A DNA stretch of 64,000 nucleotides from Paecilomyces variotii (taxonomy: Eukaryota). A model generated the notes under the pieces. It did no database searches. It had not been told where the DNA came from and saw nothing but the letters and a program-made list of their open reading frames with translations. The stretch's first letter is position 1, and each line of letters begins with the position of its first letter. The DNA lies in NCBI GenBank assembly GCA_004022145.1, contig RCNU01000004.1; one strand, given 5' to 3'. Positions 1-64,000 of this stretch are shown here, one piece after another. The translations under genes were made by a program, and so were the position numbers.

Positions 1-61
1 GGACGTATTCATGCATCAGATGAGGCTAGGAACGAAAGGAAAAAAAGGGATCGTATCGCTA

Positions 62-2592
62 TCATCGATATCGGAAAGACTTATGTGCCAGGGGTGACGT
101 CGGCGCATGGGCCGTCCCAGCTAACGGGTCTCGCAGTCGGCCTCCCCTCATGGGGGTTTGTGAGCAGTAGACACAGATGTACACAGGAGGCAGGTTTGCT
201 CGCTCCAAGCCCACACATTTAGTGTGCAGCCAGTGATTGCAGGACTCGCTGGAATAAGTTAGCCTATGCACTAGATTTTATGGGTGTCCTTCGCAGGGCG
301 TACCATTGGATCATGAGATGTCCACCGTTGTCCATCGAGTTACATATACATCTGGTGCTATTGCTGGGATTGCTTTGCCTGTCGGTGCTTGGCGTCGCAA
401 TATCGGGGTCGGTGACGGTCGTCGGCGAGTTACCTGAATCGGCAATGTTGAGATCCAGTCGTGCTCCGAAATGGGGAGGAGACGAACGGAGATGTGCAAT
501 GGTATTGGATGTCCGTGTGAGGCCAGAAGGGTATCCGACGACAGAATTCCTTGATCTATTTCTTCCTTTGAGGACTTGCCTCAGTGCGTGCTGTGCATCT
601 CCGTCATCTTCATTCTGGTCTGGAAGGCTGTCCGACGTGGCAGATGTACCACGAGAGAAATCAGCATTGACAGGCATCGACAATCTTCGTGGTGTTTGAG
701 CAGCCCAATCCTCCAACGACGGTCGTGGAGCTCGCCTTAAACCCCTAGAAGAATTGGCCCAAGGCGACTGCCGTCCGGAATGCGAGACTGTCGCACTAGA
801 ATATGATGATCCCTTTGAATGAGGTCTTGAAGTAGAACTAGCCCGGCTGAGTTTCGACTTCGAATCCGAGAATAGACTGTGGCTGATGGGGTATTCAGCG
901 GATTCGCATTCGCTCTCTGTGGCAGAGCCGTCAAGGTCCATTCCGCTCAGAGGATCGGTTAGACCCGTTGAGGATTCATCAACCACCTGCATCTCAGTCT
1001 TTGCCCTCCCATCCTTCCCAATCTTCAGGACAAGCGACTGGGAGCGAGTTGGAAGGGTGGCGGAGTTAGCACGAGGCAGACTTTGGCGCAGGGACTTGAC
1101 TGGTGAGGTGCGTCCTTTTGATGGCGTCTTTCGAATCCCGGTGGTCGATGCCAACACTCCTGACGACATCTGGTTCTGTTGCCTGTTATGGCTTGAGACT
1201 GCGGTGTGGGTTAAGCTCCTGGTCAGTCCCGGTCGGACACCACTAGGTGTCCAGTCATCGTCCTCCTCATCTGAGAACGATCCAGGCATCCGCAGGCTTC
1301 TAGAGCGATGCAGTTCTTCCCTCTTGGATTCTTCAGTCTGGTGGTGATAAGGCTGGCGTTGCGATTCCCGTTGTACAGATCTCGGATCCACCCTAGTTTG
1401 TAGATGTCCAAAACGTCGAGCCGGGGAGCTCAGAAACATGGCAGGGTCTTCGGCTTTGGTAACGGGAACACGGGGAGATGTGGAAAACGGTGCTGGGAAC
1501 AATGCTGCGTCTGCGGTAGTCGTCCCTCTGAGGCCAAAGCTGGTGTCTCCGAACTCAGGCAGGTCGAGTGAGCCTTGGATCGTGGGTAACTGAGGAATTT
1601 GCTGATCGTGTGAGACTGTATTGCTTGGACCGAATGCTGCCCCCGTAGTAGGACCGAATATGTCATTGCTACTCCCCGGCAATCCGATGCTTTCTCCCTG
1701 GTTTTCAGACTCTTGGTCCCAGAAGAGTTTGTGCTGAGGAAAGAAGGGAGAAGCCGACTGGTCGATCGAGGCAAATTGAAACAGGTCAGGAGAACCCTGG
1801 ATATTCGAGAATAGTTGAGGGGACGCTCCGATCAGCCGACTGGGTGTCTCTAGATGACTACCTCCCATGCTGACAGTAGAGAGCTTTCTTGAACTGTTCT
1901 GAAAGGCCTGGGCCGTCCCATTATTGTCATACTCCGTACCCTTCCTCCTCGAAGTACTGGTTGGCGGCGGCGTCTGCATCGAAGCGGCGGACTTCGCCGA
2001 CTCGACAGTCCCGGGACCCTCCTCGTTACCCCATATGTCCGGCTTTGAAGAAAGACGCAGTCTTCGTGCAGTTCCTGTGCCTTCTGACGCCCTCGCTCTC
2101 TCCGAACCTGGAGCTATGTGTTCGCTAGTCGACCCAAAATCCCGATTCGTATCTCGCTCAGAGAATCCGCTCTGAGCCTTCAATTGGTTCGAAGGTGTGC
2201 TCAATCCAAATCTCTGGGGTGTCTTGAATAGTTCCGGGCTCGAGGCATACGGGTCGGATGTGTCCCAGGTCACACGAGGATCGTAGAAACTGGACTCGAG
2301 TTTGGGCGTTTGGAAGGCAGAATCACCGAAGCTGGTGAACCTGGGTGTCCGCGTCGGTGTCTGAGGTTCACCATTCGGATAGTTGAAGCTGAACATATTT
2401 GCAAGCTTCGTTAGTATCATCTTGCAGAGGTAAAACAAGGAGTGAGGAGGTAGGAGAATGGAAAGACTGGCCAGGAGGATGGCGACAGTTCAGACTGTCC
2501 CCGCCAGGTCAAAGAAGGGACAGGACAAAGGGCCTGCGGAGTCAAGCACTTAGATACCGAACATACCTGTGAACCGGACGATCCCAATTCAT
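62..2592 (-). CDS. PHD-finger domain protein (long S/P/T-rich disordered N-terminus, C-terminal PHD finger); 3 exons
   Basis: Short exon 1 (ATG 2592, MNWDRPVH) ends at a GTATGT donor (~2566). The acceptor ctaac...ttcag (~2390) joins [12 protein letters not shown] second intron (~250-303) joins [16 protein letters not shown] to [13 protein letters not shown]...YICVYC, a C4HC3 PHD pattern. Confidence 0.85.
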
Positions 2593-3699
2593 ATCAGCGA
2601 AAGAGTTCTCCCAGCAACCACGCAAGTCGAGCTGCCAAGCAGAAGAGACACAGTGCCGTGGAGACGCTTCCGACGTCAGGAATGTTCGATGGCGAGTGAT
2701 ATGTACCTGGTGCGGGAGAGAAGCAATGGCCACGAGGCCAAGCAGGCAACAGGGCCGGTCGACAACCCAAGCAGGCAATTCAGCAGCCCGTCGACCTAGT
2801 GCATGTCCTTTTTTTTTTTTTGACTTCTGCTTGAGGACACAGGGAGGATGGAGGCTCAAAGGATAGGATGGAAGAGCAGAGCGGCCCCTGCCCAGGGAGG
2901 AAGAATAGTCGATGGAGGTGCTGCCTGCCTAGTGGTTTAAACTTGCGGAGATGCTGATGCTCAGATGATCATAGGTAGTCTAGTGTTACTGCAGCGAAGG
3001 GAACAAATAAAGACAGAATGATAATATGTTGGTCGTTCGTCGTCTTGCGTCCAGTGTTTTTCTTTTTCTCTGTTTGTAACAACAATTTTCCTCTTCTTTT
3101 TTTTTGCTCTCCGCAGATCCACCGCCTTGACTCTTCTGAGGTCTAGGATGGTATGGTTGGTATAATTGATCGGTGCTGTCTTGTCACACCCAGCCCAGGT
3201 TCCTCCACTGACCACTGAGCCCACTTGAACAAGACTGCGCGACACCAGCTGGTCTTTTCCGCAATTGGCACACAATGTGCGATTGCGGGCTGTCTACGAG
3301 GGATCGAGCCCGACGGCGGAAACGATGCGTTAAGGTGAGCCACTCGAGGAATGATGCTGTGTGGGCTGAGTTAGTCAACTACTAACTAATTCTAATAATT
3401 ATTATTCTGTTATTAAGTAACTAGATCCAGCTCCCCCGCTCTCGCCCGAATGGTGCGACCTTCAGTTAAAGGGAAGCTAGCTAACCGCCGACCCGGACAG
3501 CAAAAAAATGAGGGATGGAACTATCTATGTGATGTGTGATAGTTGATAATAACTGGCTTCGATGGCTCGGGATTCTTCTCCTAGCAGCTCCAACAGTCTT
3601 CCGCCAGAATGATGGAGTGCCCTGCTACTTTGCTGCCGGACATCGAGGAGAGCTGCTCAGCTAGTTCGGCCCGTCTTAATTATATCCTGATGCTTACCC

Positions 3700-5330
3700 A
3701 TGGATCCAGCTCCGAACAGGTACGGCCCCAAGCTCTCTTGGTTTGACTACCCGCCCTGCGCCGCCGCAATTTCCGTGGATCCTCGTTCCGAACTGAGCCA
3801 GGCTGAGATCAAATTGGAAGCTCCTGCATTGGCTCTCACTGCCAAGGCACATAGACTGCCTGTGGCTGGCTCGACCGCCCGGGAAATGGCCCAACCGTGA
3901 GCAGGGACGGCTATCAAGGAGGACATGAGGCTGCAACAGTGATCTTGAGTATCATGTCTCTTCCTGGTCGCAAAAGAAGGCCGCAGAGCCGATCTTCCCA
4001 GGATGAGAACAGTTCCCCCGCAGGTCTAACTCCCTCTCGAGTCTCGACCCGCTTCATCATCGTACAGTAGATATCTTTTGGTGTTTCACGGCGCCGACTT
4101 CTCAAAACATGCGGATCTGCTGAAAATCCGGTGCTCAGATTGCTGTGGGGAGCCCCATCGTTGAAGGAGTAACAGCGGCCTCCAATTGGTACCCGTATCT
4201 ACTGGCAGAAAAAAAGATCTTCGAACGATGTTAGGATACAGTCCTGCGTCACTGTCACTAGGTCGTAACCCCTCGAGGGGTTTAAAGTATGCTTTCCAGA
4301 CAGATCTGAAGACTGACAGGGTCTCTGATCGAAGACGAGACCGCCGTTGTTCGCCGGGGACGACTTCTCCGGTACCGCCGGCTTTGCTCTCCGCGCATAC
4401 CAAAGATATTTCGTACATGGGATAATCGTGCAATACTCAATCAAGCTACGGGCCTGGATTTCAAGGCTAATTAGAGCCTTTGGCGAACATTCCCCCCCTG
4501 ACATGCGCAACAGCTCATTCTGGAGGCATCAATATTGCTTGAGCATTATGACGCCAGATCACACCGAATCGCAAATGGGCCCAAGGACCCGAGGAGGTCA
4601 ATAGTGCCGCCAGTTCTCGATCGTCGATCTGTTCCATTGCAGGTTCAGCAAGGGGATGGAGATGACCTGGACACTATTTCTTTTCCACTCCTTTGGGCCA
4701 TAACTCCTGGCGTGATCCTGGACTCCGGTTCTCCCTCAGCTCGTCAAAGGTAGCAAGGCCAGCCGATAAGAAAGGGGCACTGATCAAGCTTTCGCAAGCA
4801 TCATCCAGCCTGTGTCCTCGTAACCCGATAAGGTTCATAGCACGAATTTCAGCGATCGAGAGAGTGAACAGCCCCACACCCCGCACTTGAGATCGTTCAG
4901 TTTTGGGAACATGCTGCGGAATATCAGACTGTTCGAATGTAAAATCAGAGCTCTATATGCTGCCCTGATTTCATGCTGCTGAGAGAGACCTGGACAGGAA
5001 AGAGTTCCCTGTCTGTCTGAGTCTCGGTTCCATGATCATCACGCATTATGAAGAAAGGGGTCGCTTGACGTGGCCCCACTGCTTCCAGCTGATAGCTGTG
5101 CCGTTGTCCCTCAACGTGCAATTGCACCGGCAGATGAGGCCGGTGGCGCCCGTCTTACTGATAGGCAGCGTCGGATTGTCCTATCAAGGTGGTTATATGG
5201 CCATCCTCCATATTTACTTCCTCTCTGATATGCAAGTAGCCCAGTCTAGATGACTGGCAGCTCCAGAAGCAGGCACATAGATCCATGATCGGTTGGACGA
5301 AGTTAAAATATCTGAGAGCCAGGCAAATAT
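3700..5330 (+). pseudogene. Highly decayed ankyrin-repeat gene relic
   Basis: Ankyrin-like fragments are scattered over different + frames and broken by stops and shifts: GGHEAATVIL, MLGYSPASLS, GIIVQYSI, FPLLWAITPG, KVARPADKKGALI, QGGYMAILHIYFLS, RLDEVKYL. There is no continuous ORF. Confidence 0.4.
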
Positions 5331-5788
5331 GCCCGAAGCCCTCTGCTCGTATGTCCATATTCACAAGAAGTAGAGAATGACTTGGGAGGCTGAGTCGCAT
5401 TGGATTGGCTGGAAACGCCACAGAGACCTACAAAGCCACAGTCTGCTGTCCCACCAATCATGCCTGTCCCGGACGTTGGTCCCTTGGAGATGTCATCAAA
5501 GACGAGGACAGTGTCTGGAAACAAAGAAGCAGTATACTTGATTGTATTCTTTTTCTTCCTTTTTTTTGTTTATTGTTATTATTAGAATACCAGTTTCTCC
5601 ATTCTACGGAGTATCCTCGTCTATACCACTCCTTCTACGCCTTAGTGGCGCGGTCAACAAACGCGAGCAGGACTCACGCGGCATTGCCAGCCCTCAAACG
5701 AGCACCGTCAATATAATATCTAAAATAGATTATCCTTCCAACTGGCTACTATTCACCAAGGAATTTAATGTCATTATGTGTCATGGCG

Positions 5789-6862
5789 ATGTCAGAACCC
5801 TCCTCTGCTAGAAGGAAATCCACCCGACGCGTGACTCCTAGGGCTGGCAAGAATACAATGAAAAGAGACACGAAGCCAGTAGTAGATTTGGAAAAGCCAA
5901 GGACATCAGATGACCTGAACAAGGATACTTTGGTAAACTTGTTTGGTCCAGATTATTTGGAGGAGTTGGAAGATCTCGACGAAGAAGACGATTTCGAAGA
6001 GGAAGAAGAAGAGGTGCAAACTTCTTCACCATCACCACCACCGCAGCCATCACAACCGAAACGGGTAAAGATCCCTATTTCCACTGATCCACTCGAAAAG
6101 GTACGTTGGATTATCTCACTGGAGCATGGCTGTTATATACAATTGCATCTTATGTCTTCGCATCTAACTTATTTCTACAGACTTGCATTGAGAAAGATCC
6201 CCTACCTGCTGGCTATATATTCGTCCGCAGAGGAGACGTATACATCACGCGCCACTGTAGAAGCAAGACAAAAGACTCAAAGCGCACAGTCTACCTTGTA
6301 TATGTAAGCATCCATACTTCCCGATCCAAAGAACCCAATGATAACCAACTCTACGAACCAGGACGCCAAAGGCAAACGTACCCTCGGCATTCGTGTCCCT
6401 AAAGACATCTACCACTCTGTTCGCTCCGATGCGGTAGCAACTGCCTCCTCTCGTGCCGATGCCGTCAAGGTACGAGACGAGCGGGACCTTGCGCGGTCCC
6501 GAAAGCTACTACTAGCTCAATTTCCCAAAATGCCTCCATCATCGCTCGAGAGGATTCTCGAGCACGCGTTTCTGAAAGGGTCCGGACGGGTAGGCCGTTC
6601 GACGAAGAGATCGGATGAGCGTAAGGCGGAGTTAGCAGTCGAAGCACATATTCGGCATCTGCATACGCCGTATGAGGAGTTGCTAGACCAGGGTATGCAG
6701 AGGGATCAAGCAAGGGATCGGGTATGGGATGCAGTGCAGGAGGTGAAAGCCGCTTGGGGAGGACAGAGGAGAGATAGTCCACTGCCGTCGAAGAGGATCA
6801 AGAGGAAGAGGAGGACCAAGGCTCCAGGAACGAAGGTTGCTAAGAAGGCAAAGAAGAAGTGA
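5789..6862 (+). CDS. DUF2293 domain protein; 3 exons
   Basis: Introns at ~6101-6180 (GTACGT..CTAAC..CAG) and ~6304-6361 (GTAAGC..CAG). Motifs PAGYIFVRRGDVYITRHCR and FPKMP..ILEHAFLKGSGRVGRS..LAVEAHIRHLHTPYEELL are typical of DUF2293. Basic C-terminal tail. Confidence 0.85.
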
Positions 6863-7514
6863 AGCACATTGGCGCAAAGTCGATATTTCACTCGCTTCTT
6901 CGACATGGTGGCTAGTGACCGTTCAGACGTCGAGGATTCAACTATCCTCATGGGATGGACAATTTCCGAGCTATATGATCTTTGAAATTCTTCGTTGCCC
7001 AACAGAAAATCATCATTTGCTTGGCCAGCAAGGATCGAAACGTCTAAGACATGCCAATATGGAGATAACAGGAAAGGTATCACGGAGAACTGAACCCCTT
7101 GTCCGTCCACCTTGGCACGGCCATGCTGCATGAATCCATTTTGCGACTACCACCTCAACGGCGTACCCTCCGTGGAAGCTAACCGAGTGGAATAATGTGT
7201 TTTTTTTCCCCATCATCCTCTGTGCAAGGCCTTGAACGAGTCTATGCCAAAGTTCCGGATTCGATAATTGACTGTTGCCACACGTATGTTACTTTGGATA
7301 CAGACGGATATCCTAGCTTGTATAGAATAGAACCAAAAACCGACTGTAACATTCGTATGCATGCATAATGCCCGTAAGATATATACAGAGACAAAAGGTC
7401 ATATATATAGCTCCAACTAAGATCTAAATGAATGTTCACAGTGCTATGCGTATGGCACGAAATGGCAAATAGCTAGAATCGATCAATAAGACCAGCTGTG
7501 TTTCAAGAGATGGC

Positions 7515-9353
7515 TTAAAAGTCAAGGCCTCGCCCAAGCTCTCCACCGACACCTGTACTTCCCCTCGCAGAGACATGCGTGCCATGAAATCCGAACCCAG
7601 CAGCTCCTTTCAGCTCAGCACGTCCAACCTCCTTCATGGTCTTTGCATCGAGGACAAGGAGGTAGGACCGGCCAACCGGGCCGTCAAGGACAACAGTGAG
7701 CAGCACGCCATCGTCCTCACCTTCTCCGTCTTCAGATACAACGCCGGGCTCACGAGGGATGAAAATAGCCTCTCCAGCGCTCTGGCCGTGCTCACTCCAG
7801 ACGAGAGCGGTTTTGGCCTTTGTATCATATTTGATTAGGCCATCAAGGAAGGACGCTTTCCCGGTATCTGCGATACCGTAGACGTAACGATGAGGTCGGA
7901 GCACGTAAGAAGGATTGATTGTGGGCAGTTCGGGGGTCTCGAATGGGTTACCCACGAACTCGAGGACGGCTTTCTGTCGTGATTTTGTCGGCGATGAAGG
8001 TATGGATGGAAGACGGAAGCGTTTATATTGGGCGCGGGTTGAGGCATCTGCTGGGTCTGCATGTTCTGCGGCTTTAGTGGACGTGGAATAGAGATTCTCG
8101 AAGAAGAACCGCTTCATGACGTTATGACTGCTATATGAAGCAAGATCCGCGATGATATCGACTCCATTACCATCAGCAGATGGTTGTTCATACGCGTTGA
8201 CGGTGTGAAAGCAGTAGAAGGGATCACTTTCGTAAGTGGCTATCACACCTTGTCCTCCTTCCTCTGGAGAGCGACGATCTACCACATACCATATACTGGG
8301 CCTGGTTGGATCGTAGCCTGATATAGAATCCATTATGTTTTGATTCAGCAGAATGGTAGCACCGTTTGCGGTAAAGTAAGAATTCCACACGCACAGAATC
8401 ACGTAGTTTTGCGTCAGGAAAAACGAGTGGATATATGCAGCACTTGTGTTGAAAGTGGCTAGGATAGATGTCTTTCCCGTCGAAGCGGACACTCGGAAAA
8501 TGCGATATGTCGATGTTGGACCGATTTCGAGGTTGTAGTTGAAGACATCACCTGAGATAGGGTCGGACTTTGCATGAGCACAAGACATAGGGCCCTTGAG
8601 ATCCGGATGGAGAATAGTTTGAGAAGTAATTCCAATTGGCTCCAAAGTCTCTGGATCCAAGGTCTGCAAGACATTGGCGTCCGTCTTGCTGCATAGTGTT
8701 TCGATTCCAGAAGCATGTCGCTGACCCGAGGTAGGAAGGCCGGGGAAATTGACCGATACAGTCACGGGAACGGTGCGCTCATTTGGCTTCATCTCAGCAG
8801 GCCGAAACGATTTGAACATGGACATTGTCTTTTTGAAATATGAGGTACAAGGGTCATATTTCGCTGCGAATGTCACGCCCTCACGGTTACCTGTTTTCCG
8901 GATCTTTTCTATGAGCCCGTCACAAGTACTGCGTGAGTTGTATATAACTCGAACGGGACCATTATCGTTCTCAGGAGCTCCAATCTGGAAACGATGGACA
9001 ACCGAAAGACCATCAAACCAGTGCTTGACTTTAAACTTCGTGCCTTTCTCAGTGTCGATTTCGTTGGCCCCTGTTCCGACACGGTAGAGAACTCCCGCCG
9101 CCCATGGGGGTATATGACCTTTTACCTGTAGCTCGACAGGTGTCTTCTCTTCATATGTGGTGTTAAACTGTATCGTCAGCCTCTGTATGTGCAAGATCAA
9201 TAAGATGCTTTGTCTTACCCCAAGGTCATTCGGCCAGTCATTGTATGGACGGACTGGCTGGACTGGCTCCTGCTTGGTAACCTGTTGCACACCCTGAGAT
9301 AATCGTTTAGGAGAAAGTACCCTACGCAAGGAAACCGCAGGGATACTTGCCAT
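7515..9353 (-). CDS. Carotenoid cleavage oxygenase (RPE65/CCD family; torulene oxygenase CAO-2/CarT-like)
   Basis: Motifs HWFDG, CAHAKSDP, AYIHSFFLT, CFHTVNAYE, ELPTINP, GEAIFIPR, EDDGVLL and GFHG (four iron-ligand His). One in-frame intron at ~9170-9218. Confidence 0.9.
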   Translation of the reverse strand: MASIPAVSLRRVLSPKRLSQGVQQVTKQEPVQPVRPYNDWPNDLGVRQSILLILHIQRLTIQFNTTYEEKTPVELQVKGHIPPWAAGVLYRVGTGANEIDTEKGTKFKVKHWFDGLSVVHRFQIGAPENDNGPVRVIYNSRSTCDGLIEKIRKTGNREGVTFAAKYDPCTSYFKKTMSMFKSFRPAEMKPNERTVPVTVSVNFPGLPTSGQRHASGIETLCSKTDANVLQTLDPETLEPIGITSQTILHPDLKGPMSCAHAKSDPISGDVFNYNLEIGPTSTYRIFRVSASTGKTSILATFNTSAAYIHSFFLTQNYVILCVWNSYFTANGATILLNQNIMDSISGYDPTRPSIWYVVDRRSPEEGGQGVIATYESDPFYCFHTVNAYEQPSADGNGVDIIADLASYSSHNVMKRFFFENLYSTSTKAAEHADPADASTRAQYKRFRLPSIPSSPTKSRQKAVLEFVGNPFETPELPTINPSYVLRPHRYVYGIADTGKASFLDGLIKYDTKAKTALVWSEHGQSAGEAIFIPREPGVVSEDGEGEDDGVLLTVVLDGPVGRSYLLVLDAKTMKEVGRAELKGAAGFGFHGTHVSARGSTGVGGELGRGLDF

Positions 9354-10476
9354 GACAAGAGTGATATGTCCTGCAGGGGATGATATCTTGATCTCTCAAA
9401 GCGCAATAAGGATACTCCGAGCTCAAATTCAAGATCGAGTACTCAAGACGGCAGAAGAGGAAATCGTGTCGTATATCTAGTCATATATGATCCCATGTAT
9501 TGTCGGAATATAACTATATATCTGATATACCCAGCCGAAAGGGCGCGCAAACTGACTATCTGATCACTGCAACCTCCTGATAGCCCACCAACGCCTGCAT
9601 GACAGACGGAACAGCGAACGCTAAGGTCCTGAGCATTGTGAAGGGATTTTCAACGAGAGGGTGCTGAAAAGAAGTTATTTGACCCAAATCTGATGTTTAG
9701 GTCCGACATAAACTCGGTTGCAGTACGTCTTGAGGCATTAATGAGTAGCTCTAGAGCTCCACGGACGGACAATCGCCGCTTCTCCACTAGATCCGCGAAC
9801 CTCTCACACGTCTTGATAAACGAGATCCGGCGCACTTAGGCTACTCTTAAGCGAGTGCTACGTCTGGAACAGAGTCTCGGCTTTTTCTGGAGGGACGCGA
9901 ATGGATAGTTGTTGCTGTCTTCCGTTTCCAACTCGGTGGCTATAGAACACTTGACCTTTTTCTGCAAATGCTCACAAAAGTTACGGCCGCGCTCGGAGCG
10001 CGTGAAGGCCCTCGCATGGACAAGCTAAGATCTTATCTCGTCAATACTCGAGTCCTTTTTTTGGGAATGTTGCTCTGAACCCGACGAAATATAAGACAAT
10101 GTTCGAGGCTCTTGATCGCTTACATTCAAGAATGAGGACCGCTTTTGAAACCCGCAATTACTGAGCAGCTACGGTTCTTGATTGACATAGTACTAACTAC
10201 ACCAGTAAATAAACTGTCTACAAACTCAAGATGAACCCGCTTGGATACTTTTGCGTCTCTTTATTACAGGCAGCTGAAATCATAAATCTAGTGACAAAGC
10301 CAAGGACCTGTATCGATGACTCCAGCTAGGTCAATGCATCATGATGCTGCGTTTCTTTCAATACTGCCAAGGGAATTCGCATAGCGATAGTATGAAGACA
10401 ATGCCTTCATCACTTCCTGATATGCATATCCACCAAATAATCCCAAGAAAGCTGTGCACTGATCCGAGATCTCAAG

Positions 10477-10908
10477 CTATTTTTTCTTTCCACTCTTGCC
10501 GCATTTGGACGGCGGAGGAAGATCGGAAAATGCCTTTTCAGTTCCGCGGATGGTGCGGTTGATCCACTGTTCCCAGTCCTCAATATCATCGTCTCCTTCG
10601 TACGGATGCTTGCCCTTAGCGATGGCATGGGCGCAGTCAGTGATCATTTCTGAGTGTCCAGAAATGAGTTCGTGCTCTTTATCGGTGATTTCTCTTTCGC
10701 GATATGCGTGCGCAAGATTGTTATCGATTATCCACATGGAGTCGAGCAGCTTCTGGGCCGCTTCCTCCAGGCTGCTCTTGTGGAAAGCGAGCTCCATAAG
10801 CATCGATTCGCACTTCTGGACCATATCAAACATGATAAATAAGGCGCGGGGGCTGACAGGTTTCGATCCGAGAAGCTCCTTGAGGAGAGATTTGGTAATT
10901 TTAGACAT
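10477..10908 (-). CDS. Orphan small helical protein (~143 aa, MSKITKSLLKELLG...), preceded by a probable 5'UTR intron
   Basis: Open frame with amphipathic composition. The first ATG (10908) lies just after a GTGAGT...CTGAT...CAG intron (~10930-10995). A TATA-like TTATAA is at ~11068-11073. No family recognised. Confidence 0.55.
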   Translation of the reverse strand: MSKITKSLLKELLGSKPVSPRALFIMFDMVQKCESMLMELAFHKSSLEEAAQKLLDSMWIIDNNLAHAYREREITDKEHELISGHSEMITDCAHAIAKGKHPYEGDDDIEDWEQWINRTIRGTEKAFSDLPPPSKCGKSGKKK

Positions 10909-10934
10909 TTTGTCTTTTGCGTGGATAGCCTGAT

Positions 10935-11095
10935 AGTGGAAGGACTCAAGATCAGCTTCTTTCTGGACTGGTAATACTGTAGGAGATACACTCACCTTCT
11001 ATGAAGAGTTGTGGCTGCAGGCACATACAAGACTGGTTTTTGTAGGTAAAGGATGAGTCGCCTCCTGTTATAAGTAGTCTGTTCAAAGAGATCTG
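10935..11095 (-). repeat. Copy A of a ~160-bp inverted duplication (partner 19083-19241)
   Basis: Its reverse complement aligns to 19083-19241 with 11 substitutions and 2 one-base gaps by manual alignment (~92% identity). Confidence 0.95.
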
Positions 11096-11141
11096 TTTTG
11101 GTAGACAATGCCCATCATAAAGAGGTCTTCATGAGGAGTAG

Positions 11142-11214
11142 TGGTTTGTTTACATGCTGGAGTGCTCCAGGAGTCTCAACTCAATAACACCAGAATAACC
11201 CTTGGTTTGTTTAC
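11142..11214 (-). promoter_or_regulatory. Two copies of GTAAACAAACCA (forkhead/FLEX-like sites) upstream of the orphan gene
   Basis: Exact 12-bp repeat TGGTTTGTTTAC at 11142-11153 and 11203-11214. It matches the forkhead core GTAAACA on the - strand. Confidence 0.5.
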
Positions 11215-12008
11215 CATTGTGTTTTGCAAGCTGTGTGTTGCTACAATTTCCTAAATCCTTCGTCAAATATGGCAACAAGTTGTAATTAACATCATCATCG
11301 ACAGAATGCACTTTGAGCCAGGACGGCTTCTTGAAACAGAGGTTACATGTTCCATATTCTTTTCATGGAGATAGATGTACGCAAGATACAATAATTCACT
11401 ATCTGTTTTTCGATTGGCTTTTAAAGGCCTAAATCAAAATATGCTTTTGCTGGTAGATAATATCCCATAATCTGAATGTACAGTAAAGACAATAAGCTCA
11501 ATGCTTCATCGCATGGATAACTGTATGCTGTTTTGGCGATCATAGCAGGTCAAGCAACCTCAGGCCCATTATTTAGCATATAATCCCAAAGCCTTGCATA
11601 ATTAATGTGAGGAGCTACATCTCTATGTCATTATAGCTCTCTTCTCATGGCTTTTTGCCTTTGACTGGATAGGATATTTCAGTTCTGTATTGATTTTATG
11701 GATCTGATCTTCACAAATATAGGCTTGTCACTATCAGCGATCTATGAGCAAGATAAACGAGGCTTTATTCCAACCCAGATAAAGAAGGATAGAATGAATA
11801 TAATTCTTTAAACAAAAAAGTTTTACATCTGTATCATTGTTTACGCTCTTGGGATGTTGCTCATTATTAAAAGGGTTGCGCTATACCGCTTTCGCCAAAA
11901 AAAGTTGATCCCCGGTCGCTGCCGCATCTTAGCGCGGAGAAATATCGCCGCATTCATGATTTCTCTTCACAACCAATTTGCACTTGAGTTGCTGATTCTA
12001 CATAAGCA

Positions 12009-14305
12009 ATGGATCGAGAAGAGACCTTTGAGTCTCCGCGAAAGCGGTTGAAGACCGATGATGCTCCCCAAGGAGATGTTGCTGTTTCGGAGACGTCGAC
12101 TTCTCAGAAGCAGTTGGCCGAAACTCCAGCGGCGCCATCTCAAGATGCCCAGGCTTTGAAAGAAGCTGAAGTTGGGATTACTGAGTTTGTCAGCACTGGC
12201 ACTGAGGGCTTCTCAGGTATCTTGAAAAAAAGGTTAGTTCTCTCCGGCTGTGATCTCTGAGTGCGGGGTTGCTGACAGTCATTGTCTCTAGATACACGGA
12301 CTTTTTGGTCAATGAAATCCTTCCTTCCGGTGAAGTCTTACATCTCCGTGATCTCGTCGCTCCACCTTCTATGGTAAAGAAGGAAAGCAGGGAGGATACA
12401 ACAGATAATGGGGCTATTCCAACGGCGGCAGACTCCTCGTCGACTGCTCCCACCGCAGAAACCCCGCAGATCCAAGAAAAGCCTGCTGATGCTGGCAGCT
12501 CCGAGGGTGCCGAATTTCAGATTTCTGAAGAGGATAATGCCTTGTTAGTTTCGTTCTTTGGTGAGGATGTAACGCAAAAGATCCTGGACTTGAACAAGCG
12601 GGCGCTGTCCGATCTTAAAGCCCGGCCAAGCGATCTTGGAAAGGTGAAAAGTGGCACCATCGACGACCGTGATCTGCGCACAAAGATTCACCAAGCCATT
12701 AGGCGGATATTTGATTCTAAACTGGAGTCGACGACCGATTCCGATGGTTCAATGGCCATTTCGGCCGCTCCGAATCGTAACAAGCGCAACAGACAGGGCG
12801 GCCGTGGTGGCCGTGGCGGTGATGGGGGACAGGGACAAGGAAGGTTGTCCTGGGACGAATTGGGAGGACCTTACCTGCATTTCACTATCTACAAAGAAAA
12901 CAAGGATACGATGGAGGTGATATCCTTTCTTGCTCGCCAACTGAGGGCGAACCCCAAGAGCTTTCAGTTTGCTGGTACGAAGGACAGACGCGGAGTCACA
13001 GTCCAGAGAGCTTGTGTTTACCGAGTTTACGCTGAACGCTTGGTGGGAATAAGCAGGTCGCTTCGCAATGCATCGCTCGGAGACTACGAGTATCGCAAAC
13101 ACGGCCTGGAGTTAGGAGACCTTGTTGGAAACGAGTTTGTCATTACTCTCCGTGAATGCGAGTTCCCCGGTGTTGACCCCAAGAGTCCGGATGCCGTCGC
13201 GTCTGCGAGTCGAATAGTTGAGAAATCACTCAACGATTTGCGTAACCGGGGCTATTTCAATTACTTCGGCCTGCAGCGATTCGGTACTTTCTCAACCAGG
13301 ACCGACGCTGTGGGTGTCAAGATGTTGCAAGGAGATTTCAAGGGTGCCTGTGACGCAATCTTTCATTTTAGTCCCCATGTCTTGGCTGCAGCCCAGAATC
13401 CTGATGATTCTAGTCCCATTAGCAGCGATGACAAGGCTAGAGCGGAAGCCATACACATATTCCAGACTACTGGCCGGGTCAATGATGCTCTTGACAAGCT
13501 TCCCAGAAAGTTCTCTGCGGAGGCAAATCTTATCCGCCATCTGGGCCGCTCCAAGAACGACTACCTGGGAGCTCTTGGTACCATACCGAGAAACCTGCGC
13601 TTGATGTATGTACATGCATATCAGTCACTTGTTTGGAACTTTGCGGCTGGTGAGCGCTGGCGTCTCTATGGAGACAAGGTTGTGGAAGGAGACCTGGTGC
13701 TCGTCAACGAACACAAGGACAAGGTTCCTACTGAAGAGTCGGAAACAGTTGATGCTGACGGCGAAATCATCGTGGTCCCTCAGGGGGAGGATGCAGCAGC
13801 CACAGCGGATGATGTGTTCACCCGAGCTCGTGCATTGACGGCAGAGGAAGCTGCCAGTGGTAAATACACCCTATTCGATGTGGTACTCCCGCAGCCCGGT
13901 TTCGATATTATCTATCCAGCCAACGAAATGACAAACTTCTATAAGCGTTTTATGGCAAGTGAGCAAGGTGGCGGTCTCGATCCATTTGACATGCGGAGAA
14001 AATGGAAGGACGTCAGTCTTAGCGGAAGTTACCGCAAGCTTCTCAGCAGACCTGGACCCGATTATTCATTTGAAGTGAAATCTTACTCAAAGGAGGATCA
14101 ACAGTTCATCCAAACAGACCTTGAACGACTGAGGAACGCATCTGGAGAGACAGTTCCCGAGACTACTGTAGAGCCAGGGGATAAACTCGCTGTCATCTTG
14201 AAATTCCAACTTGGAGCCAGTCAGTACGCCACGATGGCCTTGAGGGAGCTGATGAAGACTGGAGGAGTCAAGACCTACAAGCCAGACTTTGGGGGCGGAC
14301 GATAA
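12009..14305 (+). CDS. PUS7: Pseudouridine synthase, TruD family; 2 exons
   Basis: Motifs GILKKRYTDFLVNEI (across the intron at ~12233-12290), YKENKDT, FAGTKDRRGVTVQR (catalytic Asp), GNEFVITLR, NYFGLQRFG, YVHAYQSLVWN and YATMALRELMK. Confidence 0.96.
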
Positions 14306-15116
14306 TCCAGGTGGGTATTACATGAGCATGCATATTCGCCAACGGGTGACAGAAGCCAGTGATGAAAAATTAAAAGAACCTACTTATCCTCGCGGTGAAC
14401 AAAATATCAAATCCGCAATAGAAAACCTGTAGGACCAGCCAGGGAATACGATGCCCTCTTGAAAAATCAGGGGAACAGTAGCAAGCGGGCATATCCCGTA
14501 AATCCCTTCTTACATTATCTACCCCAGACTAGCTGTCAACGATGCACGGCACTAACTTAGGGAAGATACCGCCCATATTATCTTTGGATACTGGCAGGTA
14601 TCTGGCAACCATGATCGACCTTTGATTCCGTACTACTGCTCATTCTGATGTTACTGCTACTGCCGTGCGCCACCAACACATTTAACTAGGCGGTGAATCT
14701 CCAAAACTGTCCTTGTTCGCTCTGAGTATTATAGGACCTAGACTGCTATTGTGGTTACAGGGTTGACCTCAGGACAATGCAAGATTTTGTCCCTTTGTAG
14801 TGAGAAGTCACTTTGAACATTCATTATTATGCCAGCTTCTGAGGTGACACATACTTTAGTCGATCGTTAAGGCGGAAATATACTGGAATCTTTGTACTCC
14901 TAAAGTGATTGTCTCTAATTGAAGGCATGTCCCTGAAATGACTGCTGCGAGACAATGCCAGAAGTATTTCACTGATCAACACTCTGGCTAGGTATTGTTA
15001 AACAGAATTTCCACCACTATCTTATCGTTATACATCGAGAGGAACGCTCCTTTCCCCCAACGCTACACTCTTTTAAACCATATAACTTGACTGCTGGACA
15101 GTCTTATTGAAACAGT

Positions 15117-16019
15117 ATGAGCATCGCTTCGAACAATATATCATTCTTCTTTCTCTTCGTTGCTGCTGTGCAGGCACACATGCAACTCTACTGGCCACCT
15201 CCGTTCGCTGCAGAGAACAACCCTCATCGCACTGACGCCGCTGACCCCTATCTTACCTATCCCTACAACTGCTGCGGAAAGACTACACCGTTTCCCTGCA
15301 AAGGATATCTTAAGCTGGTCGGAACCCCTCAAGGAGCACCAGTCGTGACTTGGACTACAGGCTCATCAGTGAATTTCAGCTTGACTGGACTTGGTAACCA
15401 CTACGGCGGTTCGTGTCAGGTTGGCTTCAGCGTCGACAACGGCACGACTTGGAAAGTTGCAAAAAGTTTCGAAGGAGATTGTCCTCATCGTAACGGTGGT
15501 GTCGATCCTGCTAAACAGACTTTCAACTTCACAGTCCCGGCTGACATGCCCACTGGGAACCACATCTTTGCCTGGACATGGTTCAATCGCGAACAGGAAT
15601 TCTCGATGCTCTGTTCTTCAGTGAATATTGTCGGCGGCTCGAAACATGTCACTCCTTTACTGGCTTCTCGGACGTCGACAGCGTCCCCAACGGCAACATC
15701 ATCAAGCTATGTTAATTATAACGGCTGTACATGCCAATGTCCAGCAGTATCTGGTCCTTTATCTATCAGAAACAATGACTATATCCATTCTTCTTCTAAG
15801 GAGCTAGAATGGAACAATAAATCGAACGCCAGTGCTTCGCCCGGTCACATCGCATTCCATGATCGGCCTAGTTTCTTGTTCGCGGATATCGATAATGGTT
15901 GCGAGACTCCCAAAACTACTGCTGAGGTGAAATACCCAAATCCTGGCCCTGATATTCAGCCCGGAGATGGTGTCTACCCTCTAGCACTTCCATCTCCTGG
16001 GCAAAAGTGCGGTTATTGA
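15117..16019 (+). CDS. Secreted lytic polysaccharide monooxygenase-like protein, AA11 family
   Basis: A 20-aa signal peptide ending VQA is followed by His1 (HMQLYWPPP). Further motifs are NHYGGSCQ (second brace His), FAWTWFNR and C-terminal NGC...YPNPGPD. Intronless. Confidence 0.8.
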   Translation: MSIASNNISFFFLFVAAVQAHMQLYWPPPFAAENNPHRTDAADPYLTYPYNCCGKTTPFPCKGYLKLVGTPQGAPVVTWTTGSSVNFSLTGLGNHYGGSCQVGFSVDNGTTWKVAKSFEGDCPHRNGGVDPAKQTFNFTVPADMPTGNHIFAWTWFNREQEFSMLCSSVNIVGGSKHVTPLLASRTSTASPTATSSSYVNYNGCTCQCPAVSGPLSIRNNDYIHSSSKELEWNNKSNASASPGHIAFHDRPSFLFADIDNGCETPKTTAEVKYPNPGPDIQPGDGVYPLALPSPGQKCGY

Positions 16020-16606
16020 GCTATACTCCCTAGCTTAGCCAGAGCTTCGAATTCAATAGAAAAGGGGGTCGACTCGACTGTATCATCACATTCATGTTCA
16101 GTTACTTCGAGAGATATTGGCAAAGAGCACGTAGATTGATACAAACGGACTAAAACCAAACTTTCCCTTATTTACTCCGATCAGATCTGCAAGTTGTTAA
16201 TATACATACAAATCTTCAAGTATTGATATTGTAGTAGTTTGCTTCAGGTACCAATAGAGCCCATTGCTCATGAGTACATCTTAGCTAGAACATACTACTC
16301 TTCAGGAAGGACTGCTTATAGTTGTATGCTTCTCGCACCACGTGACCGAAATCTCCCCGTTAGGTACTTATGTCGCCGTGGAGTCGCGCAAAGCAACCTC
16401 CTTTATAGACTGAACGTTTAACAAAACATACACAGCGACAATACGCCTGAGAAAACCTTCCTTTCAAGATCAAGATCCTTCTAGGATGCAAATTATTAGA
16501 GAAGTCAGACGCTCTAATATCTCTTTAATATTTAAAATAGAGATCAATAGGGAAAATATATCTAATGGAACTCGTAAGTACGGGATGCTTTGTGCCTAAC
16601 TACCGC

Positions 16607-17419
16607 TCATAATGCAGTATGCGCTTCACACAAAAATCCTTCCTTTTTGAGCCTATTATAGATCATGCCAAGAAGTAAGCTTCGGAACTCGCTTGAATCG
16701 CTCGAATAGGTGATCCTTGTTGGGAATGGGCGGCTCTGATCCTCATCCACGTCCTCAAAGTCAAATATATATATGCTGAACCAATCGAATAAGGCGATGT
16801 CCTTGCATTCCTCAGCGTAATTCTTGACTTGCCGGGATAATTTCAGCGCATTGTCTTCAAGAAGTGAACAATGCATTGTCCGTGACCCCTCCGCGATAAC
16901 CGCGGCAGCACCGGCCAGGCCGGTAATTATGGGTTTCCAATCATCAAGTCGCAGGACTTTAATGCTTTTATACTCAAGAACGGCCACGGCGGTTTCCTTT
17001 CCTCCTCTTCGGCAATACCACTTAAGATCCATGCGAGCCTTCCCCTTCTGCGAAACCACCTCGGACTGGCAACGAAGCATCACTCCTGCTGAGAGTATGC
17101 CAGATAGAATAACATTAACAGGGTGGATAAGCTGTAATGCTGAAACTCGCAGAACGTCACTCTCCGTGTGAAGATAATGACTCGTCTCATGCTGTGACAT
17201 CGGGCGTTGAAGGCGTTCGGGAATCGACGGCGTAGCCTGGAGGGCCTCTCTCGCGCTTTCCAAGAGAATAACGGGATCCTTCTCAGTGAGGACACGGATA
17301 GCATCCTTGATCTTCGTTGACGTCGCCTCCGATGTTATTTTATTGTAGTCTAGATCGTCGGAGTCAACGGGCGGCAGTGGCTTTGAGAAAGACTCGTAGA
17401 TAGTCATGACCCGCTCCAT
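16607..17419 (-). CDS. Hypothetical protein with PD-(D/E)xK (restriction-endonuclease-like) fold motifs
   Basis: 270-aa intronless ORF with HTESDV (helix Glu), ARMDLKW (Asp), VAVLEYK (ExK, codons 16967-16975) and a downstream RQVKNYA (QxxxY) motif. Confidence 0.65.
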   Translation of the reverse strand: MERVMTIYESFSKPLPPVDSDDLDYNKITSEATSTKIKDAIRVLTEKDPVILLESAREALQATPSIPERLQRPMSQHETSHYLHTESDVLRVSALQLIHPVNVILSGILSAGVMLRCQSEVVSQKGKARMDLKWYCRRGGKETAVAVLEYKSIKVLRLDDWKPIITGLAGAAAVIAEGSRTMHCSLLEDNALKLSRQVKNYAEECKDIALFDWFSIYIFDFEDVDEDQSRPFPTRITYSSDSSEFRSLLLGMIYNRLKKEGFLCEAHTAL

Positions 17420-17755
17420 GATCGATGTTGGACAAATTATATAGAGGACAGCAGCAAGGGGGGCTGGGGAGAGCAGGTTTGGAATTTATTCTGAAGACGT
17501 ATAGAGATCTTAGTTTGCGCTTAGGTAGCGGTTTGCAAGGCAGAATGGGAGCATGAGAATATGAGATAGGAGAGAATGCAGTTTTCGGGGGATGTTTATT
17601 CTCCTCTGCTGCATTCATGTTGTAGATAATGCCAAAGTTGGCTAACACAGAAAGAAAGACCGCAGACGGCAGGAATAACCTCGTTGCTAACGATAAGGCA
17701 GGAACTTGTGGCAAAACAGCGACCTATTTGGTTCTGGACAGTGAGTTTAACTAAT

Positions 17756-18826
17756 CTAATACAGACCCTCATCGTCCCGCTTCATGTTCCGTCTTTCGAA
17801 AATAAAATCTGAGAGCCACTGTGACTTCATATATGGTGTGACGGAGGATGCTGTATGCGCATATTCAGCCCGAAGCCAAGGCTGGTAATCCCAGTCAACC
17901 CAGTCGGAGAAGCTGTTTACCATCCTCCATACCTTATGCCAGCGAAGCAAAGGAGATATATAGGTCCCAGGTAATAGTTTCTGCTCTTCCTCAGGGATCC
18001 CAAGCCAGTGTCGAGATAATATATTAGTTCCAAAGTCCAAGAGGATGACCCTTTTGATTCTGTTTTCTTTGGAGTTAGGGTCCTGCTCCACCATCACATT
18101 TCTTGGGTGTAGGTCACTAAGCCGCACATCGCGGGTATAAATGGCGGACTCTCCATCGATAATTTGTTTGATAATTTGCTTCCGTTGCAGCTGAGAGAAA
18201 TCCCGTGGTCGAAGCTCGCGCATTGAAAACCCAGAAATGTACTCAATCATAATGAGCCGAACTGTACGTGTCTTAGAGGATGGCTCATCCACGGGAAGTT
18301 CAAGAGAGTACGAGCCATAGTAAGCTGGTATCACCGTGCCTTGGAGGTCAGAGAGCCTAGCATATGAGGCTGCTTCGCGCGAATAATGGCACTTAACACA
18401 GAGGAAAGGGTCCGTGTCATCATCGCTGTGGTCAAAATAGAGAGGATCATATAGCTTGGCAACTGCTGTAGTGACGCCCTGAAGGGTTTTGGGACAATCA
18501 GGGCTGGTATTAAGAATGTTAACAGCAACAATTTGGGCACTGTGGTCTTCTCCCGCCCGGATTTCATGGGATACCTCGAAAGTGACCATAGAGTCGCCGT
18601 CTGAGCCACCCACAGGAGGGTGCAAAATGCAACGCTGAAGTGGGGGAACCGTTCGACGTTCAATGTCCGCTTCCTTTGTTAGGCTACAGGACTCTGTGAT
18701 GGGCGCTGGGGCCGGTGGGTTCTGCGAGCGGACCGTAAAGCGATGGCCCTTGACATAGGGAACTGGAGGCGGTGGATTTGCCTCAAACGCAAAGTCTCCG
18801 TCTTGGATAGTATTTGAAATTAGCAT
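17756..18826 (-). CDS. Fungal atypical protein-kinase-like (PKL fold) protein
   Basis: 356-aa intronless ORF with VAKLYDPLY (subdomain II Lys), REAASYARL (helix C Glu), LQGTVIPAYYG, LIMIEYISG, SDLHPRN (catalytic loop) and LLDFG. Confidence 0.85.
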   Translation of the reverse strand: MLISNTIQDGDFAFEANPPPPVPYVKGHRFTVRSQNPPAPAPITESCSLTKEADIERRTVPPLQRCILHPPVGGSDGDSMVTFEVSHEIRAGEDHSAQIVAVNILNTSPDCPKTLQGVTTAVAKLYDPLYFDHSDDDTDPFLCVKCHYSREAASYARLSDLQGTVIPAYYGSYSLELPVDEPSSKTRTVRLIMIEYISGFSMRELRPRDFSQLQRKQIIKQIIDGESAIYTRDVRLSDLHPRNVMVEQDPNSKENRIKRVILLDFGTNILSRHWLGIPEEEQKLLPGTYISPLLRWHKVWRMVNSFSDWVDWDYQPWLRAEYAHTASSVTPYMKSQWLSDFIFERRNMKRDDEGLY

Positions 18827-19082
18827 TGTGGAATAGGCTGTTTTTAGTGATTCTTATTAGGATGCAACAGCAAAGTGGTAGATAGTGACGATTCAAGTAA
18901 GCCATCCCCTCAGCGGTTGGATTGGGACGTTCCTAATCGGGAGGTGCGGCTACTTAAGTACTAGAGCACGTGACCATATAGGTAAAGAAGCATAAATCTT
19001 AATTAAGGACTTGCCCTGACCATTATTTTTGAAGGCTTATTGTAATCCTAGAAAAACTATATATTGGTATCTGATTTCCCTT

Positions 19083-19241
19083 CAGATCTCTTTGAACAGG
19101 CTGCTTATAACAGGCGGCGACTCATCCTTTACCTACAAAAACCAGTCTTTTATGGCCTGCAGCCACAGCTCTTCATAGAAGGTGAGTGTGTCTCCTACAG
19201 TATTCCCGATCCGGAAAGAAGTTGATCTGAGTCCTTCCACT
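19083..19241 (+). repeat. Copy B of the ~160-bp inverted duplication (partner 10935-11095)
   Basis: The sequence cagatctctttgaacag...gagtccttccact matches the reverse complement of 10935-11095. It ends 12 bp from the stop codon of the adjacent Zn2Cys6 gene. Confidence 0.95.
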
Positions 19242-19253
19242 TGTATTCTGTGT

Positions 19254-21236
19254 CTAACTCCACTGGGGCCATGTACCATCACCCAGATCAAATAACTCCG
19301 ATCCTATCAGATCAGGGTAGATGAAGCCAACATTGGATGCTAAAGGCGAGGCTTCTAGACCCGATAGCGCAATATAGTCCGGTCCGGGATTATCTACAAA
19401 ATCATGACATACAGAACTGGTCTCTGAACGCAGCTTCTTAAACTGTGATAAAACAATATTTCCCAGCAAGTGAGCGGCATGACATGGCAAGCCAATTGAG
19501 CGAAGCCAAATAATGAGCTTCAAAACAAGACGATCTAGGCTATCGATATCGACATTCTCAACAAGAAGCTGCGCATCGTATTCGTGGACAAGACGGCACA
19601 ACGTGAGTGCGGAAAATGTGACAACATGGTAAATATGGTCTGTGAGGTGGCGGGTACGGTCATCTGTTGTGTCGATAGCCAGATTGATGATAGTGCTTGC
19701 GTGATCAATCATCCCTAAGATAACTGATGCATCCATTGAGGACCGATTATACCTGGCAGATTGGTAGTAGGCGAGAAGGTGTGCAAAGTGGAAGCCCATT
19801 TGGAGAAACTGAGAACGAGGCTCGTCTACAATCTTGTTAGTACTCAAAAACAAAGCATTCACCATAGACTTTGGAGAAATTCACCAAAGAGACTTGCCCA
19901 TTCCTTTCTCCAGTTTTTCAAAGCGAGCTCAGCTTCCGGGAGGTCCACTAGATGGCTTTGTGGACAACACTTCTTATATATGACCCAGTACAACTTAACT
20001 TCGGCCACCATTCTCGCTTCGTAGTTTGTGAGATTCCCATTTTCGAAAATGTATTGGCAGTGGTCAACATGCTGCTGATTGAGCATTGCTGGTCTGCGTG
20101 TACCAACACAGTATCTGTGGATTATAATGAGCATGCTTTATTCGAGAGGTGATAGAGGTGGGCCATACTGCAGATGAACAACACATAGATGATTCCAGAG
20201 GCACCATGCATCAACATTGGCGTTTTTTATATCCGAGATTGGGCTTGTTTTGGATATTTCTATGAAACAAGGACTCGCCAATCCCTGTTGAATCGCGTAG
20301 CCGCTCAAGAGCCAGCTATCAATGCTCAGAGGCAGCTGCCCAATGGTCGTAGACCAAAGACTCAAGATCAACGCAGCTTGAAAATATTCGATGGACTGTG
20401 GGACTTCTAGAAGAGCTCTTGAAATCAGACTTTTGGCTTCGCGAAATAAATGTGGTGCTAATTCATCCGCAAGAGCTTGTGTGGTATGCTGCACGGCGAT
20501 TAATAAGATGCTGCAAAGCAGCAGCGGCGACTTTCTCACTTGAGATAAAAGTACCTCTGCTGTTAAATTATCGGGGAATCTGACCCATCGACCGTAATGA
20601 ACTTGAAATCTAGTCACGTAAGCAAATATAAAGCCATGTTAGGATCCACACTCACAGCTTCAACAAGGAATGGGCGGTTGACAAGGTGACCAGTCCAGTT
20701 GAAATCACATCAGATAAAGAATCTAGCTGTGAGTCCGATTGCTCTGGGGATGCAACTCCAGCGTCAGTAGCAGCATCGCGAATTAGAATAACGGGTGCTG
20801 GATTAGGCTCAGATGGTGCCACCGGTTCTTCAGTTCGAGGCATAGTGGTGTAGGTCGAGGGACTTCCGCGGCCTTTGAACTGTGCGTCTAAACGATCTAC
20901 CAAAGCCTCAACTGTCCTTTCAAGCCTCTCAAGTCTATGATAACTGTGTTAATCTATGCTCATTAGGTTCCAAAGAAGATTTAGGACATACCTTGCATCT
21001 GTGGATGAGTTCTTATTAGGATTTGAATTACTGTGCATAGTGTCACGCTCATTTTGGCTCTCAGATAGAGACCGAGACGAGCCATGCTCAAGAAACTCTT
21101 CTAGAGAGCAAGGAAGCGATAAAGTATGACAGCGTAGACAAGTATTTCCAGCTCCAACCCCGGCGTAACAACGCGTTTTGTTCCTGCGGCAGAGGCCACA
21201 TGCTTTTGAAGCTCTTCCCGAGCGCAGAGGTGGCAT
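19254..21236 (-). CDS. Zn(II)2Cys6 fungal transcription factor with middle-homology region; ~5 exons
   Basis: ATG at 21236, then ACGLCRRNKTRC...CLRCHTLSLPC. GT-AG introns at about 20935-20991, 20613-20655, 20116-20167 and 19830-19884 join ORF pieces including SPLLLCSILLIA and WCLWNHLCVVHLQYCVGTRRP. Confidence 0.88.
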
Positions 21237-21632
21237 TATAACAAGATCCTGATCCAATTTGTATTTGGCGGCCCAATGACAACTTCATAACCGAATGTCT
21301 GCAGAGTGAATGGAAATGGTCATCTCATTGGCGATGGACCGTAGATAAGAAATGGCGCAATACTTGATCACGTGGTGCTCTGCGAACGAAGGTCAAGTAT
21401 GGAAATTCGAGCACTTGGTATGGAAAATTACTGAGTTTTTCTACTATCGAGTACTATTTATCTCTCCGTGGTAAGCTAAAGCATTGAGTAGCAATGCATT
21501 TCTTCAATGATTTCGTCTAGCAACAAATCAACATGAACCATTCTTATTACGAGTCATGAAGAATTACGATAAGCATTCACTCAAGTCTCAAGTTGATCTT
21601 TCGACTAGATTGTGAGTAGGTATCTATATCAA

Positions 21633-23284
21633 CTATACGCCAGAGCGCGCTTCACAATATTCAGAAGATCTATTCTTCGCCTCCACACCAGCGTCTCCAT
21701 CGTCGAACAAACGGTACAGCAATTTCCAGACCAGGATAACCACAGTGGCCGCAATAGCGCAAGAAGCAGCTACTGTCAAGCCGTACTTGTAACGAGGTGC
21801 ATCTGTAGATATTATTCGAATGCTCTTTTTTTTACTCGGAATCGATCTTACCTTGCGTGCGAAATAGTTGATTTCCGGGGAAATTCGCCAGTTGGATACA
21901 TATGACATACGCAGCCAAAGCAACTGGACGCTTGTAGTCTTGCATTTTGGAAGTAAGCCAGGCTGCGCTGATAGCCTGTGCACTTCCCATTCCCATTTGA
22001 GTCCAGACGACCCCACCTAAAGTGATCATCAGTATCTGATTTCCCTTTACTTTGTAAATAAACGAACCGTAGAGTACCCATTTCTCGACATTTTCTGGCG
22101 CTAGTGCAAGCCAGAGAAGACCAATGGCTCCCCACAAGTATCCAACAGCGATATGAAACCCACGCTCTTGGAGCCTGTCACTGCTAAATGCAAGAGACAC
22201 GGACCAGATCAATGCACATATGCTTCCCACGGAGTTAAGACCATTTGCCTGAAGGGAAGTAAATCCTAGGGACTTGATAATTGAAGGCGCATAGGTATTC
22301 ATCGGCGATATCATGACCATAGATAGTAATGCGGCCACAAGATGGCCATACAATCTCCAATCACTAAACGTATCCAAGATATGTGACGGTAAGACCGGCT
22401 TTCCGTATCTGAGTGCTTTCGTCGGATCATTATAGATTACCCGAGTAACGAGTATAGAAGCCTCCCGAGGGGTGAAAAGTGAACACGATTTGCCGAATAG
22501 AGATTTTGGTCGAGCCGCATTGTGGGGGAAATACAAGTAGGCGAAGATGCCCAAGACACAAGTCAAGACTCCCTCTACAAGTGATCAGAAGTGGACTGCA
22601 GTGCATTCAGGGACTCCGCATACCAATGAGAAAAAGCCATTGCCATCCACCCAATCCGCCTCTTCCACCAAATGCGAGTAGGCCAATCGATAAGGGGCCA
22701 CCTAGCGCCCCAGCAAAGCTATTTGCAGCCCAGAAAATAGCATACCGAAATGCAAGTTCTTGGTTTGTATAGAATTTCGAAATATAAAGAGCAAAGCCCG
22801 GGATGTATCCCCCTTCGAGTGCTCCAATAAAGAAACGTGTTGCGCAGAGGCCTTTTGCATTCTTCATGAAAGCTTGTGACCATGTCACAGTACCCCAGAG
22901 AAACATGGTGATAGGGAGAAATCGTTCGGGTCCAATATATTTGCTTATCATGTTGAAAGGCAGTTCTGTGATGATAAAACCAATAGTAAACAGCGTCTGT
23001 GCCAGGTTGACTTCTGTGTTTCCGACGTTGATGTCTCTCCGCAGGCTGTCAGTCAGGGCGTTGCCGATGTTTGAACGGTCAAACTGTAGAAAGCAGAAGC
23101 AAAGCACGATGGGGGGCAGAATGAGAAAATCGACCTTCAATAAGGCCTTCCGAACCTCTTCTGGTTCAAAGTGAAGACCAGCATCATAGCCAGGAACTTC
23201 AACGGTTTCGTCCAGAGTGGTCTCATCCTTGAGTTTGTCAGCCCCATGTCGACTGAGAGAGCCTTTTTCGGCTGTAGTATCCAT
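21633..23284 (-). CDS. MFS transporter, anion:cation symporter (allantoate permease) family, AstA/Soa1-like sulfate/sulfonate transporter subtype; 4 exons
   Basis: Motifs KVDFLILP..QFDRSNIGNALTD, ELPFNMISK, RFFIGALEGGYIPG, GWQWLFLIEG and QLFRTQ/DAPRY. Introns at ~22578-22624, ~22018-22068 and ~21804-21852. Confidence 0.88.
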
Positions 23285-23320
23285 GATAATGTCTCAAAAA
23301 TTGGAAAACAGCTCAAAGAT

Positions 23321-23656
23321 CTATCAATAGTGAGTTCTTCGGGGATCAAATGGCCGAAGTGGGATTTTGATTCTAGACGATGCCCTTGGGTGATAGTAAT
23401 AGTTTTATACATTTTCGACAACACGACATTACAAGGCGACTCATTAACACATTTAATCAACATCTTAGGATATTGAAGATACCATGAAAGCCAATATGAC
23501 GTGCTTATCAGACTTATCTATCTCCAAGCTCGATGAAAGCCTGATAAAGGGGGCCTCCGCTGTCAAGCCGCCGGTATGCCGCGGTCCCGTAGGGATGCCG
23601 CCGGTTATCATTTATGAGCCGTATCACAGAATAAAAAATATAACATATGCTTATCT
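23321..23656. promoter_or_regulatory. Bidirectional promoter with clustered HGATAR sites and repeated GCCGCCGGT
   Basis: HGATAR sites on either strand at ~23321, 23391, 23505, 23514, 23518, 23542, 23605 and 23651. GCCGCCGGT occurs at 23567-23575 and 23597-23605, with GCCGCGGT between them. Confidence 0.55.
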
Positions 23657-23745
23657 TCGCAATATTTTGAGTTATTGGCTCAACCATTCCAGTATCAACG
23701 TGAACTTCTTCCCTGTTCATCAACAGCACCCCGTCCGCTCTGGCA

Positions 23746-24912
23746 ATGGAACAAAACACCCTCAAAAGACGAGGTGTCGGCTTGACTGGTGTAGACAAGC
23801 AACGTTCATTTGGAGGCTTCACCCTCTTCTGTCCTTTGACTAGTGACACAGCTCATCTCATTGACATTGATGGGAAGGAGGTGCACTCTTGGAAGCTCCC
23901 AGGCAGAATCGGCCGCCACGCCAGAATTCTACCGAATGGAAATCTTGCCGTCAACACCCTTCGCCCACCTCCCAAACAGACAACGGCGGATGGAGGGCCT
24001 TTTCCGTTCCCATTCTTCAATAAATATGGTGGAGGAGTGATGTCCGAGCTCGACTCGGAGGGAAATGTCGTTCGCCAATTCATTGATCCCTTAGGGCATC
24101 ATGACCAATATCACTACGGCGATGGTCGAATTCTCTATACCTCCCTCGAAGCTCTATCCCCGGAAGATTCAGCCAAGGTCATCGGCGGAGTGCCAGGAAG
24201 TGAGATCGATGGGATCACTTACGCCGATACAATCAACGAAGTTGATGCAGATGGCAAACTCGTTTGGCAATGGAAAGTCTCCGAGCGATTGTCGAGGGAC
24301 GAGTATCCCCTTCAAGCGCACTATACGCGCGAGCACTATCCTCTGATCAACTCTGTCCTGCCTTTGCGAGATGGAAAACACATTCTCGCCTCAATGCGAT
24401 CAGTTTCAGCTGTCGTTATCATTGAAAGATCCACTGGGAACATTGTCTGGAAAGTTGGATCCGAAGTCCTGGCGCAGCAGCACAACGCTACAGAGATGGA
24501 GAACGGAAACATTCTCATCTTTGATAATGGTGCTTTTCGCAACGGTGAATCAATCACATATACTCGAGCAATTGAGGTTGATCGGGCGACCAAAAAGATC
24601 GTCTGGGAGTATCGCGATCGGTCACAGATGCTCTACTTTTTTACTCCATTCATGGGAAGTGCTCAGAGACTTGCTAATGGCAACACCCTTTTGTGTGAGA
24701 GTGCCTTCGGCCGTATCTTTGAAGTTACTGCGGATGGTTATATCTGCTGGGAGTATATCAACCCTCATTTTGCCCCTTACCCGGATGATGTGACCGCGAA
24801 TATCTTCCCGGGAGATTCGAATGCCTTGTTTCGGGCATACCGGTATTCCTTGGAGGAGATTCCCTGGCTCAAGCAAAAGCTGGTCCGATCCAATGGGTCA
24901 AAGTTGATTTGA
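23746..24912 (+). CDS. Arylsulfotransferase (ASST)-like beta-propeller protein, bacterial type, no signal peptide, intronless
   Basis: Repeated propeller blades (LIDIDGKEVHSW, EVDADGKLVWQW, EVDRATKKIVWEY, EVTADGYICWEY) plus motifs GHHDQ, INSV, SMR, QQHNA, ILIFDNG, GSAQRLANGNTLLCE and FRAYRY. Confidence 0.8.
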   Translation: MEQNTLKRRGVGLTGVDKQRSFGGFTLFCPLTSDTAHLIDIDGKEVHSWKLPGRIGRHARILPNGNLAVNTLRPPPKQTTADGGPFPFPFFNKYGGGVMSELDSEGNVVRQFIDPLGHHDQYHYGDGRILYTSLEALSPEDSAKVIGGVPGSEIDGITYADTINEVDADGKLVWQWKVSERLSRDEYPLQAHYTREHYPLINSVLPLRDGKHILASMRSVSAVVIIERSTGNIVWKVGSEVLAQQHNATEMENGNILIFDNGAFRNGESITYTRAIEVDRATKKIVWEYRDRSQMLYFFTPFMGSAQRLANGNTLLCESAFGRIFEVTADGYICWEYINPHFAPYPDDVTANIFPGDSNALFRAYRYSLEEIPWLKQKLVRSNGSKLI

Positions 24913-25404
24913 TCAATGTAAGACTGAAAGTCTGGAGAAAATGTTGGAAAACAGCTGTGACGGAGAATCGCTGATAAACATTGCATGAAAATATAACAGT
25001 CCATTCCTCATATCCAGAGTCTCATAAAACTAGACTTCGACAGCCTTTACCAAATGAGCTTCATAGAGTTTCCATGAATGTACAGTATCCACATCAAAGA
25101 AGCATAAGGCTAAGATTGCAAACTGCATACATACCTAGTACGGAGTAGAAGTTGTCGGGGTCCGGTCGGGATCGGCGTTCCGTCTCGCCGTGATTCCAGT
25201 CTCTCAAGATTGGAATTGATTGCAGAGAGCTTCGAAGCACAGCCACCTTTGCTAAAATCTGCCGAATAGTCAACTATTTTTCATCCTATTTTGTGATGTT
25301 CTGTATACCGTCCTTAAGCACTAGAGCCAGGAATTGATGATAATACCCGGTCGTTGTATTAACAGCACATCTCGATTTCAGCCTGATAGTACACCGTCAA
25401 GGCA

Positions 25405-26938
25405 ATGAGCGGCACGCGAAGGACTCACGTCAAGTCTCGCAATGGATGTGCGCAATGTAAAAAGCGAAGGATAAAGGTATGGAATTATTCCCGGGTGTTC
25501 CTTCGTTCACTATTAATCATTTTAGAGGCATTGCTTGTCTATGTTTAACAAGGCTGATGTATCTGCCTAGTGTGATGAAAGACCCCCATGCTGTGGTAAT
25601 TGTAGCAGACGAGGGATTGAATGCGATTATGGAAATGTATTCAAAACTCATTTCTCAATTTCGGAAACAATACCGGCTTCTTCCAAGAGCGGGCGTCTAA
25701 AGATATCTTTCGAGATTGATAAGCTATCTTACCAAACACAGCAATCCACAAAAGAACAAGCGCTTACAGAAGCACGAACATCTCCCAACATGCACCAGAT
25801 GTCTTCTATGAATGGATTGGATCGACCCTTTGGATCTGGCATCGAGCTAGTGTTCCCTGGATTAGCTCAACAAGATCAAGCACTTTTCCATCATTATATG
25901 ACGGTCACTACACTGAGTATCACGACAGATCTCAAGAGGCTTGATCGGTGGCGAAGCTTCATCCCATCTGCTGCAAAAGAAGCAAAATACACATTGCATT
26001 CTTTACTGGGCTTCTCGGCTCTTCACCTTGCCCATATCAAACGACAAAGGCGACGTGAATATCTCGCAGTCGCTACATCCCATCAATGCCAAGCACTTGC
26101 AACATTCCGCTCCGAGGTTGAAACCATTACCCAGGAAAACGCTACGCCGGTTCTTGTGTTTTCATGTTTCCTGATACTCTACGAGTTGGGTTTAATGCAC
26201 CCGAATCATCAAATCTGCGACGTTCAAGATCCCATCACCAGATTCGTCCAGTCTGTTATGTTGATCCATAACGCTGTAAATTCTTTGCGACAGGTACCCT
26301 GGTTGAAAGTCGGACCCGTCATGCACCTTTTGTTACGGTCTACTAGAGAGAATACACCTAGAGTTCCTCCGGAAGTATATCAAGCACTTGGCCAACTTGA
26401 TATCCTTAACGAGACTACTACGGCGGACGAACATGAACGCCAGACCTACACTGATGCAATCCAGCACTTGAGGGACTGTTTCGAGGTTGTTAGTGTCTCT
26501 CCGGGAGAGTGGCTTCCTTCTCTGCGTTGGGCGAATCTGGTCTCGTCACAATACGTCGAAACGATTCGAGAAAAGCGACCGATGGCGCTTGTAATATTAG
26601 TACATTTCTGCCTATTGGTCCACCATTCGCCTGAACGATGGTGGATGAGAGGATGGAATGAAACTATTGTGAATGAAACAATGCAACTGCTGGACGAGCC
26701 GTGGAGACCGCATTTGCTCTGGGCAGTAGAGTCCATGAGTGATAAACCACTGTTGGAAAGCAGCGGCAAGGGGATCCCAAGTCACGAAAATATCTCCCCT
26801 ACGGAACCAATGTTGAAACGAGCAGCGTCATTTATGCCAGGAGATGCACCAAGCATGCTTCCTCTGCGGTCAATACAAGACGCCCCTCTAGCTTTATTTC
26901 CGCGTACATACAGCCCTCAGTCCGTTCCTTACGTATGA
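25405..26938 (+). CDS. Zn(II)2Cys6 transcription factor (Upc2/sterol-uptake-regulator-like); 2 exons
   Basis: RRTHVKSRNGCAQCKKRRIK, then an intron at 25477-25570, then CDERPPCCGNCSRRGIECDY in frame with ORF 25790-26938 (LFHHYMTVT, LHSLLGFSALHLA, PMALVILVHF, WWMRGW). Confidence 0.9.
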
Positions 26939-27028
26939 GACATTGAAAGAATATGACATATGGACAGTAAATCAACTGTCTGACTGACATATGCCTCCTT
27001 TGGTGACCGACCAACCTGCCAAATATGT

Positions 27029-27517
27029 CTATCTGACCAAATACGCCGGCACACTGATTCCCAACCCCGAAAGGATCACAGGTCTATTGACCTTCTCGAA
27101 AGCCATCACAAGCGCATCAATCTCATCCAACAAGAAATAGATGCGCTTAAATGCAACCAACGAATTCGCCAAAGCCTCCATCTCCCTTCTCATATGGTCT
27201 TTTTTCTGTCGAGTGGATAACAACCAGGAGTCGGGCATCTGCAGAAAGATCTGCTTTAACTGCGCAACTCGCAGAACGCAGTGATCAAGCGTACTGATCA
27301 ACCGCTGCATACCGGCTGGGTCAAGGCCGTACAGGCGACTAGAACGTTCAATGTACCCAAAGCTATGGATGATCATATGCGCGATGTCATAGATGCGTTC
27401 GAAGAGGGGAGGATGGCCATAGAATTTCGAGTATAGGTCACAGACGCGCCGGAGATGCATCGCGTCTTTGAGAAGGCGATCAACTTTCGGTGACAGAGGG
27501 ACGGGTTTATGATTCAT
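27029..27517 (-). CDS. Hypothetical all-helical protein (~162 aa), possibly HeLo-like/STAND N-terminal helical bundle
   Basis: Intronless ORF with amphipathic helices (LISTLDHCVLRVAQLKQIF; KKDHMRREMEALANSLVAFKRIYFLL). The family assignment is only a resemblance. Confidence 0.55.
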   Translation of the reverse strand: MNHKPVPLSPKVDRLLKDAMHLRRVCDLYSKFYGHPPLFERIYDIAHMIIHSFGYIERSSRLYGLDPAGMQRLISTLDHCVLRVAQLKQIFLQMPDSWLLSTRQKKDHMRREMEALANSLVAFKRIYFLLDEIDALVMAFEKVNRPVILSGLGISVPAYLVR

Positions 27518-28028
27518 AGCGGTGAACTTTTGAATCCACATCACGGTCAAGTGTTAAAATAAGAAGTTGCTGTTGTCTAAACTCCGTGGGATTTCGGAAA
27601 CAGTGCTCTTACTATGAGAAGGCATATATACATGGAACAGGCCAGGATAATAGAAGAGAAATACTGTCGAATTTATGATACGTCAGTTAATCTCCTCCAT
27701 CCTTTGTTCAGAAACAAAAAACGGGCTTTACCTCCATTTCCCTCCTACTCGGCCACATCCTACCGACCGACAATGTGACCTGGCTATTCAAGAAGCCCAG
27801 GCAAAGTTGATCCACCACAAAGTGATAGTCTAGGAATCCAGCCATTGAAAAGACAATACCCTACGTCAATACAGAAATTAGACAACTATTCAATATACAT
27901 GTAAATACAATCACAGACAATATGCCAGACAACACTGACCGGAAAGACTAAGTATATAACACCATGAAAAAAATATTTTTTCTTTAATGAATGAACGAAT
28001 AATCACGAAGATACACCTTCACCCCATT

Positions 28029-29081
28029 TTATTGCATCCTATGACTCCCTCTATGCTCATCGCCCAGCGACGATACCAGAGAATCCTCATCTCCATTACC
28101 ATGTCGCCTCGCAGTCGGGCTATCTATATCCGAAACGGGCGATATTATACTTGTCCCATCAGACGGGTCTCTAAAAGGTGATTGAGCGCCCTCGTCTCTC
28201 GAATCTCTCACTCCTCGCGTATCTTCGCTACCTTCCCACCCGTGAAGCGCAGCTAGATTTTCGATCGTCAGGATTGAATGACGCTCATCATTATACATCT
28301 GGCTTCGCTCGCGTGCAGATATAGTCGAATATCGAGGCGGCGGCGGCGGAGGAGGAGGAGGAGAAGGAACATTTGATGGTGGGAGTGGAGAATGCATGAG
28401 CGTTACCTCTGACGCTGTTGTGCTCTGAATAATAGGAGTAGAGATGTTGTGATGCTGGTAAGTCGGTGGAACAGATTCTCTGAACGCAGCATGAGACCAC
28501 CCTACATCCATCTGTCCTCTATCTCCGTTATTTCCCGGTAGAAAAACCGGTCCTGCTTCGCGGCTCATTTCAGGACCAGGGGCAGCTCGGTTGTTCTTAT
28601 TGGCTTTCGAGTTCCTCCTCCGCCGCCAGAGGAGAAAGGCAACGATTGCAATGATTATAGCAACGGATCCAACAACGACTGGTACAACGATAGCGATTGT
28701 TGTTTTCGTATTGGGATGTGGACTACTATCGCTAGGAGCCGTTTCAGATGGACTCGTCTCAGTCGTATACACAGGCGCAATGGTCGATGTAATTGTAGCA
28801 GCAGTAGGCGTCTCTAGTCCCACTGTGTTTGGTGAAGAGGTCACAGATGGTGGATCTGTCAAGGTGCCGACGAAGCTATAACTAGCGGTTTGTGGCAAGG
28901 AGGACAGTGAATTCAGCGATGCTGTGGGTGTGGTTACTGTAAAGTCCGGACCGAGTGATGTAGTAGAGCCAAGTGTTGGACTCCTGAAGCATGGGACTTT
29001 TTGAAATCCATCGCAGTTTGGTGCTTGCTCGGTGGTGCTGTCGGTTTCTCCGAAAGCTGGTGAACGGCCCTCGGAATCCAT
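28029..29081 (-). CDS. Single-pass membrane protein with S/T-rich ectodomain and Pro-rich cytoplasmic tail (Mid2/Wsc-like architecture)
   Basis: S/T-rich stretch, TM helix IAIVVPVVVGSVAIIIAIVAFLLW followed by RRRR, and PPTY/PPRY motifs. The 5' end may extend further through an unrecognised exon. Confidence 0.75.
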   Translation of the reverse strand: MDSEGRSPAFGETDSTTEQAPNCDGFQKVPCFRSPTLGSTTSLGPDFTVTTPTASLNSLSSLPQTASYSFVGTLTDPPSVTSSPNTVGLETPTAATITSTIAPVYTTETSPSETAPSDSSPHPNTKTTIAIVVPVVVGSVAIIIAIVAFLLWRRRRNSKANKNNRAAPGPEMSREAGPVFLPGNNGDRGQMDVGWSHAAFRESVPPTYQHHNISTPIIQSTTASEVTLMHSPLPPSNVPSPPPPPPPPPRYSTISARERSQMYNDERHSILTIENLAALHGWEGSEDTRGVRDSRDEGAQSPFRDPSDGTSIISPVSDIDSPTARRHGNGDEDSLVSSLGDEHRGSHRMQ

Positions 29082-30566
29082 ATTATGGGCTTTGATACTT
29101 AATCAGAACAAAGCGCAGTATGAGGCAGATCCTTAGAGAAATAATGTGAAGCAGTAGCTGCTAATTCTGTGATGTGTATGATGATCAGTCTTAATTCCGT
29201 TTTATTGTTGGCCACACCCCAAGATGTATCATCTCTCACAAAGAAAATAACCGAAAACCCACATAGTTCTTGTCATATATGTTGATTATATTGAGGCATT
29301 TCCGCAAGCATAGTTCTGTGTTGTTCGCAAAGGGCAGCAGAACGTTCAGGGCAAAATGGACACAGCACGAAGCGGGGGAGAGAGAGAGAGAGCGAAAAAA
29401 TGAATTGGCATTATAATAGAGAACAAAGAGATCAGATCTTAGCGCCTATGAGGCGCAGCCAGGATTCACCCTCGTCGCGTTGGGATACAAAGCTGACAGG
29501 AGAGGTGTATGTCACCTCAGCCAATGAGCGAAAACGATCTACATGGTAGAGGCGCGCGCTCAGGATAACACTGCGGTCAGGAACTCGACTAATCGACAAG
29601 GATAAGTAGTCCAATATTTGAGATCGAGCCTGGTTCTAGTTACAGACCTTTGTACTTTTGTTTTCGACCTTTTAGAGAATATAGTAAATGGTAATGGAGA
29701 AATCGTGCGCAAACCACTGTGACTGTTACTCTGTAGTTGTCCTCATCACGAGGACGGTTGTGAACCGAGTGAGACGGTTTCAGGTCCAAATATAGAATCT
29801 TAGCGTATCGCTGAGCAGGCGCTTAGTTGCAGTCCGGGTCTACGAGATACGCAATGTTTTCCAGAGTTAGTTATAGATTACGACGACCATGTTTAAATAG
29901 TCATTCATCTTCTACTCAGCTGAGGAAAGTGGAACGATACCACACGGAAAGAGAGTGAATAAGGTATTTAAAGTATCTGTTGGAGCCTGTCTACGGGCTT
30001 CTCCTACGTCTTTCTAACTCCACCCACACAGATAAATAGGCTGAGCTTGTTGCTAGAGAATTCAAGCTCAGCGAGCTTCGCTCCAAGAATATCTGCTCGT
30101 AGACTAGGATGGGATCGAAAGCAACGAAGGATTTCTATCCAGAGGACGATCTCACGAGGCTCGGAGGCTGTGATGTTGGTCGGGAGTCACGTGTTGGGGG
30201 CCGAATAAAGGATACTTCAGAGGCTAGTAGTTAGCATGCAGAGGAACAAGAGGGAAGACTCGGATAAAAAGGGCCATAAGAGCACGTCGACTATCCCTCG
30301 AGAAGCTCAGCATCGGAGACCTGCAACACTTGATTTATTATTCTTTGAGGAATCGAAACTATCAGATGGACGCTTCACGTGATGATAAGTCACTCGGCTA
30401 GCCGTTGGCCCGTAGAGACGATGACGACCGCGCTATGCCGTGCAAATCGCCGGAGTGACAGTCCCATTATTGCAGAGTCTGAACTGGAACAATGGAAGCG
30501 GGGATCATTCTTATTTTAAATTGAAGTCGATTGTCCCATTCTCGAACCCTAGAATTAACCGGCACA

Positions 30567-31875
30567 ATGAGCGGTTTCCGCGGGGTGATGAAGGATGGAT
30601 GGCATCCAAAAGGCAAAGATGGCGGTCAAGAGAGCTGGCGGAGGGACTTCAAGGGTATTGATCAAGTCGTATGTTAATTACATTTTCCTCGCCGTCTACG
30701 ATGCTTCAATAACTGACTGAGTCTAGGCGGGCTGGTTAGGCAAGGGCAAAGACACCACTCCCCGAGAAGAGCATGTATCTCGTCCGTTGTCGTCTCTGAA
30801 GGATCCCGCATCCTTTGGGCCTCCTCCCAAGCATATCAATTACCATGGTGCTGCTGCTGTCCCGAACAGAACTACACCGGATCGCACGGGTCTGGGTGCA
30901 CCTCTCTCACAGGAGCAGATACAACAACAAAATGCACGTCTGGAGGCTGAGCACTATGCTCAAGAACAAGAAAGCCAGAAACCTCCACCTCCTCCTCGGC
31001 CATATGTTGCCGACACGACTGGCCTGGCTACCAACAACCTTCCCCCTCCCCCGGTTCGACGTATCAACTCTCCTGCGCAGTCGACAACGTCAAGCAGCTC
31101 GAGACCTATGCCCAGCTTACCGCCCCGGCTGCCTGCCAGAAGGAACTCCCCGTCCCAACCGTCGACACCGCCACCGGCATACAGCCCGACACAGGAACCG
31201 GAACCGGAGGCCCACGGGTTCCTGAATCAACATGCGACCTCGAGACTGAGCCAGGCGGGCGTCTCTGTACCTGGCTTAGGTATCGGGGGAACAAATGCCG
31301 GGAGAGATAGCGCACCGCCCACTTCGTCGAGGACGGCTGCCCCCGTGAACGAGCTGCAATCTCGGTTCTCAAGGATGTCGACCACCTCTGCTGCCACCAG
31401 TCAAGAGGACCCCGCACCAGGGACCACAATGACAAGCCACCAGAGCGGTCAGAATCAATTTGCGTCTGAGAGCGGAACAAATAATACACGGAGTATAGGC
31501 TCACGCATCAACGACTTCCGGGATCGCCATAGCGATCAGATTGATGCCGGGAAGAAGCATCTTGATACTGGCAAGAAGAAGATCAGTGGTGTCAACGAGA
31601 AGTACCAGATTACGAACCGGATCAATGGAAAGATCAATGGCTATCTCGACCGGCCTGGAAATAATAACAATAGATCCTCTCCGGCACCACCGCCGCCGCC
31701 GCCTCATACGGGCTCGAATCGACCTTCAATCGCAAGCCCACCGTCGCTGGGCAAGAAGAAACCACCCCCTCCGCCTCCGCCCAAGAAGCCGGGGATGCGA
31801 ACGACCCCCTTGAGTCCGGTCGATGCGCAGTCCCCACTCCCTCCCCCACTACCGTTGGGAACTAAACCCCGCTGA
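30567..31875 (+). CDS. Proline-rich conserved fungal protein (Aim3-like actin-patch protein); 2 exons
   Basis: Exon 1 MSGFRGVMKDGWHPKGKDGGQESWRRDFKGIDQV, intron 30669-30726, then AGWLGKGKD..RPLSSLKDPASFGPPPKH. Multiple PxxP/KKPPPP motifs and a PLGTKPR end. Confidence 0.8.
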
Positions 31876-33512
31876 TCGGTTCTCCCGCTCATCCGCCATG
31901 CTTTGGATTATGGTATATTATTATCGATTGGCACAGCAACATGACGTCTGTATGTAAGAGTATTCGACGGGCAACCAAGGGATTTTCGATTCTTCCGCTT
32001 AAGGATTTTGTCTTTATACATGTTCTTGTATCGGCGTTTGTGCGGGAAATGCATGCAATGCAATACGCTTGGTGTTATAAGCAGTTTACATTCACTGTAC
32101 TTTGCAGACTACTCACTTGGTTATACTCCGTAATCATCCGGTTAACCAATAACATTGATAAGATTGGAAGAATAAGTAACCTCTACTTTATGGTACTACC
32201 TAGGTTAGAATTGAGTCGAGTCGAGTAGCCAATCGAGTGGAATGATTGTATCAAGCAGAAGCTAACTAGTATTGAGCAACAACGAAGAACTCACTTCCTT
32301 AGTTACGTACCAATTAACTATTGTAGTCAATTGCCAGTCGTCAATCACATCAGCAATGAAATCGAATCGATCAGGACGCTGCCGTAGAAAAAGTAATGTA
32401 TTCTAGAAAGTTAGGCTTCTTGCGGATCGACCAAGACTGAAGGCGGATTAACATTCAACAAAATGCAACTGGCCAGTCAGCGTTGACGATCGGATGTATT
32501 CTCCGCCCTTTCTGTGTGCCGTCATGAATGTCAGAAAAAAAGGTTGAGACTCCGGAATAATGATGTTAGTTAGCCGAGCTGCTCTTTGGCCCCAATCGCA
32601 TATGATCGAGCAAATGCCAGAGTGGTGAAATCATATGCATGTGTATAGTATAGAGTATGTATAATTCTTAGGACGCCACTGGGGTCGATACTAAGCTACT
32701 CTTGACTCTTGATAGATCAATCTTCTTCTGATCAGTAATTAATCAATAAATAAAGAAAATAATTGGGATATTCAAGGTCACATGATCATCCCGGAACGGA
32801 AGGCGGAAGGAGAAGCGCGTCGCGTGACGATGACGGCAGTGGCAAAACGAGTACTTATGGGAGAGCAAAAAGTGAGGCCGACAGATGGAGAGAGAAAGAG
32901 AGAAAGAGAGAGAAGATATCAAACCAGGTTAATTTCGGCATTGAACTCATCATCGTTCACGTCACTCGCAATAATGGCCAAGGCAGCACATCCAGCAACG
33001 GTATTTTAGCCTCAATGGTCCCCTCTTCTCGATCAATGAGTCCAGAATCACGCAGAGAGAGCATCGGCCGCCGCTCACCTTGTCGATTTCTGCGCCGAGC
33101 CGAGGTACAAGATCGCGACTAGAAGCCCGAGTTTCCCAACAAATGCGCCTGGTCTCCACACGCCGCGCCGAATCCGCATCTTCCGTCATTCTGAGTTGAG
33201 GAAATTGAGCTCCGGGAGAAAGCGTTGGCGTCGTGGTGAATTCACTTTATTTCTGACCCTTGTGAGCAGGAGAACCAATGGACGAGTGGCCTGGATGGCG
33301 ATAACTAGCTAGGCGGTCTCCTGGAAACTTTTTTTCTACCCCGTTTGTTGAATTGTATCTTTACTGCGCCTGATCCGATTTCCGCTGTATTTCTACTCGA
33401 GAGCCTGCATCTTTTGATCTGACCTTTGCGGCGACTTGGATCCTTCCCGGATTGCTTCTTCTGACTGCACAGACTTGGAAAGAAGAGTCAGCAGAAGCGA
33501 GCTTAAAGCGCC

Positions 33513-35237
33513 ATGTTCGAATCTCTGCTGGACCGCAGAGTGCGGCCAAACGTCCATCTAGGCCTGCCGCCATCATCACTTTTCGAATTCCCTCCCAGCC
33601 CGCATCCTGCGCCTCTGCCCGCTCCTCTGACGGAACGCACTTGGCAGCAGCCCTTCAACATCCCGCCGGCCCTGTACACCAAGTTGCTCGACGTCCGGGT
33701 GCCCATCACTATCGCGTCCGTCTATGCCGTCACCGTTGTCCTCGTGAACCGGATCAACCAGAGTCGGGGATACAAGCCATGGGGCTTCAGCAAGACCAGG
33801 CTCTTCAAGGCCTTCGTCATCCTCCACAATGTCTTCCTGGCCATCTACTCCGCGTGGACATTTGTGGGAATGTTCCAGGCCTTCCGCAATTCTATGCCTG
33901 ACCGCGATGACCCCAACGGCATCGTCGCTGTCACCGATGCGCTCTGCAAGATCAACGGCCCTCGAGGACTCGGAAACGCCGCCATGTTCAACCCGGCCAC
34001 AAGCCGCTGGGAGATGCCCAACCCTGAGTACAAGCTGGCAGAGGGAGGCGTCCCTGACCCGACGGATGTCGGTCGTCTCTGGAACCAGGGACTGGCGTAC
34101 TTTGGCTGGATCTTCTATCTGTCCAAGTTCTACGAGGTCTTGGACACCGCCATCATCCTGGCGAAGGGCAAGAAGAGCTCGACTCTGCAGACGTATCACC
34201 ATGCGGGTGCCATGATGTGCATGTGGGCTGGTATCCGATACGTCGCGTCTCCTATCTGGATCTTTGCGCTGGTCAACTCCGCAATCCACGCTCTGATGTA
34301 TACCTACTACACGCTGACGGCGCTCAGTATCCGGGTTCCTAACCGGGTGAAGCGTAGCCTCACCACCATGCAGATCACCCAGTTCGTCATTGGAACCGCG
34401 ATGGCTGCTATCCACTTGTTCATCAGCTATGACATCCCTGTCACTGTCCCGACTGTCCTGTCGCCTCGTCACAAGGCCACCGCTGTTGCTGCCGCATCAT
34501 CTGCCGCAGAGTCTGGTATCGCAGCCGCCACCGCAGCCGCCGGTAGTCTTGGTCCCTGGTTGAAGAAGCTTGCTTTCCGCGCTGCAGGCGCAGAGGGAAT
34601 TGCTGAGAATGTTCTCAATGCCCAGGGTCAGCACTTTGGTGTTGATGCGGTTCACGCCGCGAAGCTGGCTGAGGCGAGGACCGCCGCTCAGAATGGGCTC
34701 GAGTACCGCACCATTGATTGCATCGACACGAGCGGCCAGGCATTCGCTGTTTGGCTCAACGTGATGTATCTCCTGCCGTTGACCTACCTATTTGCCCGCT
34801 TCTTTGTCCGCTCCTACCTACAACGCAAGGACCCGAGCGCCAAGCAGCCCACGCATATGCAGACTGCCGAGAAGGCCGGCATGGATGCACTGAAGGGTGT
34901 TAGCCGAGAGATTCACCGTGCTGTGTTCGAGATGCATGGCGATGGTTCCTCGACTGAGGAAGAAGGCACCGCGACCCCCCGCACTCAGGCTTACGAAGCT
35001 AGTGTCAAGGACGTCATGAACGCCCAGCAGAAGAAGGTTGACGAGAAGATGTCCAAGACGACATCCGACCCCGCAAGTATCAAGAAGGTCGACGATGAGG
35101 CTGAAGGGTTTTCCAAAGTGCCTGCCAAGGGCCGCGGAAGGCGGAGCAAGAAGGAGCCTGAGACCAGCCCAGTCGAGGGGAGTAACCCCTTTGGCGTCCT
35201 GGAACCAGAGAAGAACGTCAATGGAGTTTCTCCTTGA
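33513..35237 (+). CDS. Fatty-acid elongase, GNS1/SUR4 (ELO) family, Gig30-like
   Basis: Motifs FYLSKFYEVLDT, LQTYHHAG, NSAIHALMYTYY and TTMQITQF. Multiple TM segments and strong codon bias. Confidence 0.92.
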   Translation: MFESLLDRRVRPNVHLGLPPSSLFEFPPSPHPAPLPAPLTERTWQQPFNIPPALYTKLLDVRVPITIASVYAVTVVLVNRINQSRGYKPWGFSKTRLFKAFVILHNVFLAIYSAWTFVGMFQAFRNSMPDRDDPNGIVAVTDALCKINGPRGLGNAAMFNPATSRWEMPNPEYKLAEGGVPDPTDVGRLWNQGLAYFGWIFYLSKFYEVLDTAIILAKGKKSSTLQTYHHAGAMMCMWAGIRYVASPIWIFALVNSAIHALMYTYYTLTALSIRVPNRVKRSLTTMQITQFVIGTAMAAIHLFISYDIPVTVPTVLSPRHKATAVAAASSAAESGIAAATAAAGSLGPWLKKLAFRAAGAEGIAENVLNAQGQHFGVDAVHAAKLAEARTAAQNGLEYRTIDCIDTSGQAFAVWLNVMYLLPLTYLFARFFVRSYLQRKDPSAKQPTHMQTAEKAGMDALKGVSREIHRAVFEMHGDGSSTEEEGTATPRTQAYEASVKDVMNAQQKKVDEKMSKTTSDPASIKKVDDEAEGFSKVPAKGRGRRSKKEPETSPVEGSNPFGVLEPEKNVNGVSP

Positions 35238-35737
35238 TAAACCAAACACGCATTTTATCTGTCAAAGATAGATAAACCCTTACTGAGAGACTGATGATAG
35301 CGAGGAACTGATCTACCCGAAGAAGCAGTTCTTCTGAGGCTCATCAGGCATCCCGCCAAGCAAATCACGGGACTCCGATAAGTAAGTAGGCGGGCCGACA
35401 CAACAAACCGACCGAGTCTCGTTTCGACCTATTTCTTTTCACGCTGACCAGAGAGAACCCGACCCTGGAAAAAAAAACAATCCACGATACGAGCAATGAA
35501 GGACCCTTTCATCGCGTATTCTATCTAATACCGATATGAAAGTCTTTTTTATCATCTTCTTATCTATCCCCCTTTATTATTCGCTAATAACATCAACAAA
35601 TAATTGCTTTGAAAGATCGAAAAGGTGGTATAGACCGGGGAAAAAGAAAAAAAACCAAGGAGGCACGCGCCTATCCCCTTATGTAACTATGAAGATATGT
35701 CAGAAGAAGGTTTTAAGACCGGGAGGGAAGCTGGGTA

Positions 35738-35742
<5 letters not shown>

Positions 35743-35781
<39 letters not shown>

Positions 35782-35786
35782 TTTTT
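35743..35786 (+). repeat. Pyrimidine/poly-T tract between converging 3' ends
   Basis: Run of TTTTC units ending in a T homopolymer of about 22 nt. Confidence 0.8.
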
Positions 35787-36292
35787 AAGAAGTTACTTAT
35801 TACTACAACATGTACATAACATTACTATATGATTGATCCAGAAGATAACAAAATGAGAAAAAAGATAAAGAACACAAGAGAGAGAGAGAGAGGAGTTATT
35901 TGCTAATATAGCTAGAAGTAGAGAAAGAAATATATATATTACTCTTTCTCGTTAACTTATCATGTATGTAAATAAGTAGACAATTAAACTATATTATCTC
36001 CTCGATGGATTGTATGTACAAAGTAGAGCGAGCAGACACTCTCACAACGGCTGAATTAAGTCTTCAAGTTCCAAATCTCAAGTTCTCTAACGCAACGTAA
36101 TCATTCGGTGATTCATCATCATATATGACATGACATGGCATGGCATGACATGAACATCTGAGGTAATCTAGACAGACTTTACAATATAGTAACTATATAT
36201 TCCCCCTTCAGGGGAGGACATGAATATGAGCGAGGAGGTGAAAAAAAAAAAAACCAAGAAAAAAGAAATTGAGATCATCGTAGACACGTTTC

Positions 36293-38267
36293 CTATAGCA
36301 AGAAGCGGAATCCTCTCTGGCTCGCTTGGCCGGGGACACCTCCACCGATGGCGATGGCGCCAGCGACGGCCTCGCCGCGGTCGAGCTTCTTGTTCAGACG
36401 GGCAAGGATGATACGGAGGACAGTGGCGGAGAGGATGGCGATGAAGGCGGTTGCGCAGTTGACGGACATGGCGACAACTGTTTTGGAGAGAGGTAGCTGT
36501 TAGTTATGGAGCAACATGAAGGGGTATACAGGGGTGAAGGTTATGGTCGAAAAGAAGAAGAACAAGGGGGGAAAAAGAGAATGGGAGGTTGAAACGTACC
36601 ATATCTGGGACCAGCGCTGCTAGGGTACATGTAACTGGCATATATACTGCTGGCGTTACTGACAGCGTTGATGGCCGCGAGGGCGGCAGCACGCTTCGAT
36701 GCCGGACGGGGTAGGGTGTTGGAGATCCAGGCCAGAGCCACGACGAAACCGGTATACACGCCAGGAACCATGAGCATCATGGCGAGATAGCGTGGTCCCA
36801 CGGCGGTTGTACAGGCAGCGATGATGAATGCTGCGACAGCCACATACAGTGGAAGGGTGATGTGCCAGTATCGTTCTCCCGTGCGGTCTGCATGCCAGGC
36901 ATTGAGGAAGGCAGTGATGACTGCCAGCACGTACGGAGGGGCCGTGAGGAGAAGACTCTCGATCTGGCCGTATTTAAGGGTCGCGACGACGGTGGGGAAG
37001 AAGTTGGTAACGGAAGCAGAGGAGACCATGCAAAAGACCAGGACCATCTGGGGTATGAGATGTGAGTAGCGGTTTCAGATGGTAGGGGGAATATTTCTTG
37101 TACGCACCAGAATCCACGTCTTGATATCCATGGCGGCGAGCTTGACTCCGTGGAGGAACGATTGCTCCTCGGAGTCAACCCAGTCGTCCTCACCGATATC
37201 TTCCTCTAGACGCCAGGCGGCCAATTCTTTTTCCTGCTCAGTGAGCCAGCCTGTTGTGCGGGGAAAGTTCGGCAAGATGAACATAGACAGGAAGGCCACG
37301 ACGATGGTGATAGCCCCCTCAATGATAAAGAGCCACCGCCTGGCGAGTTCGTCAGTATTGGGGTTTGTCGGTGATGATAATCAATCAGTCCGGTCACTTA
37401 CCAGGCTCGCAGTCCTCTCGTGTAATCCATGTTCCCGGTAATACCGGCAGTTACGAGTCCAGAAAACGCTCCTGAGATCAAAGATCCCGAATAGAGCAGG
37501 GCAGTTCTCAATCCAAGTTCCTTGCGGGTATACCATGCACTTAGGAAGTACAGACAACCAGGCTGGGGACCCATCGTTAGCTTATCTGTCCCTCGTGTTC
37601 CTCTCAGAGGTTCAGCAACATACGAAATATGCAGCCTCGACGAAACCGAGGAAGAACCGCACTGCCACGAGGCCACCATAACTCTGAGCACCCGCCGTGG
37701 CAGTGGAGATGATACCCCAGAGCATCATCGCGGAGGGCAAGTAGATGGCAGGCTTTCCCAACTTGTTCAAGAACAAATTGGACGGAATCTGCATCAGAAG
37801 ATAACCCACAAAGAGAATGCTAACACTAGTCTGTAGCCAATACGTCAGAACCAACTACAAGAAAAATAGATTGCATGACAGAAAACGAAACTCCGGAAGA
37901 ATCTCAACTGGGTGCATACCTGGTACTGCACACTGGTCAGGCCCAAATCCTCTTGCAAACCCGCCAACCTAGCCGCAGCGATATTATTACGGTCCAGATA
38001 GTTCAGGATGTACATAAGAATGACGATTGGCAGGAGACGGGAGTCGATCTTGCGAACGAGCCTTTTCTCAGCCTGTTCTCTCTCTTCAGGGGAGAGGCCA
38101 GCCACATAGAGAGGAGCCTCCTTCTTCGGGTTCGGCTTGTTGGAATTGGCAACGACTCCTCCCTCTTCGACCCGAGAGACATGAGTGGCCAGGTCCTTGC
38201 CATCCTCGTCGATGTCAATCTCGGAGTCTGGGCCAGCAGAGATGTCGTTGTTCTTGCCGACTGACAT
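36293..38267 (-). CDS. MFS transporter, allantoate/nicotinate permease (ACS) family; ~6 exons
   Basis: Motifs RKIDSRLLP..NYLDRNNIAAARLAG, QIPSNLFL, RFFLGFVEAAYFPG, WYTRKEL, AWRWLFIIEG, LLLTAPPY, PRY and C-terminal FRFLL*. Several GT-AG introns. Confidence 0.92.
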
Positions 38268-40237
38268 GGTGGGGTAAACAGCAACAAGGAGGGGTGAGAA
38301 GGAGAGGGGGAGTAGAAACAAGGACCCTGATACCGGCCAGGAGCACACAGAGAAGAAAGGGAGGAAGAAAAAAACAAAGATCAATCCGGCGAGGAAGAAT
38401 CTGAGAAGAAGAAAAGAAGAGGGGGACGACCACGAGGGATTGCCCCGATTTTGTGCGCGGTCGGTTGTCGTCCCCGGATCAATGTCTAGCCATATCCATG
38501 CGACTGTAGACTATGAAATAATGGAATGGAGTAGGGAAGGGGTCTGTGCCGTGGTCGGGGGATGTATAGGATGGAGAAGCCCGGGGCGGACCGCTGTAGG
38601 AGTGGTCGGGAGAGACCCGAGAATCCAGTGCAGCCAGTCAAAACCGGGATCGGGCGCTGTCTAGCTTGCAGAAAAATGCACGGAAAGCGAAAATCGTATG
38701 ACGGCCATTGGAGTTGATTCTGCGAGAGAGAGGGAGAGAGACAGAGAAAATAATATGTCCGAGGTAATAATGATACATAGATAGCTCTCTCCAGAGTTTG
38801 GTACGTGGGGGAGTCTCGTGGGGGAGTCGTGGGGGATGCTCATACTCTAAAGTTCCAAACGGCCGTCTGCCCGGGGAAAACAAAAGAACTCCATACTTAT
38901 TCCTGTCCCGCACTCCACACGAACTGGAAAATACCCCAGAGCTTGGCCGAGAGGTCGAGCTAATGCCGGCACTGACAACGCACCATAACAGCAATGATAA
39001 TGATCACAGAGGCCAGATCGTCACGCACACACACAGAGAACGCGGTACTTTCCAGGTAGTACTTACTTAGAGCTAGCCGGCTCTACAACTCCGGGCCGAC
39101 AGTTTACCGGTGGTCGGGGCTGCCTTCGACGAGCGGGAGAACCCCCGGGGTCGGGATCGAATCTCAAGTCGCTCGGTCCCGGCTAAACACGCCACGCAAA
39201 GTCTCAACTAATTAACTTTAATGCTTAACTGGCTAAATACATCTACATCTGCGGCACTCTACAACGAAGAAACGCCCTTGGAGGCCATGATATGCGAAAA
39301 AATCGCTTATGTTGCTTGGTACGCGGAAACACCACTCTCAAGATGCTCGTTGCCTAGACCTCCATTTTCACCACTACCCGAGGGATCACACAGGATTCCA
39401 ACCAATCGACAGAAAAGAAAGAGGAGACGAAGACTCCATCGCAGTTTCACTTCCATCCAACCAAGGAAAAAACGAGCTGACAGAAAATGGGATACACACA
39501 GGTTAAGGAGCGGTAGGATGGTAGATAAGCCGGTAGACAATTTGCACCGCAACGGCGCCACATTAATCGAATGGAGAAACATGGTCGGGAATAATCAACC
39601 CACAGCTGCCCTGGAAAATGCCACAAAAAGCCTAACATGAAAAACGACGAGATATGCTGCCGCTTCTTTGCAATTTCAAATAGGAACAGACGTGTGAACA
39701 TAATACTGTAAAGAGTTGACAAATAGGAGACAAGAAATGCGTCCACATGAGCGTGAAGGGAGAGGGAGAGAGAGAGGATCCGGGGCTGTGGCGGGCCCGA
39801 AGAGCGGTACCAAGGCCGCCCGGTCAGGAATAAAAGTGATAAGCTCACCACACAAAAGGTGCCGGGTCAGTTTCAAGCTGACTGATAAGAGAAAGATACA
39901 AGATAGATAACTTCGAACCCAACGCTAACAAAGCCAGACTCCTTGGAACAGTAACGCCTGAAAACTCCGAACACAGACGAGAGCAAACGCTTGGTATATG
40001 AGGAAAAGGAAAGAGATGACGCTGGATCCGTCAAAAAGGCGTGTCAAAATTGGTCCAGACGTCGAGGGCCCCGTAATGCTTTTAGAGACAAGTCTAATGA
40101 TCAAGACAAGAACAGTCGCTAGATATCGTAATCGGGAGTGATCAGGAATCAACGATAGGATCATGACAGCAGATCTACAAGAGCCTCACGAATATGCGCG
40201 AGCTTTCCGAAAGACCAGGCGAACGTTGTAAAGTCAT

Positions 40238-42649
40238 CTAGAGAAAATGGGTGTAGACTTTCGACGTCTCATGGACTTCCATCTCCTGAAGATCTCGTTA
40301 GCTCCGACCCGGTGTGCACGGAGGTGTTGACGTACCATCTTGAAGGTATTGAGCTCCTCCTTGATTTGCTGCGCAAGGAGGGGAGTCAACCTGTTGCAGG
40401 TAGCAATATCACCCCGTCGATCGTATTCCCCGCTAGGCCAGGTCTCGTGAAACTGGATACGGGGGCTGAATACGATATTCTTCGAGACCGATTGCGGTGT
40501 GATTGGGGCGCTCTTCGAATCAGGTCCCCCAAACCTGCCTACCGAAAGGAAGTAATCCTCGCCCTCAATCTTCACGGCATCAGCCCGTCTTTGCCCAGCC
40601 CCAGAAGCACGATCTTCAGGAGTGCTGGGGGCGCTGGAGTGTGGAGAGTCGTTCGAACGAGCAGCACTAGACTCCGCTGGCCTTAAGGCCGGGGACGAGT
40701 TCCCAGAATCGGTGCCAGTTCCTATCATCTATTAGTTCGAGGGTTCCATGAACCGACCAGGGTCTCTGAGTGACTTACTCTTAAGGATGCCCTTTCGAAC
40801 AGCCGCGAGAACTTCAGCACGCTCCTTCTCTCCTCCCATAATGCTTTTACGCGATGCTTCACGGAGAGACCCGGTTCTCGAGGTGTCTGTGCTAGCTCCG
40901 TCCGAAGTAGCGAAGACGCCACCATGTCCGTGTGTATCTGGGTTGAAGCCCGTGCCCTTCTTGTCAGCTTCGATGTTCACTATCGACACCTTCGGGGCCA
41001 TTGGCTCCACGGCGATCGGATCTGCAGAGGCATTCACGAGAGACTTGGGCCGAAAAAGCCCAACGAGAGACCGGGTAGAACGCTTCATCCCTTTGCCCAT
41101 CTTGCGGAGCATGATAGATGCAGAAGAAGCGGTCGAGGAGATAGACAAATTGTCCGTAGACCCCGCGAAATGCGAGTAGATACTCTCTCCAAGTCCGCTA
41201 GCCTCTTGTCTCTCTGCGATTTCAGCCTGTTCAGCGCCCAGTTCTTCACTAAGCTGCTGTCTACGGGTCTTCTCAACTTCCCCATCTCTCCTGCCGAGGC
41301 TCTGTTGAGCAGAAACACGTCGCAGCTCGGACGCACTTCCGAAAGAAAATGCCCTCCTTAGACGAGATTTTCCAGACTTCTTTTGCTCATTTTTGGTGAT
41401 GTCTGCCAGCCGTTGAGCTGCAGAACCTTCAGCGGGTTTCGTCTCCTTCTCCTCCTTAGCTGGTGAAGTCGACTTTGACGCATCGGCTACAGGGCTCATT
41501 GTGACCGGATTGGACAATGGAGAAGGGTTGGCCGGCCGTTTGGAGATTTCTGGGGTACGGTGTCCGTTCTCCTCGTTGGCCGATGAAGCCCGTGTGCTGC
41601 TAGCATCGCGTGGAGCCTTGAAATCAACGTCAGCGAAAAAATGACACTGGCGTATGAATCCCCAAGGAACTTACCGAGTGATTCGACCGCGTCGAATGTA
41701 TGCTGTCTGTGCTACCGTTGGCCGAGTGAGATGACCGTGACGAGGGCCGCTCTTCCCTTGAACGAGCACCGGACATGTTGATCAGTGTATTCTCTGGCGA
41801 AGGTGTCTCGCCTCTTAGACCGGCAACTCCAGCGGTGTCGATGGTCGCCCAACTTCTGCGTCTATATCGCTTTGCGAGTTCAGGCTGCTGTAGTCTCTCG
41901 GATCGTGTATCGTCCGCACTGGAAACACGTACGTGGCCACCAGCGCTACGGTCCGGAGACAGGAAAGGCCGCTGCACGCTCGAGGTTGACGAAGCATTCC
42001 CTTGTGTTGTTGAATCAGGTGTGGACACACGACCTACTGGCCCCGACGTCGCGAGAACACCAGCCGAATTGTGAGCCGCAGTCGAGTTATCAGCCCGTCT
42101 GTTCCCACGACGGTAACGGTCGGGGGACGGCTTGGGTGCAAGAACGGGAGAAGAGATGTTCATGAAGGACGATGAAGGGATATTGACGGTCGACAGCGGA
42201 CGCGGAGATAGGTCACCTGCTTGGCGTCTTGAAGGGATGGCAGTGTCGTCTTTGGACATGTAGGATCCAGATGAAGAGGTGGATGCGGTGGATACAGAAC
42301 CAGCTGCTGAGTTGTGCATACTTCCATTGAATGAGAAACTGCCCGACCCTTGAGGAACTGAAGTAGCAGATGACGACCTGCTGTCCAGCCTCGGTTGAGG
42401 CGCCCATGACTGACGGTTCTGGGGGTTTCCGGGCGTAGCTGTAAAGGCATAGGGGGCTACAGGAGCCATTGCCTGATGACCCCTGTGGTTCGTCGAGGTA
42501 CCCATCGTATGGGACACTGATTGACTCCGGGGACTCTGTTGATGGGACGTCTGGGACGGAGACGCGAAGGAACCCGATGAGGAGGAAGGGCGAGTCTGAA
42601 GCATCGTCACTGTCCCCGTCTGTGGAATCGTCTGGACAATGGCAGCCAT
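40238..42649 (-). CDS. BNI4: Bni4-like protein (septin/chitin synthase scaffold, PP1-targeting); ~4 exons
   Basis: Motifs LRRAFSFGS, SIMLRKMGKGMKRSTRSLVGLFRPKS and AAVRKGILK, plus the conserved C-terminus VFSPRIQFHETWPSGEYDRRGDIATCNRLTPLLAQQIKEELNTFKMEMEVHETSKVYTHFL. Confidence 0.82.
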
Positions 42650-43384
42650 GGTGCCTTGTGTTTCGACTACAACCCGAAATATTTCACTTCAAGGCGCTTG
42701 AGTTCTTTGATGACCTGAACCTGGAAGAATACGGGTATGTGTTGATGTGTTGATGGTCGAAGGGGAGAGTCGTGTCCACGAAGCGAATGGCGGAAATGAT
42801 CTGATTCACACACGGTCTGGTCAGTCCATTGTTCGACCGACACTTGAACGGGGGAAAGAGCAAGCAGCATCAGTCATCCACGGTCCGCACAAGAGCAGAA
42901 AACACGAGATCGTGATCCACGGTGAAGTGGTCAAAACGGCGGACGGGAAGTCAGTGGTCCGATGGTTGAGGGTCTTACCTGGCAAAACAATTGTGAAAGA
43001 TTATATTGATACACAATTAATTAAAAAGAAAAAAAAGGAAGAAAAAAAGGCGCTCAAATTTGATGCAAGAAATGAATGTTGCGGAAAAAATGAAGGGTGT
43101 CCAAAAAAAATCCGGACGACGAAGGTAGAGGGGGCTAATGGTTGCGAGGAACGCAAGGCTCCGAACGGGCAGCAGCCAGAGGGAGTTTCAAGCCATGTAA
43201 AGGAGCAGCAGAGAGCCAAAAAGAGAACAGACGCCAATCCGTAGCACGGCACCTCCTCTTCTGATGGACGCAGAAGATGGGCCTTTGGCTGGGGACTAGG
43301 GGGGGGAGGGGAGGGGATGGAGGAAATGGAAAGATAGGAGAGGGAGCAGGAATGGAATAAGATGCCAGGGAGCGACCAGTACGG

Positions 43385-43450
43385 GACTGACTGACTGACA
43401 GACTGAGAGTTGACTGACAGACAGACAGACTGACTGACTGACCGACCGAC
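43385..43450 (+). repeat. (GACT/GACA/GACC)n tetranucleotide microsatellite
   Basis: gactgactgactgacagactga...gactgactgactgaccgaccgac. A second (CAGA/AGAC)n tract lies at ~43592-43630. Confidence 0.85.
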
Positions 43451-46400
43451 GGGACTGGAGGCGGAGACGGCCTTTTCCAGAGCCCGCGAGAAGCACAGGG
43501 CGGGAGGAAAGCACGAAAGCGTGTCTGCTTCCAAAATAATAATACACTAAGAAAAGGTCTCCGGTACGGTATGTATACAGACTGATACCAAACAGACAGA
43601 CAAGACAGTCAAGACAGACAAGACAGACAGATCCACGAGCATCCATCAGCCCTTGGGAGACGTTCGTTAGTTAGGTCGCTCGCTCTCTCCCCTGGCGGGC
43701 CTCGAGGCACAACGCAGGACCCGGTATCAGCCGCGGAATGTACAGACGTCACTTGTTCCAGACAGTCGTCCTGTTCGGTTCGAGTTCTGTGCGGATCCAA
43801 AGATCGCAGATGGAGCTCTCCCGATCGCTACCAGCTAACTATCTCGAGTAACTATTATTATGACTGCATCCAAGAAGAAGAATCCCGACAACGAACACAC
43901 TGCCATTTTTGCCCTTTCCTTCTGTTCTTGCCAACGGCGGAACGGAAAGGAACGTGCTGGACAGCTGTGAGGCCAACGCCCCATTTGGAGGCCCATAGAA
44001 GGTTAGAACTGCCAGTATCACCTCCAAGCCCCCCGTTGGCCACCCCCTGATTCGCCTGGCCGTTCTGCTAGCCTTCTTAGCTGTAACGCCAGTTACTCGA
44101 CCGTCACTTTCTCCTGAGGCCCCCGTGATGGTCGCCTGCGAAGCGACTCTGGCTTCTCTTTTCCACGTCGTTCACCAGCATGTCGACACCATGAAACTGC
44201 ATGCCAGCATAATTGTACCAGATTCCGTATATCTGCGATTCGAGCGCCTTCTGTGGCCGCTCCCGTACCAGGTTTCCCTTACCCGCCAAAGCGGGGGGAA
44301 CAGGCGAGACCTTGGCTGTCACGACTCACGATAACAAAAAAAGAAACGTAGAAAGTCTTCTCTTCCCCTTACGGTAGTACGTAGTCTATCGTCGCTCCAT
44401 CAGGTTCGCCTTGCCATGGAAACTCGTCAAGAAGTATGGTTACCGTTCAGAGAAATAATAGCCTTGCAGCAAGACTGGGGGTTACCGCATCCTACGGAGT
44501 TAGATGTTTTGGATCATCGGAATCGAAAGCTATTTTTTTTTTTTTTGTTATTTATCTTTTTTATTTTTATTTTTATTTTGGAAACCGATGGCCCTGCGAT
44601 TGGATGACTTCGAATATGTTTCAGTCAGCAGTGCTGGCGGGATTGTGGCTAGCTGGTTATCGTTTGCTACCGATTACTACGAGCCTATGGTGTCGGATAT
44701 ACATCGACAGATAGGAGACCGTCGTCAGGTGAGAGACAAGGTCCCCTGGATGTGCGTCATAATAGCTCAAGGGACTTGCCGCGCTTATCCTCGTGCCACA
44801 TCCATGGACCAACCCGGGAAAGATAAGAAAATAGATTTCTACACGCGGCAAACCGTTTGGTTGGGTTATTGGCGCACCATGGAATACTCTCTGGTTCCTG
44901 ATGCTTCCATGGGAATTCTCCACCGCAGAAGAACATCATAGAACAAGAGAAAAATGTGATTTATCTATACGGGTAGAATCGATCCTCTGTCATGTCTGTC
45001 GGCGATAACAACGTTTGATTCACAGTCGCCCTGTAACTAACTACTATCTGTAGATAGATGAGAGTAATTATGTGCAGGTGGGTTTCAGGTATTTTTGGCT
45101 AAGGGTCCGTTCGCGTTACAAGATAGCAGACCGGCTGAGGAGAAGCAACCTATAGTTCCCGTCCCTAGAGTAGATACGTGCGATTACCCTCGATAACCCT
45201 CTTTCATAGGCTGGCAGGCTTCCACGCTTAACCCCTCGTCGGTCTTAGACCAAAGTGTATTAACGACCCTATTCAGATCGTGCGCAACATACTTCAACGC
45301 ACGGTTGGCGCGGAGGATCGCGTCGAGATAAAAAAGAGGACTTGCCATTCCTGTATATTATTGTTATGTATTATTGCGAGATACAAGGATCTTTTTTGAT
45401 CACCGCATTCCCGCTGCGGCACAGTTACCATGACCGAGTCCAAGAGGAGAGTGTGCGAAACCGGAGGCAATTACTGTAACTAGCGTCTATGTTTTCTGTC
45501 GTTGTGAGTTGATGTTCGCATCACAACAATAATAATAACGGGGCGAGATGAGCAGATCATCCGAGCACTCCGCGATTTAGATAATAATCCAGCGTGATCT
45601 TTCCAACCTTCCGAACTCACGTCGCATCGGCTCTTCTTTTCTTCTCGGTGACTATCCTGGAGAGTATGGATCCTGAGGGACGGAGACCGGATACGCAGAC
45701 CCACGCAAGCAGTCTGTTCCCGTGTGATCGACAGGATTGACAATCGTGGGAATCTCAGACTCCGCAGTGACTCGTTGCCTGCAGTCGATCTGACTGCCTG
45801 TCGATGGTCTGTTTGGGCGGTCGCAATTTATCTGTTACCCGCCCGCCGATTCCGCACGCGCTGTGCTTTTGCTCGTCTGAATCTGAAGAACAGATCGAAT
45901 TGAAACTGGCTCCTATCCCCCACAGATCTCGACGAGCCGCTGTTAGAGTACTGAAACGACGCGCAACTTGGCGGTGTAAGGGCTCCGTCTAGCGTCCGTT
46001 GCTCTTAGCGACTTCTTGTTACCCGGAGTTGAGCCACAGGGGTCTGCATGTGCCATGATATCGCTGAAAAAGTCCGCGGGGTAATAGTTCTTAACTAGAG
46101 CAGACTACGGCCTACAGGCTAATTGTGCCGTTGTATCGTACTTCATAGACGAGGATGATAACTGCCCCAAGAGTCAACACAGACCTCTTGGTTTCAACCC
46201 CAGACCTAGATATCGGCAGTTGGACTGAGATTTCTGGCTCGTTTGAGTCCGCCGCTGTGCTAGGATGGGGACGCAAGTTACCCTTTGCCTCCGCAGGTAC
46301 TCGAGTATTACCGTTTCCACGGTGGCACAGATGGCCGCAAGTCAGTATCATACGTGCAATTTACCTGGGTCCTGAAGAGACAAGCTGGTTGCCTACGCAC

Positions 46401-49400
46401 AATTTCGTGGAGTTCGGGGTGATTATTCCTGCGTTCCCCATAAAAAGAAGATCACCCCACAATCCTGGTTCAACCCATGACGCGTCTACAGGCGACAGCC
46501 GTTGGACACATCAAGTGAACGCTGATTGCTCCCAATCTGTAACTGGATGCGTAAATGCGTAGGTACTCCGCAGAGTCCCTGGTCTCCTTTCCATCCACGT
46601 TGGCATCATCGACAGATTCTCCCAGGAAGGTGATGATGATGATGATGTGGGGGGTTCCACGGATATATCAGGTTCCTGACCCGGCGATGGTCATCGATCT
46701 CCAATGAGGTTTTGGCGAGATTAACATTAAGGTATCCAGGTCCGGACCGTGGCCGCAGTTCCCTTGCCCTGACCTGGCCGGATGCAGCATCATTGTTCAA
46801 GGTGACTTTGTGCCTATGCGTCAGACCTTGCTTGCACGAAAAACGGGGGTACGGCCACAGCGATCTACAATACCGCTCTATCGTCATTCATTTGCTGCCC
46901 TAGGCAAATAGTTAGCTCGCTCGCATGCGAGTTGGACTCCAGTGTACTCCGTATGTTCGCATGCCAAAGGATCGAAGGATGGAAAACTTGTCCAAACTAG
47001 GGATGCATGGAGAAAGCAAGCCAGCAGCGAGAAGTGATTGAAGGTAAACCACCTTTGCCGATATTATCGCAGAAACAGACCTGTAAAGTCATCCTCCGCC
47101 AAGAGAATTCTATGCATCTGCACCGTCAACTGCTTTACCTGACCGTATTGATCCCAAGTAACGCGACGCGACTACTAAAGTAAAATTGTAGGCAAGGGGT
47201 CGTCCATAAGGGACGGCTACCGAAAGCCTCAGGACACCTTCTCGAGCTTGAAACGGCGCACGCAATATGCAGGCCTCGGTGCTATACCCAATCGTGTCAA
47301 CAACTGCAGGCGCTATATCACTACCACCACGAATCAAAGCGCTGTACTCACGATCCGGCTCAACTGCTCTCTTACCAGCCGAGTACAGCTCATCTTGCTG
47401 CAACCAGCGTCTTCATTGTCCCGTATTCATTGGTAACATGTCTTTAGAGGAAGGGAAATCCCTCTCTGCCATCCACATCGACTTGCTGAGGGAATGGCCA
47501 ATTCAATATCTGAGCAATGCGATCGAAGGGTGCCGCCCTTCTCAATCTCTTGCAGGCACTGTCCAGATCTGCATGTCAACGTTCGAATGCTGAGAAGTGA
47601 AACGGAAACAGCAGCACAGGCCCTGTATACTGCTGCACGTCGCCTGAAGCGGACGAGCCCAGGCTGTGCGGGGCGCCCCGATGACAGAGCGAATAAGCCG
47701 AGTTCCGGCAGTTATTTGTCCCTCGACGACTGGACGGACTCCACGCGAGTAAACAATGATAGTCGCTCTCAGTCGAGAAGCCACCATCGTGTGTGAGCAT
47801 TAGAGTTCCGTTGCCGGGACATTGTTTTAAGGTTACAAGAGAAACACTTTGAGTTCACATGGATGTGGCTGATTCTCTCATATCGCAATCTCAGGCAATT
47901 GTGATCTTTTCAAGGGAACAGAGGAACGAGGCATATTATTGTCTCATATCTTCCTACAAGTCGAACTCGGGACCCGCCAAATCAGCAGCGTAACTGTCGG
48001 CCGGAAAGATGTATAGTTAAGTCACGATAAACTGACATTAATCATCTCTGTGAGCTTCTGGAATAGCAGAACACAGCACTGGCTGAGAGCGGCTTGAGAG
48101 AGATCCATTCGGTTATACTATTGGTCATATCTGTCAACCACGTTGACAGGTCCTCGCCGTCTGTGCAGGCCGAAGAATGTAGGCACACTTGTACAAGGGC
48201 CCTTCCATCTCGCAACTATGTCCGGTTGCGGCGGGTTAGCACAGTCCTCCCAGGCACATCGACAATCCTTCAAATACAGCATATTTTTTTTCTTTTGTAA
48301 GTGTTATTTCCCACGGAAACACAGCTCCGGACTACCACGTTCCATGGTATGTAGTTCAAATTTTCATGTTGAAGTGAACGACATGGCCGTGGGACATCTG
48401 TACGATGTGGGGAACGGCACCTCGCGAACCCTTCATGATACCAACACCACAGTCCAACCGATGGCCAAGACGGACTAGATCTGTTAAAAAATGATGATCG
48501 AGCAGGAGGCTTTTCATCGGACTTACTTGGCGTACCAACCAGCTTCGAGTTGGGTAATCGATCCCACTCGACCTGTACGACCTGCATTCTAGCTTTCCTG
48601 CTGTCGTTTCTTAGCATGATATTGCTCCAACTTGTCAACTCACCGCTCGACACCTGAGTGAACAACAATGGGTCCAGGATAGCAGGTTCCGTGGTTCTAA
48701 ACCCGCGAAACTTTTGAAAGAGCGGCTGAATCCGACGCTAAAAGGTCAGGTCTCAGCCTACCCGGATTAAGAAAAGGTATTCATCGGAGACCAATGCTAT
48801 TGCTGAGCCGACCACCGATTGAATTATATTATGCATGCGGACAGTGATCAGGTTGGTGACAAAACGTCCATGGCCATTTCGACTTCAGCAAAATTTGACC
48901 ATCGGTAACGAGGTCAAAGCCCCTGGTCAGATCATGTATCCTTCAACCTTGGAACCGTGGGAAAGGATCAAGTTACCGCAAGCAGCTGGGATGTCAATAC
49001 ATACGGAGAGCATACCATATATCTTGACTAATGATACTCTCAAATTTTTTCGAGATCTAACCAGATAACATCAGCTCACCAGCCTCACCGTCTTGGTTAT
49101 GCCGGCAGAATAACCGGACCATGTTCATGTCTCACCGCTTTCGCTATATCTCCAGGATTTGGCCCTTTCTACCAAACGATCTCGGGAACTTGCCCTGAGA
49201 TCACAGCATCTTACGATGAGTGATTATAATTGCTCTCGATAGAAGGACAGAAAGGATGCTAGACAGACGTTGGCATGTTTTGCCAACAGTGAATGCAGAA
49301 CCCAGTCACTCTTCTCGATGATAGTTACCTAATCATCTTGTCTCACGATGTCAGACTCGTCCCTGACGGTTTTCCCCTCGAAACATAACCGTTATTGATA

Positions 49401-51019
49401 AACGAGAATTACTAGAAACGACCTCATGAGACTCGAAAGGATTTCTTTAGGAGAAACATTCCAAGCTTTCCGCGCATTTGACACCGGATTGTGTTCATTA
49501 TAAGAGGCAAAGAGATCACTTTCGCAAGGTGAAACGATCCACTCACTGAACACTAATTACGAGCAGCTTGTGGGACTGGCAGTGGGGAGTCGTCAGCTTG
49601 GATGTGATATGGTACGATATCAACTCAACTGATGTCTGCGGGGCTCAGCTCGCGAGAGTCCTGTTCTCTCTCTTTTTCCCTTTTAAAGAGAGGTCCTTGG
49701 GATAATCTCTATGCAACATGACCGGGACAAGATTTTGGCCCGTAGACGGGCAGACATCCATCTAACAGTTGCACTGGAGATTTCTGTGCAGAGAAAACTC
49801 ACTTCTCCCGTTCTTACAGCTCAGATAAACTCCCCCAATCTTTGCCACTGTGCGCTGTTCGTTGTGGAACCTCTCACTGCAGGTCTAAAGTGCCACCTTG
49901 AGGACCACTTTATGAACAGAAGTTGGAAGTCCTATGCAGTCTTTCATAAGAAGTTTTGCTCGCTTGCACATGCCTCTAAAACTTGCTTGCATGTAGTGCC
50001 TGTCCCGTTGATCTACTGTGATTGGTGATAAATCTCCGTAGAGGCTCGTCACTACTACGGTTGGCATAGTCTTGTCAAAACAGTGCGTTCGGGTACATCC
50101 CTGCAACACCGGTAGGCTTGGAGGTGGCGATGCGTACCCATGTCGAGGGACGCTCCCCGGTAAAATAAGAGAAATATTCGTATGGTATCTACCCGGGAAG
50201 TTGAAATTGACAACTACCCTGGCGCTTCTTACTGTCCTCTCTTAGTTACTGCTCATGGGACTATAGGCTTCCTCTGTTTCGTTCGTTTGGCTGGATAGCC
50301 AATGATATCAATAGTTCTATAGTATCAATTATGCGCACTATTAATCTGCGTCTAATATACACTATATCCTACTGTATATATCATAGAACAAATTTCAACT
50401 ACTATCTTTCCATTGTGGACTTCTGCCTATATAGTGTTATTGTTGTATGCTACCTCGCCGCTATTTCCCAGTAAACTGTTTCGCAATGCGGAAATCGGTA
50501 CTGTATAAACCACTTGTTCCTTTTACTGCACAATAACAATGAGAGAAGTACAACGCTATTCTCCGTTATTAAGAGCACTATAATGACATTAGCTTTATTC
50601 TCTACGCCTTACCATTCCATTGACAACAAAGAATATGGAAGTTAAGTAGGAAATTGAAGGCCCTTCCCCGTGTTACTCCATGTTTATAGCGGGTCTTGAT
50701 GAACAATTCCACGTTGAAATCCTGCAGGGAGAATAAACAACAATGATGGACCCGTCCCTCCAGTCAATCCTTGACATCAAAGTAATCTGTATCGAAACGC
50801 CCAGCCTTGTTGTGTTTCAAGGTGCAGATAACTCTTCTTTCTGTTGGCAGTTCCCATTGTACTCGTTGTACGCTCAATGCTGTCTGATATAAAAACGACG
50901 CTGACTATTTTCGAATTACGTACCAACGAGGTCTTCTCTTCTTCTTTTTCTTATCCATATTGCATCCCTACGTGTTATCAGTTATCTCAAAAGGCAGATT
51001 TCATCTTGCAAGAGCCAAC

Positions 51020-52291
51020 ATGTGCCAACTCACAGTGAACTGGCATATCTGTAGCCACCTCGTCCCTCAGAAGGAGACTTGTCAATTCGACAGCCTTTCT
51101 GAACACAAACCGCGTGAGAGTACAGCCATATTTGATGAATCTCTCTGTTGGCTATGCGAACAATCCCCGTCGGAGTTCATCAATGCTATGGTTACTACTC
51201 AACTGACGGCACAGGATGTCATCAATGCACTGGGTGTATCTGAAAACCATCCAAACCTGATGACCATCATTGGAAAATATTTTGACAGATATGAGAATGG
51301 ACATATGTCTAATATGAGGTTCAGATTCGATAGGGTTCTGGATGGTTTGGATATGCCACGGCCTGAAGGTCACGAGCAGAATCTGAACGCGCAATTGAAT
51401 GCTCTTTCGGCGTTGGCTGCTGTCAACAATGCGCATACTTCCGCGAATATGCAGTCTCTTTCTCAGCTTCAAGCCCAGGGACTGGGTGCATCAATCGCGG
51501 GAAACCAGAGCAATATGGCAATCACTAGTATGTCGATGCCAAATGGTGGAAATGTCTCCAGTGATCAACAAGATACTGTTAATCCCGCACACATGACTGT
51601 GGGAAATACCACCGCAGAGCTCCTCGACTTGGACGACATGTTCCCGACGTTGGATGACCACCAGTCACTGATCACTATGGAGCATCTGGAGTCGCTGCAG
51701 GCGCACAGAGACATGGATATTTCCGACACAGAAAGCAGCGATAGTGAGGATTCTGTGGGAACTCCCGGTGTTGAAAACACTGTGAGACAATCTACTCCTG
51801 CGAATGCGGCTACCAAGGCAGAAACTAATCGCAGGATGACTAGTAAGATCTCGGGAAATAAACAGCCGTCGCCAGCGAGAACTGAATTTCATGAGCATGT
51901 GTTCGAATTAGACCGTGTCATGTCTGAAGACCAAAACATTACCTCTCAAACGCAATCCAACATTTCATATCCGTTGTACACTCAGAACACTCAAATCGAT
52001 CATCTGACATCTGCTGAACATCGTGAATTTTCGAGCTCCAATCTACACCATCTGACCGTCATTAATGCTTTGAATCATCAGCTGGAAACTCAAGGTCCGA
52101 GCTACGAACTTGTACAGGCTTTGTCGAAGGAAGTGTCTGAAGGTGCGCAGGAAATGCAGGTGATAGGGGAACGATGGCATCGATTGTCTGATGCTGTGAT
52201 GAGGAACATCAGTCGCTACACTGCATCACAACTTCCAGAGCCTAATACGGGAGAAGGAATCTTACCCTACGCTTCTACCCCCTCAGACTGA
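51020..52291 (+). CDS. Hypothetical protein (~423 aa) with an N-terminal Cys/His putative zinc-binding motif
   Basis: ATG at 51020 starts MCQLTVNWHICSH...C...CWLC. The remainder is low-complexity N/Q/S/T-rich with a helical C-terminus. Intronless. Confidence 0.7.
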   Translation: MCQLTVNWHICSHLVPQKETCQFDSLSEHKPRESTAIFDESLCWLCEQSPSEFINAMVTTQLTAQDVINALGVSENHPNLMTIIGKYFDRYENGHMSNMRFRFDRVLDGLDMPRPEGHEQNLNAQLNALSALAAVNNAHTSANMQSLSQLQAQGLGASIAGNQSNMAITSMSMPNGGNVSSDQQDTVNPAHMTVGNTTAELLDLDDMFPTLDDHQSLITMEHLESLQAHRDMDISDTESSDSEDSVGTPGVENTVRQSTPANAATKAETNRRMTSKISGNKQPSPARTEFHEHVFELDRVMSEDQNITSQTQSNISYPLYTQNTQIDHLTSAEHREFSSSNLHHLTVINALNHQLETQGPSYELVQALSKEVSEGAQEMQVIGERWHRLSDAVMRNISRYTASQLPEPNTGEGILPYASTPSD

Positions 52292-52705
52292 TCCCAGCGA
52301 AGATATCTATGAGAAAAGGAAAAAATAATATTATGGATGATGATCTGAGCTATTATTCGCGCCAGGTACCCCGCATCAGGGAGCCTTATGGGTGCGTAAA
52401 GGTCGATTGTACTGGAGACATGAGGATAATGCCGGGTCTCCTTCGCCTATAACATTATTTATCTTATTTTCCGGCGTCATAACTGGGTCATTTCCTAATC
52501 TCGAGAATCCATTTATATGTGGTTCTTGAATTTTGTTCCTACTCTTGTTATTTTCTACAGAAGATAGCTTAGTTGTACGTAATAGGTAATCATAGAATGA
52601 GAATGACAAATGTCGTAACTTTTCCTCATATTCTTCTTCGTTAAACCTTTTCTCTCTATACGATAGGTTGATGAAAGTAAGGGGAGTCATAAAAATACAA
52701 CATGA

Positions 52706-54585
52706 TCAGAATCCCAAGTCACCACCATCTTCATCGAAATCCTCCGTGGCACTCATGTCTTCGTCACCATCCTCCAAACCCTGGAAGACCATGAATTTCT
52801 CGTTCTTCGCGTCAGTCTCATCTGCGACGACGTTTCCATCTTGCACTTCACAGTCCTTGAGCACGGATTCACGGCCGATCTTGCTTCTACGGCCAACGAC
52901 GCAGCCAGTCAGCTGACAGCGTTCACCGACTACAGCACCGTCCATAATCAGACAGCGGGTTAACCGTGCTCCACTGGCAATGTGGCAGTTAGCACCAATA
53001 ACAGTCTCCTTGATCACACACTTCTCTTCGACGGTGACATTCTCGGCAAGGAGACAGTCGCCCTTGGTCACCGTGCACCGCTGGGCAACACCCGCCGGAT
53101 AAGCGATCTTCTGAGAATGGGCAAATGAGGATGCGGCTGTTCGACCAACTTCTTCGATCGACTCGAGTTTCGCGAGGCGCAGAGAGACGGAGAGTAGAAG
53201 AGCGGAGTTGTCGACGCGTCTGATGAGGGGTGCAGAGGGCTGAGAGGGATGGACGTAGGCGAGGATTGGTGGGACAGTCAGGTCGCTTTTCTCTGAGGCG
53301 TCAGGAGTGGCATCTATACTAGAGTTGACTCGAGAAGCGAATCGCAGTTCATCGCGCGATTTTTGTGCCCCAAGGTGCCCTATAGGGGGTCTTGAGCCTG
53401 CCTTTGTCGTGGTCATGGCCTGGAGATCAACTTCTTCCTCATGACTGTCATCGTCATGGCTACCACTCTCTCCAGTTCCATCGTCCTTCCCTTCCAAGAT
53501 CTCTCTGAATCCCAGCTTGTCCGCCAGTCCTTTCTGCCATTCCGCCTTGGCCCACCAGCCGACCAGATCTTCGCTAACACTCTCAAATCTTTCATTATGT
53601 TTCGCCATCTCCTTGATCCAATAGGGGAAGATATAGATATGCGCATCTCTGTAGGTCGTCAGCATTTTAACTTGCGCATTCCTCTTCACGAGCGAATGGC
53701 GGAGTAGGAGGCCTTTGTTATCCTCCATCTTCTCTTTCAGACTATCCATTGGCATAGCAAGCACCAGCTTCGATAGCCCAAATCTTATCGATACCGGCCC
53801 ATCAGTCGGCGGGTATACGACAGGAGCCTCATCCGATTCTAATGGTGCTGTAGCGACAAAGTCTGTGACTTCACCTTTGACGCTCTCTTCCCTGTCTTTT
53901 GTCTGATACCAGACTCCCAATCCACCTCTGCGGCCTCCTTTTTCTCCACCCATTCCAACAATCTTGGGTTCTCGTGCATTCAGATGATCTCTGCCAGTAC
54001 CACCACCGAGAGCACCTTCTGTAACCATCCATGCTTCCAGGAGAGATTCTCCTGGGATGTCACATATCAGATCGCATGGCAGCAGGATGAAATCCGACTT
54101 GATGCAGGCCTGTACTTCTGGTAGACGCAGAAGTTCGGCTGTTCCGGTGGTCAAGGTCAAGTCTGCCGGTGCAAGTACAGATGGAGACGGAGAAGGGAGA
54201 GACGTGAGATGTGGGTTCTGCGAGAGAGCAGCTTCCAACGGAGGCTGACTTTGGGGTGGAGTGATAAGGGTAATGTCTAGACAGAAGCAATCGCGTTAGG
54301 ATTATGGGCCATCGATTGAAACAGCAATGTATATCCAATGGTAGTTGGCATTGAATAGCAACGATGGCTGCATGTTAATGCCTGTTTAAGGGACCTCTAC
54401 TCACTTGTAATGCCCATCCTGTAACACCAGTCTAGTGGATACCAGACCATTGGGCGGTTTGCAATGGGGACAAGAGCCTTGGGGAATTCTTCAGGATTCG
54501 ACGTGAACGTATTGAGCGAGACGCCAGGCCCACAAAGAATGAGGGCCTGGAAGCCCGTAGGAGGCACTGTGACAGGGTGTGGCAT
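52706..54585 (-). CDS. GCD1: Translation initiation factor eIF2B gamma subunit; 2 exons
   Basis: GFQALILCGPG..PKALVPIANRPMVWYPLDWC (nucleotidyltransferase-like), GTAELLR, LLPCDLI, DAHIYIFP and a C-terminal left-handed beta-helix hexapeptide region. Intron at ~54282-54403. Confidence 0.93.
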
Positions 54586-55187
54586 TTTTCCGCAGATGTC
54601 CCCTTGGACAGTAGACACTATCCTAGCAAGCTATTCGAAACAACTTCTGTTTGAATACAGTCCGGAGAGCTGCAGGTATATGATTACCCTCCGAGGACGA
54701 CCGCGATGAGGGGCAATGCCCACTTCTTAGTGTAGCCCTTAATAGGTGGGAGCAAATAAATGAATGATCACAGAGGAGGTATCCGGTCCATGCAACTAGT
54801 AGAGAGCTACTAACCCAGGAAACCAGAAACCACAGCCCAGCGAATCAATACCTATCGCGTACGAAGCCCGCTGACTCAATATCAAATCGCCAGACAAAAT
54901 CATGATGCCAAGCCCGTCACGTGTCGATAGCGATTGATGACTCAGCGATGACCCGCCTCCGGATTTCTGGAACGAAACAAACGAGACAAACGGCGTAAGA
55001 CGCGGGTAAACAGGAGGGGAGCTCCAGCCACATGTTTCCGGCCTCACTGCCCGAGGCAGCCGAACCTTCTCTTCTCCTTTAATCATCTCGTTATTCCTTT
55101 ATCAGGAAAGAAGGAGATGTTACCTTTCTGTTATACTGTCTCAGCCTTGCAGTGCGTATGATAGCCTAGCCCTTAGTTACCTGCCAA

Positions 55188-56545
55188 ATGTCGTATTCGT
55201 ACTCTCACGAGACCCGTCGCCGCCGGCCAGCTGGGACGGGCTTTTCGGCCTCGGGAAGACGTACAGCGCTGGGGTACTGGGTGCCGCTCGCGCTTACGGT
55301 GACTGTCGCGACAATTGGACTTGCAGCTTGGATATGGAGCGAACGCAACGACGACGACGAGAATGATGGCGGTGACGGGGAATATCGCGGGGGTGAACAT
55401 CAACCTCCGGAGTACGAGACTGTACCTCCGGGGGTTCCTGGTCCGGACTATGCCAGAACTACATCCACCGATATTCGTGACCAAGATAGCGCTGGTATGA
55501 TGGCACGCATGCAGGGCGCGCTGCGTCGCACGCCAAGCCCGCAGCAGATATTCGATGGTGCCAGCAGGAGAGTGGCAGCCGGTGTTGCCGCGGCCGGTGC
55601 TATGGTTGGAGGCGCGCTGACTTCCATCCGAGAGGAGGGAAGAGGGGACTTCGAAGATCATTCTCGGTGGTCCGAAGAGGTCAGCGCGAGAGAGAATACT
55701 GTGTCGCAATCAACAGCAGCAGGCCCAGCGATGAGCGGGGCTCTACCGACACGCGCAGTAGATGCGTCAAGCTCTCTTACCAAGAGAAAGAAGACAGTGG
55801 CCATTGTTGTCTCTTCTGAATCAGCTGATGATTCTGAAGACGCGGTTTCTGAACATGCTGTACGTTTCCTCTCACCGATATGATGCGTCTACTTCGCTCG
55901 TTAACCATGTCCTTACAGTCCATACTTTCCCACCTTCCGGAACATGTCGATCCTGATGCCACCAGAGTCTTTGTTCTGATTTATGCGCCGGATCTGAAGC
56001 ATTCAATCAGCAGTCAAAACTCGCTATCTCGGCCAGCCCCGTCGATTGCTTCATCTTATTCCAACATTGCACCCGAAGAGGCAACGGCGTCGGGCGAGCT
56101 CCCTGACGCTGAACTGTCAACGGTCGAACCAAAGCCTACAGACGAGTTTGAAGGGGCCACTCCTTTCTTCAAGATTCTGTACCGTCAGGCTCAGACCCTA
56201 GTCGAGAAGGAGACCATGATCATGCCGTTCAGCACGCGGACAGGCCATGTCCATTTGATCAGGCACTTATCCCCGGATCTTGTTTACATTCAAGAGTCTC
56301 TTACTGGCAATGAAGGTGATGCCGTGCATCACATTTCTGGCTGGGTCAGACAGGTGGTAGTTGTGGTTGGCGATGAAGGGGGCCGTGGTGGTCTCATTGA
56401 CAGTGATGACGAGTCGGCTCTTGGCGAAAAGAGTGAAAAGTGGTGGCAGAAGGAGGGTGTCACCGGCTTGGGCAAGCGCATCGATGTGGTCGATGTCCTG
56501 CGGACCGGAGACGACTGGAGACGGAGGGTCTCTGGTCAGGATTAA
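55188..56545 (+). CDS. PEX22: Pex22-like peroxisomal membrane protein of filamentous ascomycetes; 2 exons
   Basis: N-terminal RRTALGYWVPLALTVTVATIGLAAWIWSER TM anchor, plus FEDHSRWSEE, KTVAIVVS, SILSHLP, HLIRHLSPDLVY and VGDEGGRGGLIDSDDE. Intron at ~55860-55918. Confidence 0.8.
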
Positions 56546-57358
56546 TAAATTTTTATGATGATGAGTCCGCGGGTTATGCTCCATCCTTCCCTCGGATATG
56601 GCTCTCTGGTTTTCGCTGATGATTGCTGTATTGATCTTTCCTTTGATTCCCCTCGATTTATGCACATAACGCGACCTGTACTTTTGATGCTACTGGCGGT
56701 CTTTTCGAAAGTGACCCGTGCCTTTGTATTTTGATACCTTGTTCGTCTCCTAAAGATATAGCAATATAGCAATAATATAAAAATTAAACTTGATTGAGTC
56801 GTAGATATATTGGGCACGAGTTTGAGCGTTGTAGTGTAGTTTGGACATTGATAGCAGTTTATAGGGAAATTTCCGAGATCATAAGATATAAATAGATAAA
56901 TATATCATCTGTGCCTTGTTGTCCTATCTTATTACTCCAGACTCCAGACTTGAACTCCGGAGAACCCCCGGGGCGTTTATCAACCCGAATGCGGATGACA
57001 CGTGACCATAATTACTGAGGCTCACGCGGGCTTGGCATCAAGAACTCCGTCACTCCATGGAGAGCCTCACCTTGAGTGCTCGGCTATTATCCATCGCTTC
57101 ACCCTCTCTATATCTCGAACTCTCGATGGATTTCTGATTTCTGCCATCCAAACCCCTCATTACCCGGTTCTAGCCACCAGTTATCGCGGTGAGCTCGTCG
57201 TTGTGGACTCTGCCTCCCTTCCCCACATGTCTCGCGCGTCGGCAAGAACATCGAACTTCGGAGTAGAGGACTCGTCCTATACCGTCGCGCTGGCTTTCTT
57301 GTAAGTCGCAGACGAGCGCTGATAGTAGCGGCTGTGTCGCGCTGCTGGCATCGACAAC

Positions 57359-60313
57359 ATGGCCACCGCGGTTTCTAAACCCGCCTCTCAGCCCCCGAAG
57401 ATGAAGCGCCCCCCGCCTTTCGTTCAGACAGGGGGGGTTAACGGCGTTAAACCCTCGCAGCCATCAGCATCACCTTCCTCCTCATCTAAGCGTCTTCCTG
57501 GTGCTGGTCAACCTGCTTTGTCGAGTTCTGCCGGGGGTTCTGCGGTGAATGGCGCGAACAATCGGTCAATTCAGCGGCCGAAGAAGGAGATGCCGAAACC
57601 GAACGAGCCCGCATCACGTTTACAGAGACCCTCGACTAGGACATCTGTGGCGGAAGCTGATCGCCGCGTCTCCAAGAAGTTCCCTGAGCCATATGGTTTG
57701 TCTTACGGCCATACAGTCATTGGTTTGAAGTGGTATGCTGATATACATGATCGACAGTGAAAACAACTTCGTACATCCTGAAGAAGTATTCGAAATGTCC
57801 TCCTTCGCTCATAATACATCTTCACCCCACACATTTCCGATTCGACCAGCAGGATGGTAGCTTCCCATACAACTCTGAGATGAAAGTCATCATCGAACAT
57901 ATCCGAGCTGGGACTGTCCCCCATGACATGCTGGAGGAATTACTTAGGGCCGGCGTCAGGTTCTATGAAGGTAGAATTGCACACCAACCTTCCATGAAAT
58001 AGTATTAGTGCTTACATGGTTCCAGGCTGTCTCATAGTGCGCGTTGTGGATCACAAGTCAGTGTCCGCTCAAACAAGCAAGGCATCCAGCTCCACCACCG
58101 ATGAGAATAATTCTCCGTTTTCTATACACAACTATAACCAACATGTCACTCCCTCACCCTATGTCCCTTATCCGAAACAGAACCAAATCACCCCGGAGAA
58201 GACAGACAGCAAGTCTTCGGGTGCAGTGGGTAATGGGACAGACGCGAAGACCAATGGCGATTCTGCGGCCAACGGTGGGAAGCAGTCTGAATCCGGTAGC
58301 AGGACACCCGAGAAACAGGCTGCTGCGAAACCTAGAGTCTTCACTACGGTCTTACATCCGACTCCGCGCTCCCTGTATGCGGAACTGACGCTGCTCTCCA
58401 CGACTCCGGACCCCAGGGCCGTGAATAAGAAACAGGCTGCTCCTAATGGAGCATCGCGTACTCCATCGACTTCCGCTGCTGGCCCTCAGCCATCTCCGTT
58501 ATCGACCAATACGACGGATCGGGGCCCTCCCGCCAAGAGACAGAAGATGCTCGTGGAACCTCATGAGCTCCACGAATGCGAGTCTAAACTCGTAAGGGCA
58601 TTAGCCCCTCCGCTCTTCTTGGATCCAGTGGATAGCCTCGATGCGGCCCAAGATCTACTCAAATTTCTTGAGAGTCCGCTTCACCGTGACAGCCCGCCCT
58701 CTCCTAAGACAAGGAAACGGACCGTGGCTGAACTTGCTGCGGACGAGGCGTTGGCTGCTGAAGAAGAGCGATTCATGCTTATCATGGATGAGCGACTTGA
58801 ACCCACTGTCTCGGCAGCTGCTGGTGCTGCAAAAACGGCTGCTGTTGATGATGCAGGTGGTGTTGCACCTTTCGAGCCTCGTTTCTCTAGATTCAAGACT
58901 CTGGAAAATATCCGCATGCAGCATGAGGAAAAGGAAAAACGAGAGCACGAACGGAAGCTTCAGCAAGATCATATTAAGAGGCAACAGCAAGAGCAAGAAA
59001 GAGAGCGACGCAGGGCTATGGAACAACGGCAGGCGGAAGAGCACGCCAAAGAAGAGGCTCGGCGACAGCAACTTGCTGCTCAGCAAGCGCAGGCTCAGCT
59101 TGCAGCGCAACAACAGAATAGGCACGCCATGGCGCAGGCTAATGGCATAGGTCAGGTGTCCCAAGGACCGCAATCGTCTCCCGTAGTCCGGAATCAGACA
59201 CCTCATAATACTTCATCCCCGCTGGTTGGAAGTTCCATGGGAACTCAAGCTGGGGTTCCAATGACTATGACAGCTTCAGCGCAAGGTGCTGGTAGTCCCC
59301 CAAGACCGCCTTCAGCTTTGCAGCATGCTCACCCTGGTGTTATGGCCCATCCTATGGCTGCATCGAGAAGCCAGCAAAGCCAAAGCAGAAACGGGACTCC
59401 TCAGATGACCCATGGTACACCTTCTATGTCTCAAGCTACACCCGTTATGCGCAATGCTACTCCTACCCAGCGGATGAGTCATGGCAGCCCGAATGCTTCC
59501 AGTATGGCCCAGACACCAGTGATGGGTCACGCTATGATGGGCACACCGCAGATGAGCAACGGCATGGGCTTGACTCCCCAGCAACAGCAGCTGCTGATCC
59601 AGCAGAGACAACAGCAATTACTTGCGCAACAGGGGCATCTCGGACACGGGCAGTTTACCCCGCAGCAGATTGCACAGATGCAGGCAAATGTGCATGCTCA
59701 GCAGAATATCCAGTCTCACCAGCAACACATGATGCAGCCGCACCAACAGCAGCAGAATCAGCACCACCAGCAACAGCAGCAGCACAATGCTTCGATGCAG
59801 AAGTTGCAAAACCAGCAAGCATATCAAGCACAGCTGATGCGTGCCCAACTTGTTCAGATGCAGATGGCCCAGCAGCAGCAAGGACATCCTGGCCAACAGC
59901 AACATCACCAGGGAAGCCCGCCTCAAATGACCCCTCAGCAGCAACAGCAGCAGCAGATGCTTCTCAATGCAGCTCAAGCCAATGGTGGCCACCTGCCGCA
60001 AAACTTCCAAGGTATGGCCATGAACCAGCGTTATCAACAGCTGTATCAGCAACGGCTTCTTCGCCTTCGTCAAGACATGGCTCAGAGGTACATGCCCGAG
60101 TATGGGCCGCCTACTCAGTATCCGCCACAAATCGCCCAACAATATGGGCCTGGACTGGAGAGGAGCGCGCGGTCCTGGGTGCACGAGTTGATGCGGAGAG
60201 AGCGCGAGTCCAGTCAACAGCAACAGCAACGCGCTTCGCAAGTTGCAGCTGTCCAGGCGCAGGTGATACAACAACAGCAACGGAATATGATGCACGGCGG
60301 AATGGGCAAATGA
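57359..60313 (+). CDS. SPT20: SAGA complex subunit Spt20; 3 exons, polyQ C-terminus
   Basis: Motifs YILKKYSKCPPSLIIHLHPTHFRFDQQDGSFPYNS, FYEGCLIVRVVDHK, VFTTVLHPT, APPLFLDP and EEERFMLIMDER. Introns at ~57695-57757 and ~57971-58026. Q/M-rich tail. Confidence 0.92.
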
Positions 60314-63300
60314 GCTTTTCCTCATTTTTCTTCGGAAAATGGTTCAGTCCGTGGTCGTCCTATAACATTTATAGTTTCGCCTTTTTATTGGAGGGTCTGA
60401 GGTAGGAGTTATGGTGACTCCACATGCGGTTCATGCTTTCTGTCTTTTGGGGAATGTACTCTTCATGCCCAATGAGGCCGGCGTCTTGTTATCTCAGTTT
60501 TTGACGTTGTCTTTGATGCGGTGTTTATGTGAGTCAAGGATCCTCTGTTTTCATTGCTTTAACGGCTTGTAAGATTCGGACCAAGGCAGGGAAGGCTAAG
60601 CCGCGGGTAAGATATGATACCACTTTGCATAGGGCTCCTTCAGTTTGCTTGTCCGAAGATGATATTTCAACTTCTATGTGCTTCTCAAAAATATTTATCT
60701 TTTCCGTGTGTTTGGTGCTCAAGACAGTTATTCGGAGAAACTAAGATTGATGAAGGCAGCGGAAGGCTTCACTAACAACAAATAATCAAGTCAGGCTATT
60801 CGTACGATTGGAAGAATGATTCTCCCTGAATATATTTCAAGCTTTATCGATTCGTCTCGAAAGTGCTGTGTTTCGTTGTCTTTTTCTGTTTCTTTCCCTT
60901 CCTTCGCTTCTCTCACCCTAGGTTCTTGCGCCTTCGGTGATCATTTCTTTCTTTCTCTTCCTCTTTTCTATTAAAATACTTTATTATGCATTTACCTTGC
61001 ACCTGCTGCCGTCTTGTCTGCATGGGTTAATGAAGCAAATATTGATAACCCGGTTCATGAGCATCAGGTGGTCTGCATGTACGTAAGTGAGATTCTGGAA
61101 ACAGTAGAAATGCCATGTCTGTATATTTCGAAACTACAGATCTTTCCTTTTGATCGGTGCATGAGCTTATAATCGGACCAAACTGTCAACTGCTGCCAGT
61201 GCGTTGCCTCTAGTCACTAACTAATAGGTGCCGATACGCTTGATGTGTCATGGCATCGTGAGAAATATCGAGGCATATTTGGAGTACAGCCCAGAGATCA
61301 AGTCTGAGGAGAAGACGAAAGATAAATAGAAAGAGACATGAATCTATCTTAAAGAAAGAGAGCAATATAGAGAATGTCAGTTCACCAAACCTCCTCATCG
61401 TCCGAGTATATGTATGTATTGTACTTCGTTCTATCTCACGAACCCCTCGACTTGAATTACCACGGAAATCCCTGGCCTTCCTCGTCACCCAATAAAGGAA
61501 ACAAGGAAAAAAGAGAGAACTGCATACTATCCAATAGAACAAATTCCCACATCGTTTCCTCCCTCTACACAATAATACGTAGTACCAATAAGACACTCTC
61601 CCAAAAAGAATTACAATAAAAGCAAGGACGCGAGAAAGAGCTCTCTCGAGAGAGAGTCGCGTCTCGCGAACCAGACAGACACGACCCCATCATCTATTGA
61701 AGAAATCAAATAATTAATTTAACAAAGTACGCGTTTTCGCGATTTCCGATCTTCCCGAAACTAGATCAATTATTCAGAGAGAAATTAGAAAATGGGGGGG
61801 GGGAAGTCTCCGATCGATCTTGTTGCCAAGGCAGGCAGGCAGGCAGGGGCTAAAGTAATACTTACAGTAAGTAGACAGGTGGGAGGGAAAGGGAAAAAGG
61901 GTCTGAGCTTACTTAGGGCAAAGGAAACCGAACCGACAGAACTGAGGATCAAGAAAAACTTGGAAAGATGATGATGATAGAGGCTCGAGTTCTCTCTGTA
62001 GATCTGGCTGGCTGGTCTCTAAAGATGGTAGTTAGTTAGTTTAGAACCTACACCTGGAAGAAGTACCAAAATAGGATACTTGACGCCAGCCACCCGTACA
62101 TATATACTTTAGCTTTACTTTTCGACTTGTATACTTCCTACTACTACTACCACTACTACTACCGCCCCTCTAGCAATACTACTCTATCTATTTACCTACT
62201 TAGATCGTGAATGACGTCGTCATGTCTTTTTGTTCTGTAATTATTTTTCTTTTTTCGGTCCCTCTCATCCGAAAAAAAAAAGGCGCAGTTGCACGTACCT
62301 GGCTGCAGAATCTAAATGCCCCCACTGATCTCCCTCTCTGCATATCTGGAATAGATAACTGGGGAAAAGAGGGTGTGGCTTGATCTATTCAACTTTCTGA
62401 AGATTCTATCTTTATTTGGCAAGATGGTTTATCGTTGTTCGGTACCCGTTGTTGGGAGGGCAGAGGGGATGAGGCGCCGAAATGCAAGGGGTTGCGAAAA
62501 TATAAGATAGTAACGGCCTGGAGGAGTTTGGTGATAAGACACCCACCCACCTGCACCCACGATAATCTGCTGTATCTAGCCTAGCCGATTTTACGTACGA
62601 GTATTGTACTGGATTGGTGAGAGAAGAGAAAAATAGAGAATATAGAGAGTTTGGTAAATATATGGCGATGGGCTGTGGCCGCGTCATACTAATGGCGTTG
62701 GAAGGTTACAGTTTTGGGGGGCTTATCGAGTATTTTCGGCGTATCTAGACGATGAAATCTTAAGCTTTTGCCTTATGGCTTGCTTTTCCTTTCAGGTCTA
62801 CAACCGATTGGAAGCTACAGGCTCGCTTCCTTAGGTAGTTGTTGGATATCGACCGATGCACCTGTGCCCGGGTTGACCTGCAGCTATGTCTTTGGCGGTA
62901 ATAGTGGATAGATTATAGATACAGCTTGCAGTCTTGGGACGATAGCCGGCAAATGTAGCTGTGAAGGTAGAAGAGGGTTATCTGATGAGACGCATGTCCG
63001 TTTTTGGGATCGATGTTCGCTGCGAATGATATTGGATCGACTGCTAGTTCTGCAACAGACCCCTGCCTTATGATGATCATCAGATGACCCTCTGGGGCCA
63101 ATGAATAGACGAGACATTTCAAGGCCAAAATCTGCTTGGTAGGGATTTGCATCTCTATTGTCTGTACCTGCAGAAATCTTGCAGCTGGATTTGTACGTGT
63201 ATGGAAAAGACCCGCAATAGGTTTCAGTCTCAAAGCTTCGACTCGAACAACCATCTTCTACTTCGTGCGAGCTGAATTGGGAGCATGTATGCTCGCGTAC

Positions 63301-64000
63301 CTGCATCCTGATCTTAGCTGGGAGGGACTATTCACATACTATGCCATTTGATGTCAATTATTGACATAACTGGTAGACATGTAGCTTAGCTATCCAGCGA
63401 CTGACTTATCTACCTATTATCTTTCCCGCTGTGGACCTTTGAGAAGCCTCACCAAGAGATTTCCCTAATGGACGAAGATCTGACAGGCTTTCAGCAGATA
63501 CAAGCTATTGCGCAGGCAGTGACTAAGCTTATGTGGATTCGAGATTCGTGTTGGACAACCGGACTCGTTCTAGGTGGGCAAAGCCAACACTCGCCACCAC
63601 ATGAGAGTACCTAGAAGGAACCTATTCTCTGATCATTTCCTTGTAGGGAGAAACTAGTAGCCCTGTGGCTACACAGTATGGTTTCCTTTCTTATCCATCC
63701 CTGTATTGTTTTCCTGTCTCACAATTGCTATGGGAACCTGTGAGTTTAACACCCTCCATGGGGAAGATCACGGGGCCTCATGTCTTTTGCACACGCAGGA
63801 AAGCTCAGTTATACCAAGCAATGAGGCACTACTCATGCACTCATGCGAACACGAGATATGAGCGGAGAAAAGCCAAATAACTATGAGAATATCGGGGTCC
63901 GATCAGTGCTCGCACACAGCGCCATCGCCTGCTAGACGGATGTTACTTGTACACCCGGCGACGGCGTTGCTTAAACAGCTTCCTGTTTATTATAGATTAA

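What the first reader, a model, noticed from the sequence alone, without database searches (positions are those of the whole stretch)
16607..18826. Tandem intronless kinase + PD-(D/E)xK nuclease pair: candidate split Spok/Crinkler-like toxin-antidote module
Seen: two co-oriented intronless ORFs lie ~335 bp apart, flanked by AT-rich tracts and close to one end of an inverted duplication. The upstream ORF is a PKL-fold kinase with intact K, E, D..N and DFG residues. The downstream ORF has E, D, ExK and QxxxY motifs in nuclease order. Known: Podospora Spok meiotic drivers fuse a PD-(D/E)xK nuclease (killing) to a kinase domain (resistance), and Crinkler-type effectors also combine REase and kinase domains. 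Inference: these may be the same two activities encoded as separate genes, forming a two-gene poison/antidote, selfish or non-self-defence cassette in which the kinase neutralises the nuclease.
Basis: partly seen in the sequence, partly recalled or inferred. Interest (0 to 1): 0.78.

Follow-up and report, generated by a model that had tools for sequence, protein, structure and literature searches.

The report
Widespread fungal kinase-nuclease gene pair
Two neighbouring genes of a mould, a DNA-cutting enzyme and a protein kinase, recur side by side in many distantly related fungi and probably form an undescribed two-gene poison-and-antidote (or cell-death defence) unit built from the same two activities that the Spok spore killers carry in one protein.

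Summary
In detail: a 356-aa kinase (17756-18826, -) and a 270-aa protein (16607-17419, -) lie 336 bp apart in a Paecilomyces variotii-like genome. The 270-aa protein models confidently as an HsdR/type IIG-like PD-(D/E)xK nuclease (best Z 9.2), with E86, D131, E149-x-K151 and Q197xxxY201 kept in 93-97 of 100 relatives. The pair is a conserved unit. It has adjacent locus tags in four Onygenales genera. Also, 19 of 42 distinct metagenome kinase loci (24-48% identity) carry the nuclease within 4 kb, in all four orientations. Kinase-only loci are common and nuclease alleles decay while the kinase stays intact, as expected if the nuclease is the poison. Against a Spok-like reading: the proteins were never found fused, the Spok cysteine cluster is absent, the pair is nearly fixed in P. 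variotii in a housekeeping neighbourhood, and at one locus of relatives a 91-93% identical kinase sits beside nucleases only 36% alike. The AT-rich flanks and the 161-bp inverted repeat look incidental. Best reading (0.5): nuclease toxin restrained by a broad-specificity kinase. Main rival (0.3): kinase-gated non-self or defence cell death. Toxicity, rescue and spore killing are untested.

The parts
17756..18826 (-). Protein-kinase-like (PKL) kinase gene, 356 aa, intronless, non-RD catalytic loop; proposed antidote or regulator
   Evidence: ORF; Pfam ABC1 9e-7 and Pkinase 9e-5; AlphaFold2 pLDDT 93.1; Foldseek PknB, CurKC, Rio2 at E about 1e-6; RNA contigs
18029..18457 (-). Kinase catalytic set: K124 (18455-18457), E151 (18374-18376), D238 (18113-18115), N243 (18098-18100), DFG 264-266 (18029-18037)
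   Evidence: Translation; conservation 99-105 of 105; K/E/D/N/D intact in 31 of 31 near-full-length metagenome kinases
16607..17419 (-). Stand-alone PD-(D/E)xK (REase) nuclease gene, 270 aa, intronless; proposed toxin or effector
   Evidence: ORF; no Pfam family; AlphaFold2 pLDDT 95.5; VIA-align BpuSI Z 9.2 (rmsd 3.1, 141 aligned), DrdV Z 9.0, HsdR 3h1t Z 7.1; 492 clusters at 50% identity
16817..17164 (-). Nuclease catalytic set: E86 (17162-17164), E120 (17060-17062), D131 (17027-17029), E149-x-K151 (16967-16975), Q197xxxY201 (16817-16831)
   Evidence: Conserved in 80-97 of 100 relatives; all present in 18 of 18 near-full-length metagenome nucleases beside a kinase
17315..17320 (-). S34-T35 of the nuclease N-terminal arm: conserved Ser/Thr pair, candidate phospho-acceptor (inference only)
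   Evidence: Ser or Thr in 102 and 98 of 118 aligned nucleases
17420..17755 (-). 336-bp spacer; holds the kinase 3' UTR, with a poly(A) end near 17465, 46 nt before the nuclease ATG, and three upstream ATGs
   Evidence: T-run loose end at 17465 in RNA run X18, one contig; ATG count and GC 44.6%
19083..19241 (.). Right arm of a 161-bp inverted repeat, 256 bp upstream of the kinase ATG; lies in the transcribed 3' region of the neighbouring gene; probably a rearrangement scar, not part of the module
   Evidence: X3 contig covers 19045-19825
10935..11095 (.). Left arm of the 161-bp inverted repeat

Best explanation
A two-gene toxin-antidote module of filamentous fungi. SHOWN: one gene encodes an HsdR-like PD-(D/E)xK nuclease fold with an intact active site; the other encodes a PKL kinase with an intact active site; the two stay adjacent over large evolutionary distances in any orientation; the kinase is often found alone; both are transcribed in this species. 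INFERRED: the nuclease degrades DNA and kills a cell or spore unless the kinase restrains it by phosphorylation, as SPOK3's kinase domain restrains its nuclease domain in cis and in trans (PMC6660238). Because one kinase type serves nucleases only 36% alike, the restraint is probably through a conserved site (candidate: the S34-T35 arm of the nuclease, or a shared target), not a lock-and-key cognate interface. The module spreads as a selfish cassette (spore killing or post-segregational killing of nuclei that lose it), moves between loci and species, and once fixed the nuclease decays and orphan kinases remain. The P. variotii copy probably arrived by horizontal transfer from or via an Onygenales lineage and is now nearly fixed.
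For: Fold and catalytic conservation. Adjacent locus tags in 6 P. variotii strain annotations, Emmonsiellopsis (FQN50_009066/67), Emmonsia crescens (EMCG_05047/48), Emydomyces (PRK78_007040/41) and Uncinocarpus (UREG_02718/19). 19 of 42 distinct metagenome kinase loci, and 6 of 11 with at least 2 kb on both sides, have the nuclease within 4 kb: 11 divergent, 3 convergent, 5 tandem. Background is low: five protein searches of the 30.1-Mb own genome found one intact copy (lower bound). Kinase and nuclease identities co-vary over 19 pairs (Mantel rho 0.77, p 0.0001; shared ancestry alone can produce this). Asymmetry: syntenic loci keep the kinase and lack the nuclease (L033 vs L034, L017 vs L007); the own genome has an intact orphan kinase at C67; 5 of 24 P. 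variotii nuclease records are damaged (K151 changed and truncated at 212 in 2; altered start in 3), and for 4 of these 5 the adjacent kinase record is full length with all catalytic residues. Kinase tree places the window copy as sister to Polytolypa/Blastomyces/Emmonsia/Emmonsiellopsis (SH-aLRT 100).
Against: No experiment. The metagenome search was baited with the kinase, so it cannot show whether the nuclease occurs alone, which is the key prediction. Several nuclease records have no visible partner: no Coccidioides kinase is among the 120 listed of 169 kinase hits although its nucleases are 66-69% identical to the query; in Arachnomyces the clade-matched kinase (FQN54_002397) is on another contig than the nuclease (FQN54_000294); P. 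variotii No. 5's nuclease is annotated fused to a CMD gene. Near-fixation in P. variotii (24 vs 25 contigs) and a housekeeping neighbourhood without a transposon gene among 23 ORFs scanned give no sign of current drive. At locus L011/L012/L014/L020 the kinase does not sort with nuclease type (2 diagnostic residues against 4 and 2 for the other groupings), unlike the specific killing hierarchies of Spok genes. Long-term retention at a syntenic site (L012, L025, L027, L061) fits a host function as well as a selfish one.
Confidence: 0.5

Rival explanations
1. Kinase-gated defence or allorecognition module useful to the host. The nuclease is latent and is switched on (or released) through the kinase when non-self is met (hyphal fusion with another haplotype, mycovirus, mobile DNA), killing the cell. 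The variable nuclease is the diversified effector.
For: Idiomorph-like swaps: L012 vs L014/L020 share 87-92% nt flanks (78-87% on the far side) and 91-93% identical kinases but 36% identical nucleases in a segment that does not align at DNA level; L048 vs L061 have 98.4% identical flank but a 75-80% identical cassette. Coccidioides has two nuclease classes 73-76% alike, each 98% identical across the two species, with no listed strain in both. A HET-domain gene adjoins L033/L034. Orphan kinases are harmless under this model too. For Crinkler effectors the kinase is thought to regulate rather than block the REase (PMC5289972).
Against: P. variotii alleles are 97-99% identical, with no divergent haplogroup among those listed. 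No sensor domain in either protein. Only 1 of the distinct paired loci scanned had a HET neighbour. Orthology of the Coccidioides classes was not checked at DNA level.
Confidence: 0.3
2. Mobile cassette in which the nuclease acts as a homing or mobilising endonuclease that cuts cassette-free alleles so that the cassette is copied in; the kinase is a regulator or passenger.
For: L008 and L010 share an 88% identical 1.5-kb kinase cassette in unrelated flanks; probable horizontal transfer into P. variotii; a 124-bp, 89% identical nuclease relic elsewhere in the genome; the structural neighbours are sequence-specific restriction enzymes.
Against: No terminal repeats or target-site duplication specific to the pair; no transposase beside the pair among ORFs scanned; it does not explain why an intact kinase stays adjacent in all four orientations.
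Confidence: 0.1
3. No functional coupling: two fast-evolving genes that hitch-hike together in mobile or variable regions.
For: Kinase-only loci are common (5 of 11 with adequate flank); possible unlinked nucleases in Arachnomyces and Coccidioides.
Against: Adjacency survives inversions and re-ordering (four orientations, 17 of 19 within 1.3 kb) at 25-35% protein identity, while no third gene travels with the pair.
Confidence: 0.07
4. Reversed roles: the kinase is the toxin (HipA-like) and the nuclease-fold protein is the antidote.
For: The kinase is the more conserved partner.
Against: Intact kinases occur without any nuclease nearby, and the nuclease is the gene that decays.
Confidence: 0.03

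Closest known systems
Spok spore killers of Podospora and FuSpok of Fusarium (PMC6660238, PMC12693581, bioRxiv 10.64898/2026.10.04.756499; passages read)
   Same: HsdR-like PD-(D/E)xK nuclease with QxxxY plus an atypical PKL kinase; HsdR 3h1t is a structural neighbour of both; patchy distribution and cross-species transfer; the ESM Atlas model resembles a SPOK2_N cluster (TM 0.70/0.56, under the Atlas's bar for naming).
   Different: Two separate genes in any orientation, not one 3-domain protein; no N-terminal coiled coil and no C-x3-C-x13-C-x5-H-x7-H cluster; not seen in a Starship here; kinase order reversed and no Spok-kinase cluster among the Atlas hits; killing untested.
Crinkler/CR-RHS REase+kinase effectors (Zhang et al. 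2016, not held; seen only through PMC5289972 and PMC12693581)
   Same: REase as the toxic part with a kinase as regulator; the Atlas model resembles a Crinkler+Pkinase cluster of Mucoromycota (TM 0.63 by query).
   Different: No Crinkler header or other delivery domain (no Pfam hit); not fused; occurs in Ascomycota saprobes.
Type I HsdR and type IIG (BpuSI, DrdV) restriction nuclease domains
   Same: Fold and catalytic order; Z 9.2, 9.0, 7.1 and 6.6.
   Different: 9-13% identity; eukaryotic, stand-alone, no methyltransferase or motor; partner is a kinase.
Novel Pezizomycotina kinases PezK1/PezK2 and FunK1 (PMC3445971; passages and supplement file 3 rows)
   Same: Fast-evolving, lineage-expanded atypical kinases of similar size in Onygenales with no known function.
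   Different: Membership in PezK not tested (no sequences in hand); FunK1 Pfam model not hit; that paper's passages mention no linked nuclease.
Fungal allorecognition (het/vic) loci with linked gene pairs and highly divergent alleles (general properties recalled; PMC7849911 passage)
   Same: Linked pair, idiomorph-like allele swaps in relatives, a HET neighbour at one locus.
   Different: No HET, NLR, gasdermin or patatin domain in the pair; no divergent alleles in P. variotii itself.

Membership tests
PD-(D/E)xK (REase) superfamily | alpha-beta-beta-beta-alpha-beta core fold | tested here: met
   Model pLDDT 95.5 with H86-107, E113-122, E129-138, E141-150, H190-201, E207-211; 15 or more of the top 20 VIA-align rows are REase-fold proteins, best Z 9.2. 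Foldseek gave no match at E <= 0.001.
PD-(D/E)xK (REase) superfamily | Catalytic E...D...(D/E)xK, with QxxxY in HsdR/RecB-like members | tested here: met
   E86 97, D131 93, E149 95, K151 97, Q197 97, Y201 97 of 100
PD-(D/E)xK (REase) superfamily | Metal-dependent nuclease activity | not testable with these tools
   Needs an assay
Protein-kinase-like (PKL) superfamily | Two-lobed fold with K, alphaC E, D-x4-N and DFG | tested here: met
Spok | Nuclease and kinase in one polypeptide | tested here: not met
   Two ORFs, no splice joint between them in four runs; kinase profile hits 0 of 164 nuclease relatives and nuclease profile hits 0 of 120 kinase relatives. The word-index searches were length-limited; the 150 representatives were not.
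Spok | HsdR-like nuclease with catalytic Lys and QxxxY | tested here: met
Spok | Cysteine cluster C-x3-C-x13-C-x5-H-x7-H before the kinase | tested here: not met
   Motif absent from both proteins (motif)
Spok | N-terminal coiled coil and domain 1 | tested here: not met
   No helix over 14 residues before residue 86 in the nuclease model, none over 9 before residue 140 in the kinase model
Spok | Sequence homology to the Spok kinase family (IPR052396) or SPOK2_N (PF27653) | tested here: inconclusive
   PF27653 is not in the Pfam copy; Atlas structure row TM 0.70 under the naming bar; no Spok sequence was compared directly
Spok | Spore killing; kinase-dependent resistance | not testable with these tools
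   Needs crosses and expression tests
Spok | Often carried on Starship elements | tested here: inconclusive
   No captain-type domain among 23 window ORFs; neighbours are PUS7/TruD, RPE65, AA11, MFS, eIF2B, Spt20. Short or split ORFs were not scanned.
Crinkler (CRN/CR-RHS) effectors | N-terminal header (Ubl/LFLAK) fused to the toxin domains | tested here: not met
   No Pfam hit in the nuclease or, bar single chance-level rows, in 100 relatives
FunK1 (fungal-type protein kinase) | Match to the FunK1 Pfam model | tested here: not met
   Not among hits at E <= 0.1 for either protein, although UniRef labels several nuclease relatives 'Fungal-type protein kinase domain-containing'
PezK1/PezK2 | Clustering with the dermatophyte gene sets of PMC3445971 | not tested
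   Gene ids seen but their sequences were not obtained
het/vic allorecognition locus | Highly divergent alleles under balancing, trans-species polymorphism | tested here: inconclusive
   Pattern seen in relatives but orthology and species limits not established; not seen in P. variotii
het/vic allorecognition locus | Cell death on fusion of unlike alleles | not testable with these tools
   Needs pairing tests

The most novel reading that the evidence does not exclude
A widespread, undescribed family of two-gene selfish killers in Ascomycota in which a broad-specificity kinase antidote licenses an exchangeable, hyper-diverse nuclease toxin. It would be a natural split version of the Spok logic, moved horizontally between orders, and would explain a large set of orphan, fast-evolving fungal kinases as left-over antidotes.
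Probability: 0.35. Interest if true: 0.85.

Novelty: new variant of a known kind. Interest (0 to 1): 0.72.

Why it matters
How the Spok kinase confers resistance is stated as unknown (PMC12693581), and the single-protein design makes it hard to dissect. A natural pair of small, separate, well-folded proteins with the same two activities makes the question directly testable: what the kinase phosphorylates and how that silences the nuclease. It would also give a function to a nuclease family with at least 492 clusters and no Pfam entry, and to a class of expanded atypical kinases of Onygenales and Eurotiales. If the rival is right, it is a new kind of fungal cell-death or non-self locus.

Tried and rejected
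Complex prediction of kinase with nuclease was not available, so binding is open. Metagenome scan with the close nuclease alignment: 0 of 94 pattern matches confirmed; the deep nuclease alignment had no stretch conserved enough to scan, so no nuclease-baited census was possible. Viral contigs: 0 of 129 matches confirmed for the kinase. Sequence search of PDB with the nuclease profile: 2 chance-level rows. Foldseek: no match at E <= 0.001. Third partner: a recurring 300-350 aa gene in 8 loci proved to be a hydrophobic, proline/glutamine-tailed host gene of a syntenic block with an ABC transporter, not a travelling partner. Inverted repeat as transposon ends: rejected (161 bp, two copies, encloses housekeeping genes); the 'opposite strand' joint in X15 is explained by the repeat itself. 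RIP or foreign codon usage: none. Presence/absence in P. variotii: not supported. Cognate kinase-nuclease specificity at L011/12/14/20: not supported. The middle of the nuclease is uncovered in RNA runs X17 and X18 while the kinase is covered; contigs cannot rank expression, so no weight is given. Matching Logan contig lengths paired only 2 nuclease records with kinases (13,984 and 14,943 bp); the others are inconclusive because cluster representatives may come from different contigs. Zhang et al. 2016 could not be read and may already list this REase family. vic4 kinase of Cryphonectria as a relative (recalled lead): no sequence or description obtained. Earlier scan findings: none by sequence; word and place hits were bacterial three-gene cassettes or tRNA introns.
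Full report
1. Observation. The window is G000:C34:372001-436000 of a 30.1-Mb genome. Its proteins are 97-100% identical to Paecilomyces variotii records. Two minus-strand ORFs, 17756-18826 (356 aa) and 16607-17419 (270 aa), are 336 bp apart. In run X3, whose contigs skip two introns of the next gene, a single 2288-nt contig covers 16602-18889 without gaps; in RNA run X18 one contig ends in a poly(A)-type tail at 17465, 46 nt before the second ATG. Both genes are therefore intronless and transcribed; whether as one or two transcripts cannot be told from contigs. The flanks are mildly AT-rich (36% and 38% GC) and the genes look host-like in GC3 and dinucleotides. The inverted duplication is 161 bp at 92%, present twice in the genome, and encloses a TruD/PUS7 gene and an AA11 gene besides the pair. 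I read it as a rearrangement scar (inference).

2. The proteins. The 356-aa protein is a PKL kinase: Pfam ABC1 9e-7 and Pkinase 9e-5, model pLDDT 93.1, Foldseek neighbours PknB, CurKC and Rio2, and K124, E151, D238, N243, D264 in 99-105 of 105 relatives. The 270-aa protein has no Pfam family but heads a family of 492 clusters at 50% identity, mostly stand-alone proteins of 250-300 aa among the 150 listed; Atlas clusters are ascomycete. Its model (pLDDT 95.5) aligns best to BpuSI (Z 9.2, rmsd 3.1, 141 residues), DrdV (9.0), mitoribosomal REase-fold proteins (8.7) and V. vulnificus HsdR 3h1t (7.1). Foldseek found nothing at E <= 0.001, and Z near 8 alone is only moderate, but the fold agrees with the conserved residues: E86 97, E120 80, R129 94, D131 93, E149 95, K151 97, Q197 97 and Y201 97 of 100. 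PMC6660238 (passages) reports the same HsdR hit and QxxxY motif for SPOK3.

3. Linkage. Named genomes: consecutive locus tags in P. variotii strains DTO166G4, DTO164E3, DTO021C3, DTO207G8, DTO169E5, DTO271D3 and DTO045G8, Emmonsiellopsis PD_5 (kinase 75%, nuclease 73%), Emmonsia crescens EMCG_05047/48, Emydomyces PRK78_007040/41 (54%, 42%) and Uncinocarpus UREG_02718/19 (57%, 42%). In a second E. crescens annotation the tags are three apart (GX50_05675, 05678). Metagenomes: a scan with the kinase alignment gave 56 loci at 24-48% identity. Merged at 90% kinase identity they are 42; 19 have a nuclease-profile hit within 4 kb (17 within 1.3 kb), 11 divergent, 3 convergent, 2 kinase-then-nuclease, 3 nuclease-then-kinase. 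Of the 11 with at least 2 kb on both sides, 6 are paired and 5 are not; most other unpaired loci are short contigs. Several loci come from related samples, so they are not 42 independent events. Neighbouring Pfam domains (HET, Fungal_trans_2, SHR3, Gag1) mark these contigs as fungal. Background: five protein queries found one intact nuclease in the own genome (lower bound), and a broadened profile found only the target and one relic in 154 kb of own DNA. All 18 near-full-length metagenome nucleases and all 31 near-full-length metagenome kinases keep their catalytic residues; a few other paired nucleases are in pieces (L019, L026, L040). No fusion was found in 164 nuclease or 120 kinase relatives, and no third gene travels with the pair. 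Identities co-vary over 19 pairs (rho 0.77), which common descent alone can give.

4. Dynamics. (a) Asymmetric loss: L033 vs L034 and L017 vs L007 are syntenic, both keep the kinase, one lacks the nuclease. The own genome has an intact orphan kinase (C67), a kinase pseudogene with 13 stops (C2), a distant kinase (C3) and a 124-bp nuclease relic (C78), none with a partner in the 10-30 kb examined. (b) In P. variotii the pair is nearly fixed: 24 contigs for each gene against 25 for the AA11 neighbour; the strain with the most divergent AA11 (DTO271G3) has no nuclease member listed. Five of 24 nuclease records are damaged (2 with K151 changed and an end at residue 212, 3 with an altered start); the adjacent kinase is intact in 4 and not identifiable in the fifth. 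These are gene models, not checked on DNA. (c) Allele swaps in relatives: L012 vs L014/L020 have 88-92% identical DNA through the kinase, an unalignable nuclease segment, 81-87% identical DNA beyond, kinases 91-93% and nucleases 36% identical, and the kinases do not sort by nuclease type. L048 vs L061 share a 98.4% flank but a 75-80% cassette. Coccidioides records fall in two classes 73-76% alike, each 98% identical across species. (d) Mobility: L008 and L010 share an 88% kinase cassette in unrelated flanks. In a quick IQ-TREE tree of 62 kinases (52 of the 121 word-search kinases, the C67 paralogue and 10 of the 56 metagenome loci; the careful search did not finish) the window kinase is sister to Polytolypa, Blastomyces, Emmonsia and Emmonsiellopsis (SH-aLRT 100) inside an Onygenales-rich clade (98), away from Aspergillus and Penicillium kinases. 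It is 75-80% identical to them, while Emmonsia and Uncinocarpus kinases are 55% identical. Horizontal transfer is the simplest reading; old paralogy with losses is not excluded.

5. Mechanism. Shown: two intact enzyme folds, persistent adjacency, kinase-alone loci, nuclease-first decay, nuclease exchange. Inferred: the nuclease is the harmful partner and the kinase restrains it. By analogy with SPOK3, where K240A abolishes killing, D667A abolishes resistance and rescue works in trans, and where killing appears to be general DNA degradation (PMC12693581), I put a toxin-antidote module at 0.5, of which spore killing specifically is about half. Because the kinase is not cognate-specific, a conserved target is more likely than a specific interface; S34-T35 (Ser/Thr in 102 and 98 of 118) is a candidate. 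The main rival (0.3) is a kinase-gated non-self or defence switch, favoured by the idiomorph-like swaps and one HET neighbour. The weakest point of the best model is that nuclease-alone loci could not be counted, and there are possible cases: no Coccidioides kinase among 120 listed of 169 hits, and clade-matched genes on different contigs in Arachnomyces.

6. Comparison and novelty. It works like Spok in parts list but is not a Spok: not fused, no cysteine cluster, no coiled coil. It is not a Crinkler (no header). REase-plus-kinase coupling is known as a fused architecture (PMC5289972 passages; PMC12693581 passages). Eight full-text searches listed no paper describing a separate-gene version in fungi; the library lacks most subscription papers, and Zhang et al. 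2016 and its supplements could not be read and may catalogue the nuclease family. PMC3445971 (passages and supplement file 3) describes novel fast-evolving Onygenales kinases without a linked nuclease in the passages seen. PMC12941216, PMC7849911 and bioRxiv 10.64898/2026.10.04.756499 were seen as passages only and add nothing against this.

7. Verdict. A real, conserved, apparently undescribed two-gene conflict module; new variant of a known kind; interest 0.72.

Noticed in passing
window 15117-16019 (+): AA11 lytic polysaccharide monooxygenase gene convergent with the nuclease; strain alleles differ from the window's by 4-23 of 300 residues, more than the kinase (0-4). An AA11 gene (cwr-1) is an allorecognition gene in Neurospora (recalled); most changes here lie in the linker.
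   Followed up: partly
L006:4686-4809 (G000:C78): 124-bp, 89% identical, frameshifted relic of the nuclease core (residues 86-126) beside a methylthioadenosine phosphorylase-like ORF; also present in another strain's contigs.
   Followed up: partly
L005:4520-5563 (G000:C67): Intact orphan paralogue of the kinase (about 41-43% identity) flanked on both sides by SRPK-like kinase genes (SRPK-like motif as).
   Followed up: partly
L072:4858-5406 (G000:C2) and L073:4790-5218 (G000:C3): A kinase pseudogene with 13 in-frame stops and a distant family kinase in a 348-aa open frame; no nuclease within about 5 kb.
   Followed up: partly
protein P0089 cluster: A 317-aa family kinase annotated in about 15 contigs of other P. 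variotii strains has no close match in G000 (best 41%), so that paralogue shows presence/absence.
   Followed up: no
L074 (G000:C86:944305-944769): The CMD gene that is annotated fused to a family nuclease in P. variotii No. 5 (P0212) has no nuclease beside it in G000.
   Followed up: partly
L019, L026, L037: Loci with extra copies: two nucleases near one kinase (L019, L037) or two kinases around one broken nuclease (L026).
   Followed up: no
L033:1347-3098, L034:771-2525: HET-domain gene beside the kinase, inverted between the two loci, with the nuclease present only in L034.
   Followed up: partly
window 10935-11095 and 19083-19241: 161-bp inverted repeat bracketing an 8-kb block; possibly the scar of an inversion.
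   Followed up: partly
window 264-2420 (-), 41630-42649 (-), 51020-52291 (+): Long ORFs (718, 339, 423 aa) without any Pfam match.
   Followed up: no
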